This document shows, piece by piece, positions 1 to 60,447 of a DNA stretch of 60,447 nt. Numbering within the stretch: position 1 is the first letter of the stretch; each line of letters begins with the position of its first letter. Below the pieces are notes generated by a model. The model saw nothing but the letters and a program-made list of their open reading frames with translations. It made no database searches and was not told the DNA's origin. The translations under genes were made by a program, and so were the position numbers. The DNA lies in contig CALRGR010000005.1 of the NCBI GenBank assembly GCA_943357985.1, positions 1 to 60,447 of the forward strand, read 5' to 3'. The stretch comes from Candidatus Levybacteria bacterium GW2011_GWA1_37_16 (GTDB lineage Bacteria > Patescibacteriota > Microgenomatia > Levybacterales > UBA12049).

Positions 1-3000
1 TGAGTAGCTCCTGTATTAGTAAAAGCTCCAATATCAACTCCGGTTCCAGTTCCTGCTCCTGATATTGCCCCAATATTAATGCCTTTATTTGCTGTTGTTC
101 CACTTAATGCTCCAATATCAAGCCCTGTTGAAGTTGCTCCAGTCATGGCGGCAACAGCTAGGCCGTAGTCAGTGGTGGCGCCGGTTGAAACAAAATACCC
201 ACCGTAGTTAGCAGTAGCAGCTCCGGTTACAGAAGAATACACTCCATAGTTAGTTCCTGTTGTTGCAGTATTTGCTATATTAATTCCTCTGTCAGAAGCC
301 GTAGAGGTTGCGATGTCTAATTTGTATCCTGGTGTAGTTGTCCCAATCCCAACATTGCCGGCATCAAATATGGCTGCGTAGTTATTGGTGGCGCCGGTGG
401 CAGTGGCATAGAGACCGACATTTGTGGTGGCAGCTCCCGTGTTGGCAAAGTAACCGGCGTAGTCGGTGCCGATCGTAGCTCCTGTTTGGGAAACGGAAAG
501 GGCTTTGGTATTGGAGGTTGTTGCAGAAGATGTTAGGGAAGTCAGACCATCAGAGACGGTAAGGTTGCCCGCTCCGTCTACAGTTAGTCCTGCAACGGTT
601 GAAGCGGCGTTGCTGTCAAACCCCAATGTTGCCGTTATTAGTCCTGATATTGTTGGAGTTGCAGTCCATGCGGTTCCTGTTACTGTTAAGTTTCCTCCTA
701 AAGAAGTTAAATTACTTCCCGAAACAGTAAACGTATTGCCCAAGGTAGTTGTCCCGGTGACTCCAAGAGTTGATGATAATGTCGTAGCTCCTGAAACGCT
801 CAAGGTCGAACTTAAAGCAGTAGCCCCTGTTGCACCAAAAGTTCCGCCAACTGTAGTATTTCCTGTTACGGCTAAAGTAGAAGAAAGAGTTGTTGCGCCC
901 GTTACTGCAAGCGTTCCTTCAATAGAGAGATTATCGCCTGAATTGGATGGAGCAAGTGTAGTCCCTGTTCTTGTCCACCAGCCTTGTTGTCCGTCGGTTC
1001 CACCCGTCTTTACATTTCTAACGTATAGCGTATCCCATGGAAGTGAGTCAGATCCTAAATCATTAGTTCCTGTAGTAGTAATAGGAATTAGGTTTGAATC
1101 TTGGGCGACTCTGCCATTAAAGGTAATTGTATTTGCGCTTGAAGTTCCTATGAAGGTATTTCCGTTTAGTCTTGCGCTACCTGTGCCTGTGGAAAATGTT
1201 ACATTACCAATTTGAGCAAAATTACCCGTGGTAGTTATTGAGCCTACTTCGAATCTGGAATTCCCGAAGTTGGCATCGGTTAATGTTGAGGCAGAGATAC
1301 GGCTGCCGGTTAAAATGAGGTCGCCAGCAATAGTCGTATTTCCTAGACCGTCAACGGTGAATTTGGCAATCCCGCTGCTACTGGCGCTAATAAGTGGCCC
1401 TGTGTCAGTTTGGTTGATGGTAAGGGCTGATTGTGCACTTGATGAGGCTGTAATAAAGAGGTTATCAGCTATCTCCACTGCTCCTGCTGCTCCTGGGGTG
1501 GTGCTACTGTTTGAGCTATTATATATCTGTTTCTGAATGTCAATTTTTCCCAATCCGTCAGGCGCGAGAATTATGTCACTGTTAGTTCCTGCCACAGTAG
1601 TAAGAAATAGAACATTACCCGAAAGGGAGAATTGGCCTCCAATAGCCTGGAAAGTGGAGGAAACTTTGCCCCCAATTGTTAGATTTCCGGATGAGTCAAG
1701 CGCCAAAACTACATTTTTAGTTCCTGCTTTATTTTGGGTAATAGGCAGCATTCCATCCAGTCTCTGGGAATTTTCCGATAAGGCTACGTTTGTAAGATGC
1801 TCTCTAGGCGTTAGCTCCGGGTCTGATCTTATTGCAATACCCAGCCATAGAGTGTAATTGCGTACAAACATCTCTTGGTAGAGCGGATTTTTGTTGCCTA
1901 AAGCTACAGAGAAAGTTCCATCTGACTTTGGATTTATTGTGTCCGTTTCTGTCCAAAGGGCATTTCCTGTTTTTTTCTCTGCGTCATATATTGTAAATTT
2001 AACCGAACTTGTGCCTGTAATGGGATTGCCTTTTGAATCAGTCAGTTTTCCCTGAAATAAGAGAGCGCGTCTTATACTATTTTCGTCCTGGGCAATCTGA
2101 GTAAATTGACTGCTGTTGGGGCCAAATAGCAGATTTTGGTAGATGAAAAAGCCAAGTAAGGACATTAAGATTACTAGCGCACCAAAGTGTAGATAGTGAA
2201 CAAATGGATGAGAATGATAGTTTTTATACCATTGTGGTCTGGTAAATCTTATATGATGCCAAGTTTTTTGAGGGATAGACATCCCGTTTGTAGAGACGGA
2301 GGAATAGAATTTTTTCTTGATGTTATAGACTTGAATATCTTCACCTTTATTTTTTGAAGTTTCAAACACGGGTTTTCCTTTTATTTTCCAAACAATAAGC
2401 TCCGCGCCTTTTACAATAAGAGCCAATGGTTCTATGAAAATTAGGTCAAAGAGCCAGTCTCCTGCGTAGATTATTTTCTGTACGAGTCTGACAGGTGGGA
2501 CTTTGGAGAATTTTGAAATCTCCTGAGGTTCTTGTTTCGGCTCTTCTGCGGCAGGCGTAGCAAATTGTTGCGGTACGGGAATATAATTTGGTTTTGAGAC
2601 TGGCGTAGCTTGGGGTATTCCTGAGAATATTCCCGTTTCCGTAGTCTTAGGTAATTCCGCAAAGCTTGCGTCTCTTTTTATTAGTCCTTCTTCCTTTGCC
2701 CACGCTATATATTTTCTAAGTGAAGAAAGTTTCCTGTTTATTGAAAGAGGAGAAGAGTGACTTTTAATTAAATGCAGTTTATATTCTTCTACTAGCTTCC
2801 AGTTTAATTTGTCAAAAATGTTTTTGTCGGCAACTTGCCACTCCTTTGCTACGTTAGTTACTTGCTCTGCCCATTGCATGAATTGTCTAGTATCTATGAC
2901 ATAGTTCTTTATAGTAAGAGGCGATGCGCTATGTACATAGAGATAATTTTTGAAATCTTTAAGATGCCATGGATCGGGTTGTTGATTGTTGATTGTTGAT

Positions 3001-3374
3001 TGTTGATTGTCGTCGAACGGACTGGCCGAAGCAATTCCCTCAATTTTTAGAAAATAAAAGAACTTGCGAAGAGCTGAAAGATGTCTTTTAAGGGAGCGAG
3101 GAGAAAGCTGATGCCCTGGTGTTATAACGTCAAGGAGAGTGCTTGACGTATCTCTAATTGAAGCCTTATTTGCTGTTTTATAAAGCTCAATTATTTGAGG
3201 AGTGACAGATGTGGGAGCAAAAGTCTTTTTAAATTCTTTTTCAAACCAGTGAATGAACTGGGTAATATCCGCTTTGTAGTTTTTAACCGTTGCTTTGGAG
3301 AGCTTTTTTTTCTGCCTGCCGGGAGGAAGGTTTTGTAAGTTTAGATATTGGACAAATTGTTCAGGCAGATTCAT
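1..3374 (-). CDS. Giant membrane-spanning surface protein (start complete, 3' end runs off the window; >1,120 aa): two N-terminal tyrosine-recombinase SAM-like/core-binding domains, one TM helix, then G/T/S/A/N-rich tail-fibre/beta-helix-like repeats
   Basis: Absent from the supplied ORF track because there is no stop inside the window. Manual minus-strand translation from ATG at 3374-3372 stays open to position 3; the frame was checked at 3009, 2697, 2217, 1887 and 3. It begins MNLPEQFVQYLNLQNLPPGRQKKKLSKATVKNYKADITQFIHWFEK...SPRSLKRHLSALRKFFYFLKIEG. A second unit reads SPLTIKNYVIDTRQFMQWAE...SPLSINRKLSSLRKYIAWAKEEGLI. The TM helix is FVHYLHFGALVILMSLLGFFIY. The distal part includes FQGKLTDSKGNPITGTSSVKFTIYDAEKKTGNALWTE and NVGIGTTTPGYKLDI. 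The V/P-rich plus-strand ORFs at 466-1857 are its antisense shadow. Confidence 0.8.
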   Translation of the reverse strand, partial: MNLPEQFVQYLNLQNLPPGRQKKKLSKATVKNYKADITQFIHWFEKEFKKTFAPTSVTPQIIELYKTANKASIRDTSSTLLDVITPGHQLSPRSLKRHLSALRKFFYFLKIEGIASASPFDDNQQSTINNQQPDPWHLKDFKNYLYVHSASPLTIKNYVIDTRQFMQWAEQVTNVAKEWQVADKNIFDKLNWKLVEEYKLHLIKSHSSPLSINRKLSSLRKYIAWAKEEGLIKRDASFAELPKTTETGIFSGIPQATPVSKPNYIPVPQQFATPAAEEPKQEPQEISKFSKVPPVRLVQKIIYAGDWLFDLIFIEPLALIVKGAELIVWKIKGKPVFETSKNKGEDIQVYNIKKKFYSSVSTNGMSIPQKTWHHIRFTRPQWYKNYHSHPFVHYLHFGALVILMSLLGFFIYQNLLFGPNSSQFTQIAQDENSIRRALLFQGKLTDSKGNPITGTSSVKFTIYDAEKKTGNALWTETDTINPKSDGTFSVALGNKNPLYQEMFVRNYTLWLGIAIRSDPELTPREHLTNVALSENSQRLDGMLPITQNKAGTKNVVLALDSSGNLTIGGKVSSTFQAIGGQFSLSGNVLFLTTVAGTNSDIILAPDGLGKIDIQKQIYNSSNSSTTPGAAGAVEIADNLFITASSSAQSALTINQTDTGPLISASSSGIAKFTVDGLGNTTIAGDLILTGSRISASTLTDANFGNSRFEVGSITTTGNFAQIGNVTFSTGTGSARLNGNTFIGTSSANTITFNGRVAQDSNLIPITTTGTNDLGSDSLPWDTLYVRNVKTGGTDGQQGWWTRTGTTLAPSNSGDNLSIEGTLAVTGATTLSSTLAVTGNTTVGGTFGATGATALSSTLSVSGATTLSSTLGVTGTTTLGNTFTVSGSNLTSLGGNLTVTGTAWTATPTISGLITATLGFDSNAASTVAGLTVDGAGNLTVSDGLTSLTSSATTSNTKALSVSQTGATIGTDYAGYFANTGAATTNVGLYATATGATNNYAAIFDAGNVGIGTTTPGYKLDIATSTASDRGINIANTATTGTNYGVYSSVTGAATANYGGYFVSTGATTDYGLAVAAMTGATSTGLDIGALSGTTANKGINIGAISGAGTGTGVDIGAFTNTGAT
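2981..3008. repeat. Perfect heptanucleotide tandem repeat GTTGATT x4 inside the giant ORF (encodes NQQSTINNQQ linker between the two SAM-like domains)
   Basis: Read directly: gttgatt gttgatt gttgatt gttgatt. Confidence 0.95.
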
Positions 3375-3900
3375 TGTAATTTAAATAAATACGATTACCG
3401 AATTAACACTTGTGAAAATTTATGCGTACGCACGAAATTATACGGATTATACAGATTATTCACAGAATTTCTAGACATACTACTAGAATAAGTAATATAT
3501 ATATGCGTGTCAATACCCTAGAGTATTTTGGTAAAGCTGAATGGATGTCTTATGATACAGTTTTTAAAACACTTCTCCGCTGTGAAAAATCACGCATAAA
3601 TACCTATTTTGCTATTTTCACAACTTTTATGTATTCGATAATTGTTCGCTATCTGTTCCGTCGTGTCTAGCTCAGAATATATCATCGATAAAAATTGATT
3701 GTTTATAATTTATTATAGATTATTTTAGCTTTTTGGTACTAAAAATTTAATTTCTCTTTCAAATGATTTTAAATAATAGATAGTTAATAATAAATAATAA
3801 ATGTCTTATTATAACTAGAGGCCTATGTTGGCAGGGCTAAGCACCTAGTGATAGGTATTTCAATGGAGAGGTTTAGATTGTTACGACAAGCTATCAATGA

Positions 3901-4872
3901 TTATTTTCTTAGACGGGATTTTAATTTAGCCTTAACTATCAATAACGACGATATAACTATAAGGCTTATAAGTAATATCTGTACCGGAGCTCCAATAAAG
4001 CGGGTGGTTTGGGTCAAGGCTGGGCTATGTTCGTAAAAAGTAAGGATTAATGTGGCTGTATAGGGTCCCAGCAGGAAAGTCTCCGGCCAAGCAGCGGTAA
4101 TAGATCTGGATGTGTTAGCGAGGATATTTGTTTTTTCTAGATCTACCCTGCCTACAGTCTGCCCAAATAGGTTTTTAATAAGAATATATCCTGATGTTGA
4201 TATAAATTGTTCTCCCTGGTTTGAGGTTTTAACCGAAAACTCAATAGGGCCTTTGTCTTTGAAGAATGATGAATTAAATTCGTTTATTTTGACTTGAGGC
4301 TTGGTAATCTGGCCTACGGTAAGAAGTACATTTGTTGCTACTGCAGTAATAATTTGAGATTTGTTCTTCTGAGCAGCATCCGTAGCAGGGGATGATGTGA
4401 ATAATAATGAAAAGTAATAGTCTGATAATGTTTCATCTTGAGTAATGTCTATGCGCAAGCTTAATTCTTTTTGTTGTTTTGGTCCGAGCTCTATAGAAGA
4501 AATTTCTTGATCTTTATCGAATACCTTAATTTTTTGAAATATGAGCGGATCTTTTAGATTAAGTTCACCACTTTTTAAATATCTTACCTGTCCATTCTCA
4601 TTGTCAGATTGAGTGAAGGGCTTAAAGCTAATATTAAAAGTTTCAGTTTGATCTGTTTGATTTTTGATTATAATGGGTGTTTTCAGGCTAACAGGGGCAG
4701 TTGCACGAATTTTGATAATAGGAGGATAAACCCCCAGTGAAAATGCAGATGCGTCTGCTTTCTGTGGAAATACTACCAATACTACCAATATTATCAATAC
4801 CACCAATGCCCCAATTTTAAATTCAAAATTTTTAATTTTTAATGAATTTTTAATGTTTAAATTTTTAGACAT
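3901..4872 (-). CDS. Cell-surface protein of unknown function with N-terminal signal/anchor and C-terminal TM anchor plus basic tail
   Basis: 323-aa ORF. N-terminal hydrophobic segment IGALVVLIILVVLVVF. C-terminus is ...APVQILLISLIVISSLLIVKAKLKSRLRK. The middle is beta-rich with alternating polar/hydrophobic residues. A DUF916/DUF3324-like architecture is only a guess. Confidence 0.55.
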   Translation of the reverse strand: MSKNLNIKNSLKIKNFEFKIGALVVLIILVVLVVFPQKADASAFSLGVYPPIIKIRATAPVSLKTPIIIKNQTDQTETFNISFKPFTQSDNENGQVRYLKSGELNLKDPLIFQKIKVFDKDQEISSIELGPKQQKELSLRIDITQDETLSDYYFSLLFTSSPATDAAQKNKSQIITAVATNVLLTVGQITKPQVKINEFNSSFFKDKGPIEFSVKTSNQGEQFISTSGYILIKNLFGQTVGRVDLEKTNILANTSRSITAAWPETFLLGPYTATLILTFYEHSPALTQTTRFIGAPVQILLISLIVISSLLIVKAKLKSRLRK

Positions 4873-4910
4873 TTTGAATTAAGATTTGATTTTAAATTAG
4901 AAATTAAGAA

Positions 4911-5651
4911 TTAAAAATTCGGAATCGCTATAAATGTTATAGAATTGCTGTAAAACTGCGGTGCTTGGTTTCCTGAGATATTGATTTTATAGCTAATTTG
5001 GGCGCTTGCGGATTGATTTGCTTGTAATATAATCTGTGGTTCGTTTGGCTTTTGGAACTGTCTGTATGAGTTGATATCACTAAATCCTTCTGCGCATGGA
5101 TTTGAAATTGCTTGCCCTGAGCCCGCCGAATGGGCCGAAGGACTTGTCCTGAGCGAAGCCGGAGGATCACATCTATATCCAAATCCATAAGTTAATGGTC
5201 CATTCCATGGTTGAGCGACTGAAGCTGTGCAAATTCCATTATCGCAAGTGGTATCCGGAATAAAGCCTTCTGAAGAATTATGTTTTAGCATATGATCTTC
5301 AAAAGCTTGTACCGAATATCCAAAGGCTGTAGAGGAGGACACCAAAAGATTATTTAGCCTTATTACCGGGTCTGTTGCGGAAAGTTGGCCATAGTCAATA
5401 AAATTCTCCGAAACAGAAAAAGAAAACGGCTGCTCCGAAGAAAAATCTTCAAATCCAACTTGAATACTATAATTTTTTCCGCTAAAAAGGCCGTGAAGTG
5501 TTGATATTGTCTCTTTTGGGACAGGAATGTCATCTTGCGGCTGGGTGACAATACTTCCGTCAATTGTATAATCTTGGGCAAAAGCAAACGGAATAGTGAA
5601 TAGTGAATAGTGAATAGTGAATAGTATGCTAATAATTAAGAGAATCTTCAC
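4911..5651 (-). CDS. Secreted protein of unknown function (signal peptide MKILLIISILFTIHYSLFTIPFAFAQ)
   Basis: 246-aa ORF with a typical signal peptide ending AFA-Q and four Cys in the mature part. It contains the heptamer tract 5591-5625 and the GC-rich element-derived segment PPASLRTSPSAHSAGSGQ (5113-5168). Confidence 0.6.
   Translation of the reverse strand: MKILLIISILFTIHYSLFTIPFAFAQDYTIDGSIVTQPQDDIPVPKETISTLHGLFSGKNYSIQVGFEDFSSEQPFSFSVSENFIDYGQLSATDPVIRLNNLLVSSSTAFGYSVQAFEDHMLKHNSSEGFIPDTTCDNGICTASVAQPWNGPLTYGFGYRCDPPASLRTSPSAHSAGSGQAISNPCAEGFSDINSYRQFQKPNEPQIILQANQSASAQISYKINISGNQAPQFYSNSITFIAIPNF
5591..5625. repeat. Perfect heptanucleotide repeat GAATAGT x5 within the signal-peptide codons of CDS 4911-5651
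   Basis: Read directly: gaatagt x5. On the coding strand this is ACTATTC x5, translated LFTIHYSLFTIP. Confidence 0.95.
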
Positions 5652-5717
5652 AATATAATCCTAGGCAATCGTGCCTTAAAATGCAAGCTGGCATATGCTA
5701 TACTTTGGTTAGAATTT

Positions 5718-8303
5718 ATGAAACCGTATAATCCCTCTGAAGTCGAGAAGAAGTGGCAAAATGTTTGGGAGGAAACAAAAATTTACTCTCCCAACCTTGA
5801 TAGTGCAAAAAAACCTTTTTATAACCTCATGATGTTTCCTTATCCGTCTGCTGAAGGAATGCACGTTGGGAATATGTACGCTTTTACTGGCGCAGATATC
5901 TATGGCAGGTTCCAAAGAATGCAGGGGTATGACGTTTTTGAGCCCATTGGACTTGACGGATTTGGAATTCATTCTGAAAATTATGCAATAAAAGTGGGTA
6001 AGCACCCGGCAGAGCAGGCCAAAATTTCGGAAGAAAACTTCTATCGACAGCTCCGCTCTATTGGAAATTCTTATGAATGGACAAGAACTATTGAAACTTA
6101 TAAACCGGAATATTACAAATGGACGCAATGGCTTTTTATACAACTTTTCAAGGCTGGATTGGCATATAAAAAGAAAGCGCCTGTTAATTTCTGTCCTAAG
6201 GATCTAACAGTTTTGGCTGATGAGCAGGTAATTGATGGTAAATGTGAACGTTGCGGTTCTGTAGTTGAAAAAAGAGAGCTTGAGCAATGGTTTTTCAAGA
6301 TAACTGATTATGCCGAGAAATTGCTTAGTAATATCCCAGAGCTAGATTGGTCAGAAAAGGTCAAAGTTGCGCAGAAGAACTGGATTGGAAAAAGCGAGGG
6401 CGCAAGGATTCGTTTTGTCATCCTGAGTGAAGCGAAGGACCTACCTGCCTCGCAGCAAGGCGGGGATTCTTCGGCCATGCTTCAGAATGACAACTCAATT
6501 GAGGTATTTACAACCCGTCCAGATACTTTGTTTGGTGCGACATTTTTAGTTATTTCACCGGAACTTGCAAAAAAGTGGCTTGATGTTGGTTGGAAAGCTC
6601 CTACAGGGGTTGGGAAATATATCGAGGAGGCTCTTGTAAAAAGAACATTGATAGAAGAAAACACAGATAAAACGGGAGTTTTCTCGGGAATTTACGCAAT
6701 AAATCCTGTAAATCAAGAGAAAATCCCGATTTGGGTAGCTAATTATGTTCTTGCTGGTTATGGAACAGGCGCAATTATGGCAGTTCCTGCGCATGACCCG
6801 CGGGATTTTGAGTTTGCAAAAAAGTTTGATCTGCAAGTAAAGACTGTCATCCTGAGTGAAACGAAGGATCTACCTGCCTCGCAGCAAGGCGGGGATTCTT
6901 CGGCCATGTCTCAGAATGACAAAATGATTGAGGTTTATGTCGGAGAAGGGGAAATTATTAATTCAGGTGATTGGAATGGCTGGAAGACGCCTGAAAGTAT
7001 TTCAAAAGTCATAAAATGGTTGGAAAAGAAGGCAATTGGTAAAAGAGAAGTTAATTACCATTTAAGAGACTGGTTGATATCGCGCCAAAGATATTGGGGG
7101 CCTCCAATTCCAATGATTGATTGTCCAAAGTGCGGTTGGCAGCCAGTTGCCGAAGCTGATCTGCCTGTAGTTTTGCCGGAACTTGAGGACTTTAAGCCGG
7201 AAGGGAATGGAAAGTCTCCGCTTGCAAATATAGACACTTTTATAAATACCAAATGTCCTAATTGTGATGGTCCTGCAAAAAGGGAGACAGACGTCTCCGA
7301 CACCTTTTTGGACAGTGCATGGTACTTTTTCCGCTATGCCTGCACTGATATAGAAAGTAGTGCTTTTGATAGGGAAAGGCTAAAAAAATGGTTGCCGGTG
7401 AATATGTATATTGGCGGAGCAGAACACTCAGTGCTACACCTTTTATATTCACGGTTTATAGCAATGGTACTGGCTGATTTGAAATTTACGGATTTTGAAG
7501 AACCTTTCAAGAGATTCTACGCGCACGGACTGATCGTAAAAGATGGTGCCAAGATGAGCAAAAGCCGCGGAAATGTGATTATTCCGGATAAATACATAGC
7601 TAAATTCGGCGCAGATACACTCAGATGCTACCTAATGTTCCTTGGTCCTTTTTCAGCAGGCGGTGACTTTAGGGACACAGGAATTGAAGGAATGAATAGA
7701 TTTCTAAAAAGGGTTTGGAAGCTTTGCTCGGCGGTATTAAGTAGTAAGTATCAAGTATCAAGTACAGAAAATACTAAAGAGCTTGATACGGCAATGAATA
7801 AGACGATTAAAAAAGTGACAGAAGATATAGAAAATCTTAGATATAATACCGCGCTGGCGACCTTGATGGAGTATTATAACGTGCTTTCCGAGTTTTATAC
7901 TAAATACAAAATACTCGATACTAAATACTGCAAAACTTTTGTTTTGCTTCTGGCTCCTTTTGCCCCGCATATGACAGAAGAGCTGTATCAGCAATTGACA
8001 ATTGACAATTTACAATTTACTAATAAAGGCAAGAAAGATAGTCAATCATTTAATTCTATTCATCTTGAATCTTGGCCGAGTTTTGATGAGAAATCATTAG
8101 AAGAGTCTGAAGTAAATATTGCAGTTTCTGTAAATGGTAAGACACGAGACGTGATAAAGATCGAAAAGTCAAAAGTCGAAAGTCAAAAGTTTGTTGAGCA
8201 GTTGGCCAAAGAGAGTGAGAATGTAAAAAAGCACCTGCAAGGAAAGAAGATTTTAAAGACAGTTTACGTGCAGGGAAAAATAATAAATTTTGTTATAGAT
8301 TAA
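5718..8303 (+). CDS. leuS: Leucine--tRNA ligase
   Basis: 861 aa. Class I motifs are present: PYPSAEGMHVGN (HIGH-type) and KMSKSRGN. The editing-domain motif TTRPDT and overall LeuRS collinearity are also present. Confidence 0.97.
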   Translation: MKPYNPSEVEKKWQNVWEETKIYSPNLDSAKKPFYNLMMFPYPSAEGMHVGNMYAFTGADIYGRFQRMQGYDVFEPIGLDGFGIHSENYAIKVGKHPAEQAKISEENFYRQLRSIGNSYEWTRTIETYKPEYYKWTQWLFIQLFKAGLAYKKKAPVNFCPKDLTVLADEQVIDGKCERCGSVVEKRELEQWFFKITDYAEKLLSNIPELDWSEKVKVAQKNWIGKSEGARIRFVILSEAKDLPASQQGGDSSAMLQNDNSIEVFTTRPDTLFGATFLVISPELAKKWLDVGWKAPTGVGKYIEEALVKRTLIEENTDKTGVFSGIYAINPVNQEKIPIWVANYVLAGYGTGAIMAVPAHDPRDFEFAKKFDLQVKTVILSETKDLPASQQGGDSSAMSQNDKMIEVYVGEGEIINSGDWNGWKTPESISKVIKWLEKKAIGKREVNYHLRDWLISRQRYWGPPIPMIDCPKCGWQPVAEADLPVVLPELEDFKPEGNGKSPLANIDTFINTKCPNCDGPAKRETDVSDTFLDSAWYFFRYACTDIESSAFDRERLKKWLPVNMYIGGAEHSVLHLLYSRFIAMVLADLKFTDFEEPFKRFYAHGLIVKDGAKMSKSRGNVIIPDKYIAKFGADTLRCYLMFLGPFSAGGDFRDTGIEGMNRFLKRVWKLCSAVLSSKYQVSSTENTKELDTAMNKTIKKVTEDIENLRYNTALATLMEYYNVLSEFYTKYKILDTKYCKTFVLLLAPFAPHMTEELYQQLTIDNLQFTNKGKKDSQSFNSIHLESWPSFDEKSLEESEVNIAVSVNGKTRDVIKIEKSKVESQKFVEQLAKESENVKKHLQGKKILKTVYVQGKIINFVID
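6417..6491 (+). repeat. 75-bp GC-rich nested-palindromic element inserted in frame in leuS (copy 1; encodes VILSEAKDLPASQQGGDSSAMLQND)
   Basis: Sequence: gtcatcctgagtgaagcgaaggacctacctgcctcgcagcaaggcggggattcttcggccatgcttcagaatgac. The central hairpin is cctgcc...ggcggg. The outer arms gtcatcctgag / cttcagaatgac are imperfectly inverted. Confidence 0.9.
6846..6920 (+). repeat. 75-bp GC-rich nested-palindromic element inserted in frame in leuS (copy 2; encodes VILSETKDLPASQQGGDSSAMSQND)
   Basis: Differs from copy 1 at 4 of 75 positions by my alignment. It lies 429 bp downstream of copy 1 in the same orientation and frame. Confidence 0.9.
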
Positions 8304-8311
8304 GCTTTTAA

Positions 8312-8950
8312 ATGGAGTACCAGAAGCTAGCTGAAACATATTTTCCTTTTATACGACGTCACTTTTTGCCACTAGCCTTGGGATTTGTTGGAATGATGTT
8401 CTTGAGTTATGGTTTGATATCTTTATTAGCTTCTAAAAATTCACAAAATCAAGTAGTCTTTGAGCCTGGTCCTTCGGAAACCTCAGGATCTTTAGCAAGT
8501 GCTACTTTATCTCAGCAGATTGTCGTAGACATTGAAGGAGCTGTTGAACGACCTGGTGTTTATAAACTTAAGTCTGATGCAAGAATTCAAGATGTTCTTA
8601 TATCTTCCGGCGGACTTTCCGCAAAAGCAGATAGATCTTGGGTAAGTAAGAATCTCAACCTTGCTTCAAAATTAACTGACGGAGCAAAGCTCTATATACC
8701 AACGCAGGGAGAAAATTACACTTCGGGAAGTTCGGTCCTCAGTGCTCAAGCAACTCAAAATTCGAGTGGTCTTATAAACATCAACAATTCCACTGCAGGT
8801 GAATTGGATAGTCTTCCTGGTATAGGAGTGGTTACTGCAGGCAAAATCATAAATGGTAGGCCATATGCGGCCTTAAATGACCTGTTGGAAAAGAAGATAG
8901 TAGGTAGTAAGGTATTTTTACAGATTAAGGATAAAATAAGCATCTATTAA
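8312..8950 (+). CDS. comEA: ComEA-type DNA-binding competence protein (TM anchor, SLBB-like, C-terminal helix-hairpin-helix)
   Basis: VDIEGAVERPGVYKLKSDARIQDVL (SLBB-like) and NINNSTAGELDSLPGIGVVTAGKIINGRPY (HhH). Confidence 0.85.
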   Translation: MEYQKLAETYFPFIRRHFLPLALGFVGMMFLSYGLISLLASKNSQNQVVFEPGPSETSGSLASATLSQQIVVDIEGAVERPGVYKLKSDARIQDVLISSGGLSAKADRSWVSKNLNLASKLTDGAKLYIPTQGENYTSGSSVLSAQATQNSSGLININNSTAGELDSLPGIGVVTAGKIINGRPYAALNDLLEKKIVGSKVFLQIKDKISIY

Positions 8951-10176
8951 TGAACAGAAAGCTGCTCATCTTTTGCGCACTCTTATTTTTTCTTCTCACG
9001 CTTCGCTTCTATTCCTTTTACAGCAGCCGGGAAGTCTATTTTGATAAGCAGCAAATAAGTTTTCACAGCACGCTTCTTTCTGAATCTAAGTTTGTTAGCA
9101 ATCGGCAAAGCCTGACTGCTAATTTACCAAATGGCGAGAAAATTTTTATAACAACAGATGCATATTCGAGCTTCAATTTTGGAGACAAATTGATTATTTC
9201 TGGCACTTTAAATAAGCAATTGCTAAATAATAAAAGAAGTATTTGGATAATGCTTTTTCCAAAAATTGAAATTTTCGGAAACTCACTGGGGCTGCTAAGC
9301 AATTTCCGGAAGAAAGTAATATCTCTTTTTGATAAAACTCTTCCTCAGCCATCCGGAAGCCTTCTTTTGGGAATTGTGTTTGGAATAAAAGAGCAGATGG
9401 ACGCGGATTTCGTCCAAGATTTGAGGAATGTTGGGGTACTCCATGTCATCGCCGCGTCAGGAATGAATGTTGTTATGGTCGGAGGATTTATGAGCAGTTT
9501 ATTTTCGTTCTTCTTCAAAAGGCAACTTGCTTTAGCTCTGAGTATTTTTGGAATTCTATTTTATGCGGTCCTTTCAGGACTTGAGCCTTCAATTATCAGA
9601 GCTAGCATAATGGGAGGATTGGTTTTCTTGTCTCAAATTATAGGCCGGCAAAATTCAGCTTCCTATGCGCTATTTTTAGCAGGTTTTGGAATGCTTTTCC
9701 TTTCTCCGGTTCTTATATCGGATGTTGGATTTCAACTTTCTTTTACCGCAACAGCTGGACTTTTGTATCTTCGTCCGTTGTTTGCAAGAGGAGGAAAAAC
9801 TAAAATACTCATCGAAAAATCGATAATCGGAGAAGATATAGTTACAACAATTTCGGCACAAATTGCAACTTTGCCGATTTTACTTGCCAATTTTGGAATC
9901 TACTCGCTTTGGTCGGTTGTGGTTAATGCTCTGGTTTTGTGGACTGTTCCGCCTCTTATGATTTTAGGAGGAATTGGAGCAATTTTCGGCCTTGTTTTTT
10001 CCTCAATCGGACAAATATTTATTTATCTTTGTCTACCTTTCCTTTTTTATTTTGAGAAAATAGTCTCGATTTTTGGAAGCGGAACAGGACTGCTAAATGT
10101 CCAAGTCTTGCCATGGGAAATAATTGTGGGATATTACTTAATATTGACTGCCATTGTTTTAAGCCGGCATAGATAA
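8950..10176 (+). CDS. comEC: ComEC/Rec2 N-terminal and channel part (OB/DUF4131-like plus competence TM domain), without MBL domain
   Basis: 408 aa, polytopic. Contains the motif LRNVGVLHVIAASGMNVVMVGGF typical of the ComEC competence domain. The ORF stops before any metallo-beta-lactamase domain. Confidence 0.85.
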   Translation: MNRKLLIFCALLFFLLTLRFYSFYSSREVYFDKQQISFHSTLLSESKFVSNRQSLTANLPNGEKIFITTDAYSSFNFGDKLIISGTLNKQLLNNKRSIWIMLFPKIEIFGNSLGLLSNFRKKVISLFDKTLPQPSGSLLLGIVFGIKEQMDADFVQDLRNVGVLHVIAASGMNVVMVGGFMSSLFSFFFKRQLALALSIFGILFYAVLSGLEPSIIRASIMGGLVFLSQIIGRQNSASYALFLAGFGMLFLSPVLISDVGFQLSFTATAGLLYLRPLFARGGKTKILIEKSIIGEDIVTTISAQIATLPILLANFGIYSLWSVVVNALVLWTVPPLMILGGIGAIFGLVFSSIGQIFIYLCLPFLFYFEKIVSIFGSGTGLLNVQVLPWEIIVGYYLILTAIVLSRHR

Positions 10177-10214
10177 TTGGCATTTGTATCTGTTTTTAGG
10201 TATAATCTGCGTTT

Positions 10215-11462
10215 ATGAAGGAAGGAGTAATTCCCGCCGCTGTTGATCAAAGGGTGGTAGACCGTGAAACCGGAGATTGGTACGATTTTCGTGGCAAACT
10301 CCTAAACGATTTAGGCAAAGATCTTCCTTTAATAGGTGGTCAGGCAAATTTTTTGGCTCAATCAGAAAGCCGTGGTTTTCATAATGGAAGAACGTTTGTA
10401 AGCGGGCCGGCAAGACACTGGCTAATGGCTATAGGTATTGATGGAGTTTATGATCGTTTTAAAAAAGGTAAGCCTCTTGGAAAAAGACAGGACAAGGCAT
10501 TAACCGCCTTTTGTTATTACGTGTTTACGGATGCAAGATTTGAGCCGATTGGTAAGATGATGGGCTATACAGCAGGAGTAGTATCGATAAGACTTTATGA
10601 CAGCATTTTAAATGCATTTAATGACTCCGCTTCAGATCAAGTAAGGGCTCGATTACCCTTTAACAAGGACAACTTCAGAAAGGTGGGAGTCAAAATAAAC
10701 ATGCCATCCAGATCCGAAGAGTTTGCTCTAAAGATGTCTGACGTAAAGGGAGGAACTTTGCGCGAAGTTAGGCAATTAATCGATGCAGGAATTACAGATT
10801 CTGCTGTGATTTCAGATTCTTTAAAGATACCCGTGGACAAAGCAGGAAAAGCGATTACACTATTTCGCAGAAGAAAGGTGCTGCCCGAATCCAAGAGAAA
10901 AAGCATGCAAGATTTAGTTCTTGGATTAAAAAAAGCACAAACAGCAAAGGAGGCAAGGGCTCAGTCTGTTGAAGATATCGGTGCGTCTATGGTAAAAAAT
11001 AACCCCGATTTATTTATGGCCATAGGTCGTGTTGTTGCCCTTGCCGGATTTAGCTGCTCTCCCCGTGAGGTCGGTCTTTTTGCTGATGTATTAAGGAGAG
11101 CAGGAATTGATCCGATCACCATAAAACATTCCACGGATCGCCAAAGTCAGCATCTTTTAAAACAAGAGGTTGAAGATGCTTGTCAGATTCTAAAAGACGA
11201 TGTATCTTTAAAATTCTACAAGCCAATAATTATTAGGAAGCAGGTTGCAGGACCGATATTGTTTAGTTTGCCTAATTGGACTCAGGTAAGTGAGGATTAT
11301 TTTGGTATAGCTGAAATTTTAAGAAGGAAAAATATCCCCAGATCCAACATAGGTTCGATACCCGTACCCGTAATTGCATTTCCCAACATGGGTTTTATGA
11401 TATCGAAATCAAACATGAATGTTTTTAATGCTTGGCTGGAAGAATTACCTGCAGTTGTATAA
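10215..11462 (+). CDS. Hypothetical soluble multi-HTH protein sitting between the two ComEC parts
   Basis: 415 aa. The segment LGKRQDKALTAFCYYVFTDARFEPIGKMMGYTAGVVSIRLYDSILNAF resembles a sigma-70 region-4/LuxR-type HTH. Further HTH-like stretches follow (GGTLREVRQLIDAGITDSAVISDSL). It looks more GC-rich than its flanks by eye. TATAAT lies at 10201-10206, 8 nt before the ATG. Confidence 0.5.
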   Translation: MKEGVIPAAVDQRVVDRETGDWYDFRGKLLNDLGKDLPLIGGQANFLAQSESRGFHNGRTFVSGPARHWLMAIGIDGVYDRFKKGKPLGKRQDKALTAFCYYVFTDARFEPIGKMMGYTAGVVSIRLYDSILNAFNDSASDQVRARLPFNKDNFRKVGVKINMPSRSEEFALKMSDVKGGTLREVRQLIDAGITDSAVISDSLKIPVDKAGKAITLFRRRKVLPESKRKSMQDLVLGLKKAQTAKEARAQSVEDIGASMVKNNPDLFMAIGRVVALAGFSCSPREVGLFADVLRRAGIDPITIKHSTDRQSQHLLKQEVEDACQILKDDVSLKFYKPIIIRKQVAGPILFSLPNWTQVSEDYFGIAEILRRKNIPRSNIGSIPVPVIAFPNMGFMISKSNMNVFNAWLEELPAVV

Positions 11463-11464
11463 AA

Positions 11465-12331
11465 ATGAAGAAAATTGTACTACTCATTCTTCTCTCCTCA
11501 CTTTTTCTAGCCGGAATTTTTGTCTATCAGCAAGCAAAATTTAATGACGGGAAACTTCATATTGTTATTTGTAATGTTGGTCAAGGGGATGCCTTATTTA
11601 TCCGTACTCCTTCTGGTCAAGACGTTTTGATAGATGGCGGTCCGGATAAGTCGGTTCTTACTTGTCTTTCCAATCATATGCCATTTTGGGACCGTGACAT
11701 TGAGCTTATGATACTTACTCACCCCCACACAGACCATTTTATCGGACTCGTCTCCGTTTTAAAAAATTATGAAGTGAAAGCTTTTGCAACAGAGGAATTA
11801 AAAAATAAAGCGGCGGGTTTTGATAAGTTGATGAATTTGATTGTGAGTAAATCTATTCCCATCAGGCGTGTTTTAGCAGGAGATAGATTTATTCTAAAAG
11901 ATGGAGTTCGGTTTGAAATAGTGGGTCCAACGGAAGAATTTATCAAAAAAACAAGTCCTGGTGGTTTCATTGGGGAAAGCGGTGAGTTCGCATCGGTAGA
12001 AACTTTACTCCGGTATGGAAAATTTTCGGCGGTGTTTACAGGAGACAGCCAAGCGATCGAACTTAAAGAGGCTATAGACAAGGATATTTTAGGTAATGTT
12101 GTAGTATTGCAAGTGCCGCATCATGGTTCAAAAACAGGGCTCGATTCTCAAGTCTTGGGTATTTTACAGCCAAGTCTTGCCGTTATCTCAGTCGGCGCAA
12201 AAAATAAATATGGTCATCCAAATCCAATAACTTTGGATTTGCTCAAGCAATTTGGTATAAAAACTTTAAGAACAGATCAGAATGGGGAAGTAGAAATAAT
12301 CTCAGATGGAAGCAGTTGGGGAGTTAAGTAA
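11465..12331 (+). CDS. Membrane-anchored MBL-fold hydrolase corresponding to the ComEC C-terminal (beta-lactamase-like) domain, encoded as a separate gene
   Basis: Start moved to ATG 11465 (MKKIVLLILLSSLFLAGIF...), directly after the upstream stop. Contains ICNVGQGDALFIRTPSGQDVLIDGG and LTHPHTDH (HxHxDH). Confidence 0.8.
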   Translation: MKKIVLLILLSSLFLAGIFVYQQAKFNDGKLHIVICNVGQGDALFIRTPSGQDVLIDGGPDKSVLTCLSNHMPFWDRDIELMILTHPHTDHFIGLVSVLKNYEVKAFATEELKNKAAGFDKLMNLIVSKSIPIRRVLAGDRFILKDGVRFEIVGPTEEFIKKTSPGGFIGESGEFASVETLLRYGKFSAVFTGDSQAIELKEAIDKDILGNVVVLQVPHHGSKTGLDSQVLGILQPSLAVISVGAKNKYGHPNPITLDLLKQFGIKTLRTDQNGEVEIISDGSSWGVK

Positions 12332-12345
12332 GCGGAAGAAATAAG

Positions 12346-13134
12346 TTATAAGCCTACGCCCATTTTGTAAGCGCCTCTTTTTTCTGGTGGAAGATGCCTA
12401 GCAATCATAGTCATGGCGTAATCTATCATGGCTTGCTCCGGCATGAATTCAGAAGGGAGATCATATGCACTAAGGAGAGCTTCATTATTTAAGTGATCTA
12501 TGGAAACTCTAAAATGGCCATTTTCAAAATAACTGGCAGCGGTAAATATTTGTATTTCTCTTTTTACGGCAAGAAGCATTAACTTTCCTGCTCTTGGGTC
12601 TCCTTTTTGTAAGTCTTTTTTTTGTACCCCTTCGGGATATAATCCAACGCTTTCACCCCTTTCCCAGGCCTTGAGCAGTTCTCTTACTCCTGAGGTTCCA
12701 TTGCCATTTCCTACAGTTATAGTATTTGTGGCTTGACCTAATGCTTCGTGTATCAGTTCGATAGCTGAGCTTCCTTTTCCTTGCATCCATCTTATTTTTT
12801 CTTCTGCGGCTTGATAGAAAATATAATCAATAAGAAATGTATTTCCGTATCCTCTAAGTGGTCCTTCGACTGAATGATTAGATAAAAGCAGGATTCCTTT
12901 TTGATTTTCTAATAAATCTGTGCCTTCTACCTCATAACTGAAGCCATCAAGTATGCGCATATTATCTAATGGATGTGTTTTTTGTCCAGTTTTTATTTTT
13001 TCTAAGAATCTGTTGAAGTGAATTTTGCCCTCTGGTTTTAAACCATGACCTCTGCCCCAATATTGAGCGAAAAGAGCAGCGCCATCAATTGCGGCCTCAT
13101 TTATGAATGATGGTAATCTTCTATTTTCATGCAT
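12346..13134 (-). CDS. Acyltransferase-like protein (PlsC/LPLAT-like motifs)
   Basis: LLLSNHSVEGP (NHxxxx[D/E]-like) and VGLYPEGVQKKD (PEG motif). The family assignment is tentative. Confidence 0.4.
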   Translation of the reverse strand: MHENRRLPSFINEAAIDGAALFAQYWGRGHGLKPEGKIHFNRFLEKIKTGQKTHPLDNMRILDGFSYEVEGTDLLENQKGILLLSNHSVEGPLRGYGNTFLIDYIFYQAAEEKIRWMQGKGSSAIELIHEALGQATNTITVGNGNGTSGVRELLKAWERGESVGLYPEGVQKKDLQKGDPRAGKLMLLAVKREIQIFTAASYFENGHFRVSIDHLNNEALLSAYDLPSEFMPEQAMIDYAMTMIARHLPPEKRGAYKMGVGL

Positions 13135-13202
13135 TTGCGGATTGTATATTATTTGTTTTTTATCTGCAAGCTGAAAGCAGAGTGTGATAATATTAAGGTT
13201 GC

Positions 13203-14873
13203 ATGTTGCAGGAAGAAATTATCAAGAAAATTAAAAGTTCGCTTGCGGGAATTTCGGAAGCCGATATTAGACTTAGCCGGCCAACGGATTCTTCTCACGG
13301 GGATTTTACAACCAGCGTCGCGCTTGTTGCTTCTAGGAAACTCGGCAAAAACCCTATCGATATCGCCAATGAACTAAAAGATAACCTCGGAAGTATTGAA
13401 GGAATTGAAAAAATTAAAGTTGCACCGCCCGGATTTATTAATTTTTTTGTTGCTAAGGATAATCTCCTGGATAATCTTTCGGAAATCTTAGAAAAAAAAG
13501 AAAAGTATGGAAAATCAAATAAGCTCGTGGGCAAAAAGATATTGATAGAGTTTGCTCATCCCAACACTCACAAGGAATTTCACATAGGACATCTTAGAAA
13601 CATTTCCACGGGAGAGGCAATTGTTAGAATCTTGGATAATCTTGGCGCAACTACAAAAAGAGCTAATTACCAAGGAGATGTTGGGCTTCATGTTGCAAAA
13701 GCTTTGTTTGGAATTGAAAAGCTTGGCAATATTTCCGAATTTGAAGGAAAGTCATTAAAAGAAAAAGCGGAGTTTTTGGGAAAAGCTTATACATTGGGAT
13801 CAAAATATTACGAAGAAGATGAGCATGCTAAGGAAAAAATATCAGAGATTAATAAGAAGATATATGAGAAAGATTCAGAGACAATGCTTTTGTGGGAAAA
13901 AACCCGTTCTTGGAGCCTTGACTACTTCGACTCGATATATAAACGAGTAGATTCTAAGTTTGACCGCCTATATTTTGAAAGTGAAGTTTTTGATGTTGGA
14001 AAGAAACTTGTTCTTTCGCATATAGACGATGGAATCTTTGAAAAAAGCGAAGGGGCAGTAATATTTGACGGAGAAAAATATGGTCTGCACAAAAGAGTTT
14101 TCATAACAACAGAGGGAAATCCAACTTATGAAGGTAAAGAAATGGGACTTGGGCAGTTGGAATATGAAGAGTTTTCTTTTGACGAGGCAGTTCATGTTGT
14201 TGGACCGGAACAGGCAGGATATTTTAAAGTGGTTTTTAAAGCTCTGGAATTAATAAACCAAGCTCTTGCGGGGAAAGAAAAGCATTTATCTTACGGTTTT
14301 GTTAGGTTAAAGGATGGAAAAATGAGCTCCAGAATGGGGAATGTTATTGCGGGGGAGTGGCTTTTAGATGAAGCAAAGAAGAAAATCTCAGAGTCTTTCA
14401 AGGAAATGGATGAGTGGACTTTGGAGATGGTTGCGGTTGGAGCTGTAAAATATTCAATGCTTAAATTTGGAAGAACTTCAGACATTGCGTTTTCATTTGA
14501 AGATTCAATTTCTCTTGAGGGGAATTCCGGGCCATATATTCAATATACTTTTGCTCGCACGCAAAGTGTTTTGGCAAAAAAAGCGGCGACATCGAAAGTT
14601 TCAAATTCAGATCTCGAAAAAGAGGAGCTAGAAATAATTAGAATGCTGACAAAGTTTGGGGAAGTAGCTGAAGAGGCGGGGAATAGTTTTGCGCCAAATA
14701 TTTTGTGCAATTATTTGTTTGAACTTTGCCAAAAATTTAATCTTTTTTACCAAAAACACAAGATAATCGGCGGAGAAGAAGAGGAATTCCGCCTCGTATT
14801 AACAAAAGCAGTTGGACAAGTCATAAAAAACGGCCTTTATCTTCTAGGCATCGAATCTCCGGAGAAAATGTAG
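13203..14873 (+). CDS. argS: Arginine--tRNA ligase
   Basis: 556 aa. Contains FAHPNTHKEFHIGHLRN (HIGH), MSSRMGN (KMSK-equivalent) and an ArgRS anticodon-binding C-terminus. Confidence 0.93.
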   Translation: MLQEEIIKKIKSSLAGISEADIRLSRPTDSSHGDFTTSVALVASRKLGKNPIDIANELKDNLGSIEGIEKIKVAPPGFINFFVAKDNLLDNLSEILEKKEKYGKSNKLVGKKILIEFAHPNTHKEFHIGHLRNISTGEAIVRILDNLGATTKRANYQGDVGLHVAKALFGIEKLGNISEFEGKSLKEKAEFLGKAYTLGSKYYEEDEHAKEKISEINKKIYEKDSETMLLWEKTRSWSLDYFDSIYKRVDSKFDRLYFESEVFDVGKKLVLSHIDDGIFEKSEGAVIFDGEKYGLHKRVFITTEGNPTYEGKEMGLGQLEYEEFSFDEAVHVVGPEQAGYFKVVFKALELINQALAGKEKHLSYGFVRLKDGKMSSRMGNVIAGEWLLDEAKKKISESFKEMDEWTLEMVAVGAVKYSMLKFGRTSDIAFSFEDSISLEGNSGPYIQYTFARTQSVLAKKAATSKVSNSDLEKEELEIIRMLTKFGEVAEEAGNSFAPNILCNYLFELCQKFNLFYQKHKIIGGEEEEFRLVLTKAVGQVIKNGLYLLGIESPEKM

Positions 14874-14939
14874 TATAGCGATATGTATTGATACGGTTTA
14901 AGGCTTGGCAAAGTCTGTTCGACCTGCTAAAATAAGAGA

Positions 14940-16220
14940 ATGAAGTTTAACCGCACAGTTCTCCCGAATGGCCTCAGAGTTTTAACAATCCCCATGCCAT
15001 CACTTGAGTCCGCAACGGTTTTAGTTATGGTCGGAGCAGGAAGCCGCTATGAAAACAGGAAAAACAGTGGAATTTCCCATTTCCTAGAACACATGGCATT
15101 TAAAGGAACAGTAAAAAGGCCAACCGCAATGGACATTTCGGCTTTGATTGACGGAATGGGCGGGGAATTTAACGCTTTTACTGGAAAGGAAATCACTGGA
15201 TTTTATATTAAATCTTCTGCAGACAATGCAGATCTTTCTTTAGACGTTTTATCTGACATGCTTCAAAATTCAAAACTGGACATAATAGAAATTGAAAAAG
15301 AAAAGGGAGTAATTTTAGAGGAGATAAATTTGTATGAGGATAGCCCCTCAAGAAAAATCGGAGATGTTTTTGAAAGTCTTTTATATGGCGATACTCCAAT
15401 GGGATGGGATATAACAGGAGAAAAAGCTGTAATAAAAAGCACAACGCGGCAAGATTTTATTTCTTACATGAAAAGTCTTTACAGCCCAACAAACATGGTT
15501 ATGGTTGTTGCCGGTGGAATGACAACGGATAAAGCAGTTGCGCTTGCTAAGAAATATTTTGGCAAAATGCGTAACTTTGATACAGTAAAATATAATAAGG
15601 TAATTGAAAATCAGAAAAAGCCTGAAGTTTTAATTAAGAATAAAAGAACAGAGCAGGTACATGTGGCAATTGGTTTCAGAACTGTGCCGATTGATCACGT
15701 TGATCAGCATCCGCTTTCCATTTTGGCTGCAATTTTGGGTGGCGGAATGTCGTCTCGTCTTTTCCATGAAGTTAGAGAAAAAAGAGGACTTGCGTATTAC
15801 GTAAGATCTCACTCTGAACACTATGAAGATGCTGGAAATCTTGCAACATATGCAGGAGTTGATCCAAAAAGAGCAGAGGATGCTGTAGGAGTAATAATTG
15901 AGGAATATAGAAAGTTTGCTGCCGGAATTGCAGGAATTACGGAAGGAGAACTTAAAAAAGCAAAAGAATTTCTAAAAGGACATTTGGTTTTAGAGCTTGA
16001 AGATAGCCGTTCTGTTTGTGGATTTTACGGGCAACAGGAGCTTTTGGAGAAAAAAATTAAAAATCCGGATGAAATCATGAAAGAAGTTGACGCCGTAACA
16101 ATAGGGCAGGTTGAAAAGGCCGCAAAGAAATACTTTAAAAATAAAGGATTGAATATGGCTGTAATCGGCAATTTTGAAGCGGCAGCTAGACAAAACCTAG
16201 AAAAATTGTTAAAGTTATAA
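14940..16220 (+). CDS. M16 family zinc peptidase (pitrilysin/insulinase-like)
   Basis: Inverted zinc motif HFLEHMAFKGT (HxxEH); 426 aa, the typical M16 length. Confidence 0.85.
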   Translation: MKFNRTVLPNGLRVLTIPMPSLESATVLVMVGAGSRYENRKNSGISHFLEHMAFKGTVKRPTAMDISALIDGMGGEFNAFTGKEITGFYIKSSADNADLSLDVLSDMLQNSKLDIIEIEKEKGVILEEINLYEDSPSRKIGDVFESLLYGDTPMGWDITGEKAVIKSTTRQDFISYMKSLYSPTNMVMVVAGGMTTDKAVALAKKYFGKMRNFDTVKYNKVIENQKKPEVLIKNKRTEQVHVAIGFRTVPIDHVDQHPLSILAAILGGGMSSRLFHEVREKRGLAYYVRSHSEHYEDAGNLATYAGVDPKRAEDAVGVIIEEYRKFAAGIAGITEGELKKAKEFLKGHLVLELEDSRSVCGFYGQQELLEKKIKNPDEIMKEVDAVTIGQVEKAAKKYFKNKGLNMAVIGNFEAAARQNLEKLLKL

Positions 16221-16305
16221 GTAGTAGGGTATAGGGAATAGCGTTTAGGGTTAAGTTCGAAAAATAACTATACGCTAGACGCTAATTTCTGAACGCTAAA
16301 AAAAT

Positions 16306-16773
16306 ATGGAAAGAACAGTTGTTTTAGTAAAACCGGACGGAGTACAAAGAGCCTTAATCGGCAAGATTATTGACCGGTTTGAGAAAAAGGGCCTTAAATT
16401 AATAGGGCTTAAAATGATTTCTTTAAGTGACGCAATTTTGGATGAATGGTATTCTCATCACAAAGATAAATCCTTTTTTCCATCTCTCAAGTCTTATATG
16501 AAGTCTTTTCCTGTTGTTGCAATGCTTTGGGAAGGCGTTGACTCAGTAGTAACAGTTAGAAAATTAACAGGAATTACGAAGGCAAGAGAAGCAGACCCGG
16601 GGACAATCCGCGGAGACTTTGCAATGAGCCAGCAATATAATCTAATTCATGCTTCGGAGGATTCAGTTGTTGCTAAAAAAGAAGAAGCATTGGTTTTTAC
16701 AGAAGAAGAAATTTTCTCCTGGAAAAAAACAGATATAGGCCACATTTACCTGGACGAAGAACTAAAAAGTTAG
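16306..16773 (+). CDS. ndk: Nucleoside-diphosphate kinase
   Basis: MERTVVLVKPDGVQRALIGKIIDRFEKKGLKLIGLKM...; the catalytic His lies in NLIHASED. Confidence 0.9.
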   Translation: MERTVVLVKPDGVQRALIGKIIDRFEKKGLKLIGLKMISLSDAILDEWYSHHKDKSFFPSLKSYMKSFPVVAMLWEGVDSVVTVRKLTGITKAREADPGTIRGDFAMSQQYNLIHASEDSVVAKKEEALVFTEEEIFSWKKTDIGHIYLDEELKS

Positions 16774-16780
16774 CCTGCCA

Positions 16781-17141
16781 TTATTTTTCATTGTAACTTA
16801 ATGGAGTATATTTGCCATAAAGTGATTTCTTAGCGCTTTTACTTAAAAGTGAATTGAGTTTTGTATCAAGCTGATCAGGGGCTAAGTTTTGGGTAACGCC
16901 AATTACTCCTGCGTCTTTGCTTTGTCTAGCTAATTTTTTGAAATCGCCAATATTATATGTCACGATAATGTGTTTTTCCTCTTTTGCAATTTTATAAACT
17001 TCCTTGTCAGATATCCCGCCCCTATTTAAATCATGCCTTATGTGTTTAAGGTTGTGCCTATTATTTGTTCTATGGAAAATGCTTCTTGGGGTAAAGTCCT
17101 TCGTCTAAAAGAAGTCTATGTTTATGAAATTTGTGAGGCAT
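16781..17141 (-). pseudogene. Frameshifted DUF5615/Mut7-C-like PIN-type toxin gene
   Basis: Begins ATG at 17141: MPHKFHKHRLLLDEGLYPKKHFP then a stop. The family-like sequence continues in the +1 frame: ...NLKHIRHDLNRGGISDKEVYKIAKEEKHIIVTYNIGDFKKLARQSKDAGVIGV. The ORF-track entry 16781-16963 is its tail. Confidence 0.6.
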
Positions 17142-17337
17142 GACTATTGATTATCATCGAGGCTTCTTTTACGGTACCTTTGATTGCAGCTTTAGACACA
17201 TGAGGATATAGCTCATGAATTGCTTCTATAGGAAAGTCATCATTCAAAAGAAATAATATCTGCTAAACAGGAATACGTGTTCCGGCTATTACAGGTTTTC
17301 CGCCTAATATTTCTGGGTCAGAGGTTATGTATCTCAT
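17122..17337 (-). pseudogene. DUF433-type antitoxin gene with an in-frame TAG
   Basis: MRYITSDPEILGGKPVIAGTRIPV-TAG(17263-17265)-QILFLLNDDFPIEAIHELYPHVSKAAIKGTVKEAS. It overlaps the start of the toxin gene, as in intact pairs. Confidence 0.6.
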
Positions 17338-17491
17338 TATTTAATAATTATATTGTAGCATATCTAGTCAGCTAGTTTATGTATTTATTGTCAAGTAGTA
17401 AAAAAGCTCCATTTTAGTCTCAAATTCTTTTATTAAATATATATAAATATAAAGGGTATATAATCCCATAGTTTAAGGAGAAACTTATATT

Positions 17492-17875
17492 ATGTCGCCA
17501 GAATTCATGGTTTATGTGCCAGAAGAAAAAGTTAATGAATTAAGCTTTATTCCAGGATTAAGAATTCTGGGTGTTATTTCCAGAGAAGAAGTTATTTGGA
17601 CTGATAACAGAAGGCGGGTAGGAATATCTGGAGTAAATCATAGCGAAAGAATAATGCTATCGGGAGAAAGAATAAGAGATTTAAGGAAATTGCAAAATTT
17701 GTCGCGAATATATCTAGCACGTAATGCTCAAGTTTCTGAGGGATATGTGTCTTTAATAGAGAATCAGAGACTTAAAGTTGGTTCTAGTCCGGATATTGCC
17801 ATTAAAATTGCAAAAGTTCTAGGAATTCCTCTTGATGGACTTGTTTACGAAGGACAGAGCCACAAGAGAGAATAA
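17492..17875 (+). CDS. XRE-family helix-turn-helix transcriptional regulator
   Basis: LSGERIRDLRKLQNLSRIYLARNAQVSEGYVSLIENQR is an HTH_3 pattern. A canonical AAGGAG lies 8 nt upstream of the ATG. Confidence 0.75.
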   Translation: MSPEFMVYVPEEKVNELSFIPGLRILGVISREEVIWTDNRRRVGISGVNHSERIMLSGERIRDLRKLQNLSRIYLARNAQVSEGYVSLIENQRLKVGSSPDIAIKIAKVLGIPLDGLVYEGQSHKRE

Positions 17876-18002
17876 TCTAATTAAAGAAATTACAACATAG
17901 AGCGTGGAAATGGGTAGGTAGATAAGAAAATTCAATCGTAGAGCTTTCTTGTGGCACTGCGACCGCCCTAAAATTATTGTTAACTCGTGATATAATTGTG
18001 TC

Positions 18003-19208
18003 ATGGATATGCCTCTTGCACAGAGAATGCGCCCAAAAAATTTATTAGACTTTGTAGGTCAGGAACATTTGGTAGGAAAAGATAAGCCGATTAGGCGTAT
18101 GATTGAAAATAAAAAGGTAAGCTCCATGATTTTTTGGGGGCCGCCAGGAGTTGGAAAAACAACACTGGGGCATATTATTGCAAATAGCATTCTGGCAAAT
18201 TTTGTTTTCTTTAGTGCTGTTACAAGCGGAGTAGAGGACGTAAGAAAAGTTATTGTTCAAGCAAAAAAAGATAAAGATAAAGACGAAAAACAAACAGTTT
18301 TATTTGTTGATGAAATTCATAGATTTAACAAAGCCCAGCAGGACGGATTTCTGCCTTTTGTGGAAGACGGAACCATAATTTTAATTGGCGCTACAACAGA
18401 AAATCCCGGGTTTAGAATTAATGCCCCTCTTATTTCAAGAAGCCAGGTTTACAAATTATCAGAACTTGAGGATGAAGACATAGAAAAGCTTGCAAAAAAA
18501 GCTATTAAGTTTTATCCAAAACACAAATGGGCAAAAGAGGCAATTTTGCATATTGTAAAACAGGCCAATGGAGATGGGCGTTCTGCTATAAATGCAGTAG
18601 AGCTTGCCGCAGAAATTGCAAAAAATGTGACTCTTGAGGTTGCGGAGGAGGCAGTACAGCAAAAAGCAATTTATTACGACAAAAAAGGCGATTTTCATTA
18701 CGATACAATCTCTGCCTTCATCAAGTCTATGAGAGGGTCCGACCCTGATGCAGCGCTACATTACCTTGCTAGAATGTTAAAGTCCGGCGAAGACCCTCTT
18801 TTTATTGCCCGAAGAATGGTAATTTTTGCATCAGAAGATATCGGAAACGCTCAACCTACGGCTCTTGTAGTTGCGACTTCCGCTATGCAAGCAGTTCATA
18901 TGATTGGAATGCCGGAAGCACAGCTCATCTTGGCTCAAGCTGCGACTTATCTTGCAAAAGCTAAAAAATCTATTGCTTCAACAGTTGGTATTAGTAAAGC
19001 ATTGTCTGATATAGATGAGGAACGACTCGAACCAATTCCGTTACACCTGAGAAACGCGGCAAATAAGGTAATGAAAAGTTTTGATTATGGCAAAGGCCAT
19101 GTGAGATATCCATGGATGATAGAAAAAGAAAAAGGGGAAAAGGTTAATCAAGAGTATTTACCCAAAACCCTCATGGGCAAAAAGTACTATACAGAAGACT
19201 GGAAATAG
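18003..19208 (+). CDS. rarA: Replication-associated recombination protein A (AAA+ ATPase)
   Basis: [18 protein letters not shown]..., Walker [11 protein letters not shown], Walker [12 protein letters not shown], and MgsA C-terminal motifs ([18 protein letters not shown]). Confidence 0.92.
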
Positions 19209-19302
19209 TTGTCGAAGATCCTGAGTGAGCGAAGTGAGTCGAAGTGTCGGGGCGCTGGCCCGCCTGCCGGCATGTCTGGCGGAGAACCCGTCAAAACTTC
19301 TG

Positions 19303-19374
19303 TCGGGGATGGCAGATTTGAACTGCCGGCCTCACGGTCCCGAACCGTGCGCGCTACCACTGCGCCAATCCCCG
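19303..19374 (-). tRNA. tRNA-Pro (anticodon CGG)
   Basis: The minus strand reads CGGGGAT TG GCGC AGTGGTA GCGC G CACGG TTCGGGA CCGTG AGGCC GGCAG TTCAAAT CTGCC ATCCCCG A. This gives a full cloverleaf with G37. Confidence 0.88.
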
Positions 19375-19467
19375 TCAAGATATTCTTTATAGTTTAAGAT
19401 GATTAGTGCTTGCACTGATGAAACACTCTATAGTGAAGTGCAACGAGCTAAAGTAAGTGAATATCAG

Positions 19468-19539
19468 TGTCCCCGGGCAGAATCGAACTGCCATCAAACC
19501 CTTAGGAAGGGCCTATTCTATCCGTTATACTACGGGGAC
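19468..19539 (-). tRNA. tRNA-Arg (anticodon CCU)
   Basis: The minus strand reads GTCCCCG...GGCCC TTCCTAA GGGTT...GGCAG TTCGATT CTGCC CGGGGAC A. It closely resembles E. coli argW-type tRNA. Confidence 0.85.
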
Positions 19540-19694
19540 TTGTCAAAGCTCGATTTGTTGCCTTCGTCCTTATCCATGCTCGGACTTTGGCTTTTAATCG
19601 GTTTCTCCTCTTTCAAATGCTTCGCATTTGACAAAATGCAAAACAAAATAAGATTGTTTGTATTTTAGCATAAACCAATATAGAATTAAGAAAC

Positions 19695-20432
19695 ATGACA
19701 AAAAAAGAAACTGTCCGCTTTTTGATTCTTAGAACCGTAGGTAATTTCCTCCTTCTCTTTGCAATATTTGGAGTACTTGCAACTTTTGGACCTGCGCTTT
19801 ACTACGAAGCTCTTTTTGGCGTTATGCAGGCAAGAGGAGTGACTTACAAAGTAGCAGCTGCTTCGTCTACTACTATAACTCCTACGTCTGCACTTGGAGA
19901 ACTTTTAAAAAATCAGCAATCTCAACCGTCAAATGTCGTACAAGCTCCTGAATTTGCAACTGTTTTAGCCGGTGCAAAAGAGCAGATATTGATACCTAAA
20001 GATACAGAGTTTGATATTTTGATACCTAAACTTGGAGCAAATGAAAAAGTTTTTTCAAATGTTGACGCATCTTCAGAAAATGAATTTTTGCCGGTTTTAG
20101 CTCAAGGAGTAGCTCACGCAAAAGGAACAGTATTTCCCGGACAAAAAGGAAATATTTACATGTTTGCTCATTCAACAGATAATTTCTGGGATGTTGGTCG
20201 TTATAACGCGGTATTTTATTTAATCAAAAACCTTAATCCTGGAGATGAGATAGTAGTTTTCTTCCAAGGCGTAAGACACAATTACAAAGTTAAAGAATCA
20301 AGAGTTTTTGACGCGCAGGATGTCTCTTTTATTGTAAATGGGCAAAAAGACAAAGAAGTTCTAATTCTTCAGACTTGTTGGCCTCCGGGAACCTCCTGGA
20401 AAAGACTGTTGGTATTCGCCGAACCTAAATAA
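19695..20432 (+). CDS. Sortase family transpeptidase
   Basis: N-terminal TM segment. His-containing FAHS and the catalytic-Cys motif LILQTCWP (TLxTC-like) are both present. Confidence 0.75.
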   Translation: MTKKETVRFLILRTVGNFLLLFAIFGVLATFGPALYYEALFGVMQARGVTYKVAAASSTTITPTSALGELLKNQQSQPSNVVQAPEFATVLAGAKEQILIPKDTEFDILIPKLGANEKVFSNVDASSENEFLPVLAQGVAHAKGTVFPGQKGNIYMFAHSTDNFWDVGRYNAVFYLIKNLNPGDEIVVFFQGVRHNYKVKESRVFDAQDVSFIVNGQKDKEVLILQTCWPPGTSWKRLLVFAEPK

Positions 20433-20454
20433 TAAAGCAACTAGGAACTAGTAG

Positions 20455-21648
20455 TTACTTCAGCCCTATCGTATATAGATTTGGAGGAATTTGCGGGTTG
20501 TTTAAGTTTGTTAGAATTACAATCTTTGAACCGTCAGACCATGGAAATACATAGTTATCTATAAAAGGCCCCGCGTAAATTATTGTGTCATTTGTGCCGT
20601 CAAATTCCATTAAGTGTATTTGAGCATTTGTTATATAGAGAATATGTTTTGAATCCGGAAACCATTTAGCGGAAGCTAATAATTTTTCATTTAAGTTTAT
20701 TTTGTAGTTTTTGTCTTCTTTAATGTCATAGATATAAATAGATCCTTTTTCTATATTTCTTTGTTCCGGTGTTGTCTCAACGCCAAGTAGGCGGGGAATA
20801 ATAATTATAGGAAGACTTGCCGACTGCGACGCAGCGTAAATGATTTTTGTCTCATCTTGTGACCACAAGAGACTTGAAAAATTCTGCTCTACCATCTGTA
20901 TTAGCTTTGGTTTGAGGCCGGTAGTTAATGATTTGTCTTTCTTTGCTTTTTGGCTTGACCACTCTGTTCTTACGTTAAGTATTGTTTCCGTTACATCTTG
21001 CGGGTTTTGATTGAACTGTGACGAGTCTAAAAGGTAGGTAGCGGATAAGCCTGATTGTGCGGATACTGTTGCAAGAAGTTCCGATCCATCTGGGGACCAT
21101 GAAAGCAAAGAAGATGAAAATATGTCCAAGCTGTCATCCGCAATTTGTTTTGAAGAGCTCTGAAGAGTGAGAATTGGAAGAGAAGTCATGTTGAGAATGT
21201 GAATTCCATTTTGCTTGGCGGAGCTTGATGCTTGTGTGAATGCTATTCTTCCTCCTGTTGGATCCATAACAGGCCTCTCAACGCCATCATCTGTTAGATT
21301 TTCAAGTTTTGGTGCGGTTGGGAAAAGAAGCGCGTCAGCTTTTGAGACTACTTCTTTCTCTATCTTTATTGTCTTTTCCCAAGGCAAATATCCTTGTTTT
21401 GTAATTTTTACTTTGTAAGTTCCTGGAGCCAGATTTATTGTACTATCCGTTGCTGTAGTAAGGTGGTCATTTATAAATACCCGGGCTCCATCGGGTTTAC
21501 TGGTTGTAACCAAGAGACCCGTGCCGGAAATTACATTGTCTCCAGGCGAGAAAGACAATCTATAGCCTCGTCCGTACGTTACAACGCCAACAGTTCCAAG
21601 CACCAAAAGGATTAGAACCAAAAGGGGGATAAGAAGTTGTTTCTTCAC
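20455..21648 (-). CDS. PEGA-domain plus beta-propeller (TolB-like) membrane-anchored protein
   Basis: N-terminal TM segment. PEGA-like stretch TSKPDGARVFINDHLTTATDSTINLAPGTYKVKITKQGYLPWEKTI. The C-terminal part has repeated WSPDG/WFPDS-type propeller motifs. Confidence 0.65.
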   Translation of the reverse strand: MKKQLLIPLLVLILLVLGTVGVVTYGRGYRLSFSPGDNVISGTGLLVTTSKPDGARVFINDHLTTATDSTINLAPGTYKVKITKQGYLPWEKTIKIEKEVVSKADALLFPTAPKLENLTDDGVERPVMDPTGGRIAFTQASSSAKQNGIHILNMTSLPILTLQSSSKQIADDSLDIFSSSLLSWSPDGSELLATVSAQSGLSATYLLDSSQFNQNPQDVTETILNVRTEWSSQKAKKDKSLTTGLKPKLIQMVEQNFSSLLWSQDETKIIYAASQSASLPIIIIPRLLGVETTPEQRNIEKGSIYIYDIKEDKNYKINLNEKLLASAKWFPDSKHILYITNAQIHLMEFDGTNDTIIYAGPFIDNYVFPWSDGSKIVILTNLNNPQIPPNLYTIGLK

Positions 21649-21773
21649 CTACGTATTATACAAGGTCAACAATAGTACTTGCAAGATATTGTTGAGCAGA
21701 CTATAATTTTAATGATTGAAGCTATCACTTTATTTTGATAGGTTAAGTGAGTATTTTGATATAGTCTTTTTCT

Positions 21774-22790
21774 ATGATGTCTAAGAGAATTGGTATTGAT
21801 TTGGGAACCGCAAATACGCTTGTTTATCTTGCAGGTGAGGGGGTTGTCTTAAATGAACCCACAGTTGTAGCTGTTACAGCAGAAGATAACAGGGTAGTTG
21901 CGGTTGGAAAAGAAGCAAAGGAAATGCTAGGAAGAACTCCAGGGAATATTGTAGCCATGAGGCCTCTTAAAGATGGGGTAATTGCGGACTATACAATAAC
22001 AGAGGCAATGCTTTCTTATTTTATAGACAAAGCCTGCGGCCGCTCCCGCTTTTTTAAGCCCGAGGTTATGGTTTGTATCCCATCAGGTGTCACGCAGGTT
22101 GAAAGAAGAGCCGTTTTAGACGCAACAATGGCAGCAGGAGCTAAGGTTGCCTATTTAATAGATGAGCCTCTTGCCGCCGCAATTGGAGCTAGAATTCCCA
22201 TTGCTCAAGCTGCAGGGCACATGGTTGTTGATATTGGCGGAGGATCAACAGAGTGCGCAGTAATATCTCTTGGAGGGGTTGTTGTTCATAGCTCGGTTAG
22301 GGTTGGAGGCAACAAAGTTGATGAGGCGATAGCAAATTATACCAAAAAGAAGTTTAACCTTTTTATTGGAGAAAGAACTGCGGAAGAGATCAAAATTGAA
22401 ATTGGAAACGCGCTCATAGAGGATAAAGAAGAAGCAGAGAAGAAGAAAATGGAAATTAGGGGAAGAGATAGCGTAACCGGCTTACCAAGAACAATAGAGT
22501 TAACAGAGACTCAAATAAATGAGGCTATTTCGTCTGTTCTTATGGATATTTTCCAGGCTGTTAAGGGCGTGCTTGAGCAGGCACCACCAGAACTAGCAAG
22601 CGATATTATAGATAAAGGAGTTGTTATGAGTGGAGGAACGTCTCTTCTCAAAAACCTAGACAAATTTATGACTAAAAACACTGGTGTTCCTTGTCATGTG
22701 GCCGAAGATGCGCTTTTGTGCGTAGTTAGGGGTACGGGAGTGGCTTTGGAGAATATAGAGCTCTATAAAAGGAGCATAAGTAGGAAATAG
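21774..22790 (+). CDS. mreB: Rod shape-determining actin homologue MreB (stand-alone copy)
   Basis: IGIDLGTANTLVY, DEPLAAAIGA, VVDIGGGSTE and GVVMSGGTSLLKNLD; 338 aa. Confidence 0.93.
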   Translation: MMSKRIGIDLGTANTLVYLAGEGVVLNEPTVVAVTAEDNRVVAVGKEAKEMLGRTPGNIVAMRPLKDGVIADYTITEAMLSYFIDKACGRSRFFKPEVMVCIPSGVTQVERRAVLDATMAAGAKVAYLIDEPLAAAIGARIPIAQAAGHMVVDIGGGSTECAVISLGGVVVHSSVRVGGNKVDEAIANYTKKKFNLFIGERTAEEIKIEIGNALIEDKEEAEKKKMEIRGRDSVTGLPRTIELTETQINEAISSVLMDIFQAVKGVLEQAPPELASDIIDKGVVMSGGTSLLKNLDKFMTKNTGVPCHVAEDALLCVVRGTGVALENIELYKRSISRK

Positions 22791-23031
22791 GCCATACATA
22801 TCCTATAGTAATTTGCAGTTTATTTTACTTAGGGTAAATAGAACATTAAAATAGTAAATTTTCACGAAGTAGGTAAGTCATAGTATTTTTGTTGTCAGGA
22901 CTTGAAGAACTTATATTTTTTTGGCCTTGCAAGGGTAGGAGTTGGGAGTAAAAGTTGAAAACAATAAGTACTCAAAATATAGATAAAATATGAGTTCACT
23001 AAGTTGTCCAAAAATCTTATAGTAATTTTAT

Positions 23032-23745
23032 ATGTTTAGCAAAAAATATCTTCTTGGCATTGGCTTCACGGACGAAAGTTTATTAGATGTCCTAGAGTAT
23101 ATTTATAAAAGTATCAAAAAAAAGGAAAAAAAGTACTACATTGTTACCCCTAACCCCGAACTTTTGCTGATTTCCAACAAAAATCCTGATTATAAAGCAA
23201 TACTAAATAATGCTGATTTAGCCTTGGTTGATGGGGTAGGTATCATCATTGCCGGCAAGATACTGGGTATACCACTAAAACATAAGATTTCGGGGGTTGA
23301 TTTTGTGAAAAGTGTCTGTAGGTATGTTGCAGAAAAGCCTATAACAGTAGGATTTCTGGGAGCGGGGCCTGGAGTAGCAGAGCAGGCTGCCGAGTGCTTA
23401 AAGAAAGATTATCCGGGTCTTAAGGTGGGATTTACTATGCAAGAGTGGGATGAGGCTAGCCTCAAAAATAATGTTGATATTCTATTTGTTGCTTTTGGGT
23501 CGCCACGACAAGAAATTTGGATAAATGAGCATCTAAGAAATCTGTCTGTGACGGTTGCGGTAGGTGTTGGAGGAGCTTTTGACATGATTAGCGGTAAAGT
23601 ATGGCGTGCACCTGCTCTAGTTCGTCATTTTGGACTTGAGTGGCTTTTCCGTCTCATAATCCAGCCCTGGAGAATAAAGCGTCAGCTTCGGCTTTTGGAA
23701 TTTGTCGGGCTTGTTATTAAGGAAAAGTTTAAAGCCATCGCTTGA
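23032..23745 (+). CDS. WecB/TagA/CpsF family glycosyltransferase
   Basis: 237 aa. Contains VAFGSPRQEIWI, GVGGAFDMISGKVWRAPALVRHFGLEWLFRLIIQPWR. Confidence 0.85.
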   Translation: MFSKKYLLGIGFTDESLLDVLEYIYKSIKKKEKKYYIVTPNPELLLISNKNPDYKAILNNADLALVDGVGIIIAGKILGIPLKHKISGVDFVKSVCRYVAEKPITVGFLGAGPGVAEQAAECLKKDYPGLKVGFTMQEWDEASLKNNVDILFVAFGSPRQEIWINEHLRNLSVTVAVGVGGAFDMISGKVWRAPALVRHFGLEWLFRLIIQPWRIKRQLRLLEFVGLVIKEKFKAIA

Positions 23746-23777
23746 ACTACTTAGTCAAATAAGGTTTAATAAAGGAG

Positions 23778-24671
23778 ATGGATTTTAAATATCTTCAAAA
23801 CCCTCTAACCCGCGGCTGGATTGTGCTTGCACCCAGGCGTGCTAAAAGGCCAGATCAAGCCAAGGGAAGTCTGTCTTATTGTCCTTTTTGTCCCGGTCAG
23901 GAACAATCTGAAGAGGAAGTTTACCGCGTGCCCAATTTAGCCTCCAAAGGCGAGGCCTTGCAAGGATGGCAGATTAGGGTTCTGCCTAATAAATTTCCTT
24001 TTGCGCCCATTCATGAGATAGTAATTCACTCTCCTGATCATCATAAAAACTTTGAAGAACTGCCGGATTCTCAGGTTGAACTTATTTTGCAAACTTTCAG
24101 GCAGCGGTTTCGGGTTCATAAAGATAAAGGGCAGGTTTATATTTTTCATAATCACGGAGAAAAGGCGGGAGAGAGTCTTTCTCATCCACATACCCAGATA
24201 GTCGTGATATCAAATGAAGTTAAGCTTGGTATGCCGCGTTTGGCGATTGGAGAGGAACTTGAAGAGGTTGCAAGAGACCAAGTAGTTAAAGAAACAGCTT
24301 TCTTTCAACTTTTTTGTCCAAAAACAAGTCAATGGCCGGATGAAGTTTGGATTCACCCCAAAGGGGCCTCGTGCTATTTTAGTGAGATATCTGACGAAGA
24401 AATTTCTGACCTTGCAGTTACACTTAAAAGATTAATTCAGATCTTTTCGCTTAGGCATGGAAATGAGTTTCCCTATAACTTCTACATTTATTCTGGCCGG
24501 GATTGGTATTTGAGGTTAATTCCAAGGGATAAAAGTCTTGGTGGTTTTGAAATAGGTACAGGAATTTATATTAACACACAAGATCCAGCAGAAACGATTG
24601 ATTTCATCAAGAAGCATTTTGAGAAAAGTGAAAGTGATATAAGTAGGGCGGAGTATGGAGGAAGCGTCTAA
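23778..24671 (+). CDS. Galactose-1-phosphate uridylyltransferase family (GalT/HIT superfamily) nucleotidyltransferase
   Basis: Zinc-knuckle CPFCPG and active-site SHPHTQIV (HxHxQ). Confidence 0.75.
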   Translation: MDFKYLQNPLTRGWIVLAPRRAKRPDQAKGSLSYCPFCPGQEQSEEEVYRVPNLASKGEALQGWQIRVLPNKFPFAPIHEIVIHSPDHHKNFEELPDSQVELILQTFRQRFRVHKDKGQVYIFHNHGEKAGESLSHPHTQIVVISNEVKLGMPRLAIGEELEEVARDQVVKETAFFQLFCPKTSQWPDEVWIHPKGASCYFSEISDEEISDLAVTLKRLIQIFSLRHGNEFPYNFYIYSGRDWYLRLIPRDKSLGGFEIGTGIYINTQDPAETIDFIKKHFEKSESDISRAEYGGSV

Positions 24672-24674
24672 GAT

Positions 24675-24890
24675 TTAGGCAGTAGGGCTTTTTTGTTGAA
24701 TACCAAGCAGCCACAAAACAGCTTCCTTTTTATATCTTCTGTCGCCTCTTGAATTTATTCTAATTGCAGGAAGTTTTCCTCTTTTACCCCAACGTTTTAT
24801 AGTAAGAGGGGATACTCTTAGGATTTGCGCGACTTCCCGTACGGTTAAAAGATCTGGAAGATTATCTAATGATAGGGTTTGATTGTTCAT
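24675..24890 (-). CDS. Excisionase/MerR-like helix-turn-helix DNA-binding protein
   Basis: LLTVREVAQILRVSPLTIKRWGKRGKLPAIRINSRGDRRY is the typical HTH_17 pattern. Confidence 0.7.
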   Translation of the reverse strand: MNNQTLSLDNLPDLLTVREVAQILRVSPLTIKRWGKRGKLPAIRINSRGDRRYKKEAVLWLLGIQQKSPTA

Positions 24891-25035
24891 ATATTCAAAC
24901 TGTACTTATTATTATCGATGTAACATTAAGATAGTTATAAAGTAACAAAGTATAGCAGTATTGTCAAGCCCCAATTTGTATTTCGAGAAGTTGTATTTGG
25001 CATCAGCCTAAAATTTCTTTACACTAAAACTGAAT

Positions 25036-25389
25036 ATGAGCGGAGAACCAACGCCATCCCAAGACAGTCCTTTTGGTAATCTCAAACGAGTCGATGTACC
25101 AACGCTCGATCAGGAAAGAGCTGCATTCAGGGAAAGAATTGTCGGCCAGGAGGAAGCCGTAGAATCATTTGCCTCTTTATTGGTAAAATTGAGATCCGGA
25201 ATTAGGTCACAAAGTCCCGGACCAATTGACGCAAAATTTTTAGCAGGCCCTATAAAAGAACAAGTAAGAAAAGAATTAACAGCTGAATTAGCTTATGGCG
25301 GAGGCGGTGCGTTTTTGCGTGCTAGAGATATGTACGTTAAGGCAGAGATTGGTACAGTTGAGGAATGGAATCAGTTGCTTAATTCTTGA
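25036..25389 (+). pseudogene. Fragment resembling the start of the second AAA module of a ClpA/ClpB/ClpC ATPase, truncated just before the Walker A loop
   Basis: RERIVGQEEAVESFASLLVKLRSGIRSQSPGPIDAKFLAGP matches the Clp pattern V.GQ..A....A....R.G......P....F.F.GP. The expected TGVGKT does not follow. Confidence 0.4.
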
Positions 25390-25811
25390 TAGAACATAAA
25401 GGCTTTTCCCATCAAAAATCCCGACTACTGGCATCCTGGCAACGAGTTTGCCTTCAGTCTCCGCAAGCCTTCTATAAATACTTGAACACTTAGAATCTTG
25501 GATAGAATTTTGAGTGTGTAGCCCTAGATATAACAGCAGGGAATACGGAATATCTCCAGTGGATTGAATCTACAATAGGCTCATAAGCTAGGAGTTATTT
25601 GTTCTTGTCTTTTACTTTATCTTTGCTTTTCTCGTCGCTTTTGCTTGAGCCTGAGTTGCCTGAACTAGAGTCTGCTGAACTACCGCTAGATTTGCTGTCC
25701 GAACATACCGAGCTACCCGTAGATCCCGATGATCCAGTTATCGCTGAGCTCTTTGATGTAGAGCCTGTGTTTGATGACCCTGAGCCTGAAGAGCCGTTTC
25801 CTACTCCAGTA

Positions 25812-26663
25812 CTACCGGCCAGCTGCATTGCTTGTTCCACCTGATGTGGGTGCGGAAATACTTGGGCCAGTAAATGGTGCGACAGTCTTTCCCCAAGCGT
25901 GATTGAGTGCGTCACAGGCCTCTTTGGTAGTTTGCAGATGCTTTTTATCCGGTCCTATGCAATCACCTTTTGGTACATCTGAACTTTGAGCCTTTGAAAT
26001 AACTTCGGCAAAACTTCCTGAAGCTAGAGAGGCTGAAACTCCAAGATTAAAGGTTACATTGGTTTTGCCCCATGATTTATTGAACGTTTCACAAACTTCT
26101 TTGGATGCGTCAAAATGCTTTTTGTCTGGGCCTATACAGTCTCCGGTAGGCGAATTGTTAGCTTGGGCTATTGATACGGCCTCGGAAAGAGTGACTGGAG
26201 GAGCAATGGGAGAGGCAACGCCTACATTAAACGGCGCAGTGTTCTTTCCCCATGCCTTATTTAAAGCAGTACAGACATCTCCGGTTGTTTGAAAATGCTT
26301 CTTGTCAGGTCCAACGCAATCTCCAGTAGGAGAATTGCCGGTTTGAGATGCTGTAATTGCAGTTGCAACAATAACAGCAGGCGTAGAAGGTGGGGTAGGG
26401 GCGCCAATACTAAAAGCCCCGTTACCTTTGCCCCATGCTTTGTTTAAAGCATCGCAGGTTTCTCTTGTAGTCTGAAAATGTTTTTTATCTGGTCCTACGC
26501 AGTCACCAAGGGGAGAACCACTTGCCTTACTTGTGGAGATAACATCATTTATACTAACAGTAGCAGCGGATGCAACTTTAGGGTAGAGAATAAACAGTAA
26601 TAAGAGAATCGGAAAAATGGACAGTATTTTCTTCATCGATACTATTATGTGAATATTTTTCAC
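25812..26663 (-). CDS. Secreted protein with four ~60-aa tandem repeats, each carrying a conserved Cys pair (SP.GDC[VI]GPDKKH....E.C..[LF]NK[AS]WGK)
   Basis: Signal peptide ILSIFPILLLLFILYPKVASA. The four repeats are visible in the translation. The ORF 25595-25915 in another frame continues as a Ser/Gly-rich, Lys-rich tail. Confidence 0.7.
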   Translation of the reverse strand: MKNIHIIVSMKKILSIFPILLLLFILYPKVASAATVSINDVISTSKASGSPLGDCVGPDKKHFQTTRETCDALNKAWGKGNGAFSIGAPTPPSTPAVIVATAITASQTGNSPTGDCVGPDKKHFQTTGDVCTALNKAWGKNTAPFNVGVASPIAPPVTLSEAVSIAQANNSPTGDCIGPDKKHFDASKEVCETFNKSWGKTNVTFNLGVSASLASGSFAEVISKAQSSDVPKGDCIGPDKKHLQTTKEACDALNHAWGKTVAPFTGPSISAPTSGGTSNAAGR

Positions 26664-26710
26664 AAAATGTCAATATGAAAACTGAGGCTAGAATATAAGA
26701 ATTTAGGTCC

Positions 26711-26742
26711 TGTGAAAACAAAAATCCCGCCAATCGGCGGGA
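26711..26742 (-). terminator. Rho-independent terminator downstream of rplL
   Basis: The minus strand reads TCCCGCC GATT GGCGGGA followed by TTTTTGTTTT. Confidence 0.65.
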
Positions 26743-26814
26743 CCTTTGATAAACTTTAGAAAGAACTACTTAAGTTTAGTTGCTTCCCTCGCTTTCGCTC
26801 GGGACGCTCATGTC

Positions 26815-27207
26815 TTACTTTAGTTCGACACTCGCGCCTGCAGTTGTTAATTTTTCCTTAGCTTCTTCTGCGGTTTTCTTGTTGACTGCTGTCATGATCT
26901 CTTTTGGAGCTGCGTCAACTAAATCTTTAGCATCTTTAAGTCCCAATGTTGGAACTAACTCTCTAAGAGCTTTAATTACACTAATTTTGCTTGATCCGGA
27001 GCTTGCTATAACAACGTTAAAGACTGTTTGTTCTTCTACCGGTTCTCCTGCCTCTGCTGCTTCTTGTCCTGAGTTTGCCGAAGGGGCTGCAGCCATTGCT
27101 GCGGAAACGCCAAACTTTTCTTCCAAAGCTTTTACAAACTCCGAAAGCTGCAGAACTGACATCTCTTCAACTGTTTTTAATAAATCTTCTTGTGATACTT
27201 TTGCCAT
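26815..27207 (-). CDS. rplL: 50S ribosomal protein L7/L12
   Basis: MAKVSQEDLLKTVEEMSVLQLSEFVKALEEKFGV...LKDAKDLVDAAPKEI...; GGAGGGAGG lies upstream. Confidence 0.96.
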   Translation of the reverse strand: MAKVSQEDLLKTVEEMSVLQLSEFVKALEEKFGVSAAMAAAPSANSGQEAAEAGEPVEEQTVFNVVIASSGSSKISVIKALRELVPTLGLKDAKDLVDAAPKEIMTAVNKKTAEEAKEKLTTAGASVELK

Positions 27208-27232
27208 AAATACACCTCCCTCCGATCGGTAA

Positions 27233-27345
27233 TTACTAATTTCAAATTTCTAACCTGCCTCGCGGCAAGGCGGGTCAAATCTAAATGTTCAAAATTTAAA
27301 ACATTAAAAATTGAATAAAAATTAAGAATTAAAAATTATAAATTA
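27233..27345 (+). repeat. Dispersed AT-rich intergenic repeat, copy A (with 21-bp GC hairpin 27254-27274)
   Basis: Sequence: aatttctaa-cctgcctcgcggcaaggcggg-tcaaatctaaatgtt...acattaaaaattgaataaaaattaagaattaaaaattataaatta. It aligns with copies at 31324-31425 and 32546-32659. Confidence 0.85.
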
Positions 27346-27891
27346 TGCTGTTTTCTTTTTTGAAACAGCATCTAGTGTCATGACTAATTTTTGTAAATTC
27401 CAATTTAATGCTCTGTGTAAAGCAAATATTGGAGCTTTAAGTCCACCAACAAGCTTAGCTAAAAGGATTTCACGAGAGGGAAGTGCGGACAATTTTATTA
27501 CGTCTTCTGCACTTGTTATCTTGCCGTCAAGGATTGCAAATTTAATTTTAGGAAGGCTTAGGTCTTTTATTGTTTTTGCAAGCTTTTTAAGAGGTTCTAT
27601 GATGTCTCCGAATAGAAAAAGAGTTCCTGTTGGTCCTTCAAAACCTTTCTCATCTTCTATTTTAAGATTTTTTTGCTCCAAAGCAATCTTTAGAAGCGTG
27701 TTTTTTGTGATTGCAAAGTCGGCATCAAGAGGCTTAATTGCTTTTTTAAGCTCTTCAAGCTGTTTGTGGGTTAATCCCTGGTAGTTTGTAAAGACTACGC
27801 CTTTGGCTTTATCTAATTGCGCAGAAAACTCGGCCACAACAGCCTCTTTTTTAGCTCTATTTTGACTTACTGGTTTTATATCGTCACTCAT
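27343..27891 (-). CDS. rplJ: 50S ribosomal protein L10
   Basis: 182 aa. Contains KKEAVVAEFSAQLDKAKGVVFTNYQGLTHKQLEELKKAIK and sits immediately upstream of rplL. Confidence 0.93.
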   Translation of the reverse strand: MSDDIKPVSQNRAKKEAVVAEFSAQLDKAKGVVFTNYQGLTHKQLEELKKAIKPLDADFAITKNTLLKIALEQKNLKIEDEKGFEGPTGTLFLFGDIIEPLKKLAKTIKDLSLPKIKFAILDGKITSAEDVIKLSALPSREILLAKLVGGLKAPIFALHRALNWNLQKLVMTLDAVSKKKTA

Positions 27892-27921
27892 AAAATAAAA
27901 AACACTTCTACCTAAGAAGTG
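27892..27921 (-). terminator. Hairpin plus U-tract abutting the rplJ start codon (candidate L10-leader attenuator)
   Basis: The minus strand reads ACACTTCT TAGGT AGAAGTGT TTTTTATTTT ATG. Confidence 0.45.
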
Positions 27922-28047
27922 TTCGAATCGGTGGTTGCTAGTTCGCCAAACTTGTCTGCGCTTCGCTTCGCAAGTGAACTCGGCTTCGCCTCCGTTCCTC
28001 GGCGAGATTTATTCTGTATCCAGAACTCGCTATCTTAGGATTAATTC

Positions 28048-28076
28048 ATTCTACATTGAAGTGTGTTTATTGTCAA
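28048..28076 (-). promoter_or_regulatory. Candidate sigma-70-type promoter for rplJL
   Basis: The minus strand has TTGACA (28076-28071), a 17-nt spacer, then TAGAAT (28053-28048). This would give a leader of roughly 150 nt. Confidence 0.5.
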
Positions 28077-28086
28077 CCTCTAAAAA

Positions 28087-28095
28087 TGGTATAAT
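28087..28095 (+). promoter_or_regulatory. Extended -10 element TGGTATAAT for the glycosyltransferase gene
   Basis: TGnTATAAT lies 13 nt before ATG 28109. Confidence 0.45.
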
Positions 28096-28108
28096 TTTAG
28101 TTCGTGCT

Positions 28109-29464
28109 ATGAATCCAAAAGAATCAAGAACTAGAGTTATGATAGTGTCTCCAAATCTGTTAGGTGGCGGGCCTAATGGAGTTGCAGATTTTATTACAGG
28201 GATAACTCCTCATCTTAGAAGCGAGGGAGCTTTTGTTAGATTGGTGGCGCCTGCTAAGAAGATATTTTCCTTACCTGAAAGCACAGACGCTCATTATACA
28301 TTGGGACAAACAGTTGCCTTGTCTCATGATGGCACAAGGCATCAGGCTGCAGTCACTACTAATAACAAGAGGGCAAAAAATCTTCTGCTTCATTTAAGAC
28401 CCGATTTGGTTGTTTTCCACCAGCCGTTGGAGGGGAATTTGGCTCATGCCCTTATGTCTGCTGCCCCAAAAAGAGAAGATGGTCGTCGGTTGCCCGCATT
28501 AATTGGACATTTTCACGCAAATGCAGAAAATTTGGATCCTAAAACAAGAATAGCTTTAGAAATAGGAAAATACATAAGGCGACCTAGACTTGGTAGGTTT
28601 GGAGTTCCATACGGAATGACTCCTGGAGTAATAGGTACAGTAATGGGAGAACTTAATGGAAGAATTGCTGTTTCAAATGCAACGGCAAGGTTCTGGGAAG
28701 GAATATATGAGCAAGAGCAGAAATACGAGGTTATATACAATGGAATTGACACGGAAGAATTAACTCCAGAAGGTCCAAAAATAGAAGCATGGGATGATGG
28801 TAAGAAAACAATTCTCTTTGCGGGCAGGCATGATCCCAGAAAAGGAATAGAGTATCTTTTGGAGGCATATGGATTATTAAGGTTAGGTAGAAATGATATA
28901 AAGTTAAAAATTACAGGAGAAGGTCAGGAGACTGAAGCTTTGAAAAAGATGGTACAGGCTAGGGGATTGCAAGATGTAGAATTTTTAGGAAATTTGCCTC
29001 GTACGGAATTAGTAAAAGCGTATAGGACGGCAGATGTTTTTGTTTCTCCTGCAACAGGAGGAGAGGGGTCTGGTAGAACTAATCCTGAAGCTCTTGCGTG
29101 CGGAACACCAGTAGTTGGAAGTGATATAGATGGTTTTAGGGAAATTATTGGTTCAGATGCAACGGGCGGGAGAGGATTTGCAAGCACAACAATTCCTAAA
29201 GATCCACATGATTTGGCAAGTAAGATAGGAATAATGTTGAATTTGCCTGAGTTGGAAAGAGAAAGACTTAGTAGGGAAGCAGTATCTTATGTCAGAAGCA
29301 ATTTTTCCTGGCCAAGCATAGCTAGGCAAACAATTAATTATTATAATCAGGTTTTAATAGAACATGGAAGACCAAATCTTGAAGATTGGCCGCAAAGAAA
29401 TAGAAAAGAAAAAAGCAGTGGAGTTTTGGCACGATCTGGAGTTTTATTTAGAAGATTTATTTAA
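28109..29464 (+). CDS. GT4-family (GT-B) glycosyltransferase
   Basis: Start trimmed to ATG 28109 (MNPKESRTRVMIVSPNLLGGG...), because the ORF-track N-terminus crosses the rplJ leader and promoter. Contains GRHDPRKGIEYLLEAY and EGSGRTNPEALACGTPVVGSDIDGFRE (EX7E-type region). Confidence 0.8.
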   Translation: MNPKESRTRVMIVSPNLLGGGPNGVADFITGITPHLRSEGAFVRLVAPAKKIFSLPESTDAHYTLGQTVALSHDGTRHQAAVTTNNKRAKNLLLHLRPDLVVFHQPLEGNLAHALMSAAPKREDGRRLPALIGHFHANAENLDPKTRIALEIGKYIRRPRLGRFGVPYGMTPGVIGTVMGELNGRIAVSNATARFWEGIYEQEQKYEVIYNGIDTEELTPEGPKIEAWDDGKKTILFAGRHDPRKGIEYLLEAYGLLRLGRNDIKLKITGEGQETEALKKMVQARGLQDVEFLGNLPRTELVKAYRTADVFVSPATGGEGSGRTNPEALACGTPVVGSDIDGFREIIGSDATGGRGFASTTIPKDPHDLASKIGIMLNLPELERERLSREAVSYVRSNFSWPSIARQTINYYNQVLIEHGRPNLEDWPQRNRKEKSSGVLARSGVLFRRFI

Positions 29465-29466
29465 GC

Positions 29467-30270
29467 TTAAGCTACGTTTATTTTTACACCTTGGCTCATT
29501 GTGGATTTAATTGTTGCTGCCTGAATATTTGTAGCTTTTATTAAATCAATAACTGCTTTAATGTTGTCATTTAATTTTTCTTTTCCGAATGAAATTTTTC
29601 CTACAGAAAGGTGAATAATTGGAAATTTGCCTTCTGTTTTTATAGTAAGCTGTCCTTTTTCAAACTCTTTTGCCGCACTTTCCGGATTTTTTGATATTGT
29701 TCCGTTTTTTGGATTTGGCATAAGTCCACGTGGTCCCAAAACTTTTGCAACACGTGCCAATTTTGTCATCATTTCAGGTTCTGCAAGCAAAATATCAAAA
29801 TTAATTTTCCCTTTTTCAATTTCTGCAATAATTTCATCGTTCGCGATTGCAACTTTAACTTGCTTTCCTGTTCCGTGGGGGAGCATGAGATTTCCAAATT
29901 GTCCTGTTCTTGTAGTATTTATGTGAAGCTCTACGGTTTCGTCAAACTTTGATCTTTTTAATTTCTCCAAAAGATCCAAGGCTTCGGCAATTTTATATTT
30001 GTTTTTTTTGTCAACCAAACTTGCGGTTGCTATGTAGCTTTTTGAGCGTTTTTTCTCTACGGCTTTTACCTTTTTTACCATTTTCTTTTCGGCTTTGGGA
30101 GTTTCTTCAGATGTAGTTTGTTCAGTTGCTATGTCTTCTGATGCATTTTGTGCAAGTTCTTCGCCCTGAGCTTGTCGAAGAGTTTTCTGCTCGCGCTTAA
30201 CGTTTTTCTTTTTTTGATCTTCTTGCTCGGAAACTTCGTCTCCGAATGATTTAATTCTTACTTTTCCCAT
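29467..30270 (-). CDS. rplA: 50S ribosomal protein L1 with a ~70-aa acidic/basic N-terminal extension
   Basis: The core reads KFDETVELHINT...MLPHGTGK...VLGPRGLMPNPKNGT. ATG 30270 sits 1 nt from the rplK stop. The extension contains the element-like TLRQAQGEEL. Alternative internal start: MVKKVKAVEKKRSKSY. Confidence 0.88.
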   Translation of the reverse strand: MGKVRIKSFGDEVSEQEDQKKKNVKREQKTLRQAQGEELAQNASEDIATEQTTSEETPKAEKKMVKKVKAVEKKRSKSYIATASLVDKKNKYKIAEALDLLEKLKRSKFDETVELHINTTRTGQFGNLMLPHGTGKQVKVAIANDEIIAEIEKGKINFDILLAEPEMMTKLARVAKVLGPRGLMPNPKNGTISKNPESAAKEFEKGQLTIKTEGKFPIIHLSVGKISFGKEKLNDNIKAVIDLIKATNIQAATIKSTMSQGVKINVA

Positions 30271-30271
30271 A

Positions 30272-30694
30272 TTATTCCACCTTTATTCCCATGCTTCTTG
30301 CTGTTCCTGCAACTATTTTTACTGCGACTTCTATATCTGTTGTATTTAAATCTTCCATCTTTGCTTCTGCAATTTCTCTGGCTTGTGTCATTGTGAGTGT
30401 TCCTGCGCTTTCTTTGCCTGGTTTCATAGAACCTTTTTCAATATGCATTGTTTTTTTAATCATTTCTGCAACCGGAGGTTTTTTGATGATAAAAGAAAAA
30501 GTTCTATCTTCATAAACCGTAATAACTGCAGGAATAACAGTGCCTTTCATCTCGGCAGTTCTCTCATTAAAAGCCTTAACAAACTCCATAATAGGGAGTC
30601 CGTGCGGTCCAAGTGCTGTTCCAACAGGTGGAGCAGGGGTGGCCTCACCGCCTTTTATATTAATCTTTATGAGTGTTTTGATTTTTTTAGCCAT
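30272..30694 (-). CDS. rplK: 50S ribosomal protein L11
   Basis: IKINIKGGEATPAPPVGTALGPHGLPIMEFVKAFNE. Confidence 0.96.
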   Translation of the reverse strand: MAKKIKTLIKINIKGGEATPAPPVGTALGPHGLPIMEFVKAFNERTAEMKGTVIPAVITVYEDRTFSFIIKKPPVAEMIKKTMHIEKGSMKPGKESAGTLTMTQAREIAEAKMEDLNTTDIEVAVKIVAGTARSMGIKVE

Positions 30695-30741
30695 AATGTT
30701 TATTATCCTTCGACTTGCTTCGCTTACTCAGGATGGCCTCG

Positions 30742-31323
30742 CTAAAGCTTGGCCACCTGTAAAAAGTCTAGCTCAACTGGTGTTTCGCGTCCAAAAATAG
30801 AAACCAGGACTCTGATTTTGCCTTTTGCTTCATCAATATCATCAATTGTTCCTAGGAAATCTGCAAACGGTCCATCAATAATCTTAACGGCCTCGCCTTT
30901 AACAAAAGCTGCCTTATAAAGAGGCTCTTTCATATTCATAAAGGCCTGAATTGCTTCAACTTCTTTGTCTGAAATTGGAGTTGGTTTATTTCCGGCTCCA
31001 ATAAAAGAGGTAACTCCGGATGTAGTTCTGACCAAAAGCCAGGACTCATCATCCAAAATCATCTTAACTAATATATATCCCGGAAAAATTTTCTCTTGTA
31101 CAGTCTCTTTTTTGCCCTGGGAAACTTTGATTGTGTCACGCATTGGGATCATAACATCAAAAATTCTGTCTTCAAATCCCATTGCTTCCACTCTTTGCTT
31201 AAGAGATTTTGCAACTTTTCCTTCATGCCCGGCATAAGTGTGAACTATATACCACTTGCCACTATCACTAGCTTTTCCGACCGCTTCAGTCTGTTTTTCT
31301 TCGATTGATGTTTGCGTATCCAT
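30742..31323 (-). CDS. nusG: Transcription termination/antitermination factor NusG
   Basis: NGN domain WYIVHTYAGHEGKVAKSLKQRV. KOW motif GEAVKIIDGPFADFLGTIDDIDEAKGKIRVLVSIFGRETPVELDF. Confidence 0.93.
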   Translation of the reverse strand: MDTQTSIEEKQTEAVGKASDSGKWYIVHTYAGHEGKVAKSLKQRVEAMGFEDRIFDVMIPMRDTIKVSQGKKETVQEKIFPGYILVKMILDDESWLLVRTTSGVTSFIGAGNKPTPISDKEVEAIQAFMNMKEPLYKAAFVKGEAVKIIDGPFADFLGTIDDIDEAKGKIRVLVSIFGRETPVELDFLQVAKL

Positions 31324-31425
31324 AAGTTAAATTTCTAATTTCTAATTTCTAATCAAATCTAAATGTTTTAAATTAAAATATTAAAAATTGAATAAAAATT
31401 AAGAATTAAAAATTGTAAATTACTT
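31324..31425 (+). repeat. Dispersed AT-rich intergenic repeat, copy B (lacks the GC hairpin; contains AATTTCT x3)
   Basis: Aligns with copies A and C on both sides. The junction ttctaa|tcaaat is exactly where A and C carry cctgcctcgcggcaaggcggg. Confidence 0.85.
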
Positions 31426-31605
31426 TATTACTACCGATAATAATTTTGTTAAGATAAAGTCTATTCCTCCTATGTAAACGCCTACAAGCGCACTTACCAA
31501 AATAACTACTATTGTAAGCCTAACTACCTCTGTTCTTGCTGGCCAGACAACTTTTTTTAGTTCATCGTGAGTTTCACGCAAAAAACTTACAGGTGTCGTA
31601 GCCAT
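31420..31605 (-). CDS. secE: Preprotein translocase subunit SecE
   Basis: MATTPVSFLRETHDELKKVVWPARTEVVRLTIVVILVSALVGVYIGG.... The start was trimmed to the second Met. It sits upstream of nusG. Confidence 0.85.
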   Translation of the reverse strand: MATTPVSFLRETHDELKKVVWPARTEVVRLTIVVILVSALVGVYIGGIDFILTKLLSVVIK

Positions 31606-31666
31606 AAACGATATATTACCAAATCTGGGTTGACATGTAAAGAACAAAAAGGGTAAACTTTAAATT

Positions 31667-32545
31667 ATGAATAAAATTCGTAAAGCCGTAATACCCGCTG
31701 CCGGATTTGGAACCAGATTTCTTCCTCAAACAAAAGCAATGCCTAAAGAAATGCTTCCGATAGTTGATAAGCCAGTTATTCAATATGTTGTTGAAGAAGT
31801 TGTTGCATCAGGAATTAAAGATATAATTGTTGTAACGGGAGCTAACAAAAGAGCTATTGAGGACCACTTTGATACACCAAATGAAGATCTGGTGCAAAAT
31901 CTTCTTGCAGGGGACAAACAAAAACTTCTTGATGCAATTAGAGACCTTGCAGAAATGGCTAATTTTATTTATGTTCGCCAAAAGGGTGCTTACGGAAACG
32001 GAACGCCGGTACTTTCTGCTGAGCCTGTAATAGAAAATGAACCTTTTGCTGTTATTTGGGGAGATGAGTTTATTTATTCAGAGCCGCCAAGGTTAAAGCA
32101 AATGATTGATGTGCATGAGAAATACGGAGGAGTTGTAATCTCAGGAGTAAAAATTGAAAACAAAGCTGACTTAAGCAGGTATGGAATTGCAGATATTTCG
32201 CCTGTTGAGGGAAATGTCTATAAAATTAATGCAATTGTAGAAAAGCCTAAGCCTGAAGATGCACCTTCAAATCTTGCAACCCATGGTGCTTACATTTTGC
32301 CGCCTGATATATTCCCTGCCCTAAAGAATTTAAAACCCGGAAGGGGTGGGGAAATATGGTTGACCGACGCAATAAATCTACTAAGGGAGCAGGGAGTTCC
32401 AATTTACGCGGTTGAAATTGAAAACGGAAAATACTACGACACGGGGAATAAGATTGAATATATGAAAACAGTTGTAGAACTTGCGTTAAAACATCCGGAA
32501 ATAAATGGCGAATTTAGAGAATTCCTCAAAGGGTTAGAGCTTTAA
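31667..32545 (+). CDS. galU: UTP--glucose-1-phosphate uridylyltransferase
   Basis: KAVIPAAGFGTRFLPQTKAMPKEMLPIVDKPVIQYVVEE and VEKPKPEDAPSNLATHGAYIL. Confidence 0.92.
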   Translation: MNKIRKAVIPAAGFGTRFLPQTKAMPKEMLPIVDKPVIQYVVEEVVASGIKDIIVVTGANKRAIEDHFDTPNEDLVQNLLAGDKQKLLDAIRDLAEMANFIYVRQKGAYGNGTPVLSAEPVIENEPFAVIWGDEFIYSEPPRLKQMIDVHEKYGGVVISGVKIENKADLSRYGIADISPVEGNVYKINAIVEKPKPEDAPSNLATHGAYILPPDIFPALKNLKPGRGGEIWLTDAINLLREQGVPIYAVEIENGKYYDTGNKIEYMKTVVELALKHPEINGEFREFLKGLEL

Positions 32546-32659
32546 TTTCTAATTTCTAACCTGCCTCGCGGCAAGGCGGGTCAAATTCAAATGTTTAAAC
32601 ATTTAGAAATTAAAACATTAAAAATTCATTAAAAATTGAAAATTAAGAATTTTAAATTT
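32546..32659 (+). repeat. Dispersed AT-rich intergenic repeat, copy C (with GC hairpin 32560-32580)
   Basis: Sequence: taatttctaatttctaa-cctgcctcgcggcaaggcggg-tcaaattcaaatgttt...aaaattgaaaattaagaatt. Confidence 0.85.
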
Positions 32660-33286
32660 ATGAGAAATAAAATCTATTTAATATTACTCGGGACTTTTAT
32701 TTTCATAGCGTTTGTCCTTTTTTCCTATCTTGTGCACAAAGACCTTTTTCTTTATTTTGATTTTGACACTACAGTCAGAATACAAGACAAAATGCCGCGC
32801 AGGTTTGATGAATTACTCTCCTCGTTATCTTTATTTGGAAGTTTTGAGATAACTACGGTAATACTTTTGGCGCTTTTAGTTGTTACGCGTAAATTAAAAA
32901 GTATCTTGGTAATGGGGGGTTATGTCGCTTTTCATATTTTTGAGCTTTATGGAAAAATATTCGTAAATCATCCCGGCCCTCCATATCTTTTTTTCCGCTA
33001 TGATATTCCGTTTATGTTTCCAAGTTCTTATGTCCAGCCCGGATCATCTTATCCTTCCGGCCATTCAGGGCGTACTGCCTTTATTTCTGTAATTTTGATG
33101 TTCTTGGTTGGGCGGTCAAAGCGGTTAAAACCGATGCACAAGGTTATAGTTTGGAGTATTATTTTATCTTTTGATATAGCCATGTTTGTAAGCAGAGTTT
33201 ATCTTGGAGAACATTGGATATCTGATGTAATTGGGGGAGCGCTGCTTGGACTGGCTCTTGCAATTGCCTCATTAATCTTTTTTTAG
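32660..33286 (+). CDS. PAP2-family membrane phosphatase
   Basis: Start trimmed to ATG 32660, because the TTG at 32636 lies inside the repeat. Contains motifs YPSGHSGRT and SRVYLGEHWISDVIGG. Confidence 0.8.
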   Translation: MRNKIYLILLGTFIFIAFVLFSYLVHKDLFLYFDFDTTVRIQDKMPRRFDELLSSLSLFGSFEITTVILLALLVVTRKLKSILVMGGYVAFHIFELYGKIFVNHPGPPYLFFRYDIPFMFPSSYVQPGSSYPSGHSGRTAFISVILMFLVGRSKRLKPMHKVIVWSIILSFDIAMFVSRVYLGEHWISDVIGGALLGLALAIASLIFF

Positions 33287-33300
33287 TATACTCTCCACCT

Positions 33301-33741
33301 ATGACAGCAGAAAACCAGGCGGAAAAGCGGGGGACAATAGAGTTTCCTAATCTTAGGGTGGGAAGAATAGATCTTTATGTCTCTGATTTAGATGCGGAAG
33401 TTATAGGAAGGGATGGGAAAATACTAAAGCCTTCTAATTTATCAGAGCCTAACATTCAAGAAAAAATAAGAAATCTTTTGGAATCACCACAATACAAAGG
33501 TTTTGTTGAGGGAATAGAATCGGGAGAAAAGATGGCCTTTGCTGCATTCAAAGCACATAGAATATTATCTATTTTTGTAATTTCCGTGGGTGTAACTGCT
33601 GCTGTGGCGGCTTATGAATTTGGAATAAGACATGGAGAAGATGTTAGGAAGGTTATAAATATTTTTAAACCTAAAGAAGAGACAAAGCCAACAAATGCAG
33701 ATATATTAGTAGTAATCGGAAAAGATTTAGTGGGTAAATAA
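33301..33741 (+). CDS. Hypothetical protein with one TM segment
   Basis: 146-aa ORF. Hydrophobic stretch ILSIFVISVGVTAAVAAY. TATACT lies 8 nt before the ATG. Confidence 0.5.
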   Translation: MTAENQAEKRGTIEFPNLRVGRIDLYVSDLDAEVIGRDGKILKPSNLSEPNIQEKIRNLLESPQYKGFVEGIESGEKMAFAAFKAHRILSIFVISVGVTAAVAAYEFGIRHGEDVRKVINIFKPKEETKPTNADILVVIGKDLVGK

Positions 33742-33752
33742 TTCCTCAGCTC

Positions 33753-33781
33753 TTGACAATAAATTCTAGTTTTGCAATACT
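33753..33781 (+). promoter_or_regulatory. Candidate promoter in the long spacer upstream of the tRNA cluster
   Basis: TTGACA (33753-33758), a 17-nt spacer, then AATACT (33776-33781). Confidence 0.35.
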
Positions 33782-34058
33782 TTAACTAGCTCTTTGGTAT
33801 TAGAGAAAGTTGGATGCTTTTTCTCTACAATTTCACAGAATTTGAGGTAAGTCTGCCACGGCGGATGACAGAGCAAATTGTTTTTGACTGTGGTCAAAAA
33901 CGCGAGCTCACCTAATTTACAAATCTGGGAAAATACCAACTAAATTATCGGTACCAAAGTGCGAATTTATCTCTCCGCCGGCTGGCGGATATCCCCGGGT
34001 CTGTGAATAGGTCTTTCCTACGAAGCTCACTTCTGATAAAATAATCAAGTCATTTCAT

Positions 34059-34130
34059 GCCGACATAGCTCAGTGGTAGAGCAACACTTTTGTAAAGTGA
34101 AGATCGGGGGTTCAAATCCCTCTGTCGGCT
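34059..34130 (+). tRNA. tRNA-Thr (anticodon UGU)
   Basis: GCCGACA TA GCTC AGTGGTA GAGC A ACACT TTTGTAA AGTGA AGATC GGGGG TTCAAAT CCCTC TGTCGGC T. Confidence 0.85.
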
Positions 34131-34149
34131 CATAAAAGAATCAAGACAA

Positions 34150-34233
34150 GCTGGATTCGCATAGTGGCAATTGCACCTGACTGTAGATCAGGTGGCCGTA
34201 AGGCCTACGGGGGTTCGAGTCCCTCATCCAGCA
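34150..34233 (+). tRNA. tRNA-Tyr (anticodon GUA, long variable arm)
   Basis: GCTGGAT...CCTGA CTGTAGA TCAGG TGGCCGTAAGGCCTAC GGGGG TTCGAGT CCCTC ATCCAGC A. Confidence 0.88.
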
Positions 34234-34256
34234 CACAAATGACTTCAATTTGGCGA

Positions 34257-34328
34257 GCCTCGGTGGCTCAGTGGTAGAGCAAGTCATTGGTAATGACTAG
34301 ATCGTGGGTTCGATTCCCACTCGAGGCT
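34257..34328 (+). tRNA. tRNA-Thr (anticodon GGU)
   Basis: GCCTCGG TG GCTC AGTGGTA GAGC A AGTCA TTGGTAA TGACT AGATC GTGGG TTCGATT CCCAC TCGAGGC T. Confidence 0.88.
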
Positions 34329-34359
34329 CATGATATAATAGCGGAAGGAGGTTAAAGAT

Positions 34360-34536
34360 ATGGCAAAAAAAGGTGATCATAGAATAACAGTTGGGCTTAC
34401 TTGCGCTGTTTGTAAAAACAGGAATTATGTAACACAACGAAATAAAATTAATACAGAGGCAAAACTTTTGCTTTCTAAATTCTGCGCTACTTGCAGGAAA
34501 AAGACAGAGCACCGTGAGACAGAGAAGTTAAAATAA
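34360..34536 (+). CDS. rpmG: 50S ribosomal protein L33
   Basis: Not in the ORF track because it is only 58 aa: MAKKGDHRITVGLTCAVCKNRNYVTQRNKINTEAKLLLSKFCATCRKKTEHRETEKLK. GGAAGGAGG lies 8 nt upstream. Confidence 0.92.
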   Translation: MAKKGDHRITVGLTCAVCKNRNYVTQRNKINTEAKLLLSKFCATCRKKTEHRETEKLK

Positions 34537-34803
34537 AAGTCACATGCCGAAACAGCTAGGCGATAGAAAATAGAGAGTAGAAAGTAGTACTTTGAAAATA
34601 GAAACTGGAAGGTAGATTTTTTCTAGCTTCTATCTTCCAACATCCAATACTATCTTCAATCATCTATCATCTACCGTCTATTAATTAGGCCAATAGTTAA
34701 ATGGAGCGGACGAGTGAAACGAGGAGCTCGCCATGCAAGCGAAGCCAAGTCTGACTTGGCGAAGCGCAGACAGGCGTGGGAAGGAGTCTCTCCACCGACA
34801 CAA

Positions 34804-34877
34804 AGGGTTGTGGTGAAATGGTATCACGGCAGTCTCCAAAACTGCTTTTCTCAGTTCGAATCTGAGCAACCCTGCCA
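34804..34877 (+). tRNA. tRNA-Trp (anticodon CCA) with encoded 3' CCA
   Basis: AGGGTTG TG GTGA AATGGTA TCAC G GCAGT CTCCAAA ACTGC TTTT CTCAG TTCGAAT CTGAG CAACCCT G CCA. The ORFs at 34681-34945 overlapping it are spurious. Confidence 0.9.
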
Positions 34878-34939
34878 CTGTTATGACCTAGTTTGTCCTT
34901 TTGAAAAAGGTAAGTTATTACCGCCATAATAAGTATCCT

Positions 34940-35280
34940 ATGCAAAAAACAGACTTAGATCAAATCGGAAAACTAGTCCGTAAAATTGTCAGAGAAGAAG
35001 TTGAAACAGAAGTAAAAGATTAAACCCGGACAATAGAAAGTCAGATAAGACTGTCCCGTATGCAAGTTCAAAATGAAATAAATGAACTTGATGGCCGAAT
35101 GAAAAATGTGGAAGTGAGTGTTAATGGTGTGGCTAAAGATGTCAAAGATGTTAGAAAGAGAGCCGGAAAAATAGAAAAAAAACGGTTGATATAATTGCTA
35201 GAAATTATGATGAAGGAGATGTTGTGCTTGCAATAAGAGTAAAAAGAATTGAAGCTCACCTCAGCCTTCCCCAAATTTAA
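34940..35280 (+). pseudogene. Decayed small coiled-coil protein gene (in-frame TAA plus frameshift in an A8 run)
   Basis: MQKTDLDQIGKLVRKIVREEVETEVKD-TAA(35021-35023)-TRTIESQIRLSRMQVQNEINELDGRMKNVEVSVNGVAKDVKDVRKRAGKIEKK. The frame then shifts at A8 (35175-35182) to TVDIIARNYDEGDVVLAIRVKRIEAHLSLPQI. Confidence 0.5.
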
Positions 35281-35353
35281 CACTAGATTCCATCTTCTAT
35301 CTTCAAAACGCTATCTTCTATACGCTGAATTTATGGCGCTAATTCCTTCCAGA

Positions 35354-35769
35354 CGTAGCTTGGGTGCTTTATAAACTCCGGAGCGTTAAGCACAAAAGAC
35401 GGAATTTCTAAATTAATGAAGCAAATAACTAATGCCTACACGATATATTTTAACGAAAAATATGATAGGGTGGGCGGTTTGGTTCAGGGGAGATTCAAGG
35501 CTGTAAGAATAGAAAAAGAAGATGTTCTTTTGCATGTTTCAAGATATATTCATCTTAATCCGGTAGTTTCTGGAATAGTTTCTAATACAAAATACTATAA
35601 GTGGTCAAGTTACAGTTTTTACTTGGGTAGGGGAGGTTCTCTTTCTTGTTCTACTGATGACGTATTATCTAGGTTTTCTAAAATCGGAGATTATGAAAAA
35701 TTTGTTTTGGATCAAAAAGATTATGCTTTGAAACTTGAAAAATTAAAACACCTTATCCTGGAGGACTAA
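35354..35769 (+). pseudogene. 5'-truncated REP-associated tyrosine transposase (RayT / IS200-like Y1 transposase) fragment
   Basis: ...LSTKDGISKLMKQITNAYTIYFNEKYDRVGGLVQGRFKAVRIEKEDVLLHVSRYIHLNPVVSGIV..YKWSSYSFYLG matches the C-terminal half of COG1943-type transposases. The HUH-containing N-terminal half is missing, and a TAG lies in frame at about 35353. Confidence 0.6.
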
Positions 35770-35865
35770 TTTAGGGGTTGAACCCCTAAAAGAAAGGTAA
35801 AGGAGTTTTGGGAGTTTCGAGCTTTGTAATTTTTTTTCATGGTCATCGGCTGTTTCCCGAATTGC

Positions 35866-36084
35866 TTATGTTTGACTGGCTCCAATCTCCCTATCTAACC
35901 TTGCATTTTCAATCTCTGCAATTACAGGATCTAGTTTTGTTGAGATATCGTCATGGTATTTTTTAGCGTTTTCATCAATCTGGCTAAATCTTTTATCGAG
36001 TTTTTCTTCTAAATCTAATATAGCAATTGTAATAGCAACTTTAAGGTCGGTTTTTGTAATAGGTGACGGATTTGATTGTTTCAT
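35866..36084 (-). CDS. Small hypothetical coiled-coil protein
   Basis: 72-aa ORF with a heptad-like pattern (LDLEEKLDKRFSQIDENAKKYHDDISTKLDPVIAEIENARL). Confidence 0.4.
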   Translation of the reverse strand: MKQSNPSPITKTDLKVAITIAILDLEEKLDKRFSQIDENAKKYHDDISTKLDPVIAEIENARLDREIGASQT

Positions 36085-36169
36085 ATTCTAAGTATAGCAT
36101 TGCCAAAAAGAAACCTGTAAATAATACAAATTGTGTCAACCTTTCGGTTTCATTCAAGTTCACTCAGGA

Positions 36170-36787
36170 TTAGCGGGTTGCCGGGAGAGTTACAGAGGGA
36201 GTTATTGTGGTTTTAGTGCTTTGTAAGACGAAAAAGCCACTAATAAGGTTATTGTTTGATAGGTCTTCAATGGTTTTATTTGTTCCGCCCATTTTTGAGG
36301 CAATAGATATAACTGTCGCGTCAAAAAAGACAGACGGAGCAGGGCCTGTTAAAAGTGTGTCTGGTAAGTAAACTGTTATAACTACGGCATCTCTTTCATA
36401 AAGCAAGCTATAGGAAAATACGATATTACCCTTGTCATCTTTTTGCTCGATTGTCTGCTTTTTGTCTGTTAGGAAAATAAGAACAGTGTTAAGCGGTATT
36501 GTATCTTTACCCTTGTATGTTTTGCCCCAAACTTTAAGGTAATCAAGCATTTCTTTAAAGCCTTTTTCATTGGCAAGCGTAAGGCTGTAATCTGGTCTTT
36601 GGGTTGCAGCGACAATGGTGAGCTTTACATTTGGAGAAATAGAAATACTTGGTGTTTGACTAGTGCCGGGAATGTTTGGTTGCAAAGAAGGAAGTTTGGT
36701 AGGAAAGAATGAGTAGAAGGAAATTGCTAAAGTTATAGCAGCCAAGATTGAAAGAACTATTATGGGATGATTAGAAATTTTTTGCAC
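36170..36787 (-). CDS. N-terminally anchored extracytoplasmic hypothetical protein
   Basis: 205 aa with TM segment HPIIVLSILAAITLAISFYSFF. Confidence 0.55.
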   Translation of the reverse strand: MQKISNHPIIVLSILAAITLAISFYSFFPTKLPSLQPNIPGTSQTPSISISPNVKLTIVAATQRPDYSLTLANEKGFKEMLDYLKVWGKTYKGKDTIPLNTVLIFLTDKKQTIEQKDDKGNIVFSYSLLYERDAVVITVYLPDTLLTGPAPSVFFDATVISIASKMGGTNKTIEDLSNNNLISGFFVLQSTKTTITPSVTLPATR

Positions 36788-36819
36788 TAACTTATGTTAG
36801 GGGATGAGTTCTTGCTTTG

Positions 36820-37434
36820 TCAAATCCCAATGAGTTTTTCAGCAAAGCTGAGGAGGCTATAAATGAAGTTACCCAGAGAAAATCCCGCAAATGGGAAAAG
36901 AAGTAGGAAGAAGATTATAAGCATTCCAACACTCCCCAAAGATAAATAAGCATTTGCTTCTTTTTCCGGCAAGATTAAGGAAAACACTTTTGAACCGTCC
37001 AGAGGCGGAATCGGCATTAAATTAAAAATGGCAAGAAGAAGATTTATTCTTGCTGCTGCAAAAAGTATGTCGGATATGGCTGATGTGCCGGAAAAACGTA
37101 AAAGTACGCTTGCCAGAATTGCCAAAAGAACATTTGTCATTGGTCCGGCAAGTGCAACAAGAGCCATGTCCCTGCGTCCTTCGCGAAGGTTGAACGGATC
37201 TACAGGTACGGGTTTTGCCGCGCCAAAAATAACAGGGGAGCCGGAAATTATAAGAAGTAAGGGAAGCGCAATGCTCATTATGGGGTCAATGTGATTTCTG
37301 GGATTAAGAGTTAGTCTTCCCATAAGTCTTGCGGTCGGGTCACCAAGCCGTTCTGCAACATAACCGTGAGCAATTTCATGCAAAATTGCCGAGAAAATAA
37401 GAATTCCAAGAGTTATCAGTGCGCCGATTATCAT
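36820..37434 (-). CDS. Site-2 protease family (M50) intramembrane metalloprotease
   Basis: HEIAHG (HExxH) lies in a TM segment. NLMPIPPLDGSKV provides the LDG motif. Confidence 0.85.
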   Translation of the reverse strand: MIIGALITLGILIFSAILHEIAHGYVAERLGDPTARLMGRLTLNPRNHIDPIMSIALPLLLIISGSPVIFGAAKPVPVDPFNLREGRRDMALVALAGPMTNVLLAILASVLLRFSGTSAISDILFAAARINLLLAIFNLMPIPPLDGSKVFSLILPEKEANAYLSLGSVGMLIIFFLLLFPFAGFSLGNFIYSLLSFAEKLIGI

Positions 37435-37558
37435 ATATTTATAAAATCTTAATATCTAATTCAAAATTCAAAGGTCAAGATTGAGTTTACAATAAATTTC
37501 TTACTTTGACAATCAATTTTTCTCTCTTCTTTTGCATCGGCAAAAGAAGCAAAAGCTC

Positions 37559-37690
37559 GCAAGCAGGTGAAAGGTCGCTATATTTTCTCGTTCGCTGATC
37601 GGGTAATTTCACCCCTTCCTCAACAAGTTTGTGAGGAATTCCCCTGATAGCTCGCTCGAAAATACTTAACGCGCTGCTTTCAATGCTTGC
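37559..37690. repeat. ~132-bp imperfect palindrome (two ~60-bp inverted arms) in the spacer between the M50 protease gene and rpmB; preceded by a perfect 10-bp-stem hairpin at 37526-37549
   Basis: The left arm gcaagcaggtgaaaggtcgc.tatattttctcgttcgctgatcgggtaatttcacc aligns with the reverse complement of the right arm, gcaagcattgaaagcagcgcgttaagtattttcgagcgagctatcaggggaattcc. The upstream hairpin is CTTCTTTTGC atcg GCAAAAGAAG. Confidence 0.7.
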
Positions 37691-37761
37691 ATTTTAATGT
37701 ATGGCTTGAATTTTAACTTACCACTGGAAATATTGAGGGTTTTTTAGTATACTACACTCCT

Positions 37762-37989
37762 ATGGCAATGAAATGTGAGAACTGCGGAAAAGGCATTATG
37801 ATAGGTCATAATGTTTCACACGCAAAAAACAGAACAAGAAAAATTTTTAAACCAAACCTTCACAGTACCAAAACTTTGATAAATGGTGTTTCAAGGCGCA
37901 TAAAACTCTGCACAAAATGCTTAAGAACATATAAAAAGGGAGTAATTAAGGAAGCTGTCTCAGAAGTCCCACAGCAAGCCTCAGTTTAG
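37762..37989 (+). CDS. rpmB: 50S ribosomal protein L28
   Basis: MAMKCENCGKGIMIGHNVSHAKNRTRKIFKPNLH.... TATACT lies 8 nt before the ATG. Confidence 0.9.
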   Translation: MAMKCENCGKGIMIGHNVSHAKNRTRKIFKPNLHSTKTLINGVSRRIKLCTKCLRTYKKGVIKEAVSEVPQQASV

Positions 37990-37991
37990 CC

Positions 37992-38180
37992 ATGAATAAA
38001 GCAGAAAGAATAAGAAGAATGGCAGCAGCTGTGGGGATTGGGTTTGCTTCAGCTTTTGTTACAGACAGAGTAGTAAATAATCAGGTATCAATTCCAGTCC
38101 ATCTGGAAACTCCGGTTGCTACTCTGCCAGAAAAAACGGTTCTTATTTTTTCTTCGAGAGATAAAAGATTTAGTAGATAG
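37992..38180 (+). CDS. Small hypothetical membrane protein
   Basis: 62-aa ORF with hydrophobic AAAVGIGFASAFV, tightly following rpmB. Confidence 0.35.
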   Translation: MNKAERIRRMAAAVGIGFASAFVTDRVVNNQVSIPVHLETPVATLPEKTVLIFSSRDKRFSR

Positions 38181-38181
38181 G

Positions 38182-39048
38182 TTAATATAGGTTTAGTTTT
38201 TGTAGAATTTCTTTACCTTCAGGATAACCATTTAGGAAGTCTTTGTAGGACATTGGTTTGCCGCCCTCGACTTGAACTTTATTGTCCGGCAAAAGTTTTA
38301 TAATTTTATTGTTTAGGCTAGATTCTTCGCCTTTCTCAGAATTACAAACGAGCCAAACTCCGGGCCAAAGGGAGTAGGCGCGGATCATGTGATGCAATTG
38401 ATTATTGATTATTGATTGTTGATTGTTCAAGTCTATAAATCCTGAGTCGCGGGTTAAGGTTTTTGTGAAATTTGCTTTTGAATGGTCTTGTTCGGTTGGC
38501 TTTAATTCGCCACATAAATACATGGGAAGAGATTTAGCAAGCATTTGTGAGCCAATTTTGAATAGTCGTTCATAAAGAGTACTCGCCGTATCGTTTGGTA
38601 ATATTTCTACTTTCTCCTGAACTAGAATTGGTCCATGGTCTACTTCTTTGTCTAATTTTATAATTGTTACTCCTGTTTTTGTATCGCCGTTTAGAATAGC
38701 GGTTTGTCCCGGAGTTGGTCCGCGGTATTTTGGTAAAAGTGACGGATGAATATTTATAATGCCTTTTGGAAAAATATCTAAGACTTCTTGTGGAATTATT
38801 AGTCCAAAATTTGCAAGAACGCCCGCAGTAGCGGCAGTATTTTGTATTAAGTATTTTGTATTATGGTCAAATTTCGAAACAGATATGCATTTGATACCAT
38901 TCTTCTTACAAAATTTCGACACTGGCTCGATATCGTTTTTTTCGGTAGTTAATACTAAAACAAGTTCAAAATCAGATTTCAAAACTTCCAAAATCGGCAA
39001 AACATAATTTCCAGTTCCAAAAAAAACAATTCGTAATTCGTAATTCAT
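38182..39048 (-). CDS. fmt: Methionyl-tRNA formyltransferase
   Basis: IVFFGTGNY..., NIHPSLLPKYRGPTPGQTAILNGDTKTGVTIIKLDKEVDHGPIL. It contains the heptamer tract 38398-38425, which encodes NNQQSIINNQ. Confidence 0.9.
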   Translation of the reverse strand: MNYELRIVFFGTGNYVLPILEVLKSDFELVLVLTTEKNDIEPVSKFCKKNGIKCISVSKFDHNTKYLIQNTAATAGVLANFGLIIPQEVLDIFPKGIINIHPSLLPKYRGPTPGQTAILNGDTKTGVTIIKLDKEVDHGPILVQEKVEILPNDTASTLYERLFKIGSQMLAKSLPMYLCGELKPTEQDHSKANFTKTLTRDSGFIDLNNQQSIINNQLHHMIRAYSLWPGVWLVCNSEKGEESSLNNKIIKLLPDNKVQVEGGKPMSYKDFLNGYPEGKEILQKLNLY

Positions 39049-39059
39049 AAATCGTAATT

Positions 39060-39641
39060 CTATATCTTGAGTTCTTCGAAGACGTCTTCGCCGTCTTTGT
39101 CCTTTTCTGACTTATACAATGTTCCTTTTTGTTCCAAGACTCTTTTTGGGAAAAGAATTCCGTCTAAATGGTCAATCTCATGCTGAATAACTATTGCCAT
39201 AAATCCCTTAAAATTTCTGATATGAGTTTTCCCGTTTTCATCTAAGAAGCTTACTGTGATATTTTTATTTCTTATAACTTCACCCCAAATATTCGGTAAA
39301 GAAAGGCAGCCCTCAAGCATTTTCCCCTGACTCTTTTTTGGTTTCCTAGCTTCAATTTTTTTGGAGTTTGAGATATGCGGAATTTCCTTTTCCCCGGAAC
39401 TAGAAATAATCTTAGGGTTTAAAAAAACCTGAACTTCCGATTTGGTGGTGGGTTTTGCAATAAAAATTCTAACAGATTTTCCTATTTGTGGCGCAGCAAG
39501 TCCAACCCCAACAGGATCTTTTGCGAAAAGAATCGCCTCTTTCATTTGGGAAAGTAAATCTTTTACTCCGCCATCAACTTTTTCAACAGAGCTTGAAACT
39601 TCTGAAAGAACTGGATTGGGAGCCGTAACAATTTTTATCAT
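39060..39641 (-). CDS. def: Peptide deformylase
   Basis: GVGLAAPQIG, EGCLSLP and QHEIDHLDG. There is a ~20-aa basic insert before the EGCLS motif. Confidence 0.92.
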   Translation of the reverse strand: MIKIVTAPNPVLSEVSSSVEKVDGGVKDLLSQMKEAILFAKDPVGVGLAAPQIGKSVRIFIAKPTTKSEVQVFLNPKIISSSGEKEIPHISNSKKIEARKPKKSQGKMLEGCLSLPNIWGEVIRNKNITVSFLDENGKTHIRNFKGFMAIVIQHEIDHLDGILFPKRVLEQKGTLYKSEKDKDGEDVFEELKI

Positions 39642-39664
39642 CCGAGGCTATTATAGCAAAAACT

Positions 39665-40045
39665 CTAATTAGGCGCGTTTATTCCACTGAATGTAAAATA
39701 TCTTCTGCCTGATTTTCCTAATCTTACGGATATTTCTCCAGAAGATATTCCGGGATTGATAATTTGTCTTGTTGCTGTGTTTGATATTCCAAGAATCTTG
39801 GCAATAGACGCAGCAGTTAGACTATCTGGTTTATCTTTGATATGTTCTATTGCTATTTTATATTTTTCTACGGGTGTAGATTGTTTATGTGGAGATGTAT
39901 TTGTGTACGCATTCAATAGATCTGCATATATATCATGTCCTGAGTGGGAATAAGTTGCTATCTCGTTTATTTCCTCAACAGCAGATGAATCATCTGCCCA
40001 TGCTAGTAACGGCATAATTACTTGTTTGGGAAATTTTTCCCTCAC
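39665..40045 (-). CDS. Hypothetical protein with C-terminal HTH/winged-helix-like segment
   Basis: SLTAASIAKILGISNTATRQIINPG. Confidence 0.4.
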   Translation of the reverse strand: MREKFPKQVIMPLLAWADDSSAVEEINEIATYSHSGHDIYADLLNAYTNTSPHKQSTPVEKYKIAIEHIKDKPDSLTAASIAKILGISNTATRQIINPGISSGEISVRLGKSGRRYFTFSGINAPN

Positions 40046-40379
40046 TATCTTTTTATTACTCCAATACTCACTTTAAGTCAACCCTTTTTAGAAAAATTTT
40101 CTAATGAAGTCAAATTTGGAGTTAATGTCTTAGTTTGCGTGGGCGAGGTTGTAGTGTTGGGAGAGTGTCTTTAATTTGTCTTAATATTGAATTTGTGTCG
40201 ACTGGTGTTCCTTCGGGAAGAAGAGTAGTATTCATATTCGGTAATCTAGCTGTGTTAGGGAGGCGGTTGATTCCATGTCTCTTCTCTTTATCTCCCATAA
40301 CTTTAATACTAATAAATTCTAATTTCCTTGTCAAGAAAAGTTATTGACGATTCTTATTTTATGATGTAATATCCCTATT

Positions 40380-40733
40380 ATGGTAGGTCCAGAGTCCAGG
40401 GGACAAGTTACAATTCAGCATGAGCTTGCAAGAAATGAACTTCCTCTTGTTCAAATAGCTGCTCAGGGCTTAGGGGAAGCAGGATTAGGTGATTTTTCCT
40501 ATGCAGTTGTTGAAGACAATGGTGGACCAAGCGTAACTGTAAATTACTCTGGACAAAAAGACCGCAGTCTTGTTTGGAGGGTTATTGCTGGAAGGAAGTT
40601 AGATAATCCAGAAGAATTACCTGTTATTCAAGAGGATATAGCAAGAAGAATAGAAATAGAGGTTGAGTTAAGGGAAAAGTTCTCTAAATTTGCACGACCT
40701 TCCGGAAGTTCTATAAGGCACCCCAGATTTTGA
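40380..40733 (+). CDS. Hypothetical protein
   Basis: 117-aa ORF with no recognisable motif. Its 3' end overlaps the 3' end of the convergent 40711-43086 gene. Confidence 0.35.
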   Translation: MVGPESRGQVTIQHELARNELPLVQIAAQGLGEAGLGDFSYAVVEDNGGPSVTVNYSGQKDRSLVWRVIAGRKLDNPEELPVIQEDIARRIEIEVELREKFSKFARPSGSSIRHPRF

Positions 40734-43086
40734 GGGCGGCTTTGGCTTGGTCGTCATTTGGGTCAATTTTCTCAAGGATATATTTTATTTGCTTGATTGC
40801 TTTTTGTTCTAAAGCTTCATCAATTACTTTTCCTGTTTTATCTACTGCTTGCTGATGATAAAAAAGTGCCAATCCAAAATGTGCGTCTCCATAAGCTGGT
40901 CTAAGTTTTACCGTGTTTTCAAGTGTTTTAACCGCTGCGCTAAAGTCTCCGCTTTGTCCTTGTAAAATTCCAAGGTTGTAAGAAATTGTTGCGTCAGTTG
41001 GCGCAAGTGTTTGGGCTTTTTTAATTGCCTCAAGCGTAAAGGGAAGATATTTGGGGTAAACTTGAGAAAGTGTGTAAAAAAGCCTTACTCTACTTTTCCA
41101 GAAAGTAACATTGTTTGGGTGTTCTGTTGTAACTTTATCACTTGTTTGAATTGCGCTTTGAAGAAGTGCTGTAATAATCGGCTCGTCCTTGGCAGCTTCC
41201 GAAGCTTGCTTAATTTGATTAGCGCTAATAATAGATGCTGCCAGCACCCCATTGTTTATGGAGAACTCATCAAGAAAGACCGGCTCATCTTTTCTCTGTG
41301 TAATTGCACTAGTAAGATATGTATATGCAGGTTCGAATTGTTGAGCGCGGTCTAAATTATACCCCATATAATATGCCTTGTCGGCATTCCAATATTTAAA
41401 AAGTTGTAATAGAAGATAGAGAGCCAGAACTACCAAAGCTATAATTATTGCTTTTTGCGCTAGGGTTTTCTGTGCGCCCATCTTATTTGTTTGTGGAAAT
41501 GCTAATACTTTTTCATTGTCAATTAAATCTAGAGTTAGAAGCGCAAACGCTGGGATAAGGAAAAAGTAAATATTAATAACAACAACGGAGAATCCAACGA
41601 CGTTTGTAACAAGAATACTTACATATCCTGCAAGAAGAGCAAGGGTAAGCCATTGACCATTGACCATTGACAATTGACCATTTTTGAGTAAAGCTCGGAA
41701 GGAAATATAGAGAAAATAGAAAATCATCCCTATGTAAGACAAAAATCCAAAAAGGCCGGTGGTTGCTAGGAAATTAAGATATTCATTGTGGGCTTTGTTA
41801 TATAGGAAATTCCATTCGGACGTAAGGTTATGTTCCTGTGGGCGGTATTGGTAGTAAGAGTATGCAAAAGTTTCAACTCCGGATCCAAAAATTGGATTAT
41901 GTTTCCATATTTGAAAAACACCTTTCCATACGACCAAACGGATATCCCAAGAACTTGTTATATTTAGCTCAAGTGCTGGAATTGCGGCAGGAGTACTAGT
42001 TTTAGTAGCAGTCTGTTTGGATATCTTTGAAGAAATCCCCGGATATGTAATAGCGTTTAATTTATCAAATGGGAAACCGACAAAAAATACAGTTAAGAGG
42101 AAAATGAAAAGGGAAGCAAGCAAAAGTTTGTTGGTCTTTTTTTCTATAATCTCGGAGAAGACATTCTTGTTTATAATTTTAATACTTGTTGGGAATGGAA
42201 TTCTGAGAAACGGGTGGCGATAGTAGATGCTGACCCATTTAATTGAGGCTGCTTCTCTTATTTTATATATTGGTGTAAGCATAATTAAAAATGCTGCAAT
42301 AAAACCTAAGAATCCTGACTGAGATTTTGTGTAAAGAAGATCCAAGAAAAAGAGAGTAGCAAGTAGCAAGTAGCAAGTAGCAAGTATAAATTCCTTTTGC
42401 AATACATAATACTTAATACTTGATACATTATACTTTCCTCGTAAGTTCGCAAGCTTTGAAAAATAGGAAATAGAAAAGCTTAAAGAAATCGGCAGTAATA
42501 TTGCAAGAAATGCGGCCAGCCAATTGGGTTGTCCAAGGGTTGAAAAAATTCTAAGTTTTGGTTGAAAATCTACTGTCCAGCATGAAACATCAAAAGTTCC
42601 CCGGAAAAGTAGGCAAGTTGGGTCGTATCCAAAATGGGACGGAAGTCCCCAAAGTGCAACAATTGCGCCGGACAAAAGACCTAAGACAAGAAGTTTTTTT
42701 ACCATCTTTAAAGTTAAAAGATTTGAAGCAAATGCGTAGTAAAGAAGAATGTAGGAAATAATTGATAGTAGGCCGCCGTTAAATCTTGAATAATATCCCC
42801 ACAAAGAAGTGTGAGGGTCAAGCGAAATTATAGTTGAGATAATTTGGGAGGCAAGAAAAAGCGCAATTGGAATATCCAGCGGAGTTCTTTGAATAAAAAA
42901 TCTTTTCTGCGCAACCATTTTTACAGCCCAAGAAGCTGTAATTATTATTGTTAGGGCAAAAGTGGCCCACATTTTATTAAATTCAAAAAGCTCGCTTGTA
43001 TTATTAGCAAATAGAAGCGGAACAAGAAGGAAGAGGAGGTAAAAAGAGTATTTAATAAAGCTATCTGCCCATTTAATTACTTTCAT
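40711..43086 (-). CDS. Polytopic O-antigen-ligase-like (Wzy_C) membrane protein with C-terminal TPR repeats
   Basis: 791 aa with more than 10 TM segments. Contains AHNEYLNFLATTGLFGFLSY (O-antigen ligase signature region). The C-terminal TPR-like repeats include AISYNLGILQGQSGDFSAAVKTLENTVKLRPAYGDAHFGLALFY. Confidence 0.75.
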   Translation of the reverse strand: MKVIKWADSFIKYSFYLLFLLVPLLFANNTSELFEFNKMWATFALTIIITASWAVKMVAQKRFFIQRTPLDIPIALFLASQIISTIISLDPHTSLWGYYSRFNGGLLSIISYILLYYAFASNLLTLKMVKKLLVLGLLSGAIVALWGLPSHFGYDPTCLLFRGTFDVSCWTVDFQPKLRIFSTLGQPNWLAAFLAILLPISLSFSISYFSKLANLRGKYNVSSIKYYVLQKEFILATCYLLLATLFFLDLLYTKSQSGFLGFIAAFLIMLTPIYKIREAASIKWVSIYYRHPFLRIPFPTSIKIINKNVFSEIIEKKTNKLLLASLFIFLLTVFFVGFPFDKLNAITYPGISSKISKQTATKTSTPAAIPALELNITSSWDIRLVVWKGVFQIWKHNPIFGSGVETFAYSYYQYRPQEHNLTSEWNFLYNKAHNEYLNFLATTGLFGFLSYIGMIFYFLYISFRALLKNGQLSMVNGQWLTLALLAGYVSILVTNVVGFSVVVINIYFFLIPAFALLTLDLIDNEKVLAFPQTNKMGAQKTLAQKAIIIALVVLALYLLLQLFKYWNADKAYYMGYNLDRAQQFEPAYTYLTSAITQRKDEPVFLDEFSINNGVLAASIISANQIKQASEAAKDEPIITALLQSAIQTSDKVTTEHPNNVTFWKSRVRLFYTLSQVYPKYLPFTLEAIKKAQTLAPTDATISYNLGILQGQSGDFSAAVKTLENTVKLRPAYGDAHFGLALFYHQQAVDKTGKVIDEALEQKAIKQIKYILEKIDPNDDQAKAALKIWGAL
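42356..42383. repeat. Perfect heptanucleotide repeat GTAGCAA x4 inside CDS 40711-43086 (a second tract, CCATTGA x3 plus 2 degenerate, lies at 41650-41684)
   Basis: Read directly. Confidence 0.95.
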
Positions 43087-43172
43087 GACAATTTTCCTAT
43101 CGTAGCATATTGGAAAATCCTCATCAAGGTGTTAAACTAGCTACTAGCCACTAGTTACTAGTTGCTATCTTT

Positions 43173-44354
43173 ATGTTTGATAAATTCTTTAGTATGTTTT
43201 CGTACGATATTGGCATTGACTTGGGTACTTCAAACACGCTCGTTTATGTTAGAGGAAAAGGAATTGTAATACGGGAGCCGTCCGTTGTTGCAATGCATAA
43301 AAAAACTAAAAAAATTGTGGCAATTGGAACAGAGGCAAAAAAAATGGTGGGAAAAACTCCTGCAACAATTATTACGATAAGACCACTAAGAGGTGGAGTA
43401 ATTTCTGATTTTGATGCAACAACAGCCATGATTGCTCATTATATTCAGGCAGTTCATGAAGTCTCAAATGTAATTCCGGTGCGTTTTGCAAAGCCTAAAG
43501 TTGTTGTAGGAATTCCATCATCTGTTACAGAAGTTGAAAGACGAGCGGTTTGGGAGTCAGCACTCAATTCGGGAGCGCGTGCCGCTTATTTAATTGAAGA
43601 ACCAATGGCGGCAGCAATTGGAGAAGGAGTTTCTGTATTTGCTCCAACTGGCGTTATGATTGTGGATATTGGCGGTGGGACTACGGAAATTGCAATTATT
43701 TCTTTGGGCGGAATTGTAATAAGTAAAAGTCTTAAGGTTGCCGGAGATGACATGGATGCTGCAATTGTTCACTACATAAGACTACGTCATGGGCTTTTAA
43801 TTGGGGAAAGAACTGCAGAAGATTTAAAGATTACAATTGGCAGTGCATATGAAAGTAAGTCAAAAACCAAAAGTTCCTCCTTCGCTAAAGCTTCGAAGGA
43901 CGAGCAAAAGTTAAAAGTTTCGGAAATTCTGGACGAAAAAGTTTTAGAAGAGGACGGGTTTGTTACTATTGAAGACCTGCCTGCCGGCAGGCAGGATAAG
44001 ATGGCGGTTGTTCGCGGTCGTGATATAGAAACGGGACTTCCAAAAAGTTTAAGAGTAACGGAGATTGAAATAAGAGAGGCATTGTCTCCTGTATTGTCGC
44101 AAATTATTCAGGGAATTGTGGAAGTTTTGGAAGAAGCGCCACCGGAACTTACATCTGATATTTTGGAGCACGGAATTTTACTAACAGGTGGTGGTTCAAT
44201 GTTGCCGGGATTTAATCATTTAATAGTTGATAGAACAAAAATCCCAGTCATAAAATCTGAGGATCCTCTAACTTCCGTTGCGCGTGGAACAGGAAAAGTT
44301 TTGGAAGACGATGCGCTGCTCCAAAGAGTCAAAGTCATCGGCGGCCTCAGGTAA
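43173..44354 (+). CDS. mreB: MreB paralogue heading the mreBCD-mrdA operon, with a ~50-aa insertion
   Basis: IGIDLGTSNTLVY, EEPMAAAIGEG, IVDIGGGTTE and GILLTGGGSMLPGF. It is 393 aa against 338 aa for the other copy. The extra segment is ESKSKTKSSSFAKASKDEQKLKVSEILDEKVLEEDGFVTIEDLPAGRQDKMAV. Confidence 0.9.
   Translation: MFDKFFSMFSYDIGIDLGTSNTLVYVRGKGIVIREPSVVAMHKKTKKIVAIGTEAKKMVGKTPATIITIRPLRGGVISDFDATTAMIAHYIQAVHEVSNVIPVRFAKPKVVVGIPSSVTEVERRAVWESALNSGARAAYLIEEPMAAAIGEGVSVFAPTGVMIVDIGGGTTEIAIISLGGIVISKSLKVAGDDMDAAIVHYIRLRHGLLIGERTAEDLKITIGSAYESKSKTKSSSFAKASKDEQKLKVSEILDEKVLEEDGFVTIEDLPAGRQDKMAVVRGRDIETGLPKSLRVTEIEIREALSPVLSQIIQGIVEVLEEAPPELTSDILEHGILLTGGGSMLPGFNHLIVDRTKIPVIKSEDPLTSVARGTGKVLEDDALLQRVKVIGGLR
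43976..43995. repeat. Perfect 20-bp palindrome CCTGCCTGCCGGCAGGCAGG inside the mreB insertion
   Basis: The sequence is its own reverse complement. A second hairpin, TCCTTCG ctaaagctt CGAAGGA, lies at 43878-43900. Confidence 0.95.
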
Positions 44355-44400
44355 ATCCTCGGAGCTTGCCAAAGGAAACTTAGAAGTCTAAAATGGCTGT

Positions 44401-45198
44401 ATGCCAAAAAGAAGTTTTTTTCCTTCATTTTTCATTTTCATAATTTTGTCAGTTTTATTTATTTTCTTGTCAAAAACCGGAATATTAAATGGACCTGCTA
44501 GTCTAATTGCAAAAATTGCAAGTCCTATTGAAAAAATAAGTTTTGGTTTCTCTTCGTCCACCAATAAAGATAATTCCATTGTTGCAGAGAATAAACAGCT
44601 TATTAAAAAATTGGTTGATTTTCAAAAAATGGCTACGGAAAACTCGGCGCTGCGCGATCAATTTGAGACAACGAGTCCCGCAAGCCAAAACCTTCTTCCT
44701 GCAAATGTTGTTTCTGCTTCAAGTTTTATCCCCGGCATTTCATCACCTGAATATTTAGTTATAGATAAAGGTAAAAAGGATGGAATAAAAACTGGAATGG
44801 CGGTTGTTTTTAAAGATAATCTTTTAGGTAAAATTACAGAAATTTCCGACTCGCTTTCCAGAGTTATACTTGTTTCAAATCCTTCAATTTCTTTTTCTGC
44901 CAAAACAATTTCTATAAAAGGGGAACCCGGTGCCAGCGCTTTGGGAATTATTTCCGGAATGGGTGGACAGGATATGATTTTGGGTAATGTTTTGCTTTCT
45001 GATACGCTTGCCGTTGGTGATTATGTGACAACAAAAGGTGATTTGCAGGTAGACAATGCTGGTTTTCCGCCAAGTATTATTATTGGAAAAATTACATCAG
45101 TTGAAAAAAAAGCGAGTGATTTATTCCAACGCGCAAAAGTAAAAAGTCTGTTAGATTTTTCAAAATTAAGCACAGTTTTTGTAGTTTTAAGCCAATGA
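44401..45198 (+). CDS. mreC: Rod shape-determining protein MreC
   Basis: N-terminal TM segment, a coiled-coil (ENKQLIKKLVDFQKMATENSALRDQ), then beta-rich domains. It sits immediately after mreB. Confidence 0.8.
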   Translation: MPKRSFFPSFFIFIILSVLFIFLSKTGILNGPASLIAKIASPIEKISFGFSSSTNKDNSIVAENKQLIKKLVDFQKMATENSALRDQFETTSPASQNLLPANVVSASSFIPGISSPEYLVIDKGKKDGIKTGMAVVFKDNLLGKITEISDSLSRVILVSNPSISFSAKTISIKGEPGASALGIISGMGGQDMILGNVLLSDTLAVGDYVTTKGDLQVDNAGFPPSIIIGKITSVEKKASDLFQRAKVKSLLDFSKLSTVFVVLSQ

Positions 45199-45608
45199 GA
45201 GAAAAAATCTTTCCAATTTTATTTATCATACTCGTCACTTTTCTTGAAATAACAGTAACAACTCTGCCGCTAATTATTGGAACTTTTATTTTATTAACTG
45301 TTGTTTTTAGACAGAATTGGATTTTTGTCGCAGCGTTTTTAACTGGAATAATTTTTGATATTTTAACTATCAGAACTATTGGTACGACAAGTACATTTCT
45401 TGTCTTTATGGTTTTTTTGATTTTTCTATATCAGAATAAATTTGAAATTCAAACTATTCATTTTGTTTTTGTTTCAACAACTATAGCCAGTGTTTTATTT
45501 TTAGTTTTCTTAGGTTTTTCAAGCGTGATTTTACAAGCCCTTTTGGTTGGAGTTGTAACTACAGTCCTTTTTGGTTTATTATCTTTCTATCTTAAGTCCT
45601 CGTTATGA
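45195..45608 (+). CDS. mreD: Rod shape-determining protein MreD
   Basis: 137-aa polytopic membrane protein. It overlaps mreC and mrdA by 4 nt (ATGA); the call rests on operon position. Confidence 0.65.
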   Translation: MREKIFPILFIILVTFLEITVTTLPLIIGTFILLTVVFRQNWIFVAAFLTGIIFDILTIRTIGTTSTFLVFMVFLIFLYQNKFEIQTIHFVFVSTTIASVLFLVFLGFSSVILQALLVGVVTTVLFGLLSFYLKSSL

Positions 45609-47404
45609 AGAAATTAAAAATAGGAGCCGCATTTGCCGATTACATAATTACAGAAGATTATACCGGTTCAAAAAAACATTTTGATGGCGGAAGAAGTAAT
45701 GACATTAGGTGGTTTTTCCTGCCACTTATTGCCGGAATTATTATTGTATTTTTGCTGGTAAAACTTTTTTCATTGCAAATTTTAAACGGTTCTTACTACA
45801 AAAAACTGGCAGATAATAACAGAACAAAAACTGTTTTAATTCATGCACCCCGTGGAATTATTTTTGACCGCAATGGTGTCCCGTTGGTTTTTAATATTCC
45901 CGGTTTTAGAACTTCAAAAAATGGAAAAATTCATCTTTTGACACAAGAAGATGCCTTACCGTTTCTTGCCCAAAAAAATAATAATTTAGAAATTGATTCC
46001 CTGCGTCAATATCCATACAAGGATTCCTTTTCTCACGCGCTAGGTTACATTGGGCAAATATCGCAGCAGCAGTTAAAAAATCCGCAATTTTCAAATTATA
46101 GCGGAGGGGATTTGATTGGGAAAACGGGAATTGAACAGCGCTATGAACAGACACTTAAAGGTACGGATGGGAAAAAACTTGTGGAGGTGGATAGCCAAGG
46201 GAGAGAAGTTAGGGGGCTTGGTGAAACAGATCCTACTTCCGGGCGGGACATAACATTAACACTAGACGCAGGACTACAAAAAGCTACTTATGAAGCCATG
46301 AAGGGAGTTAAAAAAGGAGCAGCAATAGTTTCAACTCCAAAGGGAGAAATTTTAGCAATAGTTTCAAATCCTTCTTTTGATCCAAATCTTTTTACATTAG
46401 GTAAAGATTATAAGAGCGCAACAGACAGCGTTTATCAAAATATTTCATCGATTCTTTTAGACTCTCAAAGTCAGCCGCTTTTAGACAGAGCAATTTCTGG
46501 GACTTATCCGCCCGGGTCTACATTTAAGCTTATTACTGCTGCCGCGGGTCTTGAAAACCGGATAATTGATGAAAATTATATAGTTTCGGATAACGGAACT
46601 CTAAGATTGGGAGAATTTTCATTTTCCAACTGGTATTTTACACAGTATGGAAAAACAGAAGGGGATGTGGATGTTGTTAAAGCAATTAAGCGCTCAAATG
46701 ATATTTTTTTCTACACACTGGCCGGAAAAGTTGGAGTGGATAAAATTTCTGAGATGGCAGCAAAATTTGGAATAGGAAAAGCTTTCGGGCTTGATTTAAA
46801 TGGAGAAGCAAATGGAATACTTCCCACAACGGCATGGAAAGAAAAAGTAATCGGAGAGCAATGGTACACGGGAGACACCTATCATTATGGAATTGGTCAG
46901 GGATATTTGCTGACAACTCCGCTTCAGGTAAACGGTTGGACACAGGTAATTGCAAATAGCGGAACACTGTATCAGCCGCATATGATCAAAGAGACTAAGC
47001 CTAATATTCTGACTCCTAATTTTTTGTCTGAAAAAACAGTTTCCCTAATTCGGCAAGGAATGATTGAATCATGCAGTGAGGGTGGGGTTGCCTGGCCTAT
47101 TTTTAATTACCAAATTAAGAATTCAAAATTACGAATTGATGGGAAGAATTTTTTAGAAGTATCTGAATCGACTACTTCTGTGGCTTTTAAAGACTTCAGA
47201 AAAATTTCGATTGCATGTAAAACTGGAACCGCTCAACACGGAGGAGAAGAGACGCTTCCGCATGCATGGATAACGCTTTTTGCCCCCGCATATAATCCTG
47301 AAATCGTTGTAACAGTTCTTAATGAAAGTTCCGGAGAGGGAAGCAACATGGCTGCACCAATCGCAAAGAAGATTCTAGAGGCCTATTTTGCAAATAAAAA
47401 CTAA
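45605..47404 (+). CDS. mrdA: Penicillin-binding protein 2 (elongasome D,D-transpeptidase)
   Basis: The STFK (PGSTFKLITAAAG), SxN (RSNDIFF) and KTGT (CKTGTAQ) motifs are all present. Confidence 0.9.
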   Translation: MKKLKIGAAFADYIITEDYTGSKKHFDGGRSNDIRWFFLPLIAGIIIVFLLVKLFSLQILNGSYYKKLADNNRTKTVLIHAPRGIIFDRNGVPLVFNIPGFRTSKNGKIHLLTQEDALPFLAQKNNNLEIDSLRQYPYKDSFSHALGYIGQISQQQLKNPQFSNYSGGDLIGKTGIEQRYEQTLKGTDGKKLVEVDSQGREVRGLGETDPTSGRDITLTLDAGLQKATYEAMKGVKKGAAIVSTPKGEILAIVSNPSFDPNLFTLGKDYKSATDSVYQNISSILLDSQSQPLLDRAISGTYPPGSTFKLITAAAGLENRIIDENYIVSDNGTLRLGEFSFSNWYFTQYGKTEGDVDVVKAIKRSNDIFFYTLAGKVGVDKISEMAAKFGIGKAFGLDLNGEANGILPTTAWKEKVIGEQWYTGDTYHYGIGQGYLLTTPLQVNGWTQVIANSGTLYQPHMIKETKPNILTPNFLSEKTVSLIRQGMIESCSEGGVAWPIFNYQIKNSKLRIDGKNFLEVSESTTSVAFKDFRKISIACKTGTAQHGGEETLPHAWITLFAPAYNPEIVVTVLNESSGEGSNMAAPIAKKILEAYFANKN

Positions 47405-47425
47405 AAGGACTATAATTTTTTGTTA

Positions 47426-48022
47426 ATGACAACTGTTGAGTCGGGAACAAGTCGTAGTTCTGAGGTTGTTCGATTGTCTAGTTTAGTCGCCGATACCGTC
47501 GGTGATGCTTCATACTCGCATAAAGTAGAAGAAATTATTAAACTTTCCAGGAAAAAAGGGTTAATGTTTCATGGTGTTAAAAGAGCAGATGCTGTTTCTG
47601 AAATTGCTGTTCGCGGAGTTGCTCCTCTTACTCCAGAATCAGGGTTTGTTAGTTTTTGGTCATCTGGTCTTTCTCTTTTTTTTGGCGAAAGAAATCCCGG
47701 CTTTGCACAAATGCGGGATTCATCTTTTTTTGATTATGGGCATACAGACAAATCGTCAATGACAATAGTTGTAACAAGTAGACAAGCAGTAGCAGAAAAA
47801 ACAGGAGTAAATATATTAATTGGAGAAGATTCCCAAATAACTGTTCCATGTCATATTCCACGTGGTGCAATATCTATTGTTACAGTTCAAGGAAATAATA
47901 CTACGGCATCCAGGACTAGTGGTGCACTTCTTGAGCGGACAATGTTGGATGCTTTGCATAGGTTTGCCACAGGAGGAGAAATAGGTAGGGATTATAGAGT
48001 TGCTATTAGACAGAAGCAGTAG
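47426..48022 (+). CDS. Hypothetical soluble protein
   Basis: ATG 47426 is preferred over TTG 47420 because TATAAT lies 9 nt upstream. There is no secure motif. The pattern FHGV...GVAPL...GFVSFWSSG faintly resembles an ADP-ribosyltransferase/Tpt1-type core, but this is very speculative. Confidence 0.45.
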   Translation: MTTVESGTSRSSEVVRLSSLVADTVGDASYSHKVEEIIKLSRKKGLMFHGVKRADAVSEIAVRGVAPLTPESGFVSFWSSGLSLFFGERNPGFAQMRDSSFFDYGHTDKSSMTIVVTSRQAVAEKTGVNILIGEDSQITVPCHIPRGAISIVTVQGNNTTASRTSGALLERTMLDALHRFATGGEIGRDYRVAIRQKQ

Positions 48023-48035
48023 GGAGTAAGCACCG

Positions 48036-48707
48036 CTATATTGTTTTTAGAATATTTGCCAATGCTCTTACTTCTGTTCTCACGGAGTCTATTGAATCAC
48101 TTCCATGAACTGCATTGTTGGGTAATCCTTGAGCGTGTCTTGCTCTTATTGAGTCCGGGTTTTCATCTCTTGCTCTTTGGGGATTGGTTGATCCCATTTT
48201 TTCTCTCCACCATTCTACCGCATCGCCTTGGGGTCTATAAATCAAAACAAAAGTTAGAGGGGCAGAAGATGTAAACCGCGAAACAGATTCCCAAACGGTT
48301 ATGCTTGGGTCGGCAGAGTCAGTCATTACTTCCTGGATTCTTTTATTGGGTCTATAGAAAGCTTCCGCTTGTTGTCTTGTTAATTTTAAAGACAAAGAGA
48401 AGATAACATTTTCTTCTCCTATTTCCCCAAGGATAGATTGCGCTGCTTGATCATCATCAGGACTTAAATCTCTTCCTTCATTTGCCTTAGGTTTTATGAT
48501 ACCGAGGGTTATTTTGCCTTCATTTATTAATGATTCTAACTCCGGATGAATAAGAACATCTGAAATTCTTGAAATTTTTTCTTTTTCCAGTTCAGCTATT
48601 GTTTTTTCTCCATCAAAAAATTCTCCTGCTTTAGCTCTTGAGCTAAACATTTCAGGAATTTGTAAGTCTGATAAATGGTCAACAATTCTTGTTTCTGCTG
48701 TTGTCAT
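48036..48707 (-). CDS. Divergent nucleoside-diphosphate-kinase-like protein with ~65-aa N-terminal extension
   Basis: ITLGIIKPKA..., AEAFYRP, MGSTNPQRARDENPDSIRARHA and NNAVHGSDSIDSVRTEV (catalytic His context). Confidence 0.7.
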   Translation of the reverse strand: MTTAETRIVDHLSDLQIPEMFSSRAKAGEFFDGEKTIAELEKEKISRISDVLIHPELESLINEGKITLGIIKPKANEGRDLSPDDDQAAQSILGEIGEENVIFSLSLKLTRQQAEAFYRPNKRIQEVMTDSADPSITVWESVSRFTSSAPLTFVLIYRPQGDAVEWWREKMGSTNPQRARDENPDSIRARHAQGLPNNAVHGSDSIDSVRTEVRALANILKTI

Positions 48708-48868
48708 AATAATTTTATACTTTTGCTTTATTTTTCTTTTCCTTTGAGCGCATATTTAGAAACAAAAGAAATGAATCTAGCTTTGAAATATCCTTTAACA
48801 ATCTCTGTTTTTTCTTCATGCGTCCATATTATAGGATACTGTTATGAAATAATCAACTCAAAGAGGAT

Positions 48869-49540
48869 TTATTGAGTGAATTTGAAGGTGGAGAGAATTT
48901 GGTTAAAGAGGGCTAATCCAATATTATTTTTTGAAGTTCCAGAGCCATAAATAATCATATACGCGTTCCCTAGGTGCTCTATGGGACCGACTTGAACTAA
49001 TGTCTCGTCGATAGAAACTGTTTTATTGACGGTTTGGTTAGCCAACTGTATTGTTGTTATCGGCTGGGACTGAAGATTGAACTCTAGCTTTGAATTAACA
49101 CCTTCCTTATACGAAAATATTTGTACTCCATATGATGGTTGACCGAGAAGTGACCATTCATCTACATTTACCGATCCACCAATTCCTTGATAAGTCCTGC
49201 TGTCTTGTTGGAGAGCAGGAGTTATATCTATTGGATATTTAATTGAATAACCAAAATTCGGACTGATGTAGGTTTTCCAGTTGGCGGTTGGGTCAATTGT
49301 TGGTGTTGGGGTTGCTGTCTCTTGAACTGTTGAGATTTGCTGGTTTGAGATAGTAGCTTTATTTCTACCCGAAACTAGAAAATATCCTATAAAGGCTATT
49401 GCTGTGCAAAACGAAACAATACCCATTCCAATTCCAATTGTTTTCCAAAAACTTCTATTAGAATTTTCAGGAGCAATCGGCGGAACTTGAGCCGGTTGTT
49501 GTTCGGTCTCAATATTTTGCGGTGGGATTTGGTCTTCCAT
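48869..49540 (-). CDS. N-terminally anchored extracytoplasmic hypothetical protein
   Basis: TM segment IGIGMGIVSFCTAIAFIGYFLV. The motif ANWKTYISPNFGYSIKYP also occurs in CDS 53739-54284 as [18 protein letters not shown]. Confidence 0.55.
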   Translation of the reverse strand: MEDQIPPQNIETEQQPAQVPPIAPENSNRSFWKTIGIGMGIVSFCTAIAFIGYFLVSGRNKATISNQQISTVQETATPTPTIDPTANWKTYISPNFGYSIKYPIDITPALQQDSRTYQGIGGSVNVDEWSLLGQPSYGVQIFSYKEGVNSKLEFNLQSQPITTIQLANQTVNKTVSIDETLVQVGPIEHLGNAYMIIYGSGTSKNNIGLALFNQILSTFKFTQ

Positions 49541-49560
49541 AACTTAAGTATACTATAATT

Positions 49561-50649
49561 ATGATTATGCAAGAGAGGAATTATTATTTGGGGTTTGCGA
49601 TGGCTAATGGAATAGGGCCGAAGACGTTTGCATCGCTTCTGGAAAATTTTAACTCTGCGGGAAAAGCATGGAACGCCACTCAGTCAGACCTCGAACCAAT
49701 ACTAAAGCCCGCACTTACTTCTAAATTTATAAATTTCCGCAAGGAGTTTGATTTTGAAAAATATAAAACCCAGCTGGAAAAACAGAAAATTTCTTTTGTC
49801 GCCTTGTCGGATAAAGGATACCTACAACTTCTAAGACAAATTCCAAACCCACCAATTGTGTTGTATGTTAAAGGCAATGCTGATTTGTTAAGTTCGAAAC
49901 TCAACAAAATTGCAATTGTAGGGACAAGACATATCACAAGTTACGGGCGGCAAATAACAGAAATGTTCGCAAGGGATTTGGCTGGGTCTGGACTTATAAT
50001 AGTATCCGGTATGGCGCTTGGTGTAGACGGCGTAGCACACCAATCAACTATCAATGTAGGCGGAAAAACTATTGCAGTTTTGGGCAATGGCGTGGATTTG
50101 CCATATCCATATGAAAATCAAAAACTTTATGAAGAAATTTTGGATAGTGGTGGAGCCATTATCTCTGAATTTCCTCCTGGAATGCCGCCAAATGTCGGAT
50201 CTTTTCCGGCAAGAAACAGAATAGTTGCAGGAATGTCTCTGGGCGTTCTGGTCACAGAAGGAGCAAGTGATAGTGGTTCACTTATTACAGCAAAGCTTGC
50301 TTTGGGCTTTGGTCGTCCGGTTTTTGCAGTTCCTGGACCAATTACATCACAATTATCAAAAGCGCCGTTGGATCTAATCCGCAAAGGTGCAAAACTTGTA
50401 ACATCTGCTGCAGATATTTTGGAGGAGCTAAATGTTAAAAGTTCACCCTCAAAAAACAAATCTTCGGCAAAAGGCGAGACAAAGGAAGAAAATTTAATTC
50501 TTAAAATTTTAGAAAATGAGAGTTTGGGGTTTGATGAAATCTCGCGTCTTGCCAAAATTGATTCTTCGAAACTCGCAGGCATTTTATCCATGATGGAAAT
50601 AAAAGGAATAATTAAGGATTCGGGCGGAAGATTTTCCATCTCCTCTTGA
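49561..50649 (+). CDS. dprA: DNA-processing protein DprA (Smf)
   Basis: IAIVGTRHITSYG, SGMALGVDGVAHQ and AVLGNGVDLPYPYEN, with a C-terminal winged-helix segment. Confidence 0.92.
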   Translation: MIMQERNYYLGFAMANGIGPKTFASLLENFNSAGKAWNATQSDLEPILKPALTSKFINFRKEFDFEKYKTQLEKQKISFVALSDKGYLQLLRQIPNPPIVLYVKGNADLLSSKLNKIAIVGTRHITSYGRQITEMFARDLAGSGLIIVSGMALGVDGVAHQSTINVGGKTIAVLGNGVDLPYPYENQKLYEEILDSGGAIISEFPPGMPPNVGSFPARNRIVAGMSLGVLVTEGASDSGSLITAKLALGFGRPVFAVPGPITSQLSKAPLDLIRKGAKLVTSAADILEELNVKSSPSKNKSSAKGETKEENLILKILENESLGFDEISRLAKIDSSKLAGILSMMEIKGIIKDSGGRFSISS

Positions 50650-50683
50650 CACGACCAGTATAATAAAACACAATGGGTAAATT

Positions 50684-52693
50684 ATGAAATTACTAATAGT
50701 AGAATCACCAACAAAAGCCAGAACTATTGGCAGATTTTTAGGAAAGGATTATTCAATAGTTGCCTCCATGGGGCATATTATGGATTTGCCAAAAAGTAAG
50801 CTTGGGGTGGATACGGAGCATGATTTCAAGCCTGCATTTGAAGTGGTTGGGGATAAGAAACAGATTTTGGCAGAACTTAAAAGAGAAGCCAAAAAAGCAG
50901 ATGGAATATTTTTTGCAACTGATCCTGACCGCGAAGGAGAAGCAATTGCAGCTCATGTTAAAGAGGCTTTGGGAGTAAAGGGAAAAGTTGAAAGAATTGT
51001 TTTCCATGAAATTACAAAAGAAGCAATTGAAGAAGCTTTTAAAAATCCCCGTGATATAGATGAGAATTTGGTTGATGCGCAAACCGCAAGGCGGGTGCTT
51101 GACAGGTTGGTCGGTTACAAGCTTTCTCCTCTTCTTTGGCAAAAAGTTAGACGCGGTTTGTCTGCGGGCCGTGTTCAATCAGTTGCCTTGCGTTTGATAG
51201 TTGAAAGAGAAAGGGAAATTGAGAAATTTAAAAAAACTCTTTATTTTACAATTGAGGCAAATCTTAAAAAAGATAAAGATGAAGTTACTTTTGAACTTGC
51301 AGAAATAAATAATGTAAAAATTGAAAAACAGGAAAAGTTTGCACTTTATGACGGTGACTACACTATTACAAAAACTGTTATCGATAATGAAATTAAAGCT
51401 CAGGAAATTTTAGATGACATAAAAGGAAAAACATTTAAAGTATCAGACGTTGTGCAAAAAGAAATGCGTCGTTCTCCTTTAGCTCCATATACAACATCAA
51501 CCCTTCAGCAGGATGCATCAAGAAGATTAGGTCTTGCTGGAAGACGCACAATGAGTCTTGCGCAAAAACTTTACGAAGAAGGACTTATTACTTATCACAG
51601 AACAGATTCTGTTGTTATGGCAAAGTCTGCGCAATTTTCAATAATTGATTTTGTAAAAAAACAGTTCGGTGAAAAATATGTGCCGGATAAGCCGCGCTTT
51701 TATGCTACAAAACAAAAGCTGGCACAAGAAGCACATGAGGCAATTAGACCTACAAAGGTTGGGGTTTCCGCGGCGCAAGTAGCAGTGGATTTAGGTGGAC
51801 AGTATTCAAAACTTTATGATTTGATTTGGAAAAGGGCAGTAGCATCACAAATGGCAGATGCGATTACTGAGTCTACGGTTGTGCTCGTTAAGACTTCGGG
51901 TTCTCAAAAATCTTATCTATTTAAGGCAAATGGCTCGGTTCTTGTTTTTGAAGGTTTTCTAAAAGTAAATCCGCAAGCATTGCAGGATAATAAGTTACCT
52001 CAGTTTGCCACGGGAGAAGAGTTGGATCTGGCGAGTGCGGATAAAGAGTTTCATGAAACTCCACCCCCACCGCGTTATAATGACGCCTCGCTTATAAAAG
52101 TGTTGGAAGAAAAGGGAATTGGTAGGCCGTCAACCTATGCAACAATTGTTGGCACAATTGAAGCTCGCCAGTACATAGAAAGAAAAGAAGGTAGGTTTAC
52201 TCCCACATATGTTGGAATTGCGGTAAATGACTTTTTGGTTTCAAATTTTTCAAGTATTGATGACATTCCATTTACCGCCGGAATGGAAGATGATTTGGAT
52301 GCAGTGGCAACAGGGGAGAAAAAATGGACACCTATGATTGCAGATTTTTATAGACCTTTTGAGAAAAAACTTGAGGAGGTTAAGGGAGCGGAGCGGGTTA
52401 AAATTGCTACCGAAAAAACAGATCAGAAGTGTCCAAAAGACGGGGGATTTTTGGTAATTAGGGTTGGGAAGTTTGGTAAATTTTTATCCTGCGAAAACTT
52501 TCCAAAGTGTAATTTTAGCAAGCCATTTGTTGAAGAAACGCAATTTAAGTGTCCAAAAGATGGAGCAATAATTGTGGTCAAAAAGACTAGAAAAGGCCGT
52601 ACCTTCTATGGTTGCAGTAGTTACCCCGCCTGCACATTTGCGGCTTGGAAGTTGACAGATTTAAAGAAAGAGCAACTCACTCAAAAAATTTGA
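50684..52693 (+). CDS. topA: DNA topoisomerase I
   Basis: TOPRIM MKLLIVESPTKA...ATDPDREGEAIA. The active-site region is GLITYHRTDS. There are two C-terminal C4 zinc ribbons (CPKDG...C..FPKC and CPKDG...GCSSYPAC). Confidence 0.96.
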   Translation: MKLLIVESPTKARTIGRFLGKDYSIVASMGHIMDLPKSKLGVDTEHDFKPAFEVVGDKKQILAELKREAKKADGIFFATDPDREGEAIAAHVKEALGVKGKVERIVFHEITKEAIEEAFKNPRDIDENLVDAQTARRVLDRLVGYKLSPLLWQKVRRGLSAGRVQSVALRLIVEREREIEKFKKTLYFTIEANLKKDKDEVTFELAEINNVKIEKQEKFALYDGDYTITKTVIDNEIKAQEILDDIKGKTFKVSDVVQKEMRRSPLAPYTTSTLQQDASRRLGLAGRRTMSLAQKLYEEGLITYHRTDSVVMAKSAQFSIIDFVKKQFGEKYVPDKPRFYATKQKLAQEAHEAIRPTKVGVSAAQVAVDLGGQYSKLYDLIWKRAVASQMADAITESTVVLVKTSGSQKSYLFKANGSVLVFEGFLKVNPQALQDNKLPQFATGEELDLASADKEFHETPPPPRYNDASLIKVLEEKGIGRPSTYATIVGTIEARQYIERKEGRFTPTYVGIAVNDFLVSNFSSIDDIPFTAGMEDDLDAVATGEKKWTPMIADFYRPFEKKLEEVKGAERVKIATEKTDQKCPKDGGFLVIRVGKFGKFLSCENFPKCNFSKPFVEETQFKCPKDGAIIVVKKTRKGRTFYGCSSYPACTFAAWKLTDLKKEQLTQKI

Positions 52694-52725
52694 CTTGAAG
52701 CCTGAGCAGCGCTCTAGCGGGCAGG

Positions 52726-52796
52726 CCAAAATGTGATTTTCCGTATGGAAGATTGAAGATATTAAGAAATTCACTTCAAAATATCCCGCATCGTAA
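52726..52796 (+). pseudogene. Decayed extra copy (A) of the topA C-terminal zinc-ribbon tail
   Basis: ccaaaatgtgatttt is identical to 15 nt of copy B. With a 1-nt frameshift it reads PKCDF..VWKIEDIKKFTSKYPAS-stop. Confidence 0.6.
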
Positions 52797-52843
52797 TTAC
52801 TATAATTGCACTTGATAATCCATTTATCTGTATAATCTAGGAC

Positions 52844-53578
52844 ATGAAAGAATCTATGTGCAATGTCCCGGCTGTCATTCTTGCTGGAGGAATGGGAAAA
52901 AGATTGGGTTCTTTAACTGCAGAAACTCCAAAGCCTCTTATTAGAGTTGCTAATTCTCCAATTATCGTACGTCAGTTGGCAGAGTTAAGATTAGCTGGTG
53001 TGAATACTATCTTGGTATCAACTGGTTATAGGGCAGAACTTTTAATGGAAGAGCTTTTGGATGGATCAAATTTTGGCGTTGATATTTATTATTCTCATGA
53101 GGATACTCCGCTTGGTCGTGGGGGAGGAATTAAAAAAGCACTCTCTGGGATTGGTGGAAATTGGGAGTATGCAATAGTTAGAAATGGAGACAATTTAACA
53201 TTTAATCTTGATTTTGAAAATCTTCTGGAATTCCACAAGAAAAACAATGCATTAGTTACCGCTGTTGTTGCAAGAAGAAGCGCAGCGGAAAGTTTAGGTT
53301 ATGGATTGATAGAAACGGATGAGAATCTTAGAATCAAAAGTTTTAAAGAAAAACCCAAAAGCATAGAAGGAGATTCTAGCGTTTTAATAAATGCTGGTAT
53401 TTATATTATCTCAAGAAAAGTAGTTGGTTTATTTCCAGATATTGGAGATCATGAGGTTGGACTTTTTCCAAGTCTTGCATCAGATGGGAATCTTTATGGT
53501 TATCCAATTGAGGAATGGTTAACTGTTGATACTCCTGAAGATTTAGAGCGAGCAGAAGATATCATTAAGCGTAAATAG
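52844..53578 (+). CDS. Sugar-phosphate nucleotidyltransferase (NTP_transferase family)
   Basis: AVILAGGMGKRLGSLTAETPKPLIRV and INAGIYII; 244 aa. TGTATAAT lies 7 nt before the ATG. Confidence 0.8.
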   Translation: MKESMCNVPAVILAGGMGKRLGSLTAETPKPLIRVANSPIIVRQLAELRLAGVNTILVSTGYRAELLMEELLDGSNFGVDIYYSHEDTPLGRGGGIKKALSGIGGNWEYAIVRNGDNLTFNLDFENLLEFHKKNNALVTAVVARRSAAESLGYGLIETDENLRIKSFKEKPKSIEGDSSVLINAGIYIISRKVVGLFPDIGDHEVGLFPSLASDGNLYGYPIEEWLTVDTPEDLERAEDIIKRK

Positions 53579-53624
53579 TTTACTTCGTAAGCTTTATAGT
53601 TGAAAGAATTTAATCAAAAGTCTT

Positions 53625-53768
53625 GTCGGAAAGAGCAGGAAAGGCCGAACCTTCTATGGTTGCAGTAATTACCCAAAATGTGATTTTGCCGCTTGGAATT
53701 TAAAAGACCTAAAAAAAGAGGATCTCAAAAAACCTACTTCAGGGGTTAGTAAAGTTAATAGTAGATAA
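53625..53768 (+). pseudogene. Extra copy (B) of the topA 3' end
   Basis: It translates as ..[47 protein letters not shown]-stop, against the topA end [37 protein letters not shown]. The 35-nt stretch aaaggccg.accttctatggttgcagta.ttaccc has 2 mismatches. Confidence 0.75.
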
Positions 53769-54284
53769 CACCGCTTTAACAGTTTGCGAGTTTTTATTGG
53801 CCGGTTTATATGCTTTAGCTAGGACAACTTCTGTAATACTATCATCCTTTGCTCCATTGCTGAAAGGAGCCCATATTTCATCTCCGTTATCCTCTACTAT
53901 ATTGCAGATATCATAGTTTTTTTCTTGTATCTTGAACGTTTTGTGATACTTTGGGTCACAGCCTCCACCAAATCCCATCGGACCCCATTCTATAGTAATT
54001 TCTCCCTCTTTGCCGCTCAGAACTGCTGTGTTAATCTCTTTTGGATTATCAACGACTCGATTGTTTAAGGTATGACTTTCTTTGACGGTCCAAGTGGGTG
54101 GGTATTGTATGGTGACGGATTTTATGGGATTTGTATACGTTTTCCAGTTTGTGGTAGAGATGGGAGGTTGAGAAAAAGTCAAAAATAAGAGCAAAAGACC
54201 CACTAGAGCAATGGCAGAAAGGAAAATAAATTTAAAGAACCAATCATTTCTTGGATGAATTTTTCTTTTGGACTTTGTCTTCAT
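53739..54284 (-). CDS. N-terminally anchored extracytoplasmic hypothetical protein
   Basis: 181 aa with TM segment [21 protein letters not shown] and the TNWKTYTNP...IQYPPTW motif. Confidence 0.55.
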
Positions 54285-54324
54285 ACATTTACTATTTCAA
54301 AAATGACAACTGTTGTCAATGAGC

Positions 54325-54774
54325 CTAAAATATCTTAGCTAGAACTACTAGTAGGGCGATGATTGCTATTTGGTTAATAATTCCCCAAGGTTTATCAAGT
54401 CTATGCTCAATTTTCTTTTGAAATTTATAAGACCACACAAAAGGCGCGAACTTTATTTTAAAGAAATAATATGGGGCTGCTATCCAGTCAAGAAGCTGAG
54501 AAGCTATAATAATAGTGAAAGCATAGAATATATTAACTTGCGGAAAAAGTAATTGGATTAATATATAACTTAATGCAAATCCTAAAACCACATCAAAAAA
54601 GGCTTCTCTTGTAACCTGCTTTATCCCTTTATCTTTCCTATTGGTTGCCGGATCCCAATGAGGAAAGGAATCAGCTAAAGCATGAGAAGCAATTGCCAGT
54701 GGGATTGCAAGCGCTGGGTTTCCAATTTTTGCGGCAATGACGGTCCCTATCACCGCGTGTCCGGTTGCAGTCAT
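54325..54774 (-). CDS. Small polytopic membrane protein (possibly YdjM/DUF457-like metal-dependent hydrolase)
   Basis: MTATGHAVIGTVIAAKIG...ASHALADSFPHWDP. The family guess is weak. Confidence 0.35.
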   Translation of the reverse strand: MTATGHAVIGTVIAAKIGNPALAIPLAIASHALADSFPHWDPATNRKDKGIKQVTREAFFDVVLGFALSYILIQLLFPQVNIFYAFTIIIASQLLDWIAAPYYFFKIKFAPFVWSYKFQKKIEHRLDKPWGIINQIAIIALLVVLAKIF

Positions 54775-54879
54775 ACTTCGAATACCTCAGTATGATCCTT
54801 AATGTTTTTGTGAAGGGTCATAAACTATATAATAGCACAGCTCTTGACAAATGAATTTGGATGTGGGCACAATAATATT

Positions 54880-55887
54880 GTGAGTAGAGGAAAAATTTCA
54901 ATAAGTATATCTTCGGCGTTATTTTTAGTCTTGTTTCTGGTTCTTCCAGCTTCTGTTTCTGCCCATCATAAAGAAGCTGTTTTAGGAGAAGCAACTGCCT
55001 CCTCCGAACTCGTTTTTCCTCCTGTTACATCCGGATCCGGATTTATTCTGCCGGACAGTCCGCTTTTCTTTCTTGACCAGTTTTCCCAGACGGTAAAACT
55101 TTTGTTTGCTTTTTCTTCCGAGCAAAGAGCAAAAGTTAGAGCGCAAATAGCAGGAGAAAGACTTGCGGAGCTTAGGATAATGCTTGAAAGACAAAATTCC
55201 CAAGGAATCAATGTTGCACTTTCACAATTAACAAAAGAAGTAGGATTTGCAGCAAAAGACCTTTCCGATGCAGCTGCCAAGGGAACGGATGTTAAGCTTT
55301 TGGCAAAACAAATAAACGAAGATATTAAATTCCAAAGAAAACTTCTTAATCTTGTGGCAGAGCAAGCAAGCGGATCTCTCAAGCGTCAGTTAAAAGCCGC
55401 AAGACAAGCTCTAAAGGAAGCAAAGGTTGAAGTTGAGGATGAGCTACCCAAAGATGAGTTGGAAAATGAAATAGAAGAGGGTCTTTTAGATGAGGTTGAT
55501 AATGAGGTTGATGAAGCATCCGATTCTGTCACAAAAGTAGAAAAAGATTTAATTAAGATTCAGGCAGAAGCAGAAAAATCATCTAAAAAAGCTTTGGAAA
55601 GAAGAGAAGAGGCTTTAGAAAAAGCAATTGAGAAAAGAAAAGAAGGATTAGGGAAAGTCGAAGTGACTCTTCTTACTGCAGAGAAAAGAAAGCAGGAGAG
55701 TCTTTTGAAAGCTCAAAAAAGAACTTCGGAGCAAGCTAAGGAAGCTGTAGGAAAAGCAAGGGAAGCAACAGTAAAATTTAAGGAAGCTAGTCAGATAGTA
55801 GCAGGGATTAAAAATACTTCGGTAGGAGGAGAATCGAATACTTCCGGTAACTCAACCTCGGGCTCAGGCAAAAGTGACAATGATTGA
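54880..55887 (+). CDS. Secreted/anchored coiled-coil protein, DUF5667-like N-terminal domain
   Basis: GTG 54880 is preferred (VSRGKISISISSALFLVLFLVLPASVSA). Contains LPDSPLFFLDQFSQTVKLLFAFSSEQRAKVRAQIAGERLAEL and a long E/K-rich coiled coil. The start codon is uncertain (TTG 54844 is possible). Confidence 0.6.
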   Translation: MSRGKISISISSALFLVLFLVLPASVSAHHKEAVLGEATASSELVFPPVTSGSGFILPDSPLFFLDQFSQTVKLLFAFSSEQRAKVRAQIAGERLAELRIMLERQNSQGINVALSQLTKEVGFAAKDLSDAAAKGTDVKLLAKQINEDIKFQRKLLNLVAEQASGSLKRQLKAARQALKEAKVEVEDELPKDELENEIEEGLLDEVDNEVDEASDSVTKVEKDLIKIQAEAEKSSKKALERREEALEKAIEKRKEGLGKVEVTLLTAEKRKQESLLKAQKRTSEQAKEAVGKAREATVKFKEASQIVAGIKNTSVGGESNTSGNSTSGSGKSDND

Positions 55888-55919
55888 TTTAAATTCTCAT
55901 TTTCCCCTATAATACCTCG

Positions 55920-56453
55920 ATGATTAAGTTAAAAGCTAAAGAGCTTAGGAATGCAAAACCGAAAGAACAGGATCTGAAAAATATAAAAAAGAATCCAATT
56001 TATATAGTTTTGGATAATGTTTTAGATACTTATAATGTGGGTGCAATATTCCGCTTGGCCGATGCAGTTGCAGCGGAAAAAGTAATTTTGTGCAGACAGA
56101 CAGAAACTCCGCCAAATACAAGAATAAAAAAAGCCTCTATTAACACAACGGAATGGGTGGCTTGGGAATATTCAGAAACTACGATTGAAGCTCTCGAAAG
56201 TTTGAGAAAAACAGTTTCAGATATTCAAATAGTGGCAGTCGAACAAGATAAAAAGAGTATCCCGTATGACAAATGCGAATACAAATTTCCAATAGCTTTA
56301 GTTGTAGGGCATGAAACAACAGGTGTATCGAAAGAAGTTTTAGATATTTGCGACGCAATTGTTGAAATTCCAATGTTTGGTGTTAACATAAGTCTTAATG
56401 TGATGGTAAGCTTAGGAATTGTTCTGTACGAAGTTGTAAAGAGAATTGATTGA
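55920..56453 (+). CDS. SpoU/TrmH-family RNA 2'-O-methyltransferase
   Basis: VLDNVLDTYNVGAIFRLADA and VVGHETTGVSKEVLDICDAIVEIPMFGVNISLNVMVSLGIVLYE. Confidence 0.85.
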   Translation: MIKLKAKELRNAKPKEQDLKNIKKNPIYIVLDNVLDTYNVGAIFRLADAVAAEKVILCRQTETPPNTRIKKASINTTEWVAWEYSETTIEALESLRKTVSDIQIVAVEQDKKSIPYDKCEYKFPIALVVGHETTGVSKEVLDICDAIVEIPMFGVNISLNVMVSLGIVLYEVVKRID

Positions 56454-56484
56454 CATATTGTATTGTTTTGACTAAATTGAATGC

Positions 56485-57300
56485 ATGGATGAAGTCGTAC
56501 AAGTGCCTGTGGAAATCCCACAAGCTCCAGTAGATTTACAAACCAAAAGACCATTTATCATAAAAAGATTTTTGGATGTTGGAAGTTGGGCTGCACTTTT
56601 TATACTAACTCCATTTTTCTTTATAGCTTTTCTCTCACAAAACAGCTTTCCTGGAGATTTTCTTTATCCCGTAAAGCGGGGAATAGAGAACTCACTTCTA
56701 GCAGCAGCTTCTGTAAGCCCAACAACTAAAGCCTTCTTCCAGACAGATATTGCAGATAGAAGATTTACGGAAGCTGAAACGCTTTTACTATCCCAGGCAA
56801 ATACTGAGCCTTTGAATGATCTTGTTGCACAGGTTGAAAGTACTCAAGTAGCTATTGAAAATGTTTCTGATCCGGTAAAACAGGAAGAATTAACCACAAA
56901 AGTAATTGCTCAAATAGATGCTTACCAAGCAAAATTAACAAATACAGCAGCACAAATTCAAAGTAGTACTGCGCCATTTGCTCAAGCTCCGACTCAGATC
57001 CAGACTAACAATACTGTCCAAATCTCACCTTCTCCCACTCAAGTTGTGACAATAGTCCAAATCATAACTTCAACTCCTATACCAACTCAGCTGCAATTGC
57101 CTCCCGCTATTGTGACTCCGCCAGCAGCAACCCCCCTGATAGAAGTACAAAAAAAGCAAGTTGAAGAAGCGGTTAATGTTACAAAAATAAGGCTTGAAAA
57201 AATAAAAAAGGATCTTGAAGAAAAGTCAAAACAAAGAGAAGACGCCGTCCAGAGGACTCTGCCCGACGGGAAAAATAAAGATAATAATTTCTCTAGGTAA
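56485..57300 (+). CDS. Membrane-anchored DUF5667-like protein
   Basis: TM segment GSWAALFILTPFFFIAFL followed by PGDFLYPVKRGIENSLL...DIADRRFTEAETLL. It is a paralogue in style of CDS 54880-55887. Confidence 0.55.
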   Translation: MDEVVQVPVEIPQAPVDLQTKRPFIIKRFLDVGSWAALFILTPFFFIAFLSQNSFPGDFLYPVKRGIENSLLAAASVSPTTKAFFQTDIADRRFTEAETLLLSQANTEPLNDLVAQVESTQVAIENVSDPVKQEELTTKVIAQIDAYQAKLTNTAAQIQSSTAPFAQAPTQIQTNNTVQISPSPTQVVTIVQIITSTPIPTQLQLPPAIVTPPAATPLIEVQKKQVEEAVNVTKIRLEKIKKDLEEKSKQREDAVQRTLPDGKNKDNNFSR

Positions 57301-57363
57301 AATAAAACTCCACATTGACCCATTCGACTCCGCTAAGGGTCAACCCTGAATGTAATTGAAGGG

Positions 57364-57392
57364 TTGACAAAAATTCTCTAGGTTTATATAAT
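57364..57392 (+). promoter_or_regulatory. Consensus sigma-70 promoter upstream of the 16S rRNA gene
   Basis: TTGACA (57364-57369), an exact 17-nt spacer, then TATAAT (57387-57392). Confidence 0.7.
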
Positions 57393-57405
57393 GATTGTTG
57401 GTATG

Positions 57406-57475
57406 TAAAGACTTTTGTCTGAAGCGAATGGGAGACGCCCGCTTTAGGCGGGTTTTTTTGGTCTTTACGACACTT
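57406..57475 (+). promoter_or_regulatory. Structured rRNA-leader domain: 8-bp closing stem, inner GC hairpin plus U7, then boxA-like GGTCTTTACGA
   Basis: GTAAAGAC (57406-57413) pairs with GTCTTTAC (57461-57468). The inner hairpin CCCGC tttag GCGGG (57438-57452) is followed by T7. The boxA resemblance to TGCTCTTTAACA was judged by eye. Confidence 0.4.
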
Positions 57476-57636
57476 TGAATTTCATAAACTCAGCATAAAA
57501 TGAGTGAAGTCAAATAGCACATTAAAATCAAAATACAGGATTAGTTCTAATTAGCAAATTAGGACTGTTTTTTTAAGCAAGCGTTAGTAGCGCTTGATAA
57601 TCAAAATCGAGCCCATGGGTTCACGGGTTCGACAAT

Positions 57637-57652
57637 CAGAAAGTGGTAGGAA
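57637..57652 (+). other. 5' strand of the 16S processing stem
   Basis: CAGAAAGTGGTAGGAA is perfectly complementary to 59276-59291. Confidence 0.75.
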
Positions 57653-57684
57653 ATCTGTTTCCATTTATTTGGAAACAGAAATTT

Positions 57685-59146
<1,462 letters not shown>

Positions 59147-59275
59147 CTTAAAAAAAGGAGAGGATACGGCAACTTGTATAAATAGTCGTAAGATTATTTA
59201 CCTACAAGGATAGTATAAACACCCAAGTGTTGATAACTACTTGGTGTCGGCTCAACCGACATGAATTGTTATTTG

Positions 59276-59291
59276 TTCCTACCACTTTCTG
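59276..59291 (+). other. 3' strand of the 16S processing stem
   Basis: TTCCTACCACTTTCTG is the reverse complement of 57637-57652 (16/16). Confidence 0.75.
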
Positions 59292-59303
59292 GTTGCTTAA
59301 CTT

Positions 59304-60035
59304 ATGAAAAAAAGAGTAACAGCTATAGTGCCTGCGTATAACGAAGAAAAATATATCAAAGAAGTTCTGCTTCCTCTTGTTAATTCTCCCTATATAGACG
59401 AAGTCATCTGCGTAGATGATGGATCTACTGACTCAACTCTTGAAGTCTTAAAGAATTTCCGCGGAATTGAAGTTTTAAATTATACAAAAAACCATGGAAA
59501 AGCTTTTGCGATCGCAAGAGGCCTGGAAAAGGCAACGGGAGATATTGTTCTTTTCTTTGATGCCGATATTCACGGATTAACTGACGTGCATATAAAAAAG
59601 TTAATTTCACCTCTTTCCGGTGGGAAATATGATCTTTCAATAGGTTACCGTTCCAGCAAAATGGAGTCTTCTGTTGGAGTGCCTTTTAGTGGAGAGAGGG
59701 CATATTTTAGAAAAGATTTATTGCCTCACATCAAAAAGTTTGAGAATAAGGGTTATGGACTGGAGCTTTATCTTAATTTCCATTTTAAAAATAAGAGAAA
59801 AAAGATATTTAAGATGAATGGCGTATTAAGTTATGCCAAAAGCAATAAAGTTTCCAAAGTTAAGGCAATTAAGCTTCATAGCGACGAAACTTTTGAAATA
59901 ATCCAGGAGATTGTTAAAAGAAAAAACATGGTCTCTTATTTTCTTAACGCGTATTTGGTTTACGTTTATGTTAATGATCAAAGCATTAGTAAATATTTAT
60001 CCTACAGATCTTTCATAGAATACATTCAAAAATAA
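59304..60035 (+). CDS. GT2-family glycosyltransferase
   Basis: VTAIVPAYNEEKYIKEVLLPL, VICVDDGSTDST and LFFDADI (DxD). Confidence 0.85.
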   Translation: MKKRVTAIVPAYNEEKYIKEVLLPLVNSPYIDEVICVDDGSTDSTLEVLKNFRGIEVLNYTKNHGKAFAIARGLEKATGDIVLFFDADIHGLTDVHIKKLISPLSGGKYDLSIGYRSSKMESSVGVPFSGERAYFRKDLLPHIKKFENKGYGLELYLNFHFKNKRKKIFKMNGVLSYAKSNKVSKVKAIKLHSDETFEIIQEIVKRKNMVSYFLNAYLVYVYVNDQSISKYLSYRSFIEYIQK

Positions 60036-60098
60036 TCTCCTTAATGGATTTTTTGTGCCCATTTATGCTAAGCTCATATAGTAATTGGATAGATATTT

Positions 60099-60170
60099 GG
60101 CGCGGTGGCGAAGAGGTAACGCAGGAGTTTGCAAAACTTCCATGCAGGGGTTCGATTCCCCTCCGCGCCT
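60099..60170 (+). tRNA. tRNA-Cys (anticodon GCA)
   Basis: GGCGCGG TG GCGA AGAGGTAA CGC A GGAGT TTGCAAA ACTTC CATGC AGGGG TTCGATT CCCCT CCGCGCC T. Confidence 0.88.
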
Positions 60171-60179
60171 CTAGTTTTT

Positions 60180-60386
60180 ATGAGTACCTTAGAATCGTTT
60201 AATCAAACCCATAGATTACTTCAAGTAGAGGGGATTGCTGTTACAGGATTTGCGGCTTTTTATGGAGAAGCGGTTACTCAACAAGGACCTCTAGCTGGAA
60301 TTATAGTAGCAGCAGTTGTGGGTACGGTAAACGCAACGCTAGAGATTTATAAATATAGAAAGTTCGAGAGAAATATCAAGCGATGA
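60180..60386 (+). CDS. Small hypothetical membrane protein
   Basis: Start trimmed to ATG 60180, because the ORF-track start lies inside tRNA-Cys. Hydrophobic stretches GIAVTGFAAFYG and LAGIIVAAVVGTV. Confidence 0.4.
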   Translation: MSTLESFNQTHRLLQVEGIAVTGFAAFYGEAVTQQGPLAGIIVAAVVGTVNATLEIYKYRKFERNIKR

Positions 60387-60447
60387 AAAATCCGGAATAT
60401 GAAAGAGAGTCTGCCGAAACTGATGATGGTTACTCGGAAAAACAGCT

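Follow-up and report, generated by a model that had tools for sequence, protein, structure and literature searches.

The stretch of DNA analyzed here (60,447 nt, 38.7% GC, hereafter the window) belongs to the genome of an uncultured freshwater bacterium, a Levybacteria-like member of the Patescibacteria (CPR). Its ORF at 43173..44354 (+ strand) encodes a protein of 393 amino acids that is MreB by sequence family, actin-like fold and gene neighborhood. PF06723 (MreB_Mbl) is carried by the orthologue clusters, the window's own protein included, and the AF2 model (pTM 0.81) matches the MreB structures of T. maritima, C. crescentus and Geobacillus with target-normalised TM scores of 0.89–0.94 (about 0.92). 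Downstream lie mreC, mreD and PBP2 (window ORFs starting at 44401, 45195 and 45605), and the order mreB-mreC-mreD-PBP2 is kept in relatives, in which the downstream products carry Pfam MreC, MreD and PBP_dimer/Transpeptidase domains. A stand-alone MreB paralogue with a short loop (21774..22790, +) was used as a comparison sequence.

Between the IGSAY and VVRGR motifs, the operonic MreB has a loop of 52 codons (43851..44006, +; peptide ESKSKTKSSSFAKASKDEQKLKVSEILDEKVLEEDGFVTIEDLPAGRQDKMA), compared with 12–14 residues in the paralogue. The extra segment claimed for this protein in the original prediction is borne out, since aligning it with the paralogue and with E. coli MreB places 39–44 additional residues between the two motifs. 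The same prediction regarded all of the ~50 codons as one mobile-element-derived insertion, and this part is not supported. All of the 120 closest orthologues, which are proteins of 357–400 aa from Levybacteria-like Patescibacteria, have an expanded loop (16–59 aa), hypervariable in both length and sequence and with a conserved end (E/D-K/R-M-A). The closest relatives (87–90% identical) have most of the residues that are extra in the window but lack exactly two hairpin blocks, the palindrome among them, which goes part of the way towards the refutation that the prediction itself had named. What survives is that these two hairpins are DNA-level, in-frame insertions into an essential gene, and that they belong to the same repeat family as inserts in leuS.

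The loop is predicted to be intrinsically disordered and to lie at the surface on subdomain IIB, with AlphaFold pLDDT below 50 at residues 230–260 and 268–273. By site mapping, it corresponds to the G228/D229 sandwich-fusion position of E. coli MreB, at which the enterobacterial protein accepts whole fluorescent proteins and such a fusion is functional as the sole copy. Engineered fusions with mCherry, msfGFP and mNeonGreen at G228/D229 use the same IGSAY-VRGR loop, although they are artificial folded domains, whereas the insertion in the window is natural, short, disordered and polymorphic. The inserted fluorescent proteins have about 240 residues. The loop is a lineage-wide, fast-evolving segment at a position known to take very large insertions in E. 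coli MreB, and the MreB of the window is probably unharmed by the inserted repeats, because they sit in a known insertion-tolerant spot. This makes tolerance by MreB less notable than had been supposed.

The 5' portion of the loop DNA is made up of a repeated heptanucleotide, CAAAA(A/G)T, which forms a microsatellite in two parts. The left part (43860..43874, +; TCAAAAA CCAAAAGT; direct repeat D1) codes for a lysine-rich stretch, and at this position orthologues show arrays of (CAAAAGT)n or (CAAAAAT)n; the right part (CAAAAGT TAAAAGT T) occupies 43905..43919 (+). Between them lies unit 1 (43875..43904, +), a 30-nt GC-rich hairpin insertion, TCCTCCTTCGCTAAAGCTTCGAAGGACGAG, translated as SSFAKASKDE. 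The predicted TCCTTCG (43878-43884) and CGAAGGA (43894-43900) are both present in it, within full arms of 10 nt each (43875-43884 and 43894-43903) that are 90% complementary. Unit 1 is a clean 30-nt indel relative to the closest orthologue, L001 (90% aa identity); it is present at the identical site in L004 (27 of 30 nt identical), and relatives of it are found in another ORF of L130 and L049. Unit 2 (43976..43995), coding for LPAGRQ, is a perfect 20-nt palindrome, CCTGCCTGCCGGCAGGCAGG, as had been predicted. This 20-mer occurs exactly once in the window (0.00 matches expected from shuffles) and is the longest perfect GC-rich hairpin within its 60,447 nt. Here about 21 nt stand in place of 12 A-rich nt present in L001 and L005, while L003 carries unit 2 at the identical site with 1 mismatch. 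Judging from these sequence comparisons, only the two hairpins, 30 nt (unit 1) and ~21 nt replacing 12 (unit 2), appear to be insertions within the loop.

Across orthologues, GC-rich, mostly palindromic units of 17–30 nt have been added repeatedly in or beside the microsatellite. For example, L155 and L156 (92% nt identity) differ by one 21-nt indel bearing CCAGCCTACCGGCAGGCAGG, and the L155 copy has two uncompensated arm mismatches. L158 represents an empty mreB allele, (CAAAAAT)x4, and L157, L159, L160 and L161 each have a different GC-rich unit within the (CAAAAAT) array. A unit common to L160 and L161, CCGTTCGGCAAGCTCAGG, is read in two frames, giving TRSASSGQ in one and SVRQAQDK in the other, and therefore it is the DNA that recurs, not the peptide. 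Sister taxa have differing cassettes or none, and some cassettes recur across several clades. Units also stand at the same codon in orthologues that are not sisters, one in the window and in L003, the other in the window and in L004, and this pattern calls for precise loss on several occasions, short-patch recombination or re-insertion at a specific site. Every net indel has a length divisible by three and no stop codon; translational bypass, a mini-intron and an intein were accordingly rejected, the units also being far too short for an intein.

The clean coding filled/empty pairs differ by +21 or +30 nt and lack an additional 7 nt, so that a 7-bp duplication is not demonstrated for coding events. 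A broad scan for GC islands with sharp bounds, run as a test of the heptamer as a preferred target, returned mostly ordinary conserved codons (heptamer at 12.5% vs. 10.3% background) and was uninformative, and therefore the association with the heptamer rests only on indel-verified events. Low-stringency mapping of contigs from related-strain runs revealed no presence/absence polymorphism; the extra depth over the two units, such as that over the unit 1 bin in runs X6 and X7, came from other loci.

The mreB units are members of small dispersed repeat families that are also found in leuS, PBP2, topA, a Wzy-like gene and intergenic DNA. In leuS, two inserts (6417..6491 and 6846..6920, both +) are copies of a 75-nt (25-codon) palindromic element, with an inner core at 6444-6464 in the first (CCTGCCTCGCAGCAAGGCGGG) and at 6873-6893 in the second; the 90-nt repeat that contains the element is 91% identical between the two copies. 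The likeness of the mreB motifs to these inserts, as originally proposed, is upheld by a CCTGCCT...AGGC(A/G)GG hairpin in both and by intermediate variants that connect the mreB-type and leuS-type forms. At a single site in PBP2, moreover, L158 has an mreB-type variant and L159 a leuS-type one, both in frame, with L161 and the window empty, and therefore the two variants are linked. Units are likewise in frame in topA of L159 (empty in L161 and the window) and in the Wzy_C gene of L160. A leuS-type core, CCTGCCTCGCGGCAAGGCGGG, lies in intergenic DNA just downstream of the ORFs at 26780..27232 and 31667..32545 (27254..27274 and 32560..32580, both +), neither copy being terminator-like. A degenerate palindrome copy with 3 mismatches (3311..3330, pair I13) falls among the N-terminal codons of an ORF that is very long, runs on the minus strand and has integrase SAM-like domains. 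Each family has few copies in the window, 1–5 in 60 kb.

Beyond the window, the exact 20-mer CCTGCCTGCCGGCAGGCAGG was found at >150 unrelated loci, namely at least 120 genome loci and 35 stretches of viral contigs, where a uniform-composition estimate predicts about 0.5, and some viral contigs have many copies each. Its boundaries are sharp, with an extension of at least 3 bp in only 6 of 123 contexts. Direct repeats 7 nt long, with no more than 1 mismatch, abut it on both sides at 13 of 163 sites, compared with a background of 0.39%, and there is little excess for lengths 6 or 8; about 90% of the sites are without a flanking direct repeat. In L186, the 20-mer interrupts the variable loop of a tRNA, and excising exactly 20 nt restores a canonical 72-nt tRNA-Met. 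Excision yielded no ARAGORN tRNA call for the D-loop-like contexts (L021, L043, L091 and L193) or for L163, a truncated copy of the L186 variable-loop context. No transposase or RAYT gene is present among the 40 ORFs of the window, and neither the sequence nor in-frame palindromic repeats in CPR had a match in the literature searched.

Taken together, we consider it probable that the loop-borne units are neutral passengers and belong to a family of palindromic repeats that are dispersed and ultra-short. In this scenario, the units would arrive as DNA, and those that survive would be the ones that land in frame and without stops in disordered, permissive loops of essential proteins, where they would be translated as meaningless peptides (SSFAKASKDE, LPAGRQ) and would then decay by mutation. 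Counting against this picture are the absence of a transposase or RAYT gene from the 40 window ORFs, the few copies per family in the window, the lack of flanking direct repeats at most 20-mer sites and of an additional 7 nt in the clean coding pairs, the units shared at one codon by non-sisters, and the sense orientation of all coding copies of the leuS-type core. With less confidence, two routes of arrival may be suggested: transposition in trans, to which the 7-bp repeats flanking the 20-mer in unrelated genomes point, or the insertion of templated patches at A-rich repeats prone to slippage.

The second route could account for the units with no mobile element at all, if filler were copied from other genomic copies by template switching or short-patch gene conversion during repair, with the heptamer array only a fragile site. 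Insertion within A8 runs or where microsatellite units adjoin, the replacement rather than simple addition at unit 2, the clean coding pairs without duplication and a window without a transposase would all fit, but the sharp bounds of the 20-mer in so many unrelated contexts, its abundance on some viral contigs and a direct-repeat excess specific to length 7, the signature expected of staggered-cut integration, would not, and we regard repair as the sole source as possible yet rather doubtful. To a similar degree doubtful is the strongest form of the first route, in which the 20-mer and its 17–30-nt relatives would be autonomous-in-trans mobile units, each made of two abutted 10-bp terminal repeats, that duplicate a 7-bp target, spread among phyla and phages and insert into permissive loops of essential proteins and even of tRNAs. 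Heptamer arrays such as CAAAAGT would then be footprints of repeated visits, and the MreB loop an insertion trap recording the activity. Many unit copies together with an enzyme gene whose flanks end in CCTGCCTGCC...GGCAGGCAGG would favor mobility.

It is also conceivable, although improbable in our view, that the hairpins in mreB have a function as RNA or DNA structures, for example as a pause, processing or stabilizing hairpin of the mreBCD mRNA or an antisense terminator. The palindrome has a stable predicted local hairpin (about −17.8 kcal/mol), and every coding copy of the asymmetric leuS-type core CCTGCCTCGCNGCAAGGCGGG has the sense orientation, in which T-G turns into a U-G wobble, so that an RNA-level constraint is possible. 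Further, most units are preceded by an A-rich tract, and the antisense strand therefore reads as a hairpin plus a T-rich tail; a lysine-rich loop would, however, give an A-rich flank regardless. Intrinsic terminators in either orientation, including the SPRITE type, were rejected, as T-tails are found at 21 of 123 sites vs. a background of 20.9% and a terminator scan of both strands flagged 0 units. Significant RNA structure of the whole insert is likewise unsupported, its folding being no better than that of shuffles (z = −1.74), and function is further opposed by the complete absence of the hairpins from the closest relatives and by arm decay that goes uncompensated. Selection on the inserted peptides (SSFAKASKDE, DLPAGRQD), e.g., as a binding site on an MreB tether, seems very improbable. 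The retention of an expanded loop with a conserved end in 120 of 120 orthologues and the recurrence of certain cassettes in several clades would speak for it, but the loop is hypervariable and predicted to be disordered, cassettes are missing from sister taxa, one DNA unit yields unrelated peptides in different frames, and identical DNA units turn up both between genes and in the genes of unrelated proteins. Mis-joins can create perfect palindromes, and yet an assembly artefact or chimera is very unlikely, to the point of being negligible, because the contigs of independent runs match exactly: Logan contigs, rather than raw reads, from four runs in three studies have 0 differences over 43600-44250, as does a fifth run (X5) over 43600-44206. 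The intact reading frame and orthologues from other assemblies that hold the same units with point differences argue likewise.

The passenger units resemble several known repeat systems in part. Rickettsia palindromic elements (RPEs) are dispersed palindromic repeats of an AT-rich reduced genome that frequently lie in frame in unrelated, often essential genes and are tolerated at surface positions (PMC10969869), as the units here lie in frame in mreB, leuS, PBP2, topA and Wzy_C. RPEs, however, are about 100–150 bp with one conserved peptide per family, whereas the present units are 17–30 nt (75 nt where nested, in leuS), are translated in more than one frame and have no known relation to Rickettsia sequences. 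REP/REPIN sequences, which RAYT transposases mobilize, are short (about 20–40 nt) GC-rich imperfect palindromes scattered over a genome, and for them an IS200/IS605-like single-strand mechanism that recognizes hairpins was proposed (PMC3116915). Ours are also short imperfect palindromes repeated in the genome, but REPs are extragenic inverted doublets beside a RAYT gene, while the units here are singlets, many of them intragenic and with no RAYT gene in the window, and the 7-bp repeat at 20-mer sites differs from the IS200-type signature. As for MITEs, the palindrome halves could serve as 10-bp terminal repeats, and 7-bp repeats do occur at some 20-mer sites, though they are missing from most sites and from clean coding pairs; MITEs are, moreover, about 50–500 bp and derive from known IS elements, whereas no parent IS element was found for the units here. 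Cyanobacterial small dispersed repeats (SDR) and the yeast mitochondrial GC clusters and byp elements are hairpin units of ~20–50 nt that invade AT-rich genomes, coding regions and other repeats, and byp elements are skipped by the ribosome. By contrast, ordinary translation suffices for the present units, since their indels come in threes and contain no stops. SDR are mentioned in the REP literature cited above (PMC3116915), and the host lineages and sequences of all these elements are unlike those of the units described here. The repeats have the look of a kind of dispersed and possibly mobile DNA that is undescribed and of unusually small size.

For MreB biology, the outcome is ordinary: the insert in the window is one state among many of a lineage-wide variable loop, and nature's insertions use the loop that cell biologists chose for sandwich fusions. 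The slot does supply many natural filled and empty alleles for work on mechanism. Of more interest than MreB itself is that essential genes (mreB, PBP2, topA and leuS) of streamlined CPR genomes have been entered repeatedly by such units. If the 20-mer and its relatives were mobile, they would rank with the smallest known transposable DNAs and would push down the lower size limit of such DNA; they would also let loops evolve rapidly in minimal genomes and help to explain why protein predictions for CPR are cluttered with odd peptides that keep recurring (LPAGRQ, SFAKASEDK, RQAQDK).

The operonic MreB is encoded by a 393-aa ORF (43173–44354, plus strand) that is directly followed by mreC (from 44401), mreD (from 45195) and PBP2 (from 45605), in that order. 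In alignments with the stand-alone MreB paralogue (21774–22790, 338 aa) and with E. coli MreB, it is longer by 39–44 residues between the conserved motifs IGSAY and VVRGR, where the original prediction had noticed an insertion; the loop between these motifs (43851–44006) counts 52 residues, whereas the paralogue has 12–14 there and E. coli MreB has 9. The top protein matches are labelled Candidatus Levyibacteriota, Levybacteria or Patescibacteria, and the metagenome runs containing the window sequence are freshwater. Mis-assembly of the region is very unlikely, because Logan contigs (assembled contigs rather than raw reads) from four independent runs in three studies show zero differences over 43600–44250, and a fifth run (X5) matches nearly all of it (43600–44206).

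The gene order in relatives is Wzy_C/TPR gene, mreB, mreC, mreD, PBP2, dprA and topA, all of which the window also contains. In several relatives (L003, L004, L005, L155, L156 and L159) the mreB–mreC spacer, apparently a hot spot for gene insertion, is occupied by one or two additional genes, for example a Fic-domain gene in L156 and, in others, unannotated ORFs of 139–392 aa; in the window the two genes are adjacent. All of the best 120 MreB matches are 357–400 aa long, and their loops, each cut as the segment between IGSAY and (V/I)(V/I)RGRD, span 16–59 residues, with only the first few (E/Q-x-K) and the last (E/D-K/R-M-A) residues conserved. The ~50-codon segment had been read as a single element-derived insertion, and this reading does not hold, since the loop is expanded in all of these orthologues, and since the nearest relatives (P0002–P0004, 87–90% identical) already have palindrome-free loops of 36–39 residues that share the backbone ...KVSE-LDEKILEEDG...DKMA with the window loop. 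The expansion is thus lineage-wide, and most of the segment is inherited.

A codon-level DNA alignment of the window with L001, L005, L003 and L004 (the loci of P0003, P0002, P0006 and P0021, respectively) left two discrete window-specific differences, units 1 and 2, and these contain the inverted repeat and the perfect palindrome to which the original prediction had pointed. Unit 1 (TCCTCCTTCGCTAAAGCTTCGAAGGACGAG, 43875–43904), with 10-nt arms of 90% complementarity (43875–43884 and 43894–43903), is an exact 30-nt indel between two CAAAAGT heptamers, the heptamer count being equal in alleles with and without it. Unit 2 (CCTGCCTGCCGGCAGGCAGGA), which comprises the palindrome CCTGCCTGCCGGCAGGCAGG (43976–43995), stands in place of a 12-nt A-rich stretch, AAAAAAAGGAGA, of L001 and L005, a net gain of 9 nt. 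The palindrome is the longest perfect GC-rich hairpin of the window (38.7% GC) and has no second exact copy there (0.00 expected in shuffles). The same sites are occupied by unit 1 in L004 (protein 74% identical; 27 of 30 nt match) and by unit 2 in L003 (83% identical; one central mismatch), and in both loci the surrounding loop is barely alignable with that of the window.

The slot beside the CAAAA(A/G)T heptamer microsatellite holds other GC-rich units in further orthologues, namely CCGGCCAAAGGCCGG (peptide RPKAGRP) in L003 and L128, ATCCGCCAGCAGGCGGAT in L137, and in L136 GCCTCGCAGCAAGGCGGG, which also forms the core of the inserts in leuS of the window. The mreB genes of L155 and L156, 92% identical throughout, are a single 21-nt indel apart, which lies within an A8 run and holds CCAGCCTACCGGCAGGCAGG, the window palindrome with two uncompensated arm changes. 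In one clade with a conserved distal loop half (...SGF.VHD.EAKQERMA), the empty allele of L158 consists of a (CAAAAAT)x4 microsatellite alone, the slot of L159 holds TCCCGATTTAATCGGGA, and L157 holds CCTGCCTCGCCGGCAGGCAGG at a heptamer junction matching that of unit 1. Because CCGTTCGGCAAGCTCAGG, present in both L160 and L161, is read there in two frames (TRSASSGQ and SVRQAQDK), the recurring entity is DNA and not a peptide. When the loop is masked, a neighbour-joining tree, not strongly resolved at such similarity, has the cassettes scattered over the clades and sister taxa that are unlike, a patchiness that is pervasive.

The comparison of copies in other genes covered 60 kb from the source genome and ~240 kb from related loci, mostly selected via mreB. 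In the window's leuS, a nested palindromic element of 75 nt (25 codons), VILSEAKDLPASQQGGDSSAMLQND, is present twice (6417–6491 and 6846–6920), with outer arms GTCATCCTGAG and CAGAATGAC around an inner core, the CCTGCCTCGCAGCAAGGCGGG hairpin; the enclosing 90-nt repeats are 91% identical and 429 nt apart, and two further copies of the core are intergenic (27254 and 32560). One site in PBP2 holds CCTGCCTTGCCGGCAGGCAGG (PALPAGRQ) in L158 and CCTGCCTTGCGGCAAGGCGGG (PALRQGG) in L159, and is empty in L161 and the window. This PBP2 pair and L157 link the mreB-type and leuS-type hairpins as variants of one family, which supports the proposed likeness between DLPAGRQD and DLPASQQGG. The RQAQ unit is present in topA of L159 and absent from topA of L161 and the window, and further copies occur in a Wzy_C gene of L160 and an unidentified ORF of L130. 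At low stringency, contigs that derive from other loci of two further metagenomes piled up on the bins of units 1 and 2, and not on the loop between them.

Several other features of the window were observed. An 82-nt intergenic repeat (27237–27318 and 32543–32624, 84% identical), which does not resemble a terminator, lies just downstream of two plus-strand ORFs and has the GC hairpin core inside AT-rich AAATTTCTAA/AAATTAAGAATTAAAAATT-type motifs; these motifs occur again near 4813–4928 and 31314–31446. A minus-strand ORF that starts at 3374 has a degenerate palindrome copy, TCTGCCTGCCGGGAGGAAGG (peptide LPPGRQK, 3311–3330), among its N-terminal codons; its frame is stop-free for more than 1,126 codons, runs past the window start and has Phage_int_SAM-like domains within its first 400 residues. 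After a full-length 16S rRNA gene (57683–59146) come a family-2 glycosyltransferase gene (59304–60035) and then a tRNA (60099–60170) instead of a 23S gene, so that, as far as the window extends, the rRNA genes appear unlinked. Of the 267-aa ORF for ribosomal protein L1 (29467–30270), only residues 144–259 match Pfam L1 (profile positions 70–197), and the N-terminal half is divergent or holds extra sequence. Nucleoside diphosphate kinase is encoded twice (16306–16773 and 48036–48707), and the second protein (223 aa) is extended at its N-terminus by ~90 residues that lack a Pfam match.

At least 120 genome loci contain the exact 20-mer of unit 2, compared with ~0.5 occurrences expected in 596 Gb by our own estimate assuming uniform composition, and so do 35 IMG/VR stretches; hosts among the matches listed include Patescibacteria, Bacteroidota, Omnitrophota, Planctomycetota, Proteobacteria and others. 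The putative viral contigs IMGVR_UViG_3300037242_000417 (L182, L189, L190) and L168 carry many exact copies (at least six in 29.5 kb; three within 1.1 kb), embedded in longer repeats in both orientations. Because the palindrome rarely extends into its flanks (by at least 3 bp at 6 of 123 sites), the 20-mer behaves as a discrete unit. Among 163 non-redundant sites (L007–L126, L162–L196), direct repeats of length 7 with at most one mismatch abut both sides at 13 (background 0.39%), compared with 2 at length 6 (0.41%) and 2 at length 8 (0.10%); exact abutting repeats of at least 7 nt occur at 6 sites (0.11%) and period-7 tandem arrays at 8 (0.66%), while most sites have neither a 7-bp direct repeat nor such an array. 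Examples are AATTACG before the unit and (AATTACG)x3 after it, TCTAAAA before and TCTAAAATCTAAA after, and CCTCACC on both sides, a pattern in unrelated genomes that mirrors the CAAAAGT heptamers on either side of the unit in the MreB loop. In the IMG/VR contig L186 (2284–2303), the 20-mer forms a long variable arm of a tRNA-Met gene: ARAGORN calls a tRNA of 92 nt when the unit is in place and a canonical 72-nt tRNA-Met once exactly 20 nt are removed. The variable-loop flank of L186 is also present, truncated, in L163, and in L193, L021, L043 and L091 the 20-mer comes right after a D-loop-like TAGCTCAGTGGTAGA motif; excision from these five restored zero tRNAs callable by ARAGORN.

An AlphaFold2 model of the operonic MreB from a 65-sequence alignment (pTM 0.81; target-normalised TM 0.89–0.94 to solved MreB structures) is of high confidence except for residues 230–260 and 268–273 (pLDDT <50) and the termini. 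The loop corresponds to the junction of IGSAYPG and DEVREIEVRGR in E. coli MreB, where residues 228/229 are G/D. Published MreB sandwich fusions sit at E. coli position 228/229 (PMC11247099), and this experimental tolerance is a stronger argument than distances to filament or membrane interfaces would be.

Several functional roles for the units were considered. A terminator role is rejected, as T-tails follow 21 of 123 sites (background 20.9%) and terminator scans flag zero units. The unit hairpin is locally stable (about −17.8 kcal/mol); as for a conserved RNA structure, the whole insert folds no better than shuffles (z = −1.74), close relatives are without units, and arms decay with no compensatory changes. 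Removal or translational bypass is needless, every net indel being stop-free and a multiple of three, and a selected protein motif is contradicted by frame-independent reuse and hypervariability. Coding copies of the asymmetric core, few and non-independent, are all in sense orientation, which hints weakly at a constraint that acts on the RNA or is strand-specific.

Nearest in scale to the units are cyanobacterial small dispersed repeats and mitochondrial GC clusters. Rickettsia palindromic elements, which are palindromic repeats lying in frame inside genes, are alike in behaviour (PMC10969869), but the units fall outside their size and conserved-peptide criteria. REPs are similar in size and shape, whereas the units here are intragenic singlets with no RAYT detected (PMC3116915). 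Our literature search, of partial coverage, found neither the 20-mer sequence nor such elements in Patescibacteria, and an earlier description is possible.

The units are discrete, dispersed DNA that has entered a pre-existing loop, predicted to be disordered and experimentally permissive. The places where they entered are concentrated at heptamer repeats rich in A or at A8 runs, the heptamer preference being based on about a dozen, partly interdependent events. The length-7 flanking repeats suggest that a trans-acting enzyme integrates the units by staggered cuts. Against this, ~90% of the 20-mer sites are without a flanking repeat, clean coding pairs of filled and empty alleles show the unit alone (+21 or +30 nt), and no transposase is present among the 40 window ORFs. 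A serious alternative is that the units were inserted as templated patches at slippage-prone repeats. That orthologues which are not sisters share a unit at an identical codon requires targeting, short-patch recombination or repeated precise loss. For dispersed units entering essential genes, selection would pass only in-frame, stop-free arrivals at harmless positions, and the surviving units would afterwards drift.

Follow-up and report, generated by a model that had tools for sequence, protein, structure and literature searches.

The window, the whole stretch of 60,447 nt that was analysed, belongs to an uncultured Levybacteria bacterium from groundwater. On its forward strand, topA (positions 50684-52693, 669 amino acids, assigned by open reading frame and Pfam) encodes a type IA DNA topoisomerase, as judged from a Toprim domain (PF01751, 1.3e-22), a Topoisom_bac domain (PF01131, 1.3e-121) and C-terminal zinc ribbons (Zn_ribbon_Top1, PF01396, matched twice). 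Downstream and on the same strand lie copy A, a displaced and frameshifted topA end also called tail A here (52726-52796), a promoter and leader (52797-52843), a sugar-phosphate nucleotidyltransferase (NT) gene (52844-53578, 244 amino acids), a spacer (53579-53620) and copy B, a dead topA 3′ end (53621-53768). NT is the only open reading frame of more than 60 amino acids between 52694 and 53738. On the opposite strand, a convergent native gene of 181 amino acids (53739-54284, an open reading frame with a hydrophobic N-terminal segment by eye and no Pfam match) overlaps the end of copy B by 30 nt. An assembly artefact was rejected: the same arrangement occurs on further contigs of ENA assembly ERZ1305449, and the window sequence is base-for-base identical in the Logan assemblies of two other runs. 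All contigs with identical proteins matched the window exactly, and no empty-site polymorphism within the strain was found.

The initial annotation had proposed three copies of the topA 3′ end at this locus. BLASTN, repeat search, nhmmer and the orthologous tails of relatives all bear out that the copies are real and non-random. The repeat search detected a direct repeat of 110 nt (52570-52679 versus 53618-53727, 75% identity), within which BLASTN matched the live topA end to copy B at 33 of 35 positions (E=2e-11), exactly the 35-nt core with two mismatches that had been noted. An nhmmer profile of Levybacteria topA 3′ regions matched 53621-53720 with E=2.6e-20. Comparison with about 50 topA genes delimited a conserved block of 33 nt (block U, 52592-52624), which is the left copy of a near-identical direct repeat; its partner U′ (53640-53672) lies inside copy B and is followed there by a 15-nt core (53673-53687). 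The first 15 nt of copy A (52726-52740, CCAAAATGTGATTTT) are identical to this core, as had also been annotated. A third copy of the 15-mer, at 87% identity, is found in the paralogous first zinc ribbon (52502-52516). Block and core together, 48 nt around the last zinc-ribbon cysteines, are now present twice with 46 of 48 identical positions.

Copy B retains an open reading frame over 54 codons (53604-53765) with a stop codon at 53766-53768, and contains neither an ATG, GTG or TTG start nor the first cysteine pair of the ribbon. Pfam aligns only profile positions 15-36 of Zn_ribbon_Top1 (E=1.3e-9). Compared with the live 3′ end of the closest relative, L123, copy B is 92% identical over 87 nt, versus 78% gene-wide. 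The TopA body of L123 is 86% identical to that of the window; its live tail B overlaps a convergent minus-strand gene of 202 amino acids, followed by hyp149, and the overlap of the 181-amino-acid gene with copy B parallels this overlap of a homologous gene with a live topA. In relatives P0122-P0124, a tail of the [KR]DLKKP.. type is likewise the live end. Judged by these orthologues, copy B is this lineage's own old topA end and the sole such copy in the window. Block U′ of copy B is identical to L086 at all 33 positions, which fits a host origin but makes it difficult to name a donor for the NT unit. Sliding identity between the window topA and its relatives showed no drop toward the 3′ end and no donor tract could be delimited; identity to L086 peaks at the 3′ end with 0.89. 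The leftmost 20 nt of copy B have no good match in any lineage, and over its first 27 nt no lineage exceeds 16 of 27; this edge may be donor DNA, decayed sequence or non-homologous sequence. Alone among the displaced ends seen, copy B begins some 50 nt 5′ of the shared insertion point described below, and its displacement therefore looks like a different type of event, namely recombination in the conserved 48-nt block.

Copy A reads PKCDF..WKIEDIKKFTSKYPAS* and is frameshifted beyond the 15-mer, up to the TAA at 52794-52796. On its own it gives a weak nhmmer match (E=3.8e-5). Its identity as a topA tail is proven by L119 and L121, where intact orthologues of tail A are followed by the same promoter and NT gene. 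Outside the common 15-mer, similarity between tails A and B drops to about 55%. The alignment with L119 and L121 also located the promoter (TTGATA 52812-52817, TATAAT 52831-52836), whose spacer comprises 13 nt in the window versus 16 nt in both relatives; a consensus scan for promoters and terminators yielded nothing above chance, and this promoter was missed because of the short spacer. The NT protein matches NTP_transferase (PF00483) with E=1.1e-35 and 123.8 bits versus a cut-off of 21.2. Among 5.8 billion proteins, it has two close homologues only (74% and 69%, next best 42%), and both sit 3′ of a topA tail A. None of 25 genome relatives carries NT after topA. NT has the same GC content as its surroundings and its composition profile is not foreign, which would fit a donor whose base composition was similar, for example another Levybacterium.

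Collinearity of the window with L119 and L121 extends from the first codon of the tail across the promoter and into NT; tail A and NT thus came in together as a unit. This unit is ordinary chromosome without element borders in L119 and L121, where the position of the spacer is occupied by the 3′ end of the convergent hyp149. Tail A is the native end of topA in a different Levybacteria lineage, where the gene is naturally followed by NT. As an observation apart, hyp149 of L119 itself carries a displaced 3′-end remnant that is 86% identical to the L121 gene and 61% to L119's own copy. The proposal that NT is cargo holds insofar as it entered with one of the ends. NT did not displace copy A, with which it forms one collinear unit; the displacing sequence is an insert without cargo, which the initial annotation did not take for an insert.

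This insert is a mini-cassette of 101 nt (52625-52725), recognized from homologous inserts in relatives and referred to here as type 1. It starts with CCCGCCTGC, encodes PACTFAAWKLTDLKKEQLTQKI followed by a TGA stop, carries a GC-rich hairpin (52700-52725) and ends with GGGCAGG. The last 22 codons of topA and its stop (52625-52693) come from it, and the live protein end reads ...GCSSY|PACTFAAWKLTDLKKEQLTQKI*. The live topA end is supplied by the mini-cassette and derives from neither copy A nor copy B. The cassette sits between the TAC and the CC of Tyr-Pro codons inside the last zinc ribbon, directly 3′ of block U. Its junctions are TAC|CCCGCC on the left and GGCAGG|CCAAAATG on the right; apart from an ambiguous CC, the target is not duplicated. 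The right-end hairpin (GCCTGAAC..GTTCTGGC) is conserved across cassettes and includes one compensatory pair. A left-end hairpin is possible but is not kept across cassettes, and its C-G pair involves a third codon position that varies freely. RNA folding of the window cassette was no better than that of shuffled sequences (z=-0.29), likewise for the cassette of L119, whereas the L025 cassette folded better than shuffled (z=-3.4). Small GC-rich palindromes (CCTGCCTGCCGGCAGGCAGG and relatives) are also inserted in frame in coding genes of these genomes, including topA bodies, and the ends of the mini-cassette (CCCGCCTGC...GGCGGGCAGG) look like a split copy of one such palindrome.

Cassettes of 71-102 nt, in two types, are present at exactly this topA nucleotide in at least 11 lineages, among them inserts of 98-102 nt homologous to that of the window in L025, L032, L086, L097, L106/L121 and L112. 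The two types share the target and differ at their right ends, that of type 2 being unlike that of type 1; within the 71-nt and 98-102-nt units, identical right junctions recur in many lineages. By the nhmmer topA 3′ profile, the displaced tail begins at position 151/152 in at least 12 loci. Cassettes are more alike than their hosts (L025/L112, 86% versus 61%; L109/L111, 93% versus 75%), and carriers are scattered over the TopA tree, being polyphyletic even within the window's own clade. L025 carries a cassette; in its sisters L014, L022 and L023, the PNCDF end runs through without interruption. In this comparison of flanks with sisters, done for the one case of L025, the flanks are lineage-typical (0.80-0.83 identity) up to both junctions, with lineage-specific codons adjoining them (GNY TAT on the left, PNCDF..KKKEPQ on the right). 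TAC precedes the site in eight of nine carriers versus 5 of 18 uninserted genes (Fisher p=0.004, phylogeny ignored). TTAC precedes 10 of 11 cassettes (TTAT in L025), a tetranucleotide that is also codon-constrained (Asn-Tyr). The suggested comparison of topA downstream regions found the site empty in the relatives L123, L125, L126 and L003, where topA is directly followed by convergent genes. Chimeric topA ends occur in L003 (PACTF+NLRDLKK) and P0132.

No further mini-cassette copy was found within the 60-kb window, nor any sign of a dispersed repeat family, and all cassette copies across about 0.5 Mb of related loci lie in topA. In agreement with the initial annotation, a Pfam scan of 37 open reading frames of the window revealed no integrase; it revealed no other recombinase or transposase either, and the same holds for the 10 largest cargo reading frames of relatives, where Pfam recognized PsbP-like or unknown proteins only. 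No integrase-bearing element was detected in the window or about 60 related loci, and no autonomous version of the cassette among the related loci. The PACTFAAW pattern gave 0 matches in IMG/VR. A literature search on topA as an attachment site or on palindromic insertions in CPR (Candidate Phyla Radiation) genomes returned nothing relevant. Competence genes are present, with dprA adjoining topA and a ComEA-like gene at 8312-8950.

Our data indicate, with a probability of roughly 60%, that three generations of topA C-terminal ends are stacked here as fossils, the legacy of two different insertions at one hotspot. The ancestor would have resembled L123, with a topA ending in tail B that overlapped the convergent gene. 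A segment of about 1 kb comprising tail A, the promoter and NT would then have entered from another Levybacteria lineage by recombination in the conserved block of 33-nt U and 15-nt core, leaving the native end as dead copy B before its native neighbour gene. In a further event, the 101-nt non-autonomous cassette would have inserted between TAC and CC and cut off tail A, supplying the last zinc ligand, a new basic tail, a stop codon and the hairpin; tail A may have picked up its frameshifts thereafter. Observed directly are the layout of the locus, the orthology of the individual tails, the empty sites, the recurring exact junction and the patchy distribution among lineages; we infer the direction and the order of these events as well as their enzymology, and the order might be either: the cassette could have followed the NT import, or the NT unit could have come in behind a cassette already present. 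The claims that replacement ends were brought in, with older ends pushed downstream, and that this happened at least twice agree with the comparison of relatives; the two events would be the entry of tail A with NT and that of the 101-nt cassette. Of the 'integrating element' that had been invoked, the replacement ends stand, in a layering other than the one proposed, while an integrase-bearing element was found neither in the window nor in the related loci and the mechanism is only inferred.

It seems most likely that the cassette belongs to a mobile family that targets one topA nucleotide in many lineages and is moved by a putative trans-acting site-specific recombinase or transposase. In its full form, this proposal is tentative, and we consider it somewhat more likely to be wrong than right: a new family of 71-102-nt non-autonomous cassettes would home to one topA nucleotide and swap the basic C-terminal tail, moved by a putative trans-acting enzyme, with the old tails serving as a recombining reservoir. 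The same tentativeness applies to the part of this end-replacement reading that places the homing nucleotide after the third and before the fourth cysteine in the last zinc ribbon, such that the last zinc ligand is swapped.

Several other explanations were weighed against this history. It is unlikely, though not negligibly so, that no dedicated machinery was involved and that one or two ancient accidents spread by natural transformation and homologous recombination via conserved flanks, with NT arriving by homology-facilitated illegitimate recombination. The competence genes dprA and ComEA-like would suit such a course, as would the location of the most conserved sequence blocks directly next to the insert and the arbitrary left border of copy B, which is expected of an illegitimate join. 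The same displaced-3′-end pattern in L119 hyp149 and the chimeric tails, a sign of active recombination at the locus, point the same way. However, L025 keeps lineage-specific codons next to its junctions, and crossovers within 0-4 nt would therefore be needed; moreover, two unrelated cassette types share the exact target nucleotide, and the association of insertion with a preceding TAC suggests a sequence-specific step. Still less probable, in our view, are one or two integrase-encoding islands or prophages that entered the topA 3′ end by attP x attB recombination and, once later deletions had taken the integrase and most cargo, left NT and att remnants. The supplied end on the left and the displaced end on the right do recall e14 in icd or tRNA-gene islands, the NT unit lies between direct repeats with 46/48 identity if the 101-nt cassette is ignored, and relatives have empty sites. 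Against this stand the lack of an integrase in the 37 window and 10 relatives' cargo reading frames scanned and of matches in viral contigs (IMG/VR). Units of the same 98-102 nt or 71 nt, with identical right junctions in many lineages, would not result from independent deletions, and tail A with NT is ordinary chromosome in L119 and L121, without element borders.

That the topA end was duplicated locally in tandem and then diverged, with NT inserted later and no foreign ends involved, is very improbable; the direct repeats are in tandem orientation as it requires, but each copy has separate orthologues (tail B in L123, L086 and L003, tail A in L119 and L121, the cassette in L025, L112 and others) and the low similarity of tails A and B beyond the 15-mer speaks against it. 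We give equally little credit to the idea, raised with the initial annotation, that the remnants belong to a separate functional small zinc-ribbon gene. The 54-codon open frame and the Zn_ribbon_Top1 match of copy B are what would suggest it, yet copy B is startless, comprises half a ribbon with one cysteine pair and has its orthologue in the 3′ end of the full-length topA of relatives, none of which has a stand-alone gene there. Diversity-generating retroelements are reported to be common in CPR bacteria, and a repeat of about 110 nt at a gene 3′ end in such a bacterium might be taken for a template and variable repeat pair acting on the TopA C-terminus. This is the least credible of the alternatives, as the 27 mismatches are not tied to adenine (copy B A10 G7 C5 T5, live gene G8 C8 A6 T5) and no reverse transcriptase reading frame lies nearby; comparison with relatives also accounts for the copies in another way. 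An integron gene cassette was also considered and rejected, the borders here being TTAC|CC and CAGG|CC instead of the attC GTTRRRY core, with no integrase found.

Should the cassettes of the preferred history be site-specific mobile elements, no smaller elements that protect their target via a replacement end would be known, and they would imply further recombination activity in CPR bacteria, whose mobile DNA is, to our knowledge, poorly characterised. Through end replacement the TopA tail might change quickly, for example under inhibitor pressure, or the process might be purely selfish. If no special machinery is involved, the locus would be a clean natural case of homology-facilitated illegitimate recombination with displaced gene ends. 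The stacked tails offer a datable record of successive insertions into an essential gene, and the NT locus illustrates a single rare cargo gene moving between lineages without a recognisable vehicle. As regards annotation, a secondary end may be present in about half of the sampled Levybacteria-type topA genes with a PACTF end, and remnants like copy B should be kept out of gene calls.

A known parallel is e14 in Escherichia coli icd, where icd and the icdC fragment flank the prophage and chimeras form on excision (PMC13626634). As in e14 or phage 21 at icd, the incoming DNA at topA brings its own target 3′ end and leaves the gene intact, and the displaced native end persists as a pseudogene fragment on the far side; the chimeric genes from recombination between ends have their counterpart in the chimeric tails of L003 and P0132. 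Target-derived direct repeats (33/35 plus the 15-mer), an intact topA, a truncated and dead copy B and an empty site in close relatives are all found here, as in an e14/icd-type or tRNA-island-type system, whereas an integrase next to the att site is not. The prophage e14 measures 15 kb and has a site-specific recombination system of its own, while the inserts here are cargo-less units of 71-102 nt or about 1 kb with one gene. Unlike in e14/icd, no recombinase was found, the target is the last topA zinc ribbon in a CPR bacterium, and several generations are stacked.

Islands at the 3′ ends of tRNA and tmRNA genes and their CIME-type derivatives duplicate the 3′ part of the gene at attL and attR; serial or tandem insertion at one site is known for them, as are non-autonomous elements mobilised in trans. 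Their att cores of 15-60 bp are identical and their tyrosine integrases are known, whereas the cassette junctions share only CC and the supplied and displaced topA ends differ from the third nucleotide on. IS608 of the IS200/IS605 family inserts 3′ of TTAC. PATEs derived from this family may resemble the cassettes in insertion 3′ of TTAC (10/11), lack of target duplication, fixed orientation, a conserved subterminal right-end hairpin and the precise loss or gain implied by trees. In contrast to PATEs, the cassette is single-copy in the 60-kb window and its left-end hairpin is not conserved; no dispersed copies were seen in the window or the approximately 0.5 Mb of related loci, and no Y1 transposase (TnpA) among the reading frames scanned. 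Compared with IS608, the spacing between target and hairpin differs and the cassette carries a functional piece of its target gene. The resemblance to PATEs and IS608 is only a lead. Rickettsia palindromic elements, selfish palindromes that sit in frame within protein genes, recall the small GC-rich palindromes that lie in frame in coding genes here; such elements add an internal peptide, whereas the cassette replaces the protein end and brings a stop codon. Among these systems, the miniature, cargo-less, topA-specific cassette appears to be new.

The host of the window, judged by its closest relatives, is a Candidatus Levyibacteriota (Levybacteria) bacterium and a member of the CPR; a 16S rRNA gene is also present. 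Its topA gene (50684-52693, plus strand) codes for 669 aa with Toprim, Topoisom_bac and two Zn_ribbon_Top1 domains. Downstream lie NT, a sugar-phosphate nucleotidyltransferase (NTP_transferase) gene (52844-53578, plus strand), and a convergent gene for 181 aa (53739-54284, minus strand). In Levybacteria relatives, the common order is dprA, topA, a variable stretch of 0-4.5 kb, hyp149 on the minus strand, DUF5667 and SpoU, and NT follows topA in none of 25 genome relatives. The initial annotation had described three copies of the topA 3′ end around NT, and all of them are present. Copy B (53621-53768) and the live end form a direct repeat of 110 nt with 75% identity. The 35-nt stretch with two mismatches reported for this pair was confirmed as a core with 33/35 matches (E=2e-11), and nhmmer matched copy B with E=2.6e-20. 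The frame of copy B is open but lacks a start codon, and only the second half of a zinc ribbon is encoded. Copy A (52726-52796) is frameshifted and has, as had been claimed, 15 identical nucleotides in common with copy B, an exact 15-mer.

Other explanations of the three copies were considered and rejected. ENA assembly ERZ1305449 has other contigs with the same arrangement, and two Logan run assemblies reproduce it without a single base difference; this agreement of independent assemblies rules out an assembly artefact. Tandem duplication is excluded because each copy has separate orthologues. A DGR is rejected because the mismatches show no preference for adenine and a reverse transcriptase is missing nearby, and the absence of both GTTRRRY borders and IntI rules out an integron cassette. 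It had also been considered that the remnants might belong to a separate zinc-ribbon gene. This does not hold, since copy B lacks a start codon, has half a ribbon and is orthologous to full-length topA.

The live end of topA is itself an insert. Its nucleotide sequence diverges from every PKCDF-type gene directly behind the TAC codon of ..Asn/Ser-Tyr, and PKCDF-type sequence, namely copy A, resumes 101 nt further on. This cassette (52625-52725) starts with CCCGCCTGCACATTTGCGGC, codes for PACTFAAWKLTDLKKEQLTQKI plus stop, and finishes with a GC-rich hairpin and GGGCAGG. The target would read TTAC/CCAAAATGTGATTTT, and on loss of the cassette TAC would be joined to CCAAAATG. A cassette followed by a displaced tail was found as type 1 in the window and the related topA loci L025, L032, L086, L097, L099, L106/L121 and L112 (98-102 nt where measured), and as type 2, with the right end GGCGAGGCTCGCC..GGCGG, in L109, L111 and L119 (71 or 100 nt). 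The hairpin at the right end, GCCTGAAC..GTTCTGGC, has been conserved, and one of its pairs shows a compensatory change. All displaced tails begin at position 151/152 of a topA 3′-region profile, except copy B, which begins at position 99, upstream of the common site. The cassette most like that of the window is the one in L086 (81%), and none was found in close relatives of the window. A degenerate search for PACTFAAW[KN] in metagenomes returned 33 topA ends; as a plain PACTF end occurs in many lineages, the PACTF motif alone is not diagnostic of the cassette.

L025 carries the cassette, and its sisters L014, L022 and L023 (~83% nucleotide identity) have an uninterrupted PNCDF end. The flanks of L025 match the sisters with 0.80-0.83 identity up to both junctions, and its displaced tail, PNCDFAAWKLEDINKKKEPQVPN plus stop, is the tail type of these sisters. 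The cassettes of L025 and L112 are 86% alike compared to 61% for their hosts, and those of L109 and L111 93% compared to 75%. Carriers are scattered across the TopA tree, and in the shallow clade of the window, carriers (window, L086/P0129, P0127) are interleaved with the uninserted proteins P0122, P0123/4 and P0125. Such a distribution requires repeated precise gain or precise loss. Of 9 carriers classed automatically, 8 have TAC as the codon before the site; of 18 genes without an insert, 5 do (p=0.004 by Fisher's test, with no correction for phylogeny). Two ends are chimeric, L003 (PACTF + NLRDLKK...) and P0132 (PAC + DFAAW + KLTDLKK + TLPK), and these show recombination between stacked tails; chimeric ends are likewise known from icd and icdC around prophage e14 (PMC13626634).

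As for the enzyme, a scan of 37 ORFs of the window detected neither a recombinase nor a transposase, in agreement with the earlier statement that no integrase remains, and the largest cargo ORFs from relatives contained none either. Searches for an autonomous relative and for a viral copy of the cassette were also negative. The cassette junctions have only CC in common. This argues against a tyrosine recombinase, which would use an overlap of 6-8 bp, and is consistent with either a serine recombinase or a single-strand transposase of the HUH type.

Several small palindromes and repeats were observed as well. A perfect GC-rich palindrome of 20 nt, CCTGCCTGCCGGCAGGCAGG, lies inside ORF 43173-44354 (43976-43995). 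It also occurs in topA of L016 (1764-1783), L090 (1074-1093) and L098 (5676-5695), and at L108:13605-13624, 13906-13925 and L119:11325-11345. It is dispersed in these AT-rich genomes, often in frame in coding genes, where it yields ..PAGRQ.. peptides, in the manner of Rickettsia palindromic elements. The cassette ends CCCGCCTGC...GGCGGGCAGG look like a split version of this palindrome. In relatives, other GC-rich palindromic insertions lie in frame in the body of topA or in its zinc ribbons: L032:7940-7975 (GDGASPPSLRSGVSGRG), L021:6590-6625, L103:2590-2625 and 4234-4283, L115:4338-4389 and L086:2766-2811; CAAAA[AC]T heptamer repeats border those of L021 and L103. In three lineages, dead tails carry a further small insertion at one spot (L032:8190-8240; L106, reverse strand, ~1335-1419; L090:1340-1420) of the form ..GCNGCNTG / T[TC][GT]AGC[GA]AAGCG...GGGA / GAAR.., which suggests a possible second site-specific or hotspot insertion within the tail. 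The repeat CCTGCCTCGC[AG]GCAAGGCGGG has four window copies, at 27254-27274 and 32560-32580 (both intergenic) and at 6444-6464 and 6873-6893. In two of them the flanks are nearly the same (..aatttctaa / tcaaat..); the remaining two lie ~430 nt apart within longer repeats, CATCCTGAGTGAAGCGAAGGA...GATTCTTCGGCCATG, in the region of an 861-aa ORF (5718-8303).

The origin of copy B can be read from relatives. In the closest TopA proteins (83-86% identical), the live end is of the copy B type (..[KR]DLKKP..). In L123, such a live end overlaps a convergent gene of 202 aa, with hyp149 next, and matches copy B with 92% identity over 87 nt, the whole genes being 78% identical. Copy B and the 181-aa gene behind it are therefore the old topA end of this lineage in its native context. 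Block U' of copy B (53640-53672) is identical to L086 at 33/33 positions, and the ~20 nt to its left resemble no lineage well.

A search of 5.8 billion proteins returned just two close homologues of NT, at 74% and 69%; after these, the best hit drops to 42%. Each of the two is encoded after topA in another Levybacteria lineage (L119/L120 and L121/L106; TopA ~62-67% identical), and in each case a copy-A-type end precedes it, once in the form ..CEFAARKLKDIKKFAPQFPTS plus stop. Collinearity among the window, L119 and L121 extends from the first codon of the tail, across a TTGATA/TATAAT promoter, to NT. Tail A and NT thus form a unit, which is ordinary chromosome elsewhere and an insert here. Its GC content is that of the surroundings. 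The NT stop abuts the hyp149 3′ end in L119 and L121; in the window, copy B follows after a spacer of 42 nt. The promoter spacing is 13 nt in the window (52812-52836) and 16 nt in L119 (5965-5995) and L121, a 3-nt deletion that may result in poor NT transcription. At 31667-32545, 20 kb upstream, the window encodes a resident NTP_transferase paralogue (292 aa; E=3.5e-30 for PF00483), so that the inserted NT is an extra copy of this enzyme class.

With the cassette conceptually removed, tail A, NT and spacer are flanked by a direct repeat of 48 nt (46/48 identical), made up of block U (52592-52624) or U' and the 15-mer core after each. This layout is what one crossover in the conserved block is expected to leave. 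The crossover could have been a Campbell-type integration, with a small element or a circularised fragment as the incoming DNA, or homology-facilitated illegitimate recombination following DNA uptake. The window also contains a ComEA-like gene (SLBB and HHH_3 domains, 8312-8950) and, directly upstream of topA, dprA (49561-50649). These genes appear to indicate a capacity for DNA uptake and transformation, which bears on recombination-based explanations.

Displaced ends occur on the hyp149 side as well. In L119, a remnant of the last ~34-38 hyp149 codons (6732-6833; compared with L121 2088-2186) adjoins the NT stop. It is 86% identical to the L121 gene and 61% to the full L119 copy (7943-8383), with a 347-aa gene in between, and is the mirror image, on the convergent gene, of the displaced topA end. 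In L121 (300-1360; same population as L106), topA tails of four generations are stacked, interspersed with two small genes: the live cassette tail, a displaced tail with a 40-nt GC-rich insertion, DUF5674 and a gene for 103 aa, a remnant with CEFAVW that L115 has too, and tail A followed by NT. The space between the convergent topA and hyp149 3′ ends is therefore a general insertion hotspot that accumulates displaced ends. The variable stretch of relatives (L005-L032) is full of minus-strand ORFs, many of which resemble the hyp223 gene of the window; the corresponding window positions are 48869-49540 and 53739-54284, and 2 of the 10 largest variable-region genes of relatives carry a PsbP-like domain. 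These minus-strand genes are a fast-evolving family beside the hotspot.

The initial annotation had proposed at least two replacements of the topA end with NT as passenger. Both points are borne out, the former by the native ends of relatives and the separate orthologues, the latter by the collinear tail A and NT in L119 and L121 and by the absence of NT after topA in the 25 genome relatives; L123, where topA runs straight into the convergent gene, represents the empty site. The principle of a replacement end also stands, but not the proposed order of layers, in which the 101-nt insert at the live end was missed. This recurrent, site-exact and cargo-less tail-replacement cassette is the most interesting part of the locus. 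Its TTAC preference is reminiscent of IS608; however, the cassette is single-copy in the 60-kb window, its left hairpin is unconserved and the spacing differs, and we do not claim IS608 membership. Replacement ends are known for islands in tRNA genes, and e14 in icd follows the same principle as the topA insert. What appears new is the miniature, topA-specific version seen here in CPR bacteria.
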